From Narcine bancroftii (taxonomy: Eukaryota), in the NCBI RefSeq assembly GCF_036971445.1, contig NC_091474.1, positions 176,886,001 to 176,950,000 of the forward strand: a DNA stretch of 64,000 nucleotides, in the 5' to 3' direction. Shown in pieces: positions 1-64,000 of this stretch. A model generated the notes under the pieces. The model had not been told where the DNA came from and did no database searches. It saw only the letters and a list, made by a program, of their open reading frames with translations. Position 1 is the stretch's first letter; the number at the start of each line of letters is the position of its first letter. The position numbers were made by a program, and so were the translations under genes.

Positions 1-722
1 TGACCTTTGGGGGGGTCAGAGGTGGAGAGGGTGTGCAAATTTAAGTTCTTGGAAGTCACTATCTTCGAGGATCGTTCCTGGACCCAACACACCAACTGCA
101 TCATGAAGAAAGCACGTCTACTTCCTCAGGGGTTTGTGCAGGTTGGTCTGGCAAATTTCTACGGAGATGTGCTTGAAAGTGTGTTGACCAGCTGCATCAG
201 GGTCAGGGTCTGATATCGAAACACCAATACCCCTGAGCATAAAGCCCTCCAAAAGATAGTAGACGTAGCCCAGGACATCGCAGACAAAACCCTCCCAACT
301 ATTGAGCACATCCACAGGGAGCTCTGCCATTGGAGAGCAGCAGCAACAATCATCAAAGAACCTCACAGTCCAGCACACACTCTGTTCTCACTGCTGCCAT
401 CAGGAAAAAGGTATAGGTGCCACAAGACTCACACCACCAGGTTCAGGAACAGCTGCTACCCCTCCACCCTCAGACTCCTCAATGACAAACTCAATCAGAG
501 ACTCTTTTGAGGACTCTTACTTGTGCATTTTATTGATTTTCTTTTTGTTCTCTCTGTATTGTACAGTCAGTTCATTTATAGCTCTTGTTTGTTTACATTT
601 TATGCTGTGTATGGTTTATTTTTTGCACTACTAATTAGTGGTAATTCTGCCACGCCCACAAGAAAAAAGGTACTCAGTGTTGTATGTGATGTCATGCATG
701 TACTCTGACAATAACTCTGATG
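1..722 (+). mobile_element. Rex1/Babar-type LINE, decayed 3' fragment (RT C-terminus and 3' UTR)
   Basis: Motifs VERVCKFKFLEVTIFEDRSW and HTLFSLLPSGKRYR..TTRFRNS; ends in a gacaataa/tctga-type tail; frameshifted. Confidence 0.75.
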
Positions 723-892
723 TCTAAAATCAGATCATCTAATTTTGTGCTAGAGATTGAAGGACAAATATTTTCAAGCATATCAGTGATAACTCCACGC
801 TCTTGTATGGACATTGCGCCATGGGATAATTTAAAACATGGTGAAAGAGAAGCAATTAAGAATTTGTTCTATGAAGATAGAAATCAACCCAC

Positions 893-1281
893 TTTGGCTT
901 GGCTTCGCGGACGAAGATTTATGGAGGGGGTAAAAGTCCACGTCAGCTGCAGGCTCGTTTGTGGCTGACAAGTCCGGTGCGGGACAGGCAGACACGGTTG
1001 CAGCGGCTGCAGGGGAAAATTGGTTGGTTGGGGTTGGGTGTTGGGTTTTTCCTCCTTTGCCTTTTGTCAGTGAGGTGGGCTCTGCGCTCTTCTTCAAAGG
1101 AGGTTGCTGCCCGCCGAACTGTGAGGCGCCAAGATGCACGGTTTGAGGCAATATCAGCCCACTGGCGGTGGTCAATGTGGCAGGCACCAAGAGATTTCTT
1201 TAGGCAGTCCTTGTACCTTTTCTTTGGTGCACCTCTGTCATGGTGGCCAGTGGAGAGCTCGCCATATAACATGATCTTGGG
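893..1281 (-). mobile_element. Young RTE (BovB-like) LINE, 5'-truncated copy 1
   Basis: Nearly identical to copies at 40752, 52597 and 57864; encodes LYGELSTG..RGAPKKRYKDCLK..CSRCNRVCLSRTGLVSHKRAC; TSD aatcaacccac (882-892) / aataaacccac (1282-1292), 1 mismatch. Confidence 0.9.
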
Positions 1282-2359
1282 AATAAACCCACTACAACTT
1301 GTTTAAAAGCAAAATGCTACACATTCAGGAAATCTGATGGCGCATTTTTAAAGCATTGTTTCAGCCCTCAAATGTCAATTTAAACAAACTGAAAAAAGCT
1401 ATTGTTTTCAAGTCGTTGCTATTCTGATAAATGTTTTTGCAGACTGTCAGCCAATTTAATACATTTCTTGAACTAGAATTAAGGATCATTGTCAAAGTTC
1501 ATCAATTTAGGGCTAAGATATGCAAAATGTTCTTCTCTCACTTTTTTATGAATTATTGGAACTCTCCTGTTCTAGAGAACAATGAGGATTGAAGTTGATT
1601 GATACTTGACCTAAATATTGCTGTACAATTTCATCTGCAAACTTATTGAATGGCAAAACAAGGATAAAGGATCTGTAATATACCCAGCTCCTTTTTCTTC
1701 TCTCTTTTTGTTTTAATAATAAATATAAATTTTATTGGTGAGTGTTTGCCCTTTATTTTTGTGCATAACTTCAAATTATTAATCAATTCATTCACATTAT
1801 TCCATTAACTTGAAACTGCTTTTATTAATATTCATGTATAATTGGTTCAGAGTTCTTTACCTTTTTTACCGACTCTTTTTTTCTGCAGCATTGTAACATG
1901 TGGAAGTATTTGTCAGCCATTCTTGTAATATTATTGAGAAGAGAAGTAAAACAGAACAGCAGAAACAAAACAAAACTGTGGAATGAAAAATGCAGAAGAT
2001 TAATTTCACAGTAAAGATGGAGAATGAGGATTTCTGAAACTCATGACAGGATGGGTAAATAAATTAAGAAAAAGTTAGGATTAATTGGATTAATTTTCTG
2101 CTGATTTTAAACTGTACCAACTTGATGAGCTGTCTGTTAAATAAATTAGTGTTTATTTCAATAAATGATCACAATAATTAAAAAGATCTAAAGGGATAAC
2201 ATAAAGTAAATAAGTGGTACTAATACAGAATTGTAATGATAGGATATTTAAATATTAAATGCATAAAAGTGAAGTAAGAGGGTTAAAATAAAAAAAAATG
2301 TGGCAAAAACAAATAATGGAAATAAAACAGAGAGGAAGCTAAAACGACTGAACAATTCC

Positions 2360-2530
2360 TGTATCATGTCAAAGGTCCTGCGATGTCTTGTGTCCTGGAT
2401 AAACATATGTTCAGCAAGTGCCTGCAGCTGCTTGAATGTGAGCTGGGTGTGGAACTCCAGGGATATGGATTCAAATTCTGGCAGTTGGCAAAAGCAGCAG
2501 CGGCACTAGCATTAAGGATAAGATGATTTT
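2360..2530 (+). mobile_element. Decayed CR1 ORF1 N-terminal remnant
   Basis: Translates as SCVLDKHMFSKCLQLLECEL, resembling the CR1 ORF1 zinc-finger/leucine-zipper region (DDHVCxKCxQLQLL). Confidence 0.4.
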
Positions 2531-3591
2531 CCTTGCGTTGACATTGGACATCAGTGGAACAGAGCAGGAAGCCATGAACAGAAAAGCCAGAGACAACCAA
2601 AGGAACTACTGGCAACTAAAAGCTCAAGGTTACCTTTTCCAACTGAATAGAAGTTCTCTGCAATGCAATCATTCTATCTGCATTTGCTTTTTTTTAAGTG
2701 TAGAGGAGAAACACCTTGATGAGATCATGGAATGACTGTTTGAGTCCCTTTACTGAATAGTGGGAGAAAAAGAGGCAAAAGGGCAGGTGTTCCATCTCCT
2801 CTGATTGCACAGCAGTGAGATGAAGAAAAGATTCCCTCATATGCCTCCATTAAATGAGGCCCCTGTTACAGGGATGGTCCATGGCCTCATTCTGTATTGT
2901 TTGAAAATTCCATGATCTTGATGCCAATTGAAACTTCAGCCAATGGTAAGTTGTCCATTTATTCCCTATTAGATTTAGACTACTGGTGAATTTTGAAATC
3001 ACAACTGTAGTGTCGTTAAGAGTTGTACAATCATGACAAAGCCAAAACTAAGCATTGGTGAATACTCTCATTGCATTTTTTTTAATGATAATCACTAACT
3101 TCATGGACATTTTTACTTGTACCAGCTTTTTAATCTCAGCTATTTTTTAACTCCATTCATCTTGCTCAATAATAAAAAAAATAATTTTATTCAGATAAGC
3201 CATTAAATGTATTCAAGCAATCAAAAATATATTTTTTAAAACTGCAGATCCTAGAAATCCAATATAGCAATCGAAAATCCTTTACCTAGGTGGAGGCAGA
3301 AGCAGGCACTGTTATCTTAATCAGCCAGCACTAACACCATTGTTAATCTCTAGTCTCCACCCTATCACACACTTCCACTTCCCTGCAATTCTATAGATTT
3401 GATTTCAAACTTTCTCCAGCTTTGAAAAAAAAATCTTCCAAAGGATTGAGTCTTGATTGCACTTATACAGATGCTGCTGGAACTATTGAAAGTTTCCAGG
3501 ATGTTTTATTTGTAAATTATAAAAAGGAGAGGGATATAAGAGGACAAAGACAGGGGAAAATCAGTTGGGTCTTCACATATCAGATGTTTGT

Positions 3592-4712
3592 TGTTACGAA
3601 CTAACAATCTTTTAATTATTTTTGGGAATAAAGAGACTGTTCTAGCACTAACACAGGAACAGGAATGGAAAATTCACCAGGCAATGGTAAATTCAAAATA
3701 ATAGTTTTTATTAAATTTTCAACAACATAACATTTCTTACTTATCTCTAAACTTACTTAACCCTGCACTATGTGTAAATGGAAATCTGTGTATAATTAAA
3801 GTCCCACTCTGAAAAGTTATTCTTTAAATGTTCAGCAATAATTTTAGACTTGCTTGAAGGTCTTAAATTCTCAGTACAGAAATAATTATAAAGTGATTTT
3901 AAACATATATTTGGGCCTTTTTACTCACAATGTGACTATTTTCATCCACAATGAATTCACAATCCCAGACAAGGGTTAAACCAATGTGGTTATTTTCTTC
4001 CATGATTAAGTCACAAACCATACAAGAGTGAAATGAAGTGACCAAACACAATAATAGACCCGGTAGAAATCTGTCCTCTTTTCAAAGAGATAGCAAAATG
4101 GTCTTTATTTCAAAGGCCACTGATTCTGTGTTCCCCCTTTCCCAGGAGTAACACACAACAACAGCACCAATTCTGGTTACTGTAACTCAACTCTGTCTTT
4201 CATAGGAGTTTTGACTTATGTATTCTCCAAACTGAATTCAGAATGCTGAATTCGGTCATATATTTCTCCAAATCATGTGATCATTACATCATCACTGAAG
4301 GTGAGTCCCAATTCTTTGGAAACCACATGACCCTCAGTTTTATTTCTACCAAATTTCTGTTCCATTTTCAAAACCATCACATATCTATTGCAATCTTTGA
4401 CCTCATCTCTGTTCAAGAGGCCTGACTGGCTTTGATTAAAAACAGATGGCTTCCTCGGCAGTTCCTGAATAATTAAGACCCACACAATCCATTAGCTCTG
4501 TCTCTCCCAGACACGTCAACTCCAAGAACGAGCACTCTTCTCAAAAAAAGATTCTCTATAAATGCGCTGTGACCTGTGTGTGACCTTGTACCAACCCACA
4601 GCTGACTTACTAAGACTGCAGATACAATATTTTAACTTGATACTTTACTAAGACATTTTATAAAAGAAATATAGTTTAATATTAAATTAAAGGTTACCAC
4701 AAATCTGTTACA
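3592..4712 (-). mobile_element. Possible solo LTR (~1.1 kb)
   Basis: Starts tgttacg and ends ctgttaca; tttatt (minus-strand polyA signal) near the left end; no matching TSD found. Confidence 0.35.
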
Positions 4713-6279
4713 GCAAAGTTTAGGGGTGAACAAGTATTTCTGACATCAATATGAAATAGATTGCAGGCTTGTGCAGTGAATACTGCCTCCCTGCTTTTAA
4801 ATAGCCTACTTTGCAACCAGGCTTCACAAAATGCTAATCAGGCTCAGTGGGGTTTCCAGGGGTGGGAGAGGATTTCTTCATGAATTTCTCCTCCTTTTTT
4901 TGGGTTATAACTTCTTGCTCTTCTCATGCCAGGAGATTGCATAGTGTGAGCTGAGGGAATAATGTCCGTATTAAGATGAAGACATCAAAAGTGACTGGGT
5001 CAGGCTGGATGATTCAGAGGGCAATTTTCTATAGGTGCTGAAGATTTCAGCAGGTTCAGGACAAACATGTGCTTGCATAATAGGAATGGTCACCAGAAAT
5101 ACAAAAGGATAAAAGGTAAGCTTTATAAAATTGAAATGATTCATGGCATCCTGTAATTGTTAAATGATATTGTGTAATGTCTCCAATCGATGTTGGGATG
5201 TTTTCATACATGAAATATGTGTGGCCTGGAATAAGTCAGGCCATTATGATTTGCTTTGAAAATGCATAAAACTCAAATGTGTAATTATTGGATTTTCGCC
5301 AACCTTTCCATTGACCTGTTCTTCAGCTGGTGTGATTGCAGTAGCTCCATAAGATGAGACCTCGTTTGCAATCATGGAGTCATTAATTTCTTGCTGTATT
5401 ATCTCCTGACATTAGGTTCCTGATTTTAATGGGACCATATTGGGAAGAGAGATGGATCGGTTGTAAACAAAGATCAGCTTACATTTTAAAATCAAAAATG
5501 ATGGGTAACAAGATCTCCTCCACAATTATTCTCAACTCAAGGATGTGTATTCATTCCCCTATTAGACTCCTTGTACAATTACAACCATGCAGATAAATAC
5601 TGTTCCAACTCATTCTTTAAATTTGAGTTGGAGTACTGGAAAAAGTTTCAAAGTCTAGTGGCATAGTGCCAAGGTTACAACTACTTTCTCAATGTTAATA
5701 AGACAAAGAAGATGATCATTGACTTCAGGAGAGAGGGCAGAGTCCACACCCCTGTCAGCATTGATGGCACCGAAGTTAAGAGTGTAGGTAGCTTGATGTA
5801 GTTCAGGATAAGTGCCACTATTCCTCAACAGCTTCTACAAGTGCATCATCTAAAGCATAATTACAGGATGCATCACAGTGTAGTGTGAGCTCTGCTCAAG
5901 ATCAGAGAAGCTGAAGAATATAGTGAATGCAGCTCAGAACACAAGTTAATCTTCCTTCCCTCCTTGGACTCCATCTTCTGCTGCCAAGAAAAGGAGGCCA
6001 ATATACCAAAAAAAAAACATGCTGCATACGCTCTTTTCTCCCACCTTCCATCTGGGAGAAGGCTCGAGTATGAAATTGTGCACTGATAGGCTTAAAGATA
6101 GTCATAGGCATATCTAGGGTGTGGCAGCCATGCCACCTGCCCTGGTGGTGACTTGAAGGGGGGGGGGGGCACCACTGTCCTTGCCCACCAAACCTCATAA
6201 GAGTTTTAAAACAAGCTCTTTATGCTATTTAGGACAAGGAATGCATATTGAGTTCTCCCAGCCTAGGTGCTTGCCATAT

Positions 6280-6832
6280 TCTTGGCCCTATTTGGCCGGT
6301 TCATTGTTGAACTGGGAGAGGTAACCCGCCCTGAACACAATGTTGTAATGGAGTAATGGAACAGTTTATCTTGCCACTGTCCACTGTCAGGTGAAGTATC
6401 ACTTTCTGCAGATTCATCATCATGGTTTGGGTCAAGTCCGCCAACCCATCCCCTATTAGGTATTTATTACTCAGTACCGCTAGCAACTTGGGGTCTTTCT
6501 CCAGGGTGAGATATCTGAACACCCTCATCACCAACTCCACTGCAAACTTCCCAAAGTCGAGCCTGGACCTGGACGCCTTCATTACAGCTCCATAGGACAG
6601 CAGGTCCATCAAGAAAGTGATGTAAAAACCACCTACCTGGGCTGTGAATATGTCCCCATGCTTTTTATGTATCTCCTGCAGGAACTGCAGCACATTCCTT
6701 TGGAAGAACAGGATGTGGACGAGCCATAGTAGGTAACTCATTCAGTGTCTGTCTCCTCAAAGTACCCAAGAAGTAAAGGAGGATGACGAGAAGCTTTGTC
6801 GGACTCAGTAGAACAGACGTCGCATAAGCCAT
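6280..6832 (-). pseudogene. CYP8B1: CYP8B1-like (sterol 12-alpha-hydroxylase) 5' fragment, frameshifted and 3'-truncated
   Basis: ATG at 6832 followed by a hydrophobic anchor and LYFLGTLRRQTLNE; after a frameshift WLVHILFFQRNVLQFLQEIHKKHGDIFTAQVGGFYITFLMD...RLDFGKFAVELVMRVF...SNKYLIGDGLADLTQTMMMNL; after another shift YNIVFRAGYLSQFNNEP*. Collinear with the CYP8B1 N-terminus and intronless like CYP8B1 (CYP7A1 and PTGIS have introns here). No I-helix, ExxR or heme motif. Confidence 0.85.
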
Positions 6833-6879
6833 GACCTTGAAAAAGATTCTTCTCGCAAACCAGTGCCCAAGCTTCCGAG

Positions 6880-7000
6880 ACTTTAATGTGTGAGCATTGT
6901 TAACCTTGGTCAATCAGCTCCAGTTAATCACCCCTGGTTAATTTGGTTGCACTTAGTGGAACTGTATTACAGCATCAGCTCTGTATGTAAGGACTTTGTA
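6880..7000 (-). promoter_or_regulatory. Putative hepatic proximal promoter of the CYP8B1-like fragment
   Basis: Minus-strand CCAAGGTTA (6901-6909, LRH-1/NR5A2-like), CAAAGTCC (6991-6998, HNF4 core) and two GTTAAT half-sites (HNF1-like, ~6922-6942), all within 170 bp upstream of the ATG. Confidence 0.5.
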
Positions 7001-7220
7001 AGCTGTCCCTCCTACCATTTTGCAAATAAATTAATTGCCAAAATGATGTAAAAGGCCACACATTTGAAAGGGTTAGCTTGGCATCTTAAAGGTTCTCTCT
7101 TAACTTTAGCCGCTCCACTCCGGGGAATGTTGCTTGCTGAATGCTGGCCTTTGAAATAGGCAGAGGGTTTTTTTATTTGAAATGACTGTTGTATTCTGTC
7201 ATCTTTTTTAAGGCATAGAT

Positions 7221-7577
7221 CAGTGGTTCTCAACCTTTTTCTTTCCACTCACATACACTTTAAGTAATCCCTACTTCATCAGTCTCTGTGATTAGTAAGG
7301 GATTGCTTAAGGTGGTATGAGGGTGGGAAGGGAAGTTTGAGAATCACTGCTTTAGACCCAATTGTTATGAAGTATTTTGCTTGAGAAAAATTGTCATTGG
7401 CCCATTTCCTTTGGAGTTATGAAACCATGCACATAACAGCACAATTAGGTATGATTAAAACATTTTCTTTCCACTCACATACCACCATAAGCAATCCCTT
7501 ACTAATCACAGAGCTCTGGTGGCATAGAGAATATTTAAAGTGGTATGTAGTGGAAAGAAAAAGGTTGAAAACCACTG
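7221..7577. mobile_element. hAT-Charlie-like MITE made of two palindromic subunits, nested in the cargo
   Basis: TIRs cagtggttctcaacc / ggttgaaaaccactg; 8-bp TSD gcatagat / gtgtagat (both derivable from gcgtagat by CpG decay); internal TIR copy gtttgagaatcactg at ~7335-7349. Confidence 0.85.
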
Positions 7578-8071
7578 GTGTAGATTATTTTCCATTATCT
7601 CATATATCCTACACTACGTTGGATATGACTATTTTATAGTTCTACAGTGGTGAGGATAGGTAGGGACAGCGAAGTGGATGGTGTGGTGGCAGCAAGGGAT
7701 GGTTGCTCAGTGAAGGCAGGTTTGAAGTAAGTTTTAATGGGGGTGGGGGAAGGCACAATTTCAGTGCTCGCCATAGGTGCTATTTTCCATCGATATGCCA
7801 CTGAAGACAATGTGTTCCCTGCAGCCATCACAGTCCAGAATGAACCTCATATCAGTGCTAACACGCTGCACTTGCTTGCTGCTAATTTATTTTCCTTTAC
7901 ATCGTAAACTCTGTAAATTGTGCTTTTACACTCCTGTATGAATGTTAGAGATAATTTGTTGTGTTCACAGGTAAAAATTCCTTTTCACTGTATGAAATAT
8001 TTTGTGACAAATAAACAAATTAAAACAGAAAATGATGAAAACACTCAACAAGTTTAGCAGCATCTGTAGAA

Positions 8072-8950
8072 CAATAATTCAGAAGCCTCATGGCTTGGGA
8101 GAAAAAACTGTTTTGCAATCTGGTCATGAGGGCCTGAATGCTTCAGTACCTCTTCCCAATTGGCAGGAGGGAGAGCAGATTGTGGGAGGGGTGGATGGAG
8201 ACTTCACAATGTTTATGGCTTTCTGCAAACAGCGGACTTTATATAGTCTATCATGGCAGGAAGAGAGACGCCAATAATCCCTTCAGCAGTGTTTACCATA
8301 TGCTGCAAGGACGTCCATTCTGGGATGTGCAGTTCCCGAACCATGCACTGATGCAGTTAGGTAGGTTGCCCTAATGCATCCCCTGTAGAATGTAATGAGG
8401 GTGGAGTGTGGAAGCTGGACTTCCCTCAACCTCTGCAGGGAGTAAAGGGATTGTTGGGCCTTCTTGGCAATGGATCTGGTGCTCAAGGAATTTGGTGCTC
8501 TTGACTACCTCCTCGGTAGAGCCATCGATTGTCAATGGAGAGTGATCCCCCTGTGCTCTTCTGAAATCAACCACCATCTCCTTTGTTTTGTTGATGTTCA
8601 GGTGCAGGTTGTAGTCTCTGCCCCAGTCCATTAGTGTTTGCGCCTCCTCTCTGTAAGTTGACTCATCATTCTTGCTAATGAGCCCCACCATGATCATGTC
8701 GTCTGCAGACTTGATGATGTGATTAGAACTGTATCTCACTGCACAGTCAGTGGGCATAGCACACAGCCCTGGGGGTCCCCCTATGCTCAGTGTGATGGAC
8801 ATGCTGTTTCTGATCTGAACTGATTGAGGTCTTCCAGTCAGGAAGTCGAGGATCCAGTTACAGGTGTTTAGCCACAGCAGGTTCAGCTTCCTAATCACGT
8901 GCTGCAGTATGTTTGTGTTGAATGCTGAGATGAAGTCTACGAATAGCATT
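8072..8950 (-). mobile_element. Rex1/Babar LINE RT fragment
   Basis: [50 protein letters not shown]. Confidence 0.85.
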
Positions 8951-9079
8951 CAAACATACATATTTATTTCAGATTACCAGGATCTGCAGGTTTTTTTTCA
9001 TTTTTACAAGTAACAAAAAACATAATTATACTATTTCATTTCATTCACATTTGTCTTATATTTCCAAAATTAAGAAATA

Positions 9080-9450
9080 CAGTAGCCGAAAATCTAGACT
9101 GCTTGGGAATTGGGTCAGTCTGGATTTTTGGATTTTCCAGATTCTTGGGCAGTACAGGTACTTTTAAAATTCAAAATTAAGGAGGAACAAAGAAGAGATG
9201 AACAGGTAAAATTCATTAGCAAATACAGCTGGAAAGAATGGACACAAAATTATAATGTTGTTACACTTCGCTTATTTCAAAAAATGGCAACCGCGTGGTT
9301 GCTTGTTGCCGCTGTGCATCTGTGGCACTTTCGCTTCCACACACGCAGACAAGAGTCTGCTAAATTTTTTTTTTAAGTTTGAGAGTTTTTAAAAAGTCCA
9401 GATTCTTAAGTGTTCAGGATTTCTGACATCTGGATTTTTGACTTCTACTG
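9080..9450. mobile_element. Tc1/mariner (Tigger-like) MITE
   Basis: TA|cagtagccgaaaatctaga ... ctggatttttgacttctactg|TA: imperfect TIRs with TA TSD. Confidence 0.65.
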
Positions 9451-11339
9451 TACAGACTTAGTTGCTTATGCTGTGCTTTCAAAAAAACAATTGCAATTCA
9501 GTACAACGTACAACTGTAACTATGTGCAGATTCAAGGACGAGGACCAAGGGACAGTTTCTCCCCCAAAGCAGCTTAAGTATGCAGAAACTAAACTTAATA
9601 AACTTGAATTGATATTTTCCCAGCAATTTTTATAATTTATTTATGACAGTGGAATTTGTAGCTTTGCATCCACCATGGGAAGAGTTGACTCTAAAGCAGT
9701 GTGGCTCAATTTTGTCTGGAAAGGTGTCAACATTTTACAAAGATTAATAAGAAATCAAGAACAGTTTATCAAATAGCAGCATGTACTATGAAGTTTGTGA
9801 ATAACATTATAATGTACCAAAATTGGAATACAATTGTTTGCTGGTTAAAATTTAGAGGAAAGAATAACATGTTTCAGATTCTCTCTCTTTTCATTTAAAT
9901 CTCCAATGGTAGCACAGAAGTGAGGTTCCAGTCTGAGCTAAGATAAAGAAAGAGTACTGGGGGAGGGTGGGTGTAAATTGGGCGGATTGGGCTCTGAGGC
10001 CAAAATGGCCTGTTACTATGTTGTATTTCTAAATTAAAAAAAAAATCCTTATTCAGATTGACATCAGGATTCAGGACCCACACAATTTGAACAGCATTGA
10101 TAACAACACAATTAACCCCATCACCTGTAGATTTTCTGTTTAATCATCTCAAGCTCATGAGTTTCATTAGTACTATCCAAGCATCTTGACAGTCCATGCG
10201 TGCAATCTCTTCAGGTGGCAGTGGAGGGATGAAGGAGGCAGCCAGTAGAGTCACTGACTGACAACGCCAGAGATCAGCTGACGCTGCGTATTACCTTTGG
10301 AGGATTTACCACGTTGAGACACTCCACTTTCCTCTCACATTTCCAATGATTTGTGAATGTTAGCTTAACAGACTGCTGTAAATTTCCCCTAATGTTTAGA
10401 TGAGTGGGAGAAGCTGGGCCGGAATTGATGAGAATGTGGAGAGAATTTAAAAAAAAAATGGGATTAATGTAAAGCTGGTGTGAATGGGTTTGCAACCATC
10501 AAAAAATGTTTGATGTGGATTCAGAGGGCCAGTTTCCATCATGTACTTCTCTATTATTCGATAAAGTAGTGTAATTGGAAGTAAAAGGTTTAAAAAGTCG
10601 ATTTTGTGATATGAAACAGCACTTGTTAAAATAATTTCCAGACGGACAATTTGTGGTTTAATTTTATATTGCCTCTAGTTTCTATTTATTTGGTGTTGAA
10701 GGGCAGTATAATACTTCCTCAAAGAGAATATGAAATATCCTGCAAATTTGAGTAATTGGCAATTGCAACCAAAGGAATGGGTTTTACATGTTATTATGGT
10801 CTCTGGAGATATGGGACATTATTCTTGCTGAAAATATTTGTGGACGATATCCTGTTCATCTCCACATGGTTCTGGCAATGCTGTCCTATTTTACGTCCTT
10901 TTACACCTCCACACCCTTGTCACAAACACACAATTAATAAACTCCACCTTTTTCCATTTTCATCTGCTAATTAAATGGGGACTCACTTCCAAAATGAAAA
11001 ATGTTACAGCATCCAGATGATCAGAATAATTTTTTTTTTTTGTTTTGCAGCATGCATAACAGAGCTTTCCTCCCCTCCTACAGGCCTTCAAATCAAGGCT
11101 TTTCATTTAGAAATGGTATGTTCATTGAGGTGTGCATCACGCATACAATGCACAGAGGAGTATACAGGGGTCACTTGGTCTCGCATTCTGTGTGAGTGCC
11201 AAGTACACTTGCCTTCCTGATGGCATTGGTGTCTCTACAGCAACACCCTTTTGATTAATTTGTGCATCCTGTCCTGTACTGAAGGAACTTGTCCAATTCT
11301 CCTCTATTGTGTTTAAGCCTGATTTATTTCAGAATCATG

Positions 11340-11745
11340 CAATATGAAATTGAAATTAATAATCAATGTGGGTTTATTGTCAGATACATAACTGGACTGC
11401 ACAGATGCCACACAACTCTTTCTTATTGCAGTCAAAATGTATTTAAGGTACACCACTGCAACAGTAAAAATTAAATTACCACAATACGCAAAGACAGAAA
11501 AAAAGAGATAACTATCAAAGGATAGACAAATAAATATTCACAAATGTAGTTAGCACAAGAAAACAAAGTCATGTGGTGCAAACAGATCTTTTGGTTGTCT
11601 TAGAGCAGCTTCTGTTTAGGTTCAGGGTAATACGGGGAGGCTTGTGATCTTCATAGCTGTTGGATTAAATAAAAACTGTTTTTGAACCTGGAGGTGTTAG
11701 ACTTCAGGTGCACATGTGTATCGTTGAGGAGCCTGATGGTGGAGG
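11340..11745 (-). mobile_element. Rex1/Babar LINE 3' end
   Basis: tttattgtc tail and aaaactgtttttgaacctggaggtg..ttcagg, the same signature as other Rex1 3' ends here. Confidence 0.55.
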
Positions 11746-12610
11746 GGTAGCATGGAAATGGGAGATTCCCACTTTTGCAATGGACAAAGCAACAGAGCCA
11801 AAGGAAGTGATATTCCAGTCTGAATACAGCCTCACTGATGCAGATGACATCACAATGCAGCATTGATTCATTTGGAAGTATCGTTTGGGGTCCTGAATAG
11901 TGGTGAGGGACGAGGTGTAGCATTTCTTGTGGTCACAGGGGTAGGTGCCAAAGGGGTGATTGGTGAGAAGGGAAGAGTGGAAGTAGGAGTAACAGAGGGG
12001 CTGGTCCCTGCAGAAGGCAGAGACAGGAGGACAGGGGCATATCTAGGGTATGGCAGGCATGGCATGGGCCCGGGGCACCACTTGAAAAGGGGGACATTGC
12101 TTGAATGGGGGTTGCCACTTGACATCTGCCACCCCCCACCCACCCACCCTTCTCAGCACCGCCGCCTCCAAACTGGACATACAAGGAACACACACCTGTT
12201 CGGTACACTCATCCTCCTTCCTCATCTTAGCGTTCGCTCTCAATTATACAACATGGCAGCCACCAAGCCAGCTCTCATGAGACCTCATTGTCGCTGTGTA
12301 TTTTGATGCAATGGCCACCCTTGTCATAGGCACTACTTTATGTAGATACACCCCTGGGGGAGGAGAAGTGGCATGTGTCTGGTGGTGGAATCATGTAGCA
12401 GAGAGCAGAAATGGCAGAGGATGATATGTTGGATGCATTGGCTATTGGGGTGGTAAGTGAGGGCAAGGGGAATCCTGTCCTGGTTGCTCATGGGGATGGA
12501 GGGGGCCTGGACAAGTGAGGGGGTAATGGAAGACATGCAGGTGAGGGCTGCATTGATAATAGTGAAAGGGAAGCTACACTTTTGAAGAAGGAGGACATCT
12601 CAGATGATCT
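11745..12610 (-). mobile_element. Penelope-like element fragment (RT linker to GIY-YIG), interrupted by a hAT MITE
   Basis: QDRIPLALTYHPNSQCIQHIILCHFCSLLHDSTTRHM is the typical PLE linker; a decayed downstream region contains GP..F..TC. Confidence 0.7.
12032..12356. mobile_element. hAT MITE, short cargo-free relative of the 6103-7803 element
   Basis: TIRs caggggcatatcta / tagatacacccctg; 8-bp TSD caggagga / ggggagga. Confidence 0.85.
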
Positions 12611-12835
12611 TGCACAGTGAACAGGTCCTTCAGCCTAAATCATTAATGTCAACCATGTGGGCATTCAGGGCTAGTCACATCTGTCTTCAAAATCCTTCTA
12701 ACTCCATCATGTCCATTTCACATGAGGATTGTTTGAGTTGACTAGTGTTCTATTCTCCAGAATTTAGAAAATTGAAAAATGACTTCACATAAATAGACAA
12801 AATATTAATTCTCCCTTACCCATCTTCTTGTAGCT

Positions 12836-14024
12836 GAAAACCATAAAACCATAGAAATGTTATCTTAAAATATTACAGGACAGAAACAGGTCCTTCAGCC
12901 TTTCTCGTTGGTCCATACTGTTATTCTGCCTAGTCCCACTGAGCTGCACCCAGTCCATAGACCTCCATATCCCTTCCATCCATGAACCTGTCCAAATTCA
13001 TCTTAAATGTTAAAATCGAGTCTGCATTTACAACTTCAGCTGGAAGCTCATTCCACACACCCACCACTCAATGTGTGAAGAAGTTTTCCCTAATATTCCG
13101 CCTAAACATTTTCCCTTTCATACTCAACCCATGTCCTCTGGATTGTATCTCTCCTCCCATTAGTGGAAAAAGCCAACCTACATTTGCTCTGTCTGTACCC
13201 CTTTTAATTTTAAATACCTCTATGTAATCTCCCCTCATTCTTCTACATTCCAGGGAATAAAATCCTAAGGTTTCCCTGTAACGCAGTTCCTGAAGTCTGG
13301 GCAACATCCTAGTAAGTCTTCTCTGCACTCTTTCTATTTTATTTATATCTTTCCTGTAGTTAGCTGACCAAAACTGCACACAAGATTCCAAATTTGATTT
13401 CATCAATGTCTTATACAAGTTTACCATAACATCCCAACTCCTATACTCATTACTTTGACTTATGAAGGCCAATATGTCAAAAGCTCTCTTTACGAACTTA
13501 TCTATCTGTTACACCACTTTCGTGGAATTATGTATCTGTATTCCCAGATCCCTCTGCTTGACCGCACTCCTCAGTGCCCTACCATTTAATGTTTATGTTC
13601 TTTCTTGGTTTGTCCTTCCAAAAGATAACACCTCACACTTGTCTGCATTAAGTTCAATCTGCCATTTTTTTGCCCATTTTTTTCCAGCTGGTCCAGATCC
13701 CTTTGCAAGCTTTGAAAACTTTTCTCACTGTTCACAACACCTCCAATCTTTGTGTCATTTGCAAACTTGCTGATCCAATTTACTACAGATCATTGACATC
13801 GATGACGAACAACAATGGTCCCAGTACTGATCCCTGAGGGACACCACTAGTCACAGCTCTCGAGTCGGAGAAGCCATTATCCACTTCCACTCTCTGGCTT
13901 CTCCTGTACAGCCAATGTTGAATCCAGTTTACTACCTTAGCATGATTACTAAGCGCCTGAACCTTCCTGACTAACCTTCCATGCGGGACCTTGTCAAGTG
14001 TCTTACTAAAACCCATGTAGACAG
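12836..14024 (-). mobile_element. CR1 LINE RT C-terminal half and 3' UTR
   Basis: FSKTLDKVPHGRL, VTSGVPQGSVLGPLLF, LYKTL..NLESCVQFWS, RRMRGDYIEVFKI; tail (ttctatgg)n. Confidence 0.9.
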
Positions 14025-14580
14025 CATGTGTACAGTGGTGGAGAGGGTCAAGAACTTCAAATTCCTGGGAGTCAACATCTCCGAGGATCTGTCCTGGAGC
14101 CTTTGTGTTGATGCAAAAACAAAGAAGGTTTGCCAGCAGTTGTACATTGTGAGGTGTCTGAGGAGATTCGTTATATCACAGAAAACTCTCAAACTTCTAC
14201 ACATGTACTATGGAGAGCATTCTGGCTGGTTGCATCACTTTCTGGTATGGAATCAGGACAAGAATAAACTCCAGAGGGTTGTTAACTTGGCCTGTTACAT
14301 CACAGGCACCAGACTTCATTGCATCAAAAACATCTACATGAGGCAATGTCTTAAAAAAGCAGCCTCTATCCTCAAAGACCCCCACCACCCAGGCCATGCC
14401 CTCTTCACTCTGCTACCATCAGGGTAAAGGTACGGGAGCTTAAAGAGAAGCTCTCAGTGGCACAAGGACAGCTTTTTCCCCACTGCCATCAGATTCCTGG
14501 ATAAGCAATGAACCAGGGACACTGCCTCACTTTTTACGAACTAGCATTTTAAAAAAAATTATAGTAATGTTGTAAGATGG
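14025..14580 (+). mobile_element. Rex1/Babar LINE 3' fragment
   Basis: VERVKNFKFLGVNISEDLSW...KAASILKDPHHPGHALFTLLPSG. Confidence 0.85.
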
Positions 14581-15480
14581 CTCTCTTCCAGGGAAGAGAG
14601 CCCAATGATTCAGAAACCTGAGGCCCTCCCTCCTGCACCATCTCTTTAACCACATGTTAAGCTGCATTATACTCCTATTCTAACTACCCTAGCACGTGGT
14701 CCAGGTAGCAATCCTGAGATCACAAACCTGGTGGTTCTGATCTTCGACCTAGTGCCTAACTCCCTGAACTCTCCTTGCAGTTCCTCCTCACCCTTCCTAC
14801 CCACATCATTGATCCTTATATGGACCACAACATCTGGCTGCTCACCCTCCCTTCTGAAAATGCCATGAACTTAATTTGTCCCTGGCACCTGGGAGGTAAT
14901 ATGCTATCTGGGATTCTTGATCTCTTCCACAGAACATTTTATCTGTCCCTTTAATTATGGAAGCCCCTATCATTACAGCTCGCCTCTTCTCCTCCCATCC
15001 CTTCTTTTCCACAAGACCAGACTCTGTGCCAGAGATATGATCATCATGGCTTGCCCTTGGTAGCGCCCCCCCCCCCCCCCCCCCCCACAGCAGTATCCAA
15101 AATGGTATACTTATTATTGAGGAGATTGGCCATAGGGGTGGCCTGCACTGATTGCCTGTTCCCTTTCTTTCTCCTGATTGTCACCCAGCTAGCCTCCTCC
15201 TGCCTTCAATGTCTGATAGCATCCCAATAATACCTGTCATCTCCTTAGTCTCCTGAATGATCTGGAGTACACACAATTCCAGCTCCAACTTCCTAACTTG
15301 GTTTGTAAGGAGCTGCAGCTGGATGCACCTTGCATGCTGCTGGCTTCCCTGACTACTCAGTTTCTGCAGAGGAGCATTCCCCTGCCTTGGCTGCCATTCC
15401 CACTTTCTATGACTGGAGGAGCAAAATATATGATGAATAAAACCTGCCCTTACCTGTGCCTATCTACTAAATTCTTTTTG
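14581..15480 (-). mobile_element. CR1 LINE ORF1 (SGNH esterase-like) remnant
   Basis: Minus strand shows decayed CR1 ORF1 motifs (CYLPGARD, VVHIGSMM for VVHIGTND, ISGLLP). Confidence 0.6.
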
Positions 15481-15754
15481 ACCCTTAAATAGGGTGGTCC
15501 TTACTTACTTCATCTCCTGTACTATCAACTCAGCCTTTTATTGCTGAATCCTCTTGAGTCAAAACCTTACCACTTTGACTCAGTCGATGACAACTCCTTC
15601 CATGTCCATTCTGCTACACAGTTCCTCATTTTTATAATGATGCTTGATATTTTTAAAAAAAATCTTTGCTGCCGCTGTTTGGGTCACCTGATCTTGATTG
15701 CACCATTCTAACTTTCTCTCCTTCCTATTTCTGATGATTGCTCTTCAATTTGAA

Positions 15755-16860
15755 GCATAAATTTGCAGTCCATATGAAGATTGGATCTGTTATGGATAGA
15801 GAAGAAGTTTGTTGTAGGTTACAACAGGATAAAGAAATATATAGAGTTGGGTGGAAAAATGGCAGATGTAGTGCAATCTGGATAAGTGTGAGATGCTGCA
15901 ATTTGGAACTTAGAAGTGTGGTATGAGATTACTGGCAAGATTCTTAACAGTGTGGAGGATGAGAGAAATCTTGGGGTCCAGGTTCATAGATTCTTTTTTG
16001 AGACATGCAGCACAGTAACAGGCCATTTTGGCCAACGAGTCCGTGCCAACAAACTTACACCCAATTAACCTATACCCCTGGTATGTTTCAAATGGTGGGA
16101 GGAAACTGGAGCCCCTGTGAAAAACCCACGCAGACACTGGGAGAATGTACATACTCCTTCCGGATAGTGCGGGATTCCAATCCCGATCGCTGGCATTGTA
16201 AAAGTGTTGCACTAACCACTACGCCAAATGTGCCACCCTCAGGTTTGCATGCAAGTTGATAGAGTGATTATGAAGGCATATGATGTGTTGGCATTCATTT
16301 TTCTTGTGCAAATATTGCAGCTCCATAAAACACTAAAAAGACGACATGTAGAGTATTGCATTCAGTTCTGGTCACCTCATGACACCAATAGGTAAATTGT
16401 TTGGAAAGGGTGCAGACAAGATTTACCAGGATGTTGCCTGGATTGGAAAATATTGTATGAAAGAAGGTTGGCAGAGTTACGGCTTTACTCTTTAAAGTGG
16501 CAAAAGATGACCTAATAGAGGTATATAAGATTATGAAGAGGGGAGGGTGGTTAGATAGGGTGGACAGCCAGTACCCTTTACGTGAGGTGACAACAGCAAA
16601 TCACAGAGGGCATCTGTTTAAGATTAGTAGAGAAAGTTCAGAATAGATGTCAAGGTAGGTCCTTTACTCAGAAAATGCTTGGTGTTGGGAATGCATTGCT
16701 GAGGTTGGTGGTGGAGGCTTACACAATAGGGTAATTCAAAGTACTCTTTGATAGGCATTTGTATGTGAGGTTGGGAAAAGTTTTTTTATGAAGTACGTTG
16801 GCATAACATTGGGAGCTGAAGGGCCTGTACTGTGGTTTAATGTTGTATGTTGTATGTTCT
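15755..16860 (+). mobile_element. CR1 LINE 3' fragment, interrupted by a SINE
   Basis: KFAVHMKIG..RLQQD; gagtattgcattcagttctggtcacc; tail tgttgtatgttct. Confidence 0.8.
15994..16239 (-). mobile_element. tRNA-derived V-SINE/HE1-like SINE
   Basis: Core gggaggaaactggagc..aaaacccacgcagacac.gggagaatgtaca.actcc; tRNA-like head on the right; CR1-like tail on the left; relatives at 49085-49300 and 62820-63068. Confidence 0.8.
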
Positions 16861-18479
16861 CAGAGTTTTACGGATAATGAAAGGAGCAATGAACTTCTCC
16901 CACTGAGGTAGAATGTGGAAGAATGCAATGTAAACTCTATTTCCCTTCTCACATTTGCTGCTTGACCTGCTAAAGTGTTTTCAAAATTCTCTGTTTGCTT
17001 CAAATTTGTAGCATTTGCAGTATTTTTTATTCACTATAATTGCTTGGAAGGAGCATCGAGTACTGGTGGCCTTGACTGAAATTGGCAGAATTTCTTTTCA
17101 GGCTATACAGTTGTTACTGTAACTTTGATTCATTGTAACACTAACTTAATAAAAATGTTTTATTGTTGATCCTAAGAGCACTATTCAGTGCCAGCATTAT
17201 CTTCTATAGTATGTCAAATCTTATCTTTTGTAATAGGTTGGTATGGATAAGCTACATGTAATTAATTCTGGATGTTATCAGAGTTCTTGATGCTACATTT
17301 AGAATGAAACCAGAAGTTTACAAATCACCTTTTAATGAAGTCTAATTATTACTGGCAATCAACTAATCTTACACATTCATATCTAACATTGTAACTGTCT
17401 CTGAGCAGTTCATTGCAATTCCTTAGATTTTATTTTTAAACTTTGTGGTGCATTTTCTATGTGTTATATAATTTGCAATCCAAAACACAGCTCTTAATCC
17501 AATGTAATGATGCTTCTCAAACATATACTTCATGAATCACTTTAAAATATGTCAGTACTAGTTTGAATGTGAGAGATGGTAAGGTAGGTTAGTGTGATAA
17601 ATCCTTATTTTAAGTATAGACCAGATTATTATAAACTGGAAAACAAATAAAAGATCTCATTTATTAATTTATACAAGATATATCTGTGAAGTGAAACTCA
17701 ATGATAAGTTAAATGGCCAAACAATTTCCAGAAGCTTGAATATTACATGTTCTATTTACAGTATATCTGTTGAAAACCAGAGTCCATTTCACTGAGTGGG
17801 CCTGAGTCTTTATGATAGTGATGGACCTTGTGAATTCATTTTTGACTAAGTTGATCACATTAAGGACTTTAGTTTGATTATTAAAATTGTTCTCAGTACA
17901 TTTTCAGTTAAAACATCGAAACATTAACCAAAGTGGCCACTCTCAATTATCATCAGTAAACCCTTCTGACAAAATACCTCTGAGTCACTGGTGAGGACTC
18001 ATTAAGCTGATCAGTGGTTGCCCCTTGAGGGCAAAGAATGGTTATTTTGAACAGTGTCTAATGATTGTGGGCACACACCCTCTACAAATCAGTGATAAAA
18101 GGTACCAAAATTGGGCTGGGAGAGGTGGAAGGGGAGAAAGAGTGATCAATCATGCATCATTAAGGTACAGATAAAAGAACTAGCATCACGTTAAACCACA
18201 TTTAGGGCAAACAGTTAAGATAATTATGACACAAGAAAGTGAAGATACAGGAAACACTGCTGGCGGAATTCAATGGGTAGAGCGAACCTGCTCTATCTGT
18301 CCTTTATATTCTCCTCACCTCATTCCACTTATTGTCTGCCAGCCTCTGCTTCCCTCTCACCTCTTCATGCTGGTTATCTTCCCTCTACACTGATGCAGGG
18401 ACTCAATCCAACACATCCTCTGTTCCTTTGCCTACAAGGATATAGAGTTCCTCCAGCACTTTGCCTTTTGCTTTAACAT

Positions 18480-19080
18480 AGTTATGGTCTAAGTTCACAG
18501 TGAATCTATTACATTACCTGTGTCAACTACCTCCTTCAGAAACCTTTTCCATACACTCACTACCCTCTGGTTCTCTGACTCAGGTTCCTATTAAGTTCTC
18601 CCCCCCCCCCCCCACCTTAAATCTATGTCATCTGGTTCTCGATATCCCTACTCTAGGCAAAAGACTATGCACCAGATTTATTTCTCTCATTATTTGTACA
18701 CCTTGATTATCCCTCATCCTCCTATGCACTCAAACTAAAGCCCTGGCCTGATCAACCTCTTTCTCTAGCTCATTTCTGTGAGGCCTGGCAATATTCTTGT
18801 AAATCATCTCTGCCACCTCTCCATATTGACACCATCCATCATGGTGACCATAACTGAATACAATACCCCAAATTGAGGATTCACCAACATTTTATGCAAC
18901 TGTAATATGACCTCCAAATTTCTATACTCAATACTCTTGATTGATGAAGTCCAATATGCTGAAACCTTTTTGATCCCCTGTGATGCTACTTTCAAGATAC
19001 TATGTACCTGTATTCCTGAATTCCTCTGCTCCTCAACTCTCTACAGAACCCTACCACCCCACCATTCACTGTGCAGGTCC
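18480..19080 (-). mobile_element. Old CR1 3' fragment
   Basis: SIEYRNLEVILQLHKMLVNPQ on the minus strand. Confidence 0.65.
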
Positions 19081-19269
19081 TACCCAGTCACATGAGTTGA
19101 AAAGCAAGTGGAGTTAACAACAGAGAAGTATATCCTCCTACATATATATTTTTTAATGAGCTATTATGATTTCTCTTTGATGAATTTTCACCAAGATTTT
19201 GTTTATTTTTCGAAAAGGAAAGCAAGAGACGGAAAGTCACTTGTTAAAAAGGGCATAAGAAAATATGGT

Positions 19270-20135
19270 GATGATGAACGTTTATTGTTATCTAAATATG
19301 CACAATGTACAGACACCTCAGAATTGCTGCAGCCGTACATATATGTCAGGTACATTGGCTACGATTATTACAATATATCAAGACAAAAAAAGAGAAAATA
19401 AATTTAAAGGATATATAAATAAATATTCAGTTGCAGTTAGTACAAGAATTTTTTAAAAATGTGATGTGTAAGTAGTGCAGTAGTGCTCACTATGTAGTTT
19501 ATGGTCAGGGTTGGGTTGTACAAGAAGTTTCAAGAGCCTGATTTCTGTTGGGGGAAAAAAAAACTGTTCTTGAACCTAGAAATCAGATCTTCAGGCATCT
19601 GAACCTTTTGCCTGAAGATAGTAATGGGAAGAGATTGTGATCAGGGTGATTGGGGGGTGGGGGGGGGGGGGGTCATGCTGACTGTTTGTAATAGACTTGG
19701 CTATCTTAGATACCTTTTGCCGCCTTTTCTCTTTCTGGGCCCTCAAGATTCCAAACCAGGCTGCATTACAACCTGTCAGTGTGCAGTTGTCCTATAAATG
19801 TTTGACAGAGTATTCAACATTGTGCCAAATCTCTCCAACTCCTAGATAGTAATGACATTTGTCGCTTCTTCACGATGGCTTGATGCGCTGAGTCCAGGAG
19901 GGATCCTCTGATTTATGGACTTTCAGGAACTTGAAGCTACCAACCTTCTCCATAGTTGTCCCAAAAATGAAGACAATCCCTCAGCGTCCCCTTCCTAAAG
20001 TATACAATAAGTATACTTGCTGAAATTGAGGGCAACACTGATCTGGCACCACACAACAAGATTCTTCATTTCCCTTCTATATTCTGGATTATTATTTCCA
20101 GTCATTCAGTCAATAATGGTAGTGATATCAGAAAA
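19270..20135 (-). mobile_element. Old Rex1/Babar 3' fragment
   Basis: aaaaactgttcttgaacct..ttcagg signature; caggaacttgaagct (SFKFL) on the minus strand; tttattgtt tail. Confidence 0.6.
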
Positions 20136-20139
20136 TTTA

Positions 20140-21066
20140 CAGCACCCTCTATAATGTTTGGGACAAACATTTATTTTCCTTTATTTGTCCCTGTGCTCCG
20201 CAGTTTTCAATTTGTAACAAAACAATTCACATGTGATTAAGGTGAACATTCCAGATTTTATTCAAGATTATTTGGATACATTTTGGTTTGACCTTGTAGA
20301 AATTACAGCACTTTGTAAACATAGTAAAAACACAATACTAGAGAAACTCAACCGGTTAAACAGTGTTCTTTATATAGCAAAGAACACTGTTTGACCTGCT
20401 GAGTTTTTCCAGCATTGTGCATTTATTTCAACTATGGTTTCTGCAGACTTTCAAAGAATCTCAAAGAAGCAATTCTGAGGCTGAAAAAGAAGAATCAAAC
20501 ACTAAGAGACATTACCCAAAGCTTACGGTTACCAAAATCAACAGTTTGGAACATCATTGAGAAGAAAGAGGGTATTGGTGAGCTCAGTGATCACAAAGGG
20601 ACGGGAATTCCAAGGAAGATCTCCACTGCTGATGACAGAAGAATTCTCATCATAATGAAGACAAATCCCCAAACGCCTGTCCGACAGATCAGAGACACTC
20701 TTCAGGAGGCAGGAGTGGATGTGTCAGTGACCACTGTCCACAGAAGACTTCATGAACAGAAATACAGAGGTTACACTGCAAGATGAAAACCATGAGTTGG
20801 CCACAGAAACAGATTGTAGTTTGGCAAAAAAAAATATTTAAAAAAGCCAGTAGAATTCTGGAAAAAGGTCTGGTGAACAGATGCGATCAAGATGAACCTA
20901 TATCAGAGTGATGGCAAGAGCAAAGTGTGGAGGCTTAAAGGAACTGCCAAAGATCAAAAGTCTACCACCTCTTCTGTGAGACATGGTGCGATGGCCTGTA
21001 CATGTATAGTTGCCAGAGGTACTGGCACACTTATCTTCAATGATGAGGTAACTGCCGATGGCAGTA
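20140..21066 (+). mobile_element. Tc1-like DNA transposon: left TIR and 3'-truncated transposase pseudogene
   Basis: TA|cagcaccctctataatgtttgggaca TIR; paired-like HTH LPKSTVWNII, GIPRKIS (GRPR-like), VSVTTVHRRLHE, FWKKVW*TD, MNLYQSDGKSKVWR; stops; the rest of the DDE domain and right TIR are missing; a short hairpin element is inserted at ~20325-20445. Confidence 0.9.
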
Positions 21067-22439
21067 GCCTTAGCTCAGCTGACATTTCTCCAACATCAGT
21101 CAAGCACTTAGTGACATCACAAATCATCCCTTAGTGATATTAAATAGAGTTTTTGAATGCAAACTAAGATTTTTGCTGAACACCCACTATTCAGTGGAAT
21201 ACAAAACATATTTTATTGCATGTTGAAAGGACAATCTAATGGAGACCTGATAGTACAGCTTCATGACCTATTGAAGGTGCTTGAACATCTTTCAGAATAT
21301 GCTTCACTTATGGAGTATCTTTTCAACATTTCGCTGCTGAGAAACATCATATGCGGAGAACACTCTCTGACCTATCTATCTGGCTGAGGCATAGCAGAGC
21401 AATTACCACTGCACAAACTGGGATATTATTTGCCCTAATTGAAAATGAATTTGAACTGCATAAGGACATTCAGGATCATTTATAGGAGAATAAAATAAAG
21501 CAAAGAACAAAAATCTAATCACTTTCCAGTAAAATATGCACCACAGTGCCTTTCCTACTTGTATATGGGTTTCTTAATGCCCCAATGTATCTGTACTGAA
21601 GGACTGATTGATCCCTTTGCCTTTGAGTTTGCACTATGCCATTGTTGACTCAGGAAAGTACATCCCATGGTTTCCAAGAACCACAGCCAACTGAAGAGCA
21701 GTCTGAATGGTTGGTGCTGGTCATGGATGAGTGTACTGCTTGAGAGTCTGTAGTGGATCGTGATCTGGTAACCTTATGACAAGAGATATGAAATCCTGAA
21801 CCTGCTCAGTTGGTGACCTTTTGCAGACAGTGATAGACAATTGTGTAAGGATCTGCTGGTGCTCAGAAGGCTCTGCCATTGTTTAAGCTTCTAAACAGGT
21901 GCTAACCAACTGATGACTACAAGCTGTAGGTGTCTAATCCTTGCTTTGTCCTTTTTTTACCCTCTTGGAGATAGATCTCTGCACAATTTGAGCAGTACAC
22001 GTCCACAATGAAGAGTTGTTTGAGGATGGATAGTTGAATCCAGCTGACTCAATGATCGCAATCATAAAATACTGGTGAACATATTTGCTTGACAGCTGAT
22101 TATAGTTGCTCCTGAGGAGGTCACTCTGCCCCCAAGGCACAGGATCTGCCCCCAACACGGGTTAGGAACTGAGTGGGCCCATCCATTAGATTAGGTGACA
22201 AGTACCAAAAAGGTGACAGACAATTGATTATCTCTTTATTATTGGCCTTAGGCTACTTGATCTCCAAATAGATGGTGTAGTGGAGGAAAAGATGACAGAC
22301 TGTGAGAGTTGGTTTTGAAATCACAATTAGTGCAATTTGAGTTTGAATGCTGTGAGTCATACAAGTAAAAAATTGAGATTAACATTGTTCTAAAGAGGTA
22401 AACAGGAAAATTTGCAGGTGCTGGGACTAGTGGAGTGCA

Positions 22440-22550
22440 CAACTTCTGAAGGAGGGCTCAGGCCCAAAATATTGGCAGCCTTTTACTTTTCACCAGTGCT
22501 GTGAGTCCTTTTGAGTTTATCCAGCACTTTTATATGCTGCACTATTGCTC
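22440..22550 (+). mobile_element. Penelope-like terminal repeat fragment
   Basis: ctgaaggagggctcaggcccaaaatatt...gagtttatccagcactttt; related short pieces at ~3240-3490, 16940-17030, 18240-18475, 44710-44840, 45170-45300, 49945-50050 and 62385-62470. Confidence 0.55.
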
Positions 22551-23389
22551 TCAAGGTCACGTTGACATGCTGTGTGGCTTCCTGGTGCAGGAACTCTTGT
22601 TCCAGCCAAGCTCTTTGAATACCTGCCCAGTGAATCACCTAACTGAGAGACATACAGGACCTCCTCTTGGTACTGTGATGATGCTCTGTGTAAGTCATGG
22701 TGTTCCCTTCCTCCCATCTGTAGCACATCCTGCTCATTACAGCCAAAATGTGTTGTTGTGGTGGCTGCCTGCCTGCCAAAGAAATGTACCTTAAAGTGTT
22801 TTCACTCTACTCTGATTGCTGCAAAATGAAGTGTTTACAGCTGTGCTAAATTAGATGAAGTTGTATTGGGAATCACACAGATCATGTTATATGGGTGTGA
22901 TCTGTCCAACACTGTTTCATATTTTTTTTGGCCAATGTCATTATTTTGGCCAGGGATTTATTAGGTCATTAGTATTTCACATCACACATGTTTAGCTCAT
23001 CAAAAAAGGGCAAAATTGCATTTCTGAGCATTTGTATTTACAGTCCATTTCTTGTTAGATTTAACAAGTTGACCATCCATTTATTCTTTTCGCTACATGT
23101 GTTGCTTTAGTTTAGTCTTTAAAATATTGTTCAACATGCATGCATTAACCATAAATAGGAACCCTGACTGGAATCAATGCCGATCCTTCAGAGTCACTGG
23201 TCCCAAATCCTGTAAGCTCCCCTTCTGATGGTGCTGTGGGAGCACTTCACCAGAAGGACTGCACTGGCTCACCCTTTCCTTGTCAAGGGCACTAAGACAT
23301 TGGTGTTAAATGCTGCCATTGCCTCCCGAAAATGCATGTAATTCTAAGGAAGCTGTAAAATTTAACATACCTGTAATTACTTCCATAGA

Positions 23390-24460
23390 ATGGGTAATGT
23401 AGATGAGAAAGGGAGGTGGCATAAATGGAGTTTACTCCCTAGAAGCATGAGGTGTTGTATTTTGGGAGGTCAAATTGTAGTGACTGCTTTCTAATGCAGT
23501 TGCTTGGAGGCTAAGGTAGGCATTTGTCTGCAATGCGTTTCTTGGACAAATCGGTAATGAAGCTCAAATTAATTTTATAAAATATTCTTTATTAAACAAA
23601 CACAAAAGAGCTAATGTCTGTAAAATACTGATTAATCATAACATATAACGTTCTATTCTAATGTCCCTCTAATGTTCTATATAACAGTTGATGTAACATA
23701 ACATATAGCATAACTTGAAACAACGGTTAACAGAAATTATTGACGCCTAACTCAGATCTTGCAACTGATGACGCGGGCAAGTGAACCTCCTTTTCCATGA
23801 GTGCGAAACACCCACACGTGCTTATTTGGTGCACATGCTGACCCTGGCTCCAACCGCGTGCTGTCAGGCAGAGCCAAGCACGCATGCCTCACCACGCTCA
23901 GTAGTGCATGTGTACTGGCAGACACTCTGGCCCCAGCTAAAGCCACATGTGCTGGGTCCAAACCAGTGCACATAAGCCCTATCCCAATGGTGCTGGCCTT
24001 GTGCATGTGTCCAAAGGAAGAGGCCTATGGACCCCGGAGCACTGCCAACGCCCGCGGAAACAACAGATAAGAAACAAGCCTACGGCTCTTATACAAATGT
24101 AAGGGGATATATACAGGGCATTTAAATGCACTGAGAGCAGAGGGATCTGTGGATTCTGATGTATAGCTCTCTAAAAATGGCCACACAAGTAAATAGGATC
24201 CTAATGAAGGTGTATGGTATGTTTGTTTTCTTTGGTTGAGGTACTTATGATAACAGTTAGGAAGTCACATTGCAATCTACAAAACTTTAGTTAGGCTGCA
24301 TTTTGAATACTTTGTGCATTTTTGGTCGCCTCATTACAGAAACACTGTGGAGGCTTTGGAAAGGGTACAGAAGAGTTCACTAAGATGCTGCCTGCATTAG
24401 AGAGCATAAGTGAGGGGGGAGAAGCCTGTTTCTGTGCTGTGCTCTTCTACGTTCTATGGG
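23390..24460 (+). mobile_element. CR1 3' fragment, interrupted by a solo LTR
   Basis: ggcataaatggagttt..tgaggtgttgtattttgggaggtcaaat|gtaagggg is continuous across the insertion; tail ttctacgttctatg. Confidence 0.75.
23476..24093 (-). mobile_element. Solo LTR inserted in CR1
   Basis: Begins tgtag and ends ttata (decayed CA end); 5-bp TSD caaat (23471-23475 / 24094-24098); ctttatt polyA signal on the minus strand; repeated decayed GCGCATGCGC-like motifs. Confidence 0.7.
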
Positions 24461-24904
24461 TATAATTAATGAATGTAACTGGCTGTAGAGTTTTATAAAA
24501 TGATATGTGAACTTATCTACTCTTGGTATGAAAAAGAAGGATCAGAATGTTTTCGGAACTATGGCAAGCTAAGAATTGTGGCTAACTGGAGATATTTTAT
24601 GAGGTCATTTATTGAAAAGTCATTTTCAGTGAAAGAAACTACAAATTCACCAAGCAGTGTGGGGCCTAGGTATAACAAAATAAAGACTGAGAAACTTTGA
24701 ATGGAGCATAACAAGGAAGCAAGTATATTGCTGTCATATTTGGGTGATAACATTCTGTGCACCACAATTTTAATGAACACTGATGTAGGAAATGGCACAA
24801 TGCCTTTTAGAAATCTAAGGAACACATCTTACATGTTCACTCTTTCTTCTGCATTCCTTAATGTGTCAGAAGTAGTTTAAATTCAGGGCAAAAGATTATG
24901 ATGT

Positions 24905-37734: not shown

Positions 37735-38507
37735 ATTAAAAAAAATGGTGGTCCTGCTGGAGCTGCAATGGCAGCACTACTGCAGTTGTGGACCCAAGAG
37801 AGGGGAGCAGAGAGACACAGCGCTGCTCTGCAGAGTCCAGCTGCCTGGTCCTGATGTCTACAGCTCAGTATAGGCATTAAAAAGCCTCTTAAAGGAGACA
37901 ATGGTGGTTTTGATTAAAATCCTCCCACTGTTCGGTTTGTGCCCGTGATCGCGGTGCCTGCACTGGGCAGTGACCTTGAGGGGTTGTAGATTCTGGGGCA
38001 TTAGCAAACTGGTGTTGGGCACCAAAAACAGGGAGAACACCCTCCATTACAAAGGAGAAGCAAATGAGCCGACCCAGCAGGACAGTGACAACAGCAGTGG
38101 ACCAGTGACTGAAAGACCTTCACTGGCTGCGGGCTGCTGAAGACTGGCTCATAGAAACCAGATGCTGGAATTGAGATTGGAGAGGTTGCTGAGGGAAAGA
38201 GGCGCTCCTGAAGGACCTAGGGTGTTGAAGGCTTCCTGCTCATATCAGTGGTTTAGATCTGGTGCTTGGGTAGCCAATAGATAGAGCAGGGGTCCATGAA
38301 GCTGCAGAGGCTTCGGGACTACTGGAGATGAATCCAGGGACACTCACTGTCTCTGAAGGTACTCTATTTTGCTTCTCTTTCTCTTACTGTAAGGGGTGCC
38401 GGGCAATACATATAGCATCTCTTTATCTGCCTAACGGTAGGCATAAGAACATTTTGTGTAATATTACATTTTTTGTATTATTACATGACAATAAAGGAAT
38501 CTTGAAT
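37735..38507 (+). mobile_element. Non-coding retroposon with a Rex1-like tail
   Basis: GC-richer body ending attacatgacaataaaggaatcttgaat; related 3' end at 31738. Confidence 0.5.
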
Positions 38508-38949
38508 AGGCATGCTAGTGTAATAGTTAGTACCCCACTATTACAGAAGGGCCTGTTACTGTGCTCTAAATTAATATTAAAGTATGAAATGTTGACTCCA
38601 CATATTATGGCACTGGTAAGTCTGAAGATGCACTATTAGATCTAGGTTAGTTCTGCATATTGTATTGGCAAAAGTCAAAGAAGTTTCTGGTGATTGTGAT
38701 GCAAACATTGATATGAGGAAAGATTGAACACGTCAGGCTTATACTCTTTGGAATGCGGAAGAATGATTGATCTTATGAAAATAAGATCGTGGGGTGGCTT
38801 CCTCCGATGCAAGTATCTAGAACAAGGAGATATAATATTAGATAAGTCTATCTAATATTATATATCAGGTAAAATGAAATAGGGAGGAATTTCTTCTCTC
38901 AAGATCATGAATCTGGAATTCTCTACACTGTGGAGGCTAAATCACAGAT

Positions 38950-41390
38950 TTTTTCATGGTACTCAACAAAAGTATATTCCAGTTAAAAACAAGGACAGTA
39001 AAGGGTGGGGACAGCCAGCCTTGGATAGCTCAGGAAATAGAGGAAGGAATCAAGCAAAAAGCTTGTGTGTACAAGGTCGCCAGGAGCAGTGGGAAACTAG
39101 AAGGTTGGGAAAACTATAAAAAGCAACAAAGAACCACAAAGCGAGCAATAAAGAGAGGGAAGATAGATTATAAAACAGGGTTAGCAAAAAATATAAAATG
39201 AACTAAATTTTAAAATAATTATATGAAGTGCAAAAGGGTGGCTAAAGTGAAGCTTGGTCCCTTGAAAGACAGGTAGGTAGAGATGAGCCTATCATCAGAT
39301 CAGCTATGATCTCACCGAATGGCAGGGCAGGCTCGACGGGACGGATGGCCTACTTGAAAAATGATAAGGGGGAATTGATATTGGGTAATGAGGAAATGGC
39401 TGAGACTTTGAATGGCTATTTTTCATCAGTCTTCATGGTGGAGGACACATCAACCATGCCAAAGAGAGATGCTATGGATATGATGGGAGGTGATGACCTA
39501 GATGCAATAGTTATCATTAAAGAGGTAGTAATAAGCAAACATGGGTCTAAAGATAGATAAATCCTCTGGTCTTGATGGAATGCATCTCAGGGTACTGTAA
39601 AAAAAAGGCAGCAGTTAGAGCAGAGACTTTAGTGATAATGTACCAAAATTGCCTGGACTCTGCAAAGGTCCCAGTGGATTGGAAGATGGTGAATGTAATG
39701 ATTATTTTTAAAAAAAGATGCAGGCAAAAGTCAGGGAACTATAGGCAAGTTAGTTTTACATCTGTGCTGGGGAAAATGGTTAAATCTGTCATAAAAGAAG
39801 AAATAGCGAGGTATCTGGAGCTAAATGGATCCATCAAGCAGATGCAGCATGGATTTAGCAAAACCAGGTCCTGCTTGACAAACACTGAATTTCTTTGAGG
39901 ATATGATGAGCACTGTAGATAAAGGGGAACAGATGGACTTTGTTTACTTTGATTTCCAGAAGATATTCGAGAAGGTACTGCATGAAAGATTTATACATAA
40001 GATAAGGATGCATAAAGTTGGGGGGGGGGGGGTGATGTATTATGGATGGAGTATTGGTTAACCAATAGAAAACAGAGAGTTGAGATACCAGGGGTGTTTT
40101 TCTGGTTGGCAATCTATGGTGAGCGAGGTTCCACAGGGGACAGTGCAGGGCCCACAATTGTTCACGATATTCATCAATGATCTGGAAGAAGGGACAAAGT
40201 GTAATGTATCTAAGTTTGCTGAAGACACTAAATTGATTTGAAAAGCAAATTGTGTAGAGGACATGGAGAGCTTGCAGAGAGATATAGACAGATTAAGTGA
40301 ATGGGTAAGAGTCTGGCACATGGAGTACAATATTGGTAAATGTGAGATTATCCATTTTAGAAGGAAATATGGAATATCAGATTATTATTTAAATGTCGAA
40401 TGATTACAGTATGCTGGTGTGCAGATAGACTTGGGAATGCTTGTGCATAAATCACAAAAGGTTTGTTTGCAGGTGCAGCAGGTTAACAGAAAGGCCTTCA
40501 TTGCTAGAGGGATGAAATTTAGGAGCAAGGAGATTATGCTGCAACTGTACAAAATACTGGCGAGGCCACATCTGGAGTACTGCATACAGTTCTGGTCTCC
40601 TTGCTTGAGGAAGAATGCACTGGCTTTGGAGGTGGTCCAGAGGAGGTCCACCCAGGTTGATTGCAGAGATGAGGGCTTAGCCTATGAAGAGAGATGGAGC
40701 CATCTGGGGCTGTACTCACTTGAATTTAGAAGAATGAGTGATTTTTTAGAAATTGACCACCGCCAGTGGGCTGATATCGCCTCAAACCGTGCATCTTGGC
40801 GCCTCACAGTTAGGAGGGCAGCAACCTCTTTTGAAGAAGACCGCAGAGCCCACCTCACTGACAAAAGACAAAGGAGGAAAAACCCAACACCCAACCCCAA
40901 CCAACCAATTTTCCCTTGCAACCGCTGCAACCGTGTCTGCCTGTCCCACATCGGACTTGTCAGTCACAAACGAGCCTGCAGCTGACGTGGACATTACCCC
41001 TCCATAAATCTTTGTCCGCGAAGCCAAGCCAAAGAAAGAAGATAAAATTATGAATGACAAATTGAAGATAGAGGTAGGAAAGTTGTTCCCAATTGTGAGG
41101 GAGACTAGAACTAGAAGACATCACCTCAAGATCCAGGGTAGTAGATTTAGGATAGAGATGCTTTTCCAAGAGAGTGATGAATCTGTGAAATTTGCTGCCC
41201 ATTGAAGCAGTGGAGGCTGCCTCAGTAAATATATTGGATAGATTTTAACAAAGCTTGGGGATTAAGGTATATATAGAAAAGGCAAGTAGTTAGGATGAGC
41301 CTATCATCAGATCAGCTCTAATCTTGTTGAATAGCAGAACAGGCTCGATGGGATGGATGGCTTACTCCTGCCTGCTCCTATTTCTTATGT
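38950..41390 (+). mobile_element. CR1 ORF2 (post-endonuclease to 3' UTR), decayed, with two insertions
   Basis: PWIAQEI; EEMAETLNGYFSSVF; PVDWKMVNV..GNYRQVSFTSVLGK; QHGF; KFAEDTKL; RPHLEYCIQFWSP; tail tttcttatgt. Confidence 0.9.
40752..41040 (+). mobile_element. Young RTE copy 2 (3' ~290 bp) inserted in CR1
   Basis: IDHRQWADIASNRASW...SHKRACS*; tail gccaagccaaagaaagaa. Confidence 0.9.
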
Positions 41391-43199
41391 ACTTATCTTC
41401 ATTCTGTTCATTGATCCTACAGCAGACAAACACAAAGGTTCTTATAACTGTTCAAACTTTTACAATATCGCATATTATTAATTTCCCTGCAGATGTAGTT
41501 GGTAGAACCACAATCACAATTTATTGAAAAACTTTCATTTTAAAGAGATTCTCCAAAAATCTTCTGGAATAATTTGGCAGGGTAAAATATATCAATTAAC
41601 CCAAACATTCTTTGGACTTATCAGGTATGATCTCTTCATGAACTTTCCTCTTCTGCAAGTACCACCCTTTTTATGTGTTCTATAAAGCATGCATAACTGA
41701 GATAGAAACAGCTGTGAAAACATTTGGAAGTTGTTATCTTCCATGGTTTGTATACAGTAATGATGCTTCTCTTACATTACTTTGAATTTTTCTATGAAAG
41801 TGAACCAGATGGCTGTTTCACACAATGCTGCAGATTATAAACTTCTCATCCAAGATCTCAACTCCAAAGTCCATAATGTTAATGGCTTCTACTTTCTGGT
41901 TCAATGTGCGGTTTTTTAAAACTTCAGTGTTATTGCCCATAGTATAGCAGGCAGTTGCTGCAAATGTCCTGGGTATCTATTAAGAATGTATATATGGACA
42001 CTTGGACAGAGGACAAGGAAAATAAACATCAGGCTCATTTTTCTGCTGCTCCAGCTGCAATTATATGAATGACGGAAAAACAGCTGAGGCGATGGGATTG
42101 TTGACCTCTTGAAATTCCTCTTCTTCCAACTAACCTCGCTTGTGTACATTCTCGCTTTCAGCTGCCAGTCTTGACAATCAGAGCAGCCCAATCAGAGCCT
42201 TGCCAAAGGCAGTACACAGTTGGGGTCATTGACATGTTGCTGTGAGTCTCTTGAAATTAATGCATTTATTGGAACCAGATGATTCACATCACTGAGGATA
42301 TATAGGTCTGGGAATGGTTGGGAGGATTTCCAACTTGATTTTATAGCTCAAAGTTCTCTGATAGATTCCACAGGCAGATAGATATTCAACAAGGACACAC
42401 TAACTCACATTTCATTAAGGTCTGTTGAAAATTAAATTTTGCATTCAAGGTTGCAATTAGAAAGCACATGAGAACAATGCTTGGCCTGCAATTTTCTTTC
42501 ATTGTGCACACAATTATGTAAAATTACAATTCCATTGTTCCCAATGTAGTGAAAGATAGGAATCTTATCCAGAGATTGTTCAGGCTAAAGTGGAGAGTAT
42601 GCAATGAAGCAGCTATGGTTGCATATTATTTTATTGTAATGAGATGGAATAAGTGGTTGCTATTTTCAAAAATATTTGAAAATTAGCTCTCATGCACTAT
42701 CACTCAAAGTGTGATTCATTTCTCATTGTAATACAGGCTGAAGTTTACGAGAGAAATTGCAATGAATGCGAGCAGTTAATTTAATGATGAAGTCAATGAA
42801 AGGAATCCCTTCACCTTGTAAGGTTTCACATGGGGTGAATAGTTATGGGGGAAGCAATTCAGATATGAAAACTCTGATTAAATTGGCTTATGCTTAGACT
42901 AGGAAGGTGAAGGACAATTGTAACCTGCACTGTTGGGGATCAGCCACTTAATAAAGACTACAAACCTGCATTTCATTTTAATAGTTTTCTCTTGACTCTG
43001 CTCTATTTGACATTGTATATTCACTTTTGTTTGTTCCTTTGTTTATTTGTTATCGAACTAGCTGCAGTTATGAGGACTTGCCTGGATAGCATGTAAAACA
43101 TGACTTAGAAATCTATCTTGGAACATGCAATATTAAACTATCAATTAAATTGTGGGAAGGCAGGAAGGAAATTGTTGGGCCTTGACAGACATTTTTGAC

Positions 43200-46170
43200 T
43201 CATCATGTAAGAGAGGGAAGTTCTGGAGGATTGGAAAATGGCAAATGTGATGCCATTATTTAGAAAAGGCTGTAAGGATAATCTGGTCAACTACAACCTG
43301 TTAGTCTAATGTCAGTGATTGGAAAACTGCTGGAGACGCCTCTGAGAGATAGAATCTATCAACATGTGGATGGTGTATTGGGAAAGGTTGTGGCTTTCAC
43401 ATGACAGCACTGCCCCCTACCTAGTCAGAAGACACCCCAACTGCCAATCAAGGCCTCACCCATTAGTGCACATCTTGCTGTGGGACAGATGAAAATTACC
43501 TGGACTGGACTCTCCAGCCTTCCTGTACTTGGCTTTGGGCCATTGGCTGTTGGAACTAATGAAGGAGGACATGTTGTTTAGTGTTGACCACCTGGGCCCA
43601 CAATCCTTTTCCATAAGACTCTATGATTTGAATTCAATGCAAAAGGCTGGCCCATTCGAGACTGTGGATATGCTTAACTTTTGGGTGAATGGGGAAGCCA
43701 AGATGGAATAGCAACTCTCATCAGAATTAGGGAAGCTGTTGCTGAAGATGCGGAGAGATAGGATTTACAAGCATTTGGAAGGGTAAGGTCTGAGTAGATC
43801 ATGTCTTTCAAACTTTACTAATGTTTTTGAGTAGATGGTAAAGGAGGGTAAGGCAATAGATATCATCAACGTGTACTTTGATAAGGCATTTGGCATGACA
43901 TGCTGATCCAAAAGGCACAGATGCATGGGATCTACAATGATTAGAATGTCTGGATTCGGAATTGGCTGGCCCACAGAAGTCAAGGTGGTACAGGCATGTT
44001 ATTCTGGCTGGAGGTCTGTGATGAGTCATGTTCCATGGGACCAATGATGGGACCCCTGTTGTTTGTGATATATATGTTGATGACTTGGATGCAAAGGTAG
44101 GTGAGTGGGTTAGGACATTTGCAGATGAGGCAAAGATTGGCAGTGTTGTGAACTGCATAGAATGCTATGAAAGAATACACCAGGGTATAGATTGATTTGT
44201 GATATGGACAGAGAAATGGCAGATGGATTTTAATCTAGACAGGTATAAGGTTTTGCAGTCTGGGAGATCAAAATAGTTAAGTATGAATTAATGACAGTTA
44301 TAAGAACCTTTGTGTTTGTTTGAATTAATGGCAGGAGCCTCAACAGCACTTTTGTACAGAGACATATGGGGATCCAAGTCTATACACACAAGTAGATGGG
44401 CTGATATGACATCTTTGCCTACATTGGTTTGGGTATTGAGTATAAGAGTGAGGAAGTAATGTTGCAGCTAGCTAATATCTTGGTTAGGCTGCACTTGGAG
44501 TACTGTGATCAAACAGGAAAATGGGCAAGGGAATGGCTGATGGAATTTAAAGTGAGGTGATGCATTTCGGCACTTACTCAGTGAATGGTAGGGCCCTGGG
44601 GAGTGTTATTGAACAGCAAGTCCTGGGGGTACATGCACATTGTTACCTGTAAAAAGTAACACACATGCAGACAAGGTGGTGTAGAAGATGTATGATATTA
44701 TTTTTAGACAGGAGAATGCAGATAGTTGAATTTAAAGCAGAGAAATAAAGGGCTGGAGGAACTCAACAAGTGAGGCTGCATCCAAAGAAGGAAAAGGACA
44801 GTCAGTGTTTGAGATTGAAAACTTTATTCACGACTGCTATGCCAGCCATAATCATCTGAGATATTGAGTATATAGGTTGGGTTACTATGTTAGTTGTACA
44901 AATTTTTGGCTAGGTTACACTTGAGTACTATGTACAGTTCTAATCCCTATGCCAAAGGAAAGATGTGATTAGGTTTGAAAGAATGCAGAATGATTTTGCA
45001 GAAATGTGGCCTGGACTGGAGAGTTTGAGCAATATGGGGAGATAGGATTGCTTTCTCTGGAGCAACGTAGGCTCAGAAGTGATGTTATTGAGGCTTATAA
45101 AATTGTGAGAGGCATGGACTGGGCAGATAGTCATGGTATTTTTGCTAGGGTTGGAGAGTATAAAACTAGATAAAGGGTTCAGGCCCAAAATGTTGTTATA
45201 TCTTTGCCTCCTATGGACACTATGGGTCCTGCTGTGTGTCTCCAGCACTTTCGTGCAAGAATGACAGTCACAGCATCTGTACATTTTCTTGCTTCACTAA
45301 AACTGGAGGGTGTAGGTTCAATATGACCAAGAAAATATTTGAAAGGGAAAATGAGGGGCAAGTTTTTCACATGGATTTCAGGGAGTGGGGGAATGGAATG
45401 AGCTGCCAGAGGAGGTTGGAAAGGCAAGTACAATAACAATTATTGAAAAGACGTTTGAAAGGGTTGATGGATCACAATGGTTTAAAGAGATATGGGCAAG
45501 ATGCAGAGAAATGGATTGGTGTAGATGGGCAACTTGGTTGACATGGAAGAGCTGGCCAAAAGGTCCATTTACATGCTATGAATCTATGAACCTATGAAAA
45601 AAAGAACAGTGCAATAGTGGTTGAAAATATGTTGGCTTGACAAAATTGTGATTTTCAATAACAGGAATTTGAAAGCAACTTGAATAAACAGAATTTCTTT
45701 TCACAAGTTGCCAATCTGATCTAGGTGGAGAATATGGTCTGGGTATGCCAAAAATTTAAAAACAGGGTCCATGAAATGTTGGATAGCTCTTGGACTGTCC
45801 TCCATGGAGTTCAGAAGAATGAGGGGGTGGGGGGGGACCTCATAGAAACATTTTGAATGTTGAAAGAGCTGGATAGAGTAGATGTGGCAAAGTTGTTACC
45901 CATGGTAGGGAAGACTGGCTCAAGAGGGCACATCTTCAGGATTAAAGGGCACCCATTTAAAAGAGGTGCAGAGGAATTTCTTTAGCCAGAGAGTGGTGAA
46001 CTTCTGGAATTTGCCATCACGGGCAACTATAGAGACCAAGTTGTTAGGGTGTATTTAAGGAAGAGATTGACAGTTAGGTTTATGGGGAGAAGGCAGGAAA
46101 ATGCATCAGCTCATGATGGAATGGTGGAGCAGACTTGATGGGCAACACTGCCTACTTCTGCTCCTATATA
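43200..46170 (+). mobile_element. Mosaic of old CR1 fragments with small insertions
   Basis: EDWKMANVMPLFRKG..NY.PVSL; FADEAKIG; repeated 3' ends (atgctatgaatctatg at ~45580; tctgctcctatat at ~46160); Penelope-type pieces inserted. Confidence 0.7.
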
Positions 46171-47284
46171 TTTATTTGTGTACAATGTGCATTTAGAACA
46201 ATTTGGAATAATTAACCTTTTTTATTTGAAGCAAACATTTTCAATGTGTGCACATTAATTACCTGGTACGTGAGCAAATCATTAATGACTCGACATCAAA
46301 ATAGAGGAGTCCTCTGTCCTAATGTTATTTATATTTTGTACCTGCTGATAGAACTGGATCTGGCATAGCTGTGATACACTTTTGTCAAATAATCTGTCAA
46401 CGCTCATAAGATAATGATAAACTCATAGAGAGGAATAAGCACTTGGGCCAGAGCTGATAGGGTCAAGAGAACTGTTTTCAACACCGGCCAAAAATGGAAT
46501 AAAGCAGGAACAATAAATGAAAAGAACAATCTTGATTTGTATGTAAAATGATAAGGTAAAATTTCCATTAATTCAGTTTATATAGTGTATTAATCAAGCA
46601 TATCATGCACTGCAAATTGTCGTACATTTATCAGCATATGTCATGCTTTGTCTTGTGTCTTCACCAGCATGCTGTTTAGCACTTCAGCCAATGAATGCAT
46701 TGAGTGTGCTTCAGTGTGAAAATATCCTTAGCATTAACAAGGGCTGCTGTCACCATCATACACTTGTTTCATCCACTGGATGTGTGGTTAATGCTGACAG
46801 AGAACAGAACTGTAGCTTTGTGTTTGACCATGGTATATGATGCCAGTATTTTAATGCACTTCCACTAAAACATTAAATTTAAAAAAAAAACTTTAAAATG
46901 CCAACATTCACGAATTAAACAATTAATTTGCCACTTGCTCACATTTCACCTCAATATAGTGTCCAAGTGACTTGTTACTGTTTAAAAAATCCTCTTCCTC
47001 AGCCGACAACAAAATTATCATGTAGCACCAACATTCAGGCCAGATATACCGCTATAATTCACAGGAGTATTATCAAATAATAACTAGCTAAAAATTGGGA
47101 ATGCTATTAATATGTTCAGCCAAAGAAATTGGAAGATGAATGCATTTGGCAAAGTTTAAGTACAGAGTTTCAGACATCAGCTAATGGTAGAAATATTAAA
47201 CTGATGTAATTTGCACTGAAAATGTATGTATTGTAATCTCATAATTATAATGTTAATGGAATTATAAAACCAATATAAGTTTTC

Positions 47285-47860
47285 AGTTTAGGAGTAAACA
47301 TTTCCAGTGACCTGACCTGGAGCAACCATGCTGATGTGATAGTCAAGAAACCACAATATTGCACTGCTTTCTTAGAGGACTAAGGATGCTTAACTTTTCC
47401 CAAATGTCCCTCAGCAACTTCTACAGCTCCACCATCGAAAGAACACTTGCTGGATGCATCACAGCATCGTATAGAGGCTGCCCTGCTCAAAATTGGAGGA
47501 TGCTTCAGAAGGTGGTGAATACAACTCAGAAGATTGTACAAATTTCCTCTCATGCATCTACATGTAGTCAGCATCTACATCTCCTGGTGCCAAGGAGTGC
47601 AGAAGACACACTGAACGGCCCATTACACCTTGGACAAACTCTCTTCTCTCTCCCCACGTTGGGGAGATTGGGTGGAGGAGGTTTAAATTAATAACAGTTG
47701 GATACAATCCATAAAGTGCAAGATTCTAGGGTACAGAACAGGCTGGCCCAGCCAGCACACATTAACTGCCCAGCAGGAGAGAGTCAGCACTGATAATGCA
47801 GAAAGGGACAATTCTCTGTAGTGTGGTTTAGATAGCAGTAAACTATTATCTGAATCTGAC
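47285..47860 (+). mobile_element. Old Rex1/Babar 3' fragment
   Basis: LSNFYSSTIERTLAGCITASY..LQKVVNTTQKI; tail tctgaatctga. Confidence 0.7.
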
Positions 47861-49084
47861 AAATTCGGCTTTTGTACTTTACAGCCTTTATCAATTAGTC
47901 CTGCAGCTGTATTGCAAAGGATATGGCTAGAAAAGACTTTGAGCTCTCTCTTGAAAGGAAGTCCCCCTTTGGAATTCTTGCAAGCCTGATGTCTTTCATG
48001 ATTCTTGGCTCAGAGATCCTAAAATAATATTTGACTATATCAGTGAAAGTAAGGAAACTTTGGGTATCAATCCAAGGTTCTACATAGAATATGGAATTTG
48101 AAGCATTTAAATATGTGAGGGTAGTGCCTGAGGAACAAAATACCCCAAAGGCAGGGTCCAAGTCAAGATTAGGGAGGAATCTGCAGTTAAACTTGAAAGC
48201 TTCTTCACAATTTTCCATTGTTCTGCACAAAGATAGGAAGATTTCCATTGCATTGACATTTAATTTGATCCAATTGTCTGGTGTAATCAAGGTCCATAAA
48301 ACACTGTAATTTGATTTGTAGATTGGTGTGAGAGTTGTGGTGGTAAGATGCAAGGTTCTCTGGCTGGCTGCTATTATTCCACAATAGTCCTGAATGCTCA
48401 GTTATTTTGCCCAGGTGACCATTCCCATTCTTTTGAATAAATACATTTTTCCTTATTTATGTCCGAAACGGTCACCTTTTCCTGAGATGTTATTCTCAAG
48501 TTGTAGGTTCTCCAGTTTGAGGAAACAATCTCTCAACATCTATCCTGTCAGTCCTTCTTGGAATCTTGTATCTCACAATCTATTCATCTCCAATAACTGT
48601 AGCCATGAGATTGCCTCTTCATGCAGAAATCAAACTAAGCAAACTAAATTTAGGTTAGGATATCTTTGTTCAGATATCAGTCCTTTAAAGACTATATCAG
48701 TCCTTTAAAGATTATATATTGGATGCGTCCAATAAAATTTCAGCAAGATTTTATATTTTGATACTCTAATCTCCAAAACAGTAAGAACAAAGGAATAATT
48801 AAAACCCATTGCATCTGCTCTGCCATCGAATTAGATCACAGCTGATCTGGCCATGGACTCAGTTCCATCAAGCTGCCTTTTCCCATTACTCATTTCTCCT
48901 ACAGATGCAAAAATATATCTAATTCCATATTAAATATATTTAATGAGGTAGCCTCTTCTGTTTCTTTGGGTAACGGATCATTTTCCTCCGTCATTGAATG
49001 TTTATTTTCTTAATTACATCTCTATTATTAACAATTGTGGATTTTCAGTGCTTTAAAATTTCCAGTTTTTGGTTATTTTGTTTT

Positions 49085-49300
49085 AATTAGATGTTCAGCA
49101 CAGTAACGGGCCCATGGGCCCATTCTACCCAAATACACCAATTAATGTACAAACCCTGTATGCTTGATGGGGTGGGAGGAAACTGTAGCACCTGGGGAAA
49201 CCCATGCAAATACAGGGAGAACGTACAAACTCTCAACAGACAGCACCAGATTTGAACCAAGGTTGCTGGAAGTGTAATAGTGTTGCACTAACCGGTTAAT
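49085..49300 (-). mobile_element. V-SINE/HE1-like SINE
   Basis: gggaggaaactgtagcacctggggaaacccatgcaaatacagggagaacgtacaaactc core. Confidence 0.75.
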
Positions 49301-52300
49301 TAACTGTCAGCTCAAAGGTTCTTCCTTGTAAGATAGTTTCAAGGACACCGTGCATAGGAGATGTGTGAATTTGGTGGTTGATTGTCTCATGACTAAGTAC
49401 CAATTTTTACCCATTATTTTAGAGATCCAATAACAACTAAATTTATCCTTGCTTTTAAGAGCCTTGTTATAGACAATTCCGCTGGCCTGGTGTTAAGGTT
49501 CTATTTTTTGATTTGGGTTTCCCTAGTTTATCTGAATTTTTTTTATTTGAAATGGAATACTTATGCAATGCAACTTAAAGGCTGAAATACCAACAAATCA
49601 TAAAATTATGTATAATTCTACATTCAGGAACATAAAACATTAATATCCCAAAATGAACAATGGTAAACTCTTTGTTAGTCATAATTAATAGCAAAGTAGT
49701 ACTTTCATTTTGAGTTAATAATCACGTAAACTTGCCTGACATTGATTTGAAGATGGAAGCCCTTCAATTACTTGGATAAAAACTAAGATATTGTCATCAG
49801 AATGCTGGCGAGGAAAGATAAACCCATTAAATGTCCCTAAACAGTTTTAAGAGGATATGTATAAGAGAGGGATGATAATAAGGATGTTGTACCATGGTGT
49901 TTAGCAGATATTGAAAGGCTCAATTGTCAAATAGAGAAAAGCAAAAACTGCAGATGCTGGAATGTTGAGCAGACAAATGTTGGAGAAATTCAATATCAGA
50001 TAGCATCCTTGGGTAGAAATGGTCAGTGAATACATGGAAAAGTGTTACTTAAATCTTCGGCCATTGATGGGTCAGTGATGAAACTTCGGCGAGGCACCTT
50101 TGACGGGTCAGCTAGAGCAGTAGTGAGGCCCAGTGGGAGCAGTGGTGGGAGCTGGACTTGGCGAGGTGAGGTCTGGCAGGAGCAGTGGCGTGGTGCCGGA
50201 CTCGGTGAGGTGAGGCCCGTGGGAATAGTGGTGAGGAGCACAACCCAGACGTCGTGAAGTCCAGTGGGAGCAGCGGCAAAGGGAAGTTCCATTTTTGATT
50301 TTTGATATTTAAACAATTAGAATAAGAATTAGAATTACCATTGCTGGTAATTTCATTATTTCCAGGAGCTCTGCTTGATTCCCATTAGGGAGCTGGGAAG
50401 GAATTTCTCAAAGTTTTCCCTGAAATTGGCCACAGGTTTTTTTTTGCCTCTTCCAGGAGTCATATTACCAGCATATTAGGGCAGAGAGTGGTAGTAATGC
50501 AAAAGGAACAGTGGAGATAAATAGAGAGAAATTAGGCCATTTCAGGTGAACCCTCGACCTTGAGGCCAGCGATTGGTGAGACTTGGTTGCAGGAGGGGTA
50601 GGGCTGGCAGTTCAATGTTCTAGGGTTCTCTTGTTTCAGGCATGATAGAGGGTATGAAACTGGGAGGAGTGGCATTGCTAGTCAGGGAAAATGTCACAGC
50701 TGTGCTCAGACAGTACAGCTCAGAGGCCATATGTGTGGAGCTGAGGAATGGGAAAAGTGTGACCATACTGATAGGGTTATATTATTTACTGCCCAATATT
50801 CAGAGCAAATTGGAGGAGCAAATCTGCATAGAGATAGCAGACCAATGTAATAAACAAAAAGTTGCGATAGTATGAGATTTTAAACTTTCCATGTATTGAC
50901 TGGGACTCCCATACTGTAAAAGGACTGGATGGCTTGGAGTTTGTCATTTGTGTTCAGGGATGTTTTCTAAATCAGTATATAGAGAGGATGCAATACTTGA
51001 TCTCCTATTAGGGAACCAGACTAGTCAGGTGTGGTTATACAACCATCAGGTGACAGAAGTATGGGTAGGTGAACATTTTGGGTTCAGTGATGATAATTTC
51101 ATTAGTTTCAAGTTAATTATGGACAAGAATAGGTCTGGTCTTCGATTTGAGATTCTAAATTGGAGAAAGGCTAATTTTGTGGAAATGAGAAAGGATCAAG
51201 GAGGAGTGAATTGGGATGAGTTGTTTTCTGGCGAAGATGTGCTTAGTAAGTGGAAGGCCTTCAAAGGCAAAAATATGAGAAAGCAGCGTTTGAATGATCC
51301 TGTCAGGATTAAAGGCAAAATTAACAGGCATAGGGAATCTTGGTTTTGAAGTGATATTGGTGATCTGGTGAAGACGAAGAGAGAGGTGTATAGCAGGTAT
51401 AGGCAACAAGGAGCAAATGAGGTACTAAAAGAATCTAGAAAATTTAAGAAAATACTTAAGAAGGAAATCAGGAAAGCAAAAAGAAGACATGAGGTTGCTT
51501 TGGCAGATAATGTGAAGGTAAACCCAAAGGGTTTCCACAAGCATGTTAAGAGTTAAAAGATAGTTTTAAAAAGTTGAAGACAGCTTTGAAGCAGAGAGAT
51601 TTTTGTCTTTTAATCAAATGAAAGAGAAGTTTCAAATCCCTTCGAATACTTTTCTCTTATTATCAGTTTAAAAATTTTTTATCGGAACAATTAGATCACA
51701 GTTTAAAATTACCTAGGCAGTCTTCTTTGGAATTATTACTTACTAAGGATGATTCAAGTACATTTATTTCTGAGATGTATAAGTTATTACAAAATAAAAT
51801 GCCAAATTAGATGTTCATAAATCAAGAGTGAAATGGGAATTGGATTTGAATTGAAAGTTTTTGGAGAAATTTGGATAGTATAACTCAGGTTATAAATGTA
51901 TGTTATAGATTGGTGCAGTATAATTTCTTACATCAATTGTATTTAACCTCTCAGTAATTGAAAAAAAAATTAACTTAGTTCTTCAGATTTGTGTTTTAAG
52001 TGTGGTCAAGAAATAGGTACTTTTTTTCATTCGACTTGGACTTGCCTCAAAGTTAAAAGTTTTTGATTACAAATTAAATTGTTTTTAGAACAGGTATTAA
52101 AAGTGAATTTACCTTTTGATCCATTTTTGTTTTTAGGATTGACATTGACTATGTATCAAATTGAATTTTTACATTTGGTTTTGGCTGTTTCTAAAAAAGA
52201 ATGTTTTAACTATTACATGGAAGTCTGATTTTGTTTTAAGCATGAAAAGATGCATAATGAAATGAAAGCTTGTGTTCCTTTAGAAAAAATTACATAGAAT

Positions 52301-52596
52301 TTGAAAGATAAATACTTTGTCTTTATTAAAATATGGATCCCATATTTTAAAGTTATTGGTATTAAAATTTGATCTCTTGATCTGCTTCAGTGGATGTCAC
52401 CACTTCCGCAGCCACGAAGTTTGAATATGATTGTATTCGCTGATGACCTCCTTTTTCTTTCTTTTGTAGGTGGGTGAGGAAGGAGGGAAGGTATTAGTGG
52501 GGTGGTTGGGGAGGTTGTTCTTTTTAATATATCTAATCACATCATGTACTGTAATCAATGTTATGTTAAGTGATTTCAAATTTTAAATAAAATATT

Positions 52597-54463
52597 CTTT
52601 CTTTGGCTTGGCTTCGCGGACGAAGATTTATGGAGGGGGTAAAAAGTCCACGACAGCTGCAGGCTCGTTTGTGGCTGACAAGTCCGATGCGGGACAGGCA
52701 GACACGATTGCAGCGGTTGCAGGGGAAAATTGGTTGGTTGGGGTTGGGTGTTGGGTTTTTCCTCCTTTGCCTTTTGTCAGTGAGGTGGGCTCTGCGGTCT
52801 TCTTCAAAGGAGGTTGCTGCCCGCCAAACTGTGAGGCGCCAAGATGCACGGTTTGAGGCGTTATCAGCCCACTGGCGGTGGTCAATGTGGCAGGCACCAA
52901 GAGATTTCTTTAGGCAGTCCTTGTACCTTTTCTTTGGTGCACCTCTGTCACGGTGGCCAGTGGAGAGCTCGCCATATAACACGATCTTGGGAAGGCGATG
53001 GTCCTCCATTCTGGAGACGTGACCCATCCAGCGCAGCTGGATCTTCAGCAGCGTGGACTCGATGCTGTCGACCTCTGCCATCTCGAGTACTTCGACGTTA
53101 GGGGTGTAAGCGCTCCAATAGATGTTGAGGATGGAGCGGAGACAACGCTGGTGGAAGCGTTCTAGGAGCTGTAGGTGGTGCCGGTAGAGGACCCATGATT
53201 CGGAGCCGAACAGGAGTGTGGGTATGACAACGGCTCTGTATACGCTTATCTTTGTGAGGTTTTTCAGTTGGTTGTTTTTCCAGACTCTTTTGTGTAGTCT
53301 TCCAAAGGCGCTATTTGCCTTGGCGAGTCTGTTGTCTATCTCATTGTCGATCCTTGCATCTGATGAAATGGTGCAGCCGAGATAGGTAAACTGGTTGACC
53401 GTTTTGAGTTTTGTGTGCCCGATGGAGATGTTGGGGGGCTGGTAATCATGGTGGGGAGCTGGCTGATGGAGGACCTCAGTTTTCTTCAGGCTGACTTCCA
53501 GGCCAAACATTTTGGCAGTTTCCGCAAAGCAGGACGTCAAGCGCTGAAGAGCTGGCTCTGAATGGGCAACTAAAGCGGCATCGTCTGCAAAGAGTAGTTC
53601 ACGGACAAGTTTCTCTTGTGTCTTGGTGTGAGCTTGCAGGCGCCTCAGATTGAAGAGACTGCCATCCGTGCGGTACCGGATGTAAACAGCGTCTTCATTG
53701 TTGGGGTCTTTCATGGCTTGGTTCAGCATCATGCTGAAGAAGATTGAAAAGAGGGTTGGTGCGAGAACACAGCCTTGCTTCACGCCATTGTTAATGGAGA
53801 AGGGTTCAGAGAGCTCATTGCTGTATCTGACCCGACCTTGTTGGTTTTCATGCAGTTGGATAATCATGTTGAGGAACTTTGGGGGACATCCGATGAGCTC
53901 TAGTATTTGCCAAAGCCCTTTCCTGCTCACGGTGTCGAAGGCTTTGGTGAGGTCAACAAAGGTGATGTAGAGTCCTTTGTTTTGTTCTCTGCACTTTTCT
54001 TGGAGCTGTCTGAGGGCAAAGACCATGTCAGTAGTTCCTCTGTTTGCGCGAAAGCCGCACTGTGATTCTGGGAGAATATTCTCGGCGACACTAGGTATTA
54101 TTCTATTTAGTAGAATCCTAGCGAAGATTTTGCCTGCAATGGAGAGCAACGTGATTCCCCTGTAGTTTGAGCAGTCTGATTTCTCGCCTTTGTGTTTGTA
54201 CAGGGTGATGATGGTGGCATCACGAAGATCCTGAGGCAGTTTACCTTGATCCCAACAAAGCTTGAAAAACTCATGCAGTTTGGCATGCAGAGTTTTGCCG
54301 CCAGCCTTCCAGACTTCTGGGGGGATTCCATCCATACCTGCTGCTTTGCCACTTTTCAGTTGTTCGATTGCCTTATATGTCTCATCCAGGGTGGGAACCT
54401 CATCCAGCTCTAGCCTTAGGGGCTGTTGAGGGAGCTGGAGCAGGGCGGAATCTTGGATCCAAG
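52597..54463 (-). mobile_element. Young RTE copy 3 (1.87 kb, 5'-truncated) inserted in the L1 tail
   Basis: Perfect 11-bp TSD aataaaatatt (52586-52596 / 54464-54474); tail ctttctttggcttggc. Confidence 0.95.
52653..54458 (-). CDS. RTE reverse transcriptase, uninterrupted ~600-codon frame, lacking the endonuclease and start codon
   Basis: GKAAGMDGIPPE, NYRGITLL, QCGFR, FVDLTKAFD, GVKQGCVLAP, LFADD, FTYLG and a C-terminal CxxC..H..C; the native TGA is TGT in this copy. Confidence 0.9.
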
Positions 54464-55753
54464 AATAAAATATTAAACAAAGAGTAAAAGGATAGTAAAG
54501 GACAAAATTGGTCCCCTGGCAGATCAGAGTAGTCATTATGTGTGGAGCCTCGAGATGGGGGAAGATCTTGAACAGTTTTTATTTTGCATCAACATTTACT
54601 CAGGAAACTAGCATAATATATAAGGAAGAAAGGTAAACAAGCAGTAGTTGCATGGAACATATAGTGATAAAAGAGGAGGAAGTGCTTGCTGTTTTAAAGC
54701 AAATAAGGGTGGATATTCCCTTAGAGCTTGAGGTAGACTAGTGTAGAAATTGCAGGGTCCCTTGCAGAAATATTTTAATTGTCCTGAGCTGTGGGTGAGA
54801 TGCCTGAGGATCTGAGGGTAGCTCATGTTGTTCTGTTGTTTTAAAAAAAAGGCTCCAAAAATAAACTAGAAAATTATAGGCTGGTGACCCTGTCATCAGT
54901 AGTAGGTAAATTATTGAAGGATGTCCTGAAATATCGGATTTACAAGTATTTGGACAACCAAGGGCTGATTAAGGATAGTCAACATGGATTCGTGTGTTGT
55001 AGGCCGTGTTTAACAAATCTTATAGTTTTTTTTCAGGAAGTTACCAAGAAAGTAGATGAAGAAAAGTCTGTGGATGTTTTGTCGAGGTGGACTTTAATAA
55101 GCCCTTTGACGAGGTCTCACATGGGAGGTTAGTTCAGAAGGTTCAGACACTAATTATCAATGGAGAAGTTGTAAACTGGATATGAAATTGGCTTAATGGG
55201 GGAAGACAGAGTGGTAGTATGATTGCTTCTCAGACTGGAGGATTAGTGATGTACTTCAGGATTCAGTGTTGGGAGCATTTTTTTTTGTTGTCTATATCAA
55301 TGATTTGGATGATAATGTGGTAAACTGAATCAGCAAGTTTGCTGATGACACTAAGACTGGAGGTGTGGTGGACATTAAAGAAGCTGTCAAAGCTTGCAGA
55401 GGGATCTGGGCCAGCTTAAAAATGGGCAAGTGAATGGCAGATGGAATTTAATGCAGACAAGTGTGAAGTATTGCATTTTGGAAGGACAAACCAAAGTAGG
55501 ACATACAGAGTAAATGGTAGGGCGCTGAGGAATGTGGAGGAACAAAGGGGTCTGAGAATGCAGATACATAATTCTCTGAAAGTGGTGTCACAGGTAGACA
55601 GGGTTGTAAAGAAAGCTTTTGGCATCTTGGCCTTCATAAATCAAAGTTTATATTTTCAATACTTTTATTGGATTTTGAAGAAATACTACATAAATAGAGC
55701 CATTAATTCAAGGTAATATATATATTAAAAAAATACACACAAAAAAAGTTATA

Positions 55754-56251
55754 CACATACTCCCTGACTTGCAACCTGTGTTAAAAATATAAAGAAAAAT
55801 ATTAAATTTACGTTATTTATGTTGTATTTGACAAACTATAACAGGGATAGAGAACATGTAAGAGCCAAAATGTGCGTACTTACCTTGTTAGTTGGCATCC
55901 CGTAGACTAGGCACAGCCACCTTGATTCCTGTGTGCATGAGCGAGTCTTCACTTGGCGTATACACAACTTGCATATTGGAGTTTAGTAGGTGCACGTGCA
56001 AGAGTTAAGGCCGCAAACTCAATATTGTTAGGGCGCTTAACTCTCATGCAGGCACCAACCGAACTCCAATATGCGAACCCACTGTGCATGCGGTAATCAA
56101 AGACTCGCGCATGTGCACAAAATTCAAGATGCCACACCTAGCCTACAGATCCTGGGATACTGACTAACAAGGTAAGTATATATATTTTGGCTCTTACCTG
56201 CCCTGGATCCCTGTTATAGTTTGTCATATACAACATAAACCACATAAATCT

Positions 56252-56286
<35 letters not shown>

Positions 56287-56385
56287 TATTTTTTTTAACA
56301 AATGTACTCAAATCTGACATACGTCCATTTCGAGATGCAACCAATCCTTCGATCTGAATTATTGTTGTAAGTCGGGGAGTACCTG
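55754..56385. mobile_element. Tigger/pogo-like MITE with a ~520-bp internal palindrome, in the L1 3' UTR
   Basis: TA|cacatactccctgacttgcaac ... gttgtaagtcggggagtacctg|TA; arms ~55779-56010 and ~56035-56300 are reverse complements; (TA)n expansion in the right arm. Confidence 0.85.
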
Positions 56386-57863
56386 TATAAACTCAGTCAA
56401 ACAGAGCAAAAAGAAATTAATAAACACAAACAATTATGACATATGGCTAATTGAAAAAAAAGATTTTTTAAAAAGTAAATAGTATACTATTCTACAAATT
56501 CTACCCCCCACCCTTCTGAAGTTAACTGGTAAGTACATATAATTTCACTTACCATTAAAAGAAACCACAAACTCACAAAATAATACTAAGTGATCTTATA
56601 AATTACAAAAATAATTAATAAAAGGACCCCATAAATTTAGAAAATTTAAATCCATTACAAGGTGGGACAGCATCTTTCCATCTCATCAATATTGAACATC
56701 TAGGAGGCAAAAGAGACTACATGGGATTGAGACATAGTTAAATTCAAATCAGTTGTCTTAGTTGATCCGAAAAGGGCAATTATAGGATTAAGTATTAGAT
56801 TCACATTGAGAACTAAAGATAAGGTACAAAAGATATCTTCCCAAAAATTGAAAGAGAGGAACAAGATCAAAACATATGTAACAAAGTACCTTCTTCAGTC
56901 TTACACCTGTCACGTTTTAAGGAAATGCTAGAGTAAAATTTAGCCAATTGAACTTTAGAAAAGTAAGTTTGATGTACTCCCTTAAATTGTAAAAGCGAAT
57001 GTTGGACACACAAAGAAGATGAATTTACCAATTTTAAGATAGAATCCCATGTAGTATCTGAAAATGAAAGTTGAAGATCTTGCTCCCATAATTTTTAAAT
57101 CTTAACTAGAGATTAATCCTAAGGTTTTAATAATAAATCATATATAGCTGATATCATTTTTTTAAAATTCAGTTTTTAGTTATTTTCTTTCTCACAAGAT
57201 ACTGAGGAAGGACTCAACACTATAGGTTTCAAAAAACTTCTATTTTGTAGGTATCTAAAAAAAATGATGTTTGGGTAGTTTAAACTTAAGAGATAGTTTT
57301 TCAAACGAGGCTAAATTATTATCAATAATAAGGCTTGAAAAGATTGGATACCAACTTAAGCCATTCATGAAAAACAGATTCTTGCACAGAAGGTGGGAAA
57401 AAAAATTAAGTAATACAGGGGTAGCAAATAAAATATGTAAAGTTCCCAGCCTTGGTGGTCTTCCAGCTGAATTTTATAAAACTTTCTTGCAGTCATTGGC
57501 ACCCCATTTAAATTCAGTTCTTTCTGAATCTTTTACTTTTGGGAAATTACATACTACTTTCTATGAAGCCTCAATTTCACATCCCCAGAAAGAATAAAGA
57601 CTTACCTATTTGCTCTTCTTATGAGCCAATCTCTCTTTTGAATGCTGATTCTCTGTCTAAAATATTGACCTGAAGGAGGAAAACTTTATGCCTCTCATTA
57701 CTGTATTCCTGAAGATCAAACTGAGTTTATTAAAGGACATTTTTCACAATTTAATATTCATCATTTATTAAATGTTCTTTACTCTTCTCCTGTTTCAACT
57801 TCTGAGTATGGTATCTCATTAGATGCTGAAAAAGGCTTTTGATAGGGTAGTAAGGGACTATTT

Positions 57864-58667
57864 TACCTATCTCGGCTGCACCATTTCATCAGATGCAAGG
57901 ATCGACAATGAGATAGACAACAGACTCGCCAAGGCAAATAGCGCCTTTGGAAGACTACACAAAAGAGTCTGGAAAAACAACCAACTGAAAAACCTCACAA
58001 AGATAAGCGTATACAGAGCCATTGTCATACCCACACTCCTGTTCGGCTCCGAATCATGGGTCCTCTACCGGCACCACCTACGGCTCCTAGAACGCTTCCA
58101 CCAGCGTTGTCTCCGCTCCATCCTCAACATCTATTGGAGCGCTTACACCCCTAACGTCGAAGTACTCGAGATGGCAGAGGTCGACAGCATCGAGTCCACG
58201 CTGCTGAAGATCCAGCTGCGCTGGATGGGTCACATCTCCAGAATGGAGGACCATCGCCTTCCCAAGATCGTGTTATATGGCGAGCTCTCCACTGGCCACC
58301 GTGACAGAGGTGCACCAAAGAAAAGGTACAAGGACTGCCTAAAGAAATCTCTTGGTGCCTGCCACATTGACCACCGCCAGTGGGCTGATAACGCCTCAAA
58401 CCGTGCATCTTGGCGCCTCACAGTTTGGCGGGCAGCAACCTCCTTTGAAGAAGACCGCAGAGCCCACCTCACTGACAAAAGGCAAAGGAGGAAAAACCCA
58501 TCACCCAACCCCAACCAACCAATTTTCCCTTGCAACCGCTACAATCGTGTCTGCCTGTCCCGCATCGGACTTGTCAGCCACAAACGAGCCTGCAGCTGAC
58601 GTGGACTTTTTACCCCCTCCATAAATCTTCGTCCGCGAAGCCAAGCCAAAGAAGAAAGAAAGAAAAG
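57864..58667 (+). mobile_element. Young RTE copy 4 inserted in the L1 RT
   Basis: Perfect 12-bp TSD aagggactattt (57852-57863 / 58668-58679); near-identical to copy 3; tail aagaagaaagaaagaaaag. Confidence 0.95.
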
Positions 58668-61600
58668 AAGGGACTATTTATTTAAGGTACTAGAAAAATT
58701 CAATGTTGGTTCTAAATTTATTAATTGGATTAAATTGATATATTTATCTCCTTTTCCCTCAATTTTTACCAACTTTTTAAAATCCAAACCCTTTCATCTT
58801 CACCGTGGAAGATGGTTGTTTTCTTAGCCCAATAGTAATTAATTTGGCATTAAATCCATAAGCACTGGCCTTTTGGCAATCTAATTACATCTATGGTTTC
58901 TTAAGAGGTAGAAGTGATCATAAAGGTCTCTTTATATGCTGATGATGATCTGTTGTATATTTCGGACCTTGATTGTTCAATCCCATCCATTTTGTCACTC
59001 CAGCACCAATTTGGCCAAGTTTCAGGTTATAAATTGAATCTTCAGAAAAGTGAGTTGTTTGTATTGAAGTCTTCTAACTCTCTAGATACTGCCCTTCCCT
59101 TTAAATATCTAAAAGTCAATTTAATTATTTAGGTGTTGGTATTACTAAAAATTATAATGATTGGTTTGAAGAGAATTTTCTTACTTGAATGAATTATGTT
59201 AAGAAGCCTTTAGCTCAGTGGTCTCCTCTTTCAATGTCCTTAATTGGATAAATTAATATAATTAAGATGAATATCCTACCCAAGTTTTTATATATTTTCC
59301 AAACTGTTCCTGTTTGTGTTCCCAAAACTTTTTTGATTGACTTGAACTAAATTATTTCCTCATCTTTGCAAAAATAGGTGTCCTCATCTTAGTAAAGTTT
59401 TCCTTCAAAACCTTTAAAAGAAAAGGGGTTTGGCTGTATCTTTTTTTTTTAGATTTTATTATTATTATTAAATGTATCTTTTTTTTAAATTCATTAAAAG
59501 GACAGAATGGATGCTCCAAATTAGATTAATTTGGAACTTAATTCTACTAGATAAATTCTCTTATTTCAATACTTGGAATGCGATTACATTTTTTCTGCTT
59601 CCAAATTAACTGATCATTTTGTTTTGAAGCATGCTTTGAGAACTTGGTTTCAATTTATAAATCAAAGTATTGAGTATAGGAGTTGGGATATTATAATGAG
59701 TTTGTATAAAACATTGCTGAGGCCAAATTTGGATTATTTTGTGAAGTTCTAGTTGCCTAACGACAGGAAGGATATCAGTAAAATTGAAGGAGTGCAGAGA
59801 AGATTTATTAGGATGTTGCCAGGTCTTCAGGAGTTGAGTTACAGGGAAAGATTAAACAGGTTAAGACTTTATTCCTAGGAGCGTAGAAGAATGAGGGGAG
59901 ATTTGATAGAGGTTTACAAAATTATGAAGGGTATAGACAGAGTAAATGTGAGTAATTCTTTCCACAGATTAGGACAGATAAATATGAGAGAACATGGCTT
60001 TAAGGTGAAAGGGGAAAGGTTTAGGGAACATTAGGGGGAACTTCTTCACTCAGAGAGTGGTGGGAATGTGGAACGAGCTGCCATCTGTCCTGGTAAATAT
60101 GGGCTCAATCTTTTGTTTTAAGAATAAATTGGATAGATACATGAATCAGAGAGGTCTGGAGGATTACAGAATAGGTTCAGGGCAGTTGGACTACCAGAAT
60201 GATATTTTGGCACAGACTAGAAAGACCAAATGGCCTATTTTCTGTGCTGTATTGTTCTATGGCTTCCTATGTTTACAAATCTTGGTAACTTCCCACATTT
60301 TTTCTCTGCAAATGCTGCATGGAGCTTAATTGCTCACCCTAGTAAGTAAACATTTAAACAGCTATCTACTAACTCTGATTGTATTTACTCTTCTTTTGGT
60401 TGAGGGAAATATTTTTGCCAAAAATTATCTTGAAGATATTTACAAAATTCAGTAACATTTTGTTGTGGGTAAATCTGAAATTGCAAAGAAATTAAAATGA
60501 AATATTTTATCAAAACCATTCAGACTTTATTTCGTGTTGTAATTTTTCCTTTGGAACATCCTACCACTTCATAGCTGACGTTGGGGTTGGGGTAACAAAT
60601 TGGATTATCCAGAGAACTGGGTTATTGATGCAGCTTCTCTGCCTCTGATGCCATAACATGGCAACTCTTTGCTAACCTTGGAATAGCACGCAGAAGAAAG
60701 CTTTCCACTGAATCTTGGTGCACGTGGAAATAATAAATAAATCTAAATTGAAATCTAAATCTAAGGTCAAAGAGTTTGAATTCCATCAGAGTAGTGAGAG
60801 AATTTAAATGCAGGTAATTAAATTGTGTTCTGGAAACTACTAGATCCTTGTAAAAACCCAGCTGTGAAACACACAACCATTAAATTTCTATAATATTCCA
60901 GCTTTTACAGGAAATCTCCAAGCCACTGTCTAATTTGATTTTGCTCAATTCCTGAAGAGCTTGCTGCTGAGCACTGTAGAACTGGTGTTAAAAACTAGTT
61001 TTTGTTGAGGCATTTTATTAGAGGTAAAACAGACTGAAATTTAGCTGAGTTTCACTGATCACTTGGAATAAAGCTAGGTCTCCAATCACATCATAGTAGT
61101 TTAAAGTGGGTGAGAATAGTGATCCATCAAGCATGGACACAACATGCATTAATCAACCATCGCACAAGATCTTAAACTTCTGCATAGCTCTTGGCTAGTG
61201 TTTGTTGGCATGCATAAGATTCAGTTTGTGGGCTCGCAATTTTTACACAATGAGAAGGTGAGCAAGGAGAACACTTGTTTTATATAACTAGATGAAAATA
61301 ATACAGTTGATTGTATGAGATAATTCATTAATGGCTTGCATTTTGCAAACTGGGTCAGCTGATGAAAGCTGAGCTTCCTTTGCTTTTGTTAAATGCTGAA
61401 CTTAATGAACTTCTGTACCTTTCGATTGGAGTTCAGATGCATTAGGAATGCAGCTGTTTGTGGCACAGCAACTAATTCCGATCAATCCTCCGGGGAATGC
61501 CTGCAGAATGCTGTACAGTGGCTTAGTTACTTTTAAATGATTACTTTAGTTAATGCTGGGTACAGCAGCAGATCTTTCGAGCAATTGATACAACACGGTG

Positions 61601-62819
61601 AATACATTTTTGCTTTCACTGTGGCAAATGTGGATGATTAGTTTTCTTTATTTGTGTGAGGTCAATATCTTATTATTGTGGAAGGATCATCTGCAGATAT
61701 TGCATTAGTTAGCTGAGGCCCATTACAACTTCCTTATGTGCACTAGGACATGTTCACAATTCACAGTTCACAAAAGCTCAGCAGGTCATGCAGCTCCCAT
61801 AAGAGTCTTTTATAGAGAAAAAAGAATGTGACTGCAAAGGCAAATATTTTACGCCATCACGTCACTAAACTTACCTCCATAAATCCTCCGCACGTGGCTC
61901 TAAGATGCCGAATCCAATCCTTCCTCAGGCTGGTTGCCGTCAGCATGCAACCCAGTCATTGTAGCAGTAACCTTGCATAAGTGCTGGAGGTCGGAGTCCC
62001 TAGGCATGCTAGATGGGCAGCGCAGGGCAGAAGAAGGATCAATGGCCGTCTTCATTATCCATAATCCCCCACACAGTTGGAACTGCTTGGTGTTACCCAG
62101 AGTGGTTCCAGCTGTGTAGGGGGTAATGAAGACAGCCATTGCTTTCCACGTATGTATGCCATCATGTTGATGGGCGGCGCTACTGCACCAGTTGCCCCGC
62201 CTTCATCGGCTCTGGGGATGCAATGAGGCACCGCTCTTCATAAAAGCAACGGTGCAGCAGCCTTTTAGGCCTTCTTTGTAAAAAGGAAAGTGTACATTTT
62301 TCTCCGCTGATGGAGCCAGCCTTAAAGCAGTGCCCCTCCATAAAAACACCTATAGAATGCAAAAAGACAATTGGCAATTTACTTCCTATGGATGCTGGAT
62401 GACCTGCTGAGTTTCTCCAACACTTTTTTATACTGTACCAGACCCATGCATCTGCAGATTTCTTGTTTATCACCTGTGCTTGGAATTTATCGGTTTTTCC
62501 CCCTTTAATTTTATGTAGTCCACTACCTTTTTATCTTTCAGTAACTAAGCAATCATGTTAAAATCAGTATTATATGATTCCATGATCTTCAAAACTGGTC
62601 CACTCTTCCAAACACATTGGCTCGGTTTATGTGGAGAGTGCAACAATTTGAAATTGCTTGGAATGTTGCCTTATTCCTTTAATTGGGAAGGAGTGTTTCA
62701 TGGGCTGAAGGGAAGTGTAAATTAACTAGTAATTGTTTGAATGAATATAAATATTTAACAATATTTATGTTTCAGGAATTTTTTGAAAAAAAAGTTCAAC
62801 AGTTTTGAATGATTTACTT

Positions 62820-63068
62820 TTCTTTATTTAGACATACAGTATGATAACAGGTGCTCCAGCCCATGAACCCACACTGCCTAAATACCTCAATTAACCTACA
62901 ACCCCCGTACATTTATTTTAAAAGGTTGGAGGAAACTGGAGCACCTTGATGAAACCTATGCAAACACAGGAAGAATGTACAAACTCCTTACAGGGAGCGC
63001 CGGATTTGAACCTGGGTTACTGGTGCTGTAATAGTGTCACTCTGATCTTTACAGTATCCATGCCACCA
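62820..63068 (-). mobile_element. V-SINE/HE1-like SINE
   Basis: ggaggaaactggagcacc..aaacctatgcaaacacaggaagaatgtacaaactcc core; ccggatttgaacc B-box-like motif. Confidence 0.75.
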
Positions 63069-63734
63069 TATCAGAGACTTTCAAAGAATATGAAAACTCT
63101 AACAGGTCAGTACCCTTTTTACACTGATATATCAAGCCAGATATAATCTGCATTTAATACACCTCACGTTCCTGTATAAACATAACAAAGGCAGATTGGG
63201 AAGGGTCATTTCAGACCCATCTTTTATCTGCCAAGAAAGGTAGTATCAGAGGCGAAGTGGTGCAAGTGTTAAATGGCGAGCTGTGTGGCCGGATCCAAAT
63301 GAGAAAGGAATATGACGTTCTGCCTCTTTCACTCCAGGAAGCCAGCTGCTGTGTAAAAGGACTCACTGACCTGGCATTTCTTCTGTTCTGTGTGAATTTT
63401 CAGAGACGGGTCGTGTATATGGCAATAATATGGGTTTTTAATGCAAAAAGAGTACCAGATAACCTTGAAGAAATCATTCGGCTGTATTATAATCATCTGT
63501 TTTTCTGGTTGTGCACTCCACCAACACACCCCTACACCCTGCATTGATTCCCCCACTTCCTAACCCAATGTAATCCCGTTAAAATGTTGAAAGCTGTTGC
63601 AATGTGCAAGGCCTTGCCACAAGGGATCACCTCCATTATAATAAAGTTTGTATTCATCAATGGCTCCTTCGGGTGATATTCTATTGACTCTATTTCTGTC
63701 TTTATCTGTCATTGTTCTGACATTTTATTTCCGT

Positions 63735-64000
63735 TAAGAGGAGGAAAGATTAAAACAAGAGGACATGAGTTAAGAGTTAAGGGGCAGAGGTTTAGAGGTA
63801 ACATGAGGGGGAACTTCTTTACTCAGAGAGTGGTAACCGTGTGGAATGATCTTCCGGGAGAAATAGTGGCGGCGGAGTCAATTGTATTATTTAAGAAAAG
63901 GTTGGACAGGTATATGGATGAGAAGAAGATGGAGGGTTATGGGCATTGTGCAGGGAGGTGGGACTAGAAAGGGGTGTTTGGTTCGGTGCGGACTAGAAGG
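63735..64000 (+). mobile_element. CR1 3' end, running off the window
   Basis: gtttagaggtaacatgagggggaacttctttactcagagagtggt matches the CR1 3' ends at 25560 and 60020. Confidence 0.85.

What the first reader, a model, noticed from the sequence alone, without database searches (positions are those of the whole stretch)
6095..7811. Pack-hAT candidate: a DNA transposon enclosing the promoter and 5' CDS of CYP8B1
Seen: a Rex1 LINE is cleanly interrupted by 1.7 kb bounded by hAT-type TIRs and an 8-bp TSD (aagatagt/aagacaat, two transitions). Both ends match the 325-bp MITE at 12032-12356. Between them lie ~190 codons of a CYP8B1-like P450 and ~800 bp of apparent upstream sequence. Known: hAT transposases make 8-bp TSDs; gene-fragment capture (Pack-MULE/Pack-TIR) is well documented in plants and less so in vertebrates; CYP8B1 performs the 12-alpha-hydroxylation also seen in the elasmobranch bile alcohol scymnol. 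Inference: this is transduplication of a bile-salt gene's 5' end. A cargo that keeps the 5' end and promoter but lacks the 3' end and poly(A) argues against a processed pseudogene.
Basis: partly seen in the sequence, partly recalled or inferred. Interest (0 to 1): 0.9.

Follow-up and report, generated by a model that had tools for sequence, protein, structure and literature searches.

The report
Ray transposon family carrying gene starts
This is an old cut-and-paste transposon in an electric ray genome that holds a broken copy of the front end of a bile-salt gene (CYP8B1), found at four unrelated sites; it likely copied the piece once and then jumped with it, and dozens of sister elements carry the first exon of a second gene, a plant-like scale of gene capture rarely reported for this transposon class in vertebrates.

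Summary
Real, and larger than reported. 6103-7803 is a non-autonomous hAT-type element with an 8-bp target duplication; 12 of 14 LINE copies align straight across the empty site. It carries CYP8B1 codons 1-~198 plus ~240 bp upstream, antisense and broken. Two intact parent genes lie on another contig. The same transposon-cargo junction occurs at four unrelated sites, so one capture followed by transposition is the best reading. The family has 642 candidate loci, and 39 loci carry exon 1 of GSG1L, some with part of intron 1, which shows DNA-level capture. Corrections: the '800 bp upstream' is mostly transposon arm plus a nested 357-bp MITE; a promoter is not shown; the 12032 MITE is a different family. 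One run guessed to be RNA has a contig ending exactly at a splice donor unique to this copy (6637): a hint only. Animal Pack-TIRs are known, but Tan 2021 found 4 multicopy cases among 281 and none in the one cartilaginous fish surveyed. The scan noted Pack-hAT elements before on other DNA. No transposase partner found; no cross-species check possible.

The parts
5690..6094 (+).
   Evidence: 997 candidates genome-wide; contiguous with 7812 onward in 12 of 14 copies
6095..6102 (+). Left target-site duplication AAGATAGT
6103..6249 (+). Left arm of the hAT-type element; 17-bp terminal inverted repeat at 6103-6119
   Evidence: shared with cargo-free family members; column counts over 40 elements
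6250..6832 (-). Captured CYP8B1 coding fragment, codons 1 to about 198; three frameshifting indels and one stop; junction microhomology GAGT at 6250-6253
   Evidence: 77% to parent L002; PF00067 E 9e-4; junction
6628..6639 (-). Splice-donor-like site CAG|GTAGGT (last exon base 6637), absent from the parents and from sister copies L003 and L006
   Evidence: only minus-strand donor of 10.2 bits or more in 5700-8200, 1 of 10 in the window; contig of run X5 ends here
6833..7074 (-). Captured CYP8B1 upstream DNA (5' UTR and/or proximal regulatory region), 242 bp, possibly to 7099
   Evidence: BLAST to L002 and L008; alignment
7100..7212 (+). Right arm of the element, first part
   Evidence: matches family members
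7213..7585 (.). Nested, unrelated MITE (7221-7577, ends CAGTGGTTCTCAACC) with its own 8-bp duplication at 7213-7220 and 7578-7585; inserted later, absent from sister copies
7586..7803 (+). Right arm of the element, ending in the 17-bp inverted repeat at 7787-7803
   Evidence: 642 candidates genome-wide, 40 scored
7804..7811 (+). Right target-site duplication AAGACAAT
7812..7900 (+). Continuation of the interrupted LINE (right edge approximate)

Best explanation
The element is a non-coding hAT-type transposon with an 8-bp target duplication that holds a broken copy of the 5' end of CYP8B1; it likely copied this piece once, by a template switch during DNA repair inside one family member, and was then likely moved with its cargo to at least four sites by a transposase supplied from elsewhere. 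SHOWN: termini, duplication, interrupted LINE, two intact parents on contig C1, one left junction shared by four sites with unrelated flanks, decay of the copies, and sister elements with the same arms carrying GSG1L exon 1 and intron DNA. INFERRED: template switching (short microhomology at the junctions), a single founder, cut-and-paste spread, capture in the electric-ray lineage before the parent gene duplicated, and later insertion of the nested MITE. The family behaves as a modular carrier: constant arms, exchangeable interior. The CYP8B1 piece cannot give an active P450 (under 40% of the protein, frameshifted).
For: All CYP8B1-like DNA found in the genome: two intact genes (C1:482.14 and 482.25 Mb) and five fragments, all ending near the same codon (13 of 13 candidates scored). 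Two of the five are a 99.97% identical tandem pair, so four sites. All four join the family's left arm to CYP8B1 at the same base, TGCACGTTGAGT|GTTC. Microhomology GAGT with today's parent; 6 bp if the parent then encoded His there as in Pristis (inferred). Flanks are unrelated to each other and to the parent (only 43- and 67-bp repeat-like hits); no family arm within about 10 kb of the parents. Tree: copies group with the two Narcine parents (SH-aLRT 93.7 / UFBoot 96) to the exclusion of Pristis, Mobula, Hemitrygon and Leucoraja, outside the parent pair (100/100). Copies differ evenly across codon positions (window vs L003 0.19/0.20/0.23), as for unselected DNA. Second cargo: 39 non-parent loci match GSG1L exon 1; 28 of 30 inspected carry family arms, 21 both; distinct 8-bp duplications; parent L095 is intact and 100% identical to a named GSG1L; 9 copies run on into intron 1 to a common junction with about 4 bp microhomology (a tenth, L091, shows the same junction); 0 of 30 keep an intact frame.
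Against: A readable target duplication exists for only 1 of the 4 CYP8B1 sites: L006 has a damaged left tip (5 of 8 at best, by eye), L003/L004 lack both tips, L007 lacks its right half and the missing ends were not within 10-20 kb. The right junction is not shared: the window keeps 242 bp upstream, L003 and L006 about 95 bp followed by a palindromic module, which needs later deletion or exchange. Support for the copies as one clade is moderate (76.6/82). No transposase-bearing partner was found in 30 hAT loci (993 candidates exist). Microhomology length was not tested against chance. A 98-bp match to the family's minisatellite module lies 1.3 kb upstream of the GSG1L parent.
Confidence: 0.8

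Rival explanations
1. One capture, but the cargo spread by ectopic gene conversion or template switching between elements already in place, not by cut-and-paste of the loaded element.
For: The right junction differs between the window copy and L003/L006, and the palindromic module next to their cargo is also seen in GSG1L-type members, so exchange among family members happened. Only one CYP8B1 site keeps a clear duplication.
Against: Arms and cargo are about equally diverged among the copies (arms 76%; cargo 76-80%). The GSG1L cargo sits at 39 loci with many distinct duplications, which is simpler by transposition.
Confidence: 0.1
2. The capture step used RNA or cDNA of CYP8B1 as the template; the loaded element then transposed.
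For: CYP8B1 is intronless here, so spliced and genomic templates look alike, and the 242 bp upstream may be all 5' UTR (start site unknown).
Against: No poly(A), no duplication around the cargo, and the 3' end is the missing part. The sister cargo GSG1L runs through the exon 1 donor into intron 1, so this family takes genomic DNA.
Confidence: 0.06
3. Independent gap-filling captures of CYP8B1 at each site, without transposition (the usual route for single-copy animal Pack-TIRs).
For: Tan 2021 finds this route for most animal cases (PMC8277862, sections read). One site is 14 Mb from the parents on the same contig.
Against: Four sites on three contigs share one junction to the base; the search found no CYP8B1 fragment from the 3' two thirds of the gene.
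Confidence: 0.03
4. Ordinary segmental duplication or a decayed native CYP8B1 locus with transposon pieces beside it by chance.
For: One pair of copies (L003/L004) is indeed a recent tandem or assembly duplicate.
Against: Similarity to the parent ends inside the arms; flanks unrelated; LINE contiguous across the empty site.
Confidence: 0.01

Closest known systems
Multicopy animal Pack-TIRs, e.g. Pack-hAT-N8_XT of Xenopus tropicalis (Tan et al. 2021, PMC8277862; read: abstract, sections 7-10 and 14, two supplement look-ups)
   Same: Non-autonomous hAT with host DNA between its arms, parent far away, several insertion sites, microhomology at junctions, GC-rich source; proposed route is template switching then transposition.
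   Different: Their multicopy cases are 4 of 281 and the worked example has three copies of a 291-bp 5' UTR piece. Here the cargo is about 825 bp of coding plus upstream DNA, the same family carries a second gene at 39 loci, and the copies are old (72-80% to parent), below that survey's 90% filter. Elephant shark, the only cartilaginous fish in its table, had 0.
Plant Pack-TYPE elements including maize Pack-hAT (PMC8903248; read: start of abstract and 4 passages); rice Pack-MULEs (as cited in the papers above)
   Same: Non-autonomous TIR families with constant ends and varied gene cargo, amplified by transposition.
   Different: Host is a vertebrate; only two cargos have a proven parent gene here, against hundreds in plants.
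Bat Helitrons (Helibat) carrying gene 5' ends (Thomas et al. 2014, PMC4224331; read: 12 passages)
   Same: Vertebrate DNA transposons that amplified promoter, 5' UTR, first exon and first intron pieces to many copies, with sequential capture.
   Different: Helitrons are rolling-circle elements without these inverted repeats or 8-bp duplications (general knowledge); copy numbers there reach thousands.
Processed pseudogene
   Same: Broken, intronless, dispersed gene copy.
   Different: Keeps the 5' end and lacks the 3' end, has no poly(A), and is bounded by transposon arms.

Membership tests
hAT superfamily (non-autonomous) | 8-bp target-site duplication | tested here: met
   peak at 8 bp only; 22 of 40 at 6/8 or better against 0.9%
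hAT superfamily (non-autonomous) | Short terminal inverted repeats | tested here: met
   17-bp imperfect repeat, conserved over 40 elements
hAT superfamily (non-autonomous) | An autonomous hAT with the same ends | tested here: inconclusive
   none among 30 fetched PF05699 loci of 150 matches and 993 candidates; only the end near the domain was visible
hAT superfamily (non-autonomous) | Subterminal transposase-binding repeats | not tested
   no call
Pack-TIR (Tan 2021) | Both ends from one element, interior of 100-5000 bp | tested here: met
Pack-TIR (Tan 2021) | Identifiable parent without the element at its flanks | tested here: met
   CYP8B1 parents L002/L005, no family arm within about 10 kb; GSG1L parent L095
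Pack-TIR (Tan 2021) | Not a retroduplicate | tested here: inconclusive
   untestable by introns for CYP8B1; met for GSG1L, whose cargo includes intron 1
Multicopy Pack-TIR | Same chimeric junction at several sites with distinct target duplications | tested here: met
   CYP8B1: same left junction at 4 sites with unrelated flanks, duplication readable at 1; GSG1L: distinct duplications at many sites
Young Pack-TIR list of Tan 2021 (pipeline filter, not a biological feature) | 90% or more identity to the parent | tested here: not met
   72-80%; such elements fell outside that survey
Processed pseudogene | Gene 3' end with poly(A) and its own duplication | tested here: not met
Rex1 LINE (flank) | Reverse-transcriptase phylogeny in the Rex1/Babar clade | not tested
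   label recalled from a motif in the translation

The most novel reading that the evidence does not exclude
The family is a shuttle for gene starts in the electric ray genome, and this copy has come alive: it is transcribed on the CYP8B1 strand, driven by the captured CYP8B1 upstream DNA, and spliced from a donor site that arose after insertion (6637) into exons elsewhere, giving a new chimeric transcript. Several unassigned modules of the family would be further captured first exons and promoters.
Probability: 0.25. Interest if true: 0.75.

Novelty: new variant of a known kind. Interest (0 to 1): 0.55.

Why it matters
Multicopy gene capture by cut-and-paste transposons is common in plants but was reported as rare in animal reference genomes (4 of 281 cases), by a survey limited to young copies. 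This family shows an old vertebrate hAT lineage that loaded the 5' ends of at least two genes and spread one to dozens of sites, so the rarity may partly reflect the age filter. Both captured parent segments are CpG-rich gene starts (CpG observed/expected 0.83), echoing the 5' bias of bat Helitrons. The copies also keep ancestral CYP8B1 residues that the ray's own gene has since changed, and they will mislead annotation (about 40 false GSG1L-like hits). If the splice hint holds, it is a testable case of a captured gene start founding a new transcript.

Tried and rejected
Transposase partner: PF05699 search and inspection of 30 loci found no shared arms; one similar end (L206) belongs to a neighbouring repeat, since its relatives stop earlier. 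Parent of interior module C (67 candidates): 29 of 30 fetched loci show a left arm and the remaining one (L115) a right arm; no Pfam match of note among the stop-free frames of the unassigned modules; profile search gave one weak hit to a repetitive protein, taken as chance; a second frame gave none; a third frame was not searched by alignment. Parent of module D (613 candidates): the 8 top loci fetched all carry the adjoining family arm. Parent of module E (21 candidates): none clear. Parent of module H (129 candidates): none identified among 30. Host gene in the window: predicted exons gave no Pfam match. Cross-species orthologous site: no relatives are held for this genome; four laid runs gave no piece spanning the site. 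No RNA holder listed: no run is on record as RNA; X5 is a guess, and two runs of the same study hold next to none of the words, which is no evidence either way; the zero depth at 6204-6623 in X5 is not used as evidence. A 7-bp microhomology at the GSG1L junction written in my notebook was wrong; one search shows about 4 bp. An HNF4-like motif (CAAAGTCC, recalled) is identical in parent and copy, but a 15-bp identical run is not unusual at this identity; two paper searches gave no passage that I read to confirm it. Missing ends of L003/L004 and L007 were not found nearby.

Full report
Observation. The window is G000:C15:176886001-176950000. The element spans 6103-7803, between AAGATAGT and AAGACAAT. 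Removing it in a script restores the LINE: 12 of 14 other copies align across the junction, and their sequence there points to an original target AAGACAGT, each duplicate having taken one transition. The right arm has 642 candidates in the genome. Among 106 loci examined, 40 had both tips recognisable; their flanks match at length 8 only (0.70 against 0.22-0.37), and 22 of 40 match at 6 of 8 or better against 0.9% in shuffles. This is the hAT signature (established knowledge). The transposase partner was not found.

Anatomy. Left arm 6103-6249; CYP8B1 antisense from 6250 to the ATG at 6832; upstream DNA to 7074, at most 7099; right arm 7100-7803, interrupted by a nested MITE at 7221-7577 with its own duplication. 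Without the MITE and one of its duplications the element is 1336 bp, close to the 1339 bp of sister copy L006. The 325-bp MITE at 12032 shares only the tips and belongs to another family.

Parent and copies. A search with the intact gene returned two complete CYP8B1 genes on C1 and five fragments, with all 13 candidates scored. The parent protein is 100% identical to a record named Narcine bancroftii CYP8B1. Two fragments are a near-identical tandem pair (99.97%), leaving four sites: the window, C1:468.2 Mb, C8:370.8 Mb and C8:307.05 Mb. All join the left arm to CYP8B1 at the same base, with GAGT shared between arm and parent. Their flanks are unrelated. Against this: a clear duplication survives only at the window site; the others have damaged or missing ends, and the right junction differs between the window copy and L003/L006. 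In a protein tree the three longer copies (L007 left out as too short, L004 as a duplicate) group with the Narcine parents (93.7/96), outside the parent pair, with moderate support as one clade (76.6/82). Capture therefore most likely happened in the electric-ray lineage before the parent duplicated (inference). The window copy has three frameshifting indels and a stop, and copies differ evenly over codon positions.

The family is modular. Mapping 51 complete elements (of 96 loci) gave constant arms with exchangeable interiors. One interior is exon 1 of GSG1L: 39 non-parent loci match (40 of 62 candidates scored), 28 of 30 inspected carry family arms, and the intact parent is L095 on C24 (PF07803; 100% identical to a named GSG1L). 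Nine of the 51 continue through the exon 1 donor into about 560 bp of intron 1; in the parent a simple-repeat tract of about 2 kb now splits that stretch. This shows genomic, unspliced capture. None of 30 keeps an intact frame; mismatches to the parent pile up at third positions (0.11/0.10/0.25) more than between copies (0.15/0.15/0.20). Both captured parent segments are CpG-rich (observed/expected 0.83). Other interiors (C, D, E, F) have no identified parent (F was not searched on its own); they may be native transposon DNA or older cargo.

Mechanism. Best reading: a break or gap inside a family member was repaired by switching onto the CYP8B1 5' region at a short microhomology; the loaded element was then mobilised in trans; copies decayed, one took a nested MITE, others lost or swapped parts of the interior. 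This matches the route proposed for multicopy animal Pack-TIRs (PMC8277862, section read). Spread by conversion between resident elements, an RNA template, independent filling and segmental duplication are less likely, for the reasons given under rivals.

Expression hint. No run is on record as RNA. Run X5, guessed to be RNA, has a 605-nt contig at 6637-7243 with one letter different. It ends exactly at CAG|GTAGGT on the minus strand, the only donor of that strength in 5700-8200 and one of 10 in the window; the parents and copies L003 and L006 lack it. Depth is 221.8 at 6649-6658 and 33.7 at 6667, with window-type letters; by my hand calculation from the bin mean (96.7) the extra contigs cover about 30 nt, the overlap expected of junction contigs. 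This fits splicing, but rests on one run of uncertain kind, no joint or loose end at 6637 was among the rows shown, and the downstream exon is unknown. It is a lead, not a result.

Novelty. Tan 2021 lists 370 animal Pack-TIRs, 208 of them hAT, with four multicopy cases, a 90% identity filter, and none in elephant shark. Bat Helitrons amplified gene 5' ends to thousands of copies. Seven literature searches (listings only, open-access library) showed no report of this family or of Pack-TIRs in sharks and rays; repeat databases were not available, so the family may be catalogued there. Earlier notes of this scan describe Pack-hAT or Pack-TIR elements in other genomes; I did not check them. Verdict: a well-supported multicopy Pack-hAT, known in kind, unusual for a vertebrate in scale and in carrying more than one gene; interest 0.55.

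Noticed in passing
L222, L229, L233, L237 (G000, several contigs): A second hAT-like family (ends CAGTGGCGGATTA, 8-bp duplications, 129 candidates) has in some members taken up the right half of this family, inverted repeat included. Its interior looks promoter-like by eye (two CCAAT boxes, a GT donor; motifs recalled). Parent not found.
   Followed up: partly
L047:1205-1400 and most family members: Module D reads like a short signal-peptide exon ending in AAAG|GTAAGA; it may be an older captured first exon carried by about 600 copies. Parent not found.
   Followed up: partly
L117:1040-1375; L191: Module E (about 350 bp, 21 candidates) is a further exchangeable interior; L191 is an unusually CpG-rich, armless-on-the-left relative.
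   Followed up: partly
L002 and L005 (C1:482.14 and 482.25 Mb): The two intact CYP8B1 genes are an inverted pair 110 kb apart, 97.5% alike over 200 codons, with differences 4/9/2 at codon positions 1/2/3, an excess of amino-acid changes. The second has an insertion of about 3.9 kb with retrotransposon-like frames (by eye) about 80 bp upstream of its ATG.
   Followed up: no
L003/L004, L163/L165 (C1:468.19-468.23 Mb): A 29-kb-spaced tandem duplicate at 99.97-99.99% identity; very recent or an assembly duplicate.
   Followed up: partly
window 7579-7706 and 6379-6726, runs X6, X8, X9: Runs of three other coded organisms hold pieces like the family's right arm; two hold pieces about 85-87% like the CYP8B1 cargo, closer than the ray's own parent is. 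These may be their own genes or their own loaded elements.
   Followed up: no
window 4206-4300, 11051-11115, 50457-50545 (+): Exon-like stretches with strong splice signals; possibly a plus-strand host gene, which would place the element in an intron with its cargo antisense. No Pfam match.
   Followed up: partly
window 12032-12356: 325-bp MITE with similar tips, member of a separate family of 761 candidates.
   Followed up: yes
window 26648-26783: Second copy of the nested MITE family.
   Followed up: no
window 52566-54578 (-), 33236-37309 (+), 20403-20786 (+): A 670-codon open reverse-transcriptase-like frame, a broken LTR-retrotransposon-like region (both by eye) and a Tc1-type transposase remnant.
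   Followed up: no

What the first reader, a model, noticed from the sequence alone, without database searches (positions are those of the whole stretch)
55636..59668. L1 with twin-priming-type 5' inversion in a non-mammalian genome
Seen: one perfect 12-bp TSD encloses a minus-strand L1 3' part (polyA signal, CCHC domain, beginning at about PVLLN..PPS) and a plus-strand ~1.4 kb RT part (RTE insert excluded) running GLPAEFYK to LRTWFQF. The WFQF end abuts the TSD, and in fish L1 ORF2 this motif lies just upstream of where the non-inverted part begins. Known: this is the geometry of the twin-priming model, characterised mainly for mammalian L1. Inference: twin priming operates for this lineage's L1s. 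How novel this is outside mammals needs a literature check.
Basis: partly seen in the sequence, partly recalled or inferred. Interest (0 to 1): 0.7.

Follow-up and report, generated by a model that had tools for sequence, protein, structure and literature searches.

The report
Twin-primed L1 copy in a ray
An old, dead L1 jumping gene, probably in a ray genome, was inserted with its front half flipped, matching the "twin priming" pattern well known from human L1; the mechanism is familiar, but a clear example this far from mammals suggests it may be an ancient trait of vertebrate L1s.

Summary
A 12-bp duplication (55636-47, 59657-68) brackets a 4,009-nt insert inside a CR1 repeat, and other CR1 copies are contiguous across the site. 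Against a full-length fish-type L1 ORF2, the plus segment covers aa 480-953 and ends on the base next to the duplication. The minus segment starts at aa 958-966 and runs to the 3' end. The breakpoints are therefore 12-36 nt apart. Both halves are equally diverged and rank 13 references alike (rho 0.80). A contig with no differences spans the inversion junction (one sample). Best reading: twin priming (0.85). Not shown: microhomology at the primer end, a clear poly(A) tail, the human-type nick site, long-read support, and any genome-wide frequency. The host is probably a ray. Ten literature searches found no fish or shark example, but key papers were not held, and one zebrafish Nimb-2 inversion in chicken cells is in print. 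This scan noted similar inversions earlier on other DNA (an RTE family; primate L1). Verdict: known mechanism, new lineage, single copy.

The parts
55080..55635 (+). Host CR1-type LINE, part upstream of the target site (label CR1 recalled from its motifs; it may extend further left)
   Evidence: 75.6% identical to the window copy at 14023-13452
55636..55647 (.). Target-site duplication at the L1 3' end
   Evidence: Exact 12-mer; empty-site joins and loose ends
55648..55751 (-). L1 3' end: distal 3' UTR, AATAAA (55669-55664) and short A-rich tail
   Evidence: Sequence view; assignment to the L1 3' UTR is inferred from position, no consensus available
55754..56385 (.). Later TIR element (MITE, Tc1/mariner-pogo-like by recall) flanked by TA at 55752-53 and 56386-87, with a long internal imperfect palindrome (55782-56273)
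   Evidence: TIRs 18 of 22 identical; nested inverted repeats; summed contig depth 5,500-14,500 against about 1,000-1,700 in the adjoining UTR bins; no Rfam match
56388..56598 (-). L1 proximal 3' UTR
   Evidence: Follows the end of the ORF2 alignment
56599..57438 (-). Non-inverted L1 ORF2 C-terminal part (reference aa ~958-966 to 1270) with a degenerate CCHC knuckle
   Evidence: 49.8% identity to P0008 over 271 aligned residues, 7 frameshifts, 5 stops
57422..57456 (.). Inversion junction zone (best estimate 57438-57446)
   Evidence: Codon-by-codon reading of both strands; spanned by a 375-nt contig with 0 differences, 57127-57501
57439..57863 (+). Inverted L1 segment, first piece (reference aa 480-621, start of RT); ends in the RTE's left TSD
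   Evidence: 52.5% identity to P0008 over 139 residues
57864..58667 (+). Young 5'-truncated RTE-type LINE with its own 12-bp TSD (57852-63, 58668-79)
   Evidence: TSD; 99.1% identical to the copy at 53390-52599
58668..59656 (+). Inverted L1 segment, second piece (reference aa 621-953; YADD, thumb, ends at WFQF next to the TSD)
   Evidence: 50.3% identity to P0008 over 324 residues, 6 frameshifts, 8 stops
59657..59668 (.). Target-site duplication at the inverted (5') end; the presumed second primer
   Evidence: Exact 12-mer; CR1 loose-end consensus differs from the window at the base before it
59669..60259 (+). Host CR1-type LINE, part downstream of the target site
   Evidence: 73.7% identical to the window copy at 13466-12866

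Best explanation
One fish-type L1 RNA was inserted by twin priming into an older CR1 copy. Staggered nicks 12 nt apart opened the target. One end primed cDNA from the RNA 3' end back to about ORF2 codon 958-966. The other end annealed to the same RNA just after the WFQF codons and primed a second cDNA back to about codon 480. The two cDNAs were joined head to head, losing 12-36 nt. The copy then decayed and took up a TIR element and a young RTE. Shown: the structure, the TSD, the adjacent breakpoints and the two nested inserts. Inferred: the two priming events, their order, and use of a single RNA molecule.
For: One TSD encloses both halves, and the empty target is reconstituted by other CR1 copies. 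The 3'-most end of the inverted piece (aa 953) abuts the TSD to the base, and the non-inverted piece starts at aa 958-966. A randomly placed second fragment would end this close about 2% of the time (72/3,819 nt; my arithmetic). Both halves are 48-54% identical to two full-length ORF2s and carry similar frameshift loads (3/139, 6/324, 7/271). They rank 13 references alike (score rho 0.80), while the window's other L1 does not (rho -0.39 and -0.25), and they share sense-strand composition (T 38-41%). The junction is spanned by a contig with 0 differences at single-copy-like depth (8.6) in X1, X2 and X3. The sizes fit human twin-primed L1s: 88% of inversions under 1.5 kb, 61% with a junction deletion (10.1101/2021.12.20.472354, passages), and TSDs of 10-20 bp (PMC4245944).
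Against: Primer microhomology is not shown. Simulated back-translation of the next four codons matched 4 or more of the first 8 TSD bases in 55% of draws against 20% at random positions, and the first base in 63%; this is weak and indirect. The nick at the 3' end reads AAGT/AT, not the human TTTT/A (consensus as in PMC2837659). There is no pure A tail. The 13 references are related to each other, and protein-level likeness shows the same lineage, not the same subfamily. The contig over the right TSD has only 26 letters beyond 59656, below the tool's 31-letter bridging rule. No listed piece covers the left TSD junction. X1-X3 are one sample, possibly the assembly's own.
Confidence: 0.85

Rival explanations
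1. Repair-made inversion during integration: a single long cDNA was made by ordinary target priming, and its distal part was cut, flipped and end-joined to the other target end by host repair, with no second reverse-transcription priming.
For: It gives the same final structure. Remodelling of L1-made break ends into inversions is described in human cells (10.1101/2024.12.14.628481, passages). Primer complementarity is not shown here.
Against: The examples I read there invert genomic DNA and often lose sequence. Here no CR1 base is lost or inverted and the TSD is perfect.
Confidence: 0.07
2. Two RNAs, or two separate L1 insertions at one site: the halves come from different molecules or families.
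For: Dual priming by two RNAs has been proposed (PMC2837659, passages). No DNA-level family consensus was available to exclude it.
Against: The breakpoints are only 12-36 nt apart. There is one TSD. The plus piece has no 3' end or tail. The two halves have matching divergence and relative ranking.
Confidence: 0.04
3. An ordinary 5'-truncated L1 whose 5' 1.4 kb was inverted later by a genomic micro-inversion.
For: The copy is old, so there was time. An earlier scan note preferred this reading for a fungal LINE (e1-7146221, not checked by me).
Against: One breakpoint would have to fall exactly on the L1/TSD boundary by chance. No flanking CR1 base is carried into the inversion.
Confidence: 0.03
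4. Misassembly.
For: No listed contig spans the whole element, no long reads were seen, and the left TSD junction is not among the listed pieces.
Against: A 375-nt contig with 0 differences crosses the inversion junction with at least 44 letters on the shorter side. The nearest N gap is at 31214-31737. An assembly error would not produce a TSD plus adjacent ORF2 breakpoints.
Confidence: 0.01

Closest known systems
5'-inverted (twin-primed) human L1 insertions (model of Ostertag and Kazazian 2001, paper not held; read as described in PMC2912911, PMC2837659 and 10.1101/2021.12.20.472354)
   Same: One TSD of 10-20 bp around two head-to-head pieces of one L1; inverted piece under 1.5 kb; small junction deletion; junction within 2 kb of the 3' end.
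   Different: Fish-type L1 lineage in a probable ray genome; nick site does not read TTTT/A; no long poly(A) tail; old and decayed; frequency unknown (26-30% of human L1 insertions in the papers read).
Single 5'-inverted zebrafish Nimb-2_DR insert recovered in chicken DT40 cells (PMC4245944)
   Same: A 5' inversion made by a non-mammalian LINE in a non-mammalian host; that element's TSD peak is about 12 bp, as here.
   Different: Different clade, engineered assay, one event. The same study saw no inversions for human L1 in DT40 or for ZfL2-1, and concluded that inversion depends on host and element.
Fish-type L1-clade ORF2 (P0008, P0010, tilapia P0007, Hypanus sabinus P0024)
   Same: Collinear RT, thumb and C-terminal domain at 43-54% identity; P0008 matches human ORF2p over its length (E 3e-196).
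   Different: This copy lacks ORF1, the endonuclease and the first ~480 codons, and is broken by stops and frameshifts.

Membership tests
Twin-primed 5'-inverted L1 | A single TSD bounds both segments | tested here: met
   12-bp TSD, empty site seen in other CR1 copies
Twin-primed 5'-inverted L1 | Head-to-head segments, with the 3'-most end of the inverted segment next to the 5' TSD | tested here: met
   aa 953 at 59656, TSD from 59657
Twin-primed 5'-inverted L1 | Breakpoints adjacent on the element, with a short deletion, duplication or blunt join | tested here: met
   aa 953 against aa 958-966, 12-36 nt missing, at protein resolution only
Twin-primed 5'-inverted L1 | Both segments from the same L1 | tested here: inconclusive
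   Same lineage and similar decay; subfamily identity needs a DNA consensus that was not available
Twin-primed 5'-inverted L1 | Microhomology between the TSD end and the RNA at the second priming site (usual; 217 of 269 human cases) | tested here: inconclusive
   Only simulated from homolog residues and codon use: 4 or more of 8 matches in 55% of draws against 20% null
Twin-primed 5'-inverted L1 | Microhomology at the internal junction (usual, not required) | tested here: inconclusive
   The two readings may overlap by 0-8 nt at 57439-57446
Canonical L1 TPRT insertion | 3' end with poly(A) signal and A tail next to the TSD | tested here: inconclusive
   AATAAA present 16 nt from the TSD; the tail is a 9-nt remnant with 7 A
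Canonical L1 TPRT insertion | Human-type endonuclease site TTTT/A at the 3' end | tested here: not met
   The site reads AAGT/AT; only the T/A step is kept. The preference of ray L1 endonucleases is unknown to me, so this lowers 'human-like targeting', not twin priming
L1 clade | ORF2 collinear with L1 ORF2p (RT, thumb, C-terminal CCHC) | tested here: met
   About 50% identity to P0008 over aa 480-1270; P0008 matches human ORF2p over its length and bears APE and RT Pfam domains
Lineage-wide twin priming | A measurable share of this family's copies are 5'-inverted | not testable with these tools
   No whole genome is held; only 15 of 1,076 joints were shown

The most novel reading that the evidence does not exclude
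Twin priming is a routine outcome for L1 in rays, at a rate comparable to mammals. It would then be an ancestral property of jawed-vertebrate L1 ORF2p or of germline end-joining rather than a mammalian speciality. A further possibility is that the T-rich nick at the inverted end (TTTAT/GA, closer to the L1 endonuclease consensus than the tail-side nick) was cut and primed internally first, reversing the textbook order.
Probability: 0.3. Interest if true: 0.55.

Novelty: new member of a known kind. Interest (0 to 1): 0.36.

Why it matters
The copy itself is dead and has no likely function. It matters as a data point. A cell-culture study concluded that 5' inversion depends on host and element and saw none for human L1 in chicken cells (PMC4245944). 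A clean germline case in a cartilaginous fish says the route is open to a distant L1 lineage in a distant host. A genome-wide count in rays would directly test whether twin priming is ancestral and whether its rate tracks TSD length. It also matters for repeat annotation, where such copies are split into two elements.

Tried and rejected
No whole genome was held, so no family consensus or genome-wide count was possible. A word-indexed protein search with the 75-aa C-terminal piece found nothing (0 of 13 candidates). The viral-contig scan gave 0 of 127 pattern matches confirmed. The metagenome scan gave 6 loci of 588 matches (42-54% identity, plus one 17-residue match at 71%); the four that cover the breakpoint region do not conserve it and were of no use for microhomology. 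The read-laying output was swamped by CR1 and RTE copies: no strand-changing joint was among the 15 shown of 1,076, and no L1-side loose end at 59656 was among the 24 shown. This is no evidence either way. An X5 contig whose match ends at 57456 has 31 unaligned letters, but their side is ambiguous, so I did not use it. Pfam gave no hit for the short window pieces P0001 and P0002 or the two other window fragments. Rfam gave no hit over 55600-56700. Earlier-findings look-ups by place and by sequence were empty, as was one by words. I rejected the TIR element as part of the L1, because it has its own TIRs, TA flanks and much higher depth. I rejected a re-transposed, already inverted source element as unlikely, because the copy would have to end exactly at the source's inversion point; this was not tested genome-wide. 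Four papers held nothing on non-mammalian 5' inversions in the passages read: PMC2718515, PMC11371274 and PMC5389967 use 'twin priming' only in the reference list, and PMC13174262 treats mammalian L1 chimeras.
Full report
Observation. The 12-mer ATAAATCAAAGT stands at 55636-55647 and 59657-59668, and once more at 25193 in another copy of the same repeat. The flanks are two halves of one CR1-type LINE (label recalled from its motifs). 55080-55647 and 59654-60259 match adjoining stretches of the window copy at 14023-12866 at 74-76%. Contigs from public runs reconstitute the empty site: 5 contigs in X1 and 3 in X5 join 55635 to 59657 with 12 letters fitting either side. 413 X1 contigs leave the window behind 55647 with the letters that follow the right copy. 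So this is a true target-site duplication with exact boundaries, and no CR1 base is lost or inverted.

Anatomy. A search with an in-frame piece of the plus segment returned 9 relatives among 27 candidates. They include two full-length ORF2 proteins (P0008, P0010) and a tilapia protein. P0008 matches human L1 ORF2p over its length (E 3e-196). A frameshift-aware alignment places the plus segment at P0008 aa 480-621 (57439-57861) and 621-953 (58675-59656), and the minus segment at aa 966-1270 (57422-56599). Reading both strands codon by codon against 15 homologs puts the minus start between the conserved Gly at aa 958 (57446) and aa 966, and the plus start between 57439 and 57457. The piece next to the right TSD is thus the 3'-most end of the inverted part, and 12-36 nt of ORF2 are missing between it and the start of the non-inverted part. 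The two readings may overlap by up to 8 nt at the junction; this cannot be settled without a DNA consensus. Without later inserts, the inverted part is 1,402 nt and the non-inverted part 1,157 nt. The CCHC knuckle has lost its first cysteine and about 23 codons near the C-terminus are gone. AATAAA lies 16 nt from the left TSD, followed by a short A-rich remnant rather than a poly(A) tail.

Nested elements. An RTE-type LINE (label recalled) interrupts the RT region with its own 12-bp duplication (57852-63, 58668-79). It is 99.1% identical to another window copy, so it is recent. A 632-nt element with 22-nt terminal inverted repeats (18 of 22 identical), TA flanks and a long internal palindrome sits in the 3' UTR. 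Its summed contig depth is several times that of the adjoining UTR (the tool warns that depth is no copy number).

Same element? The three aligned pieces are 52.5, 50.3 and 49.8% identical to P0008 and 54.0, 48.8 and 47.8% to P0010, with 3, 6 and 7 frameshifts over 139, 324 and 271 residues. I scored them against 13 references spanning both sides: 11 proteins picked by hand from the 161 then held and 2 of the 6 loci; P0024 and P0146 also touch both sides but were left out for short overlap. The two halves rank the references alike (score rho 0.80, identity rho 0.78). The window's other L1 fragment does not (rho -0.39 and -0.25). Sense-strand base composition also agrees. The references are related to each other, so the p-values mean little, and the test shows a shared lineage, not a shared subfamily.

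Assembly. A 375-nt contig with no differences (57127-57501, depth 8.6) crosses the inversion junction in X1, X2 and X3. A 298-nt contig with no differences (59385-59682) crosses the right TSD but has only 26 letters beyond 59656, under the tool's 31-letter rule. No listed piece covers the left TSD junction or the whole element, and 327,603 pieces were not shown. X1-X3 are one sample and may be the assembly's own. No long reads were seen.

Host. The best identity for the window's RTE protein among the 120 listed hits is 91%, to a Narcine bancroftii protein. An L1 relative with the motif WFQFRK..SPILLNFFFKPS is from Hypanus sabinus. A ray, or at least a cartilaginous fish, is therefore likely. 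This is inference from mobile elements, and the RTE family is patchily spread over marine animals.

Mechanism. Shown: one TSD, head-to-head halves, adjacent breakpoints, and an exact TSD boundary. Inferred: after two nicks 12 nt apart, one target end primed at the RNA 3' end and the other inside the same RNA just after the WFQF codons, and the two cDNAs were end-joined. Against or open: the tail-side nick reads AAGT/AT, unlike the human TTTT/A. The nick at the inverted end reads TTTAT/GA, which is closer, so the order of priming cannot be told (inference). Primer complementarity was only simulated. Drawing the next four residues from 15 homologs and codons from this copy's own usage gave 4 or more matches in the first 8 TSD bases in 55% of draws, against 20% of 2,205 random positions. 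That is compatible with priming but weak. A repair-made flip of a single cDNA gives the same final structure and cannot be excluded from one copy. Two templates, a later micro-inversion and misassembly each need coincidences that the data do not show.

What is known. In humans, 330 of 1,271 polymorphic L1s are 5'-inverted, 88% of the inversions are under 1.5 kb, 61% of 273 junctions carry short deletions, and 217 of 269 TSD junctions show 1-9 bp microhomology (10.1101/2021.12.20.472354; passages). PMC2912911 (passages) gives about 30% and describes the model. PMC4245944 (passages and Discussion) found inversions only for human L1 in human cells, apart from one zebrafish Nimb-2_DR insert in chicken DT40 cells, and tied them to TSDs of 10-20 bp. 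PMC6007223 (passages) cites TSDs of 7-18 bp for mammalian and zebrafish L1. I also read passages of PMC2837659, 10.1101/2024.12.14.628481, PMC4476161, PMC13174262, PMC5389967, PMC2718515 and PMC11371274. No supplements were read; they could hold non-mammalian cases. Ten searches showed no report of genomic 5'-inverted L1 in a fish or shark in their listings. The search for 'twin priming' with 'shark' returned one review on human brain disorders (listing only). Several searches were broad and only their top rows were listed. The original twin-priming paper, the zebrafish L1 study of 2006 and Kojima and Okada 2009 were not held, and I did not try the 2008 vertebrate LINE survey, so absence from print is not established. 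Earlier notes of this scan describe 5' inversions in an RTE family of another genome and in primate L1s (unchecked AI notes).

Verdict. A real and fairly clean 5'-inverted L1 insertion, best explained by twin priming (0.85), in a lineage for which I found no published example. The mechanism is known, the evidence is one old copy, and the frequency is unknown. Novelty: new member of a known kind; interest 0.36.

Noticed in passing
window 55754-56385: High-copy TIR element with TA flanks whose interior (55782-56273) is one long imperfect palindrome (72% self-complementary over about 450 nt); also present in organism B's run. No Rfam match.
   Followed up: partly
window 25193-25210: Another CR1 copy carries 4 extra bases (ACAC) at exactly the same step where the L1 inserted, just after the 12-mer. 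Chance, or a site prone to nicking.
   Followed up: no
window 51570-52351 (+): A second, more distant and very decayed L1 3' fragment of another lineage; no inverted partner seen beside it in the translated search.
   Followed up: partly
window 52566-54578 (-), 57864-58667, 892-1283, 40752-41043: A young RTE family with four copies in the window (94-99% alike); one keeps a 670-codon open frame. Protein relatives at 72-79% come from a sea urchin, prawns, a medaka and a carp, which hints at horizontal transfer.
   Followed up: partly
window 26333-26441: Short degenerate tandem array (14/29/43-nt periods), and palindromic repeats at 26647-26783 that match 7216-7583.
   Followed up: no
window 31214-31737: The only assembly gap (524 N), far from the finding.
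   Followed up: no
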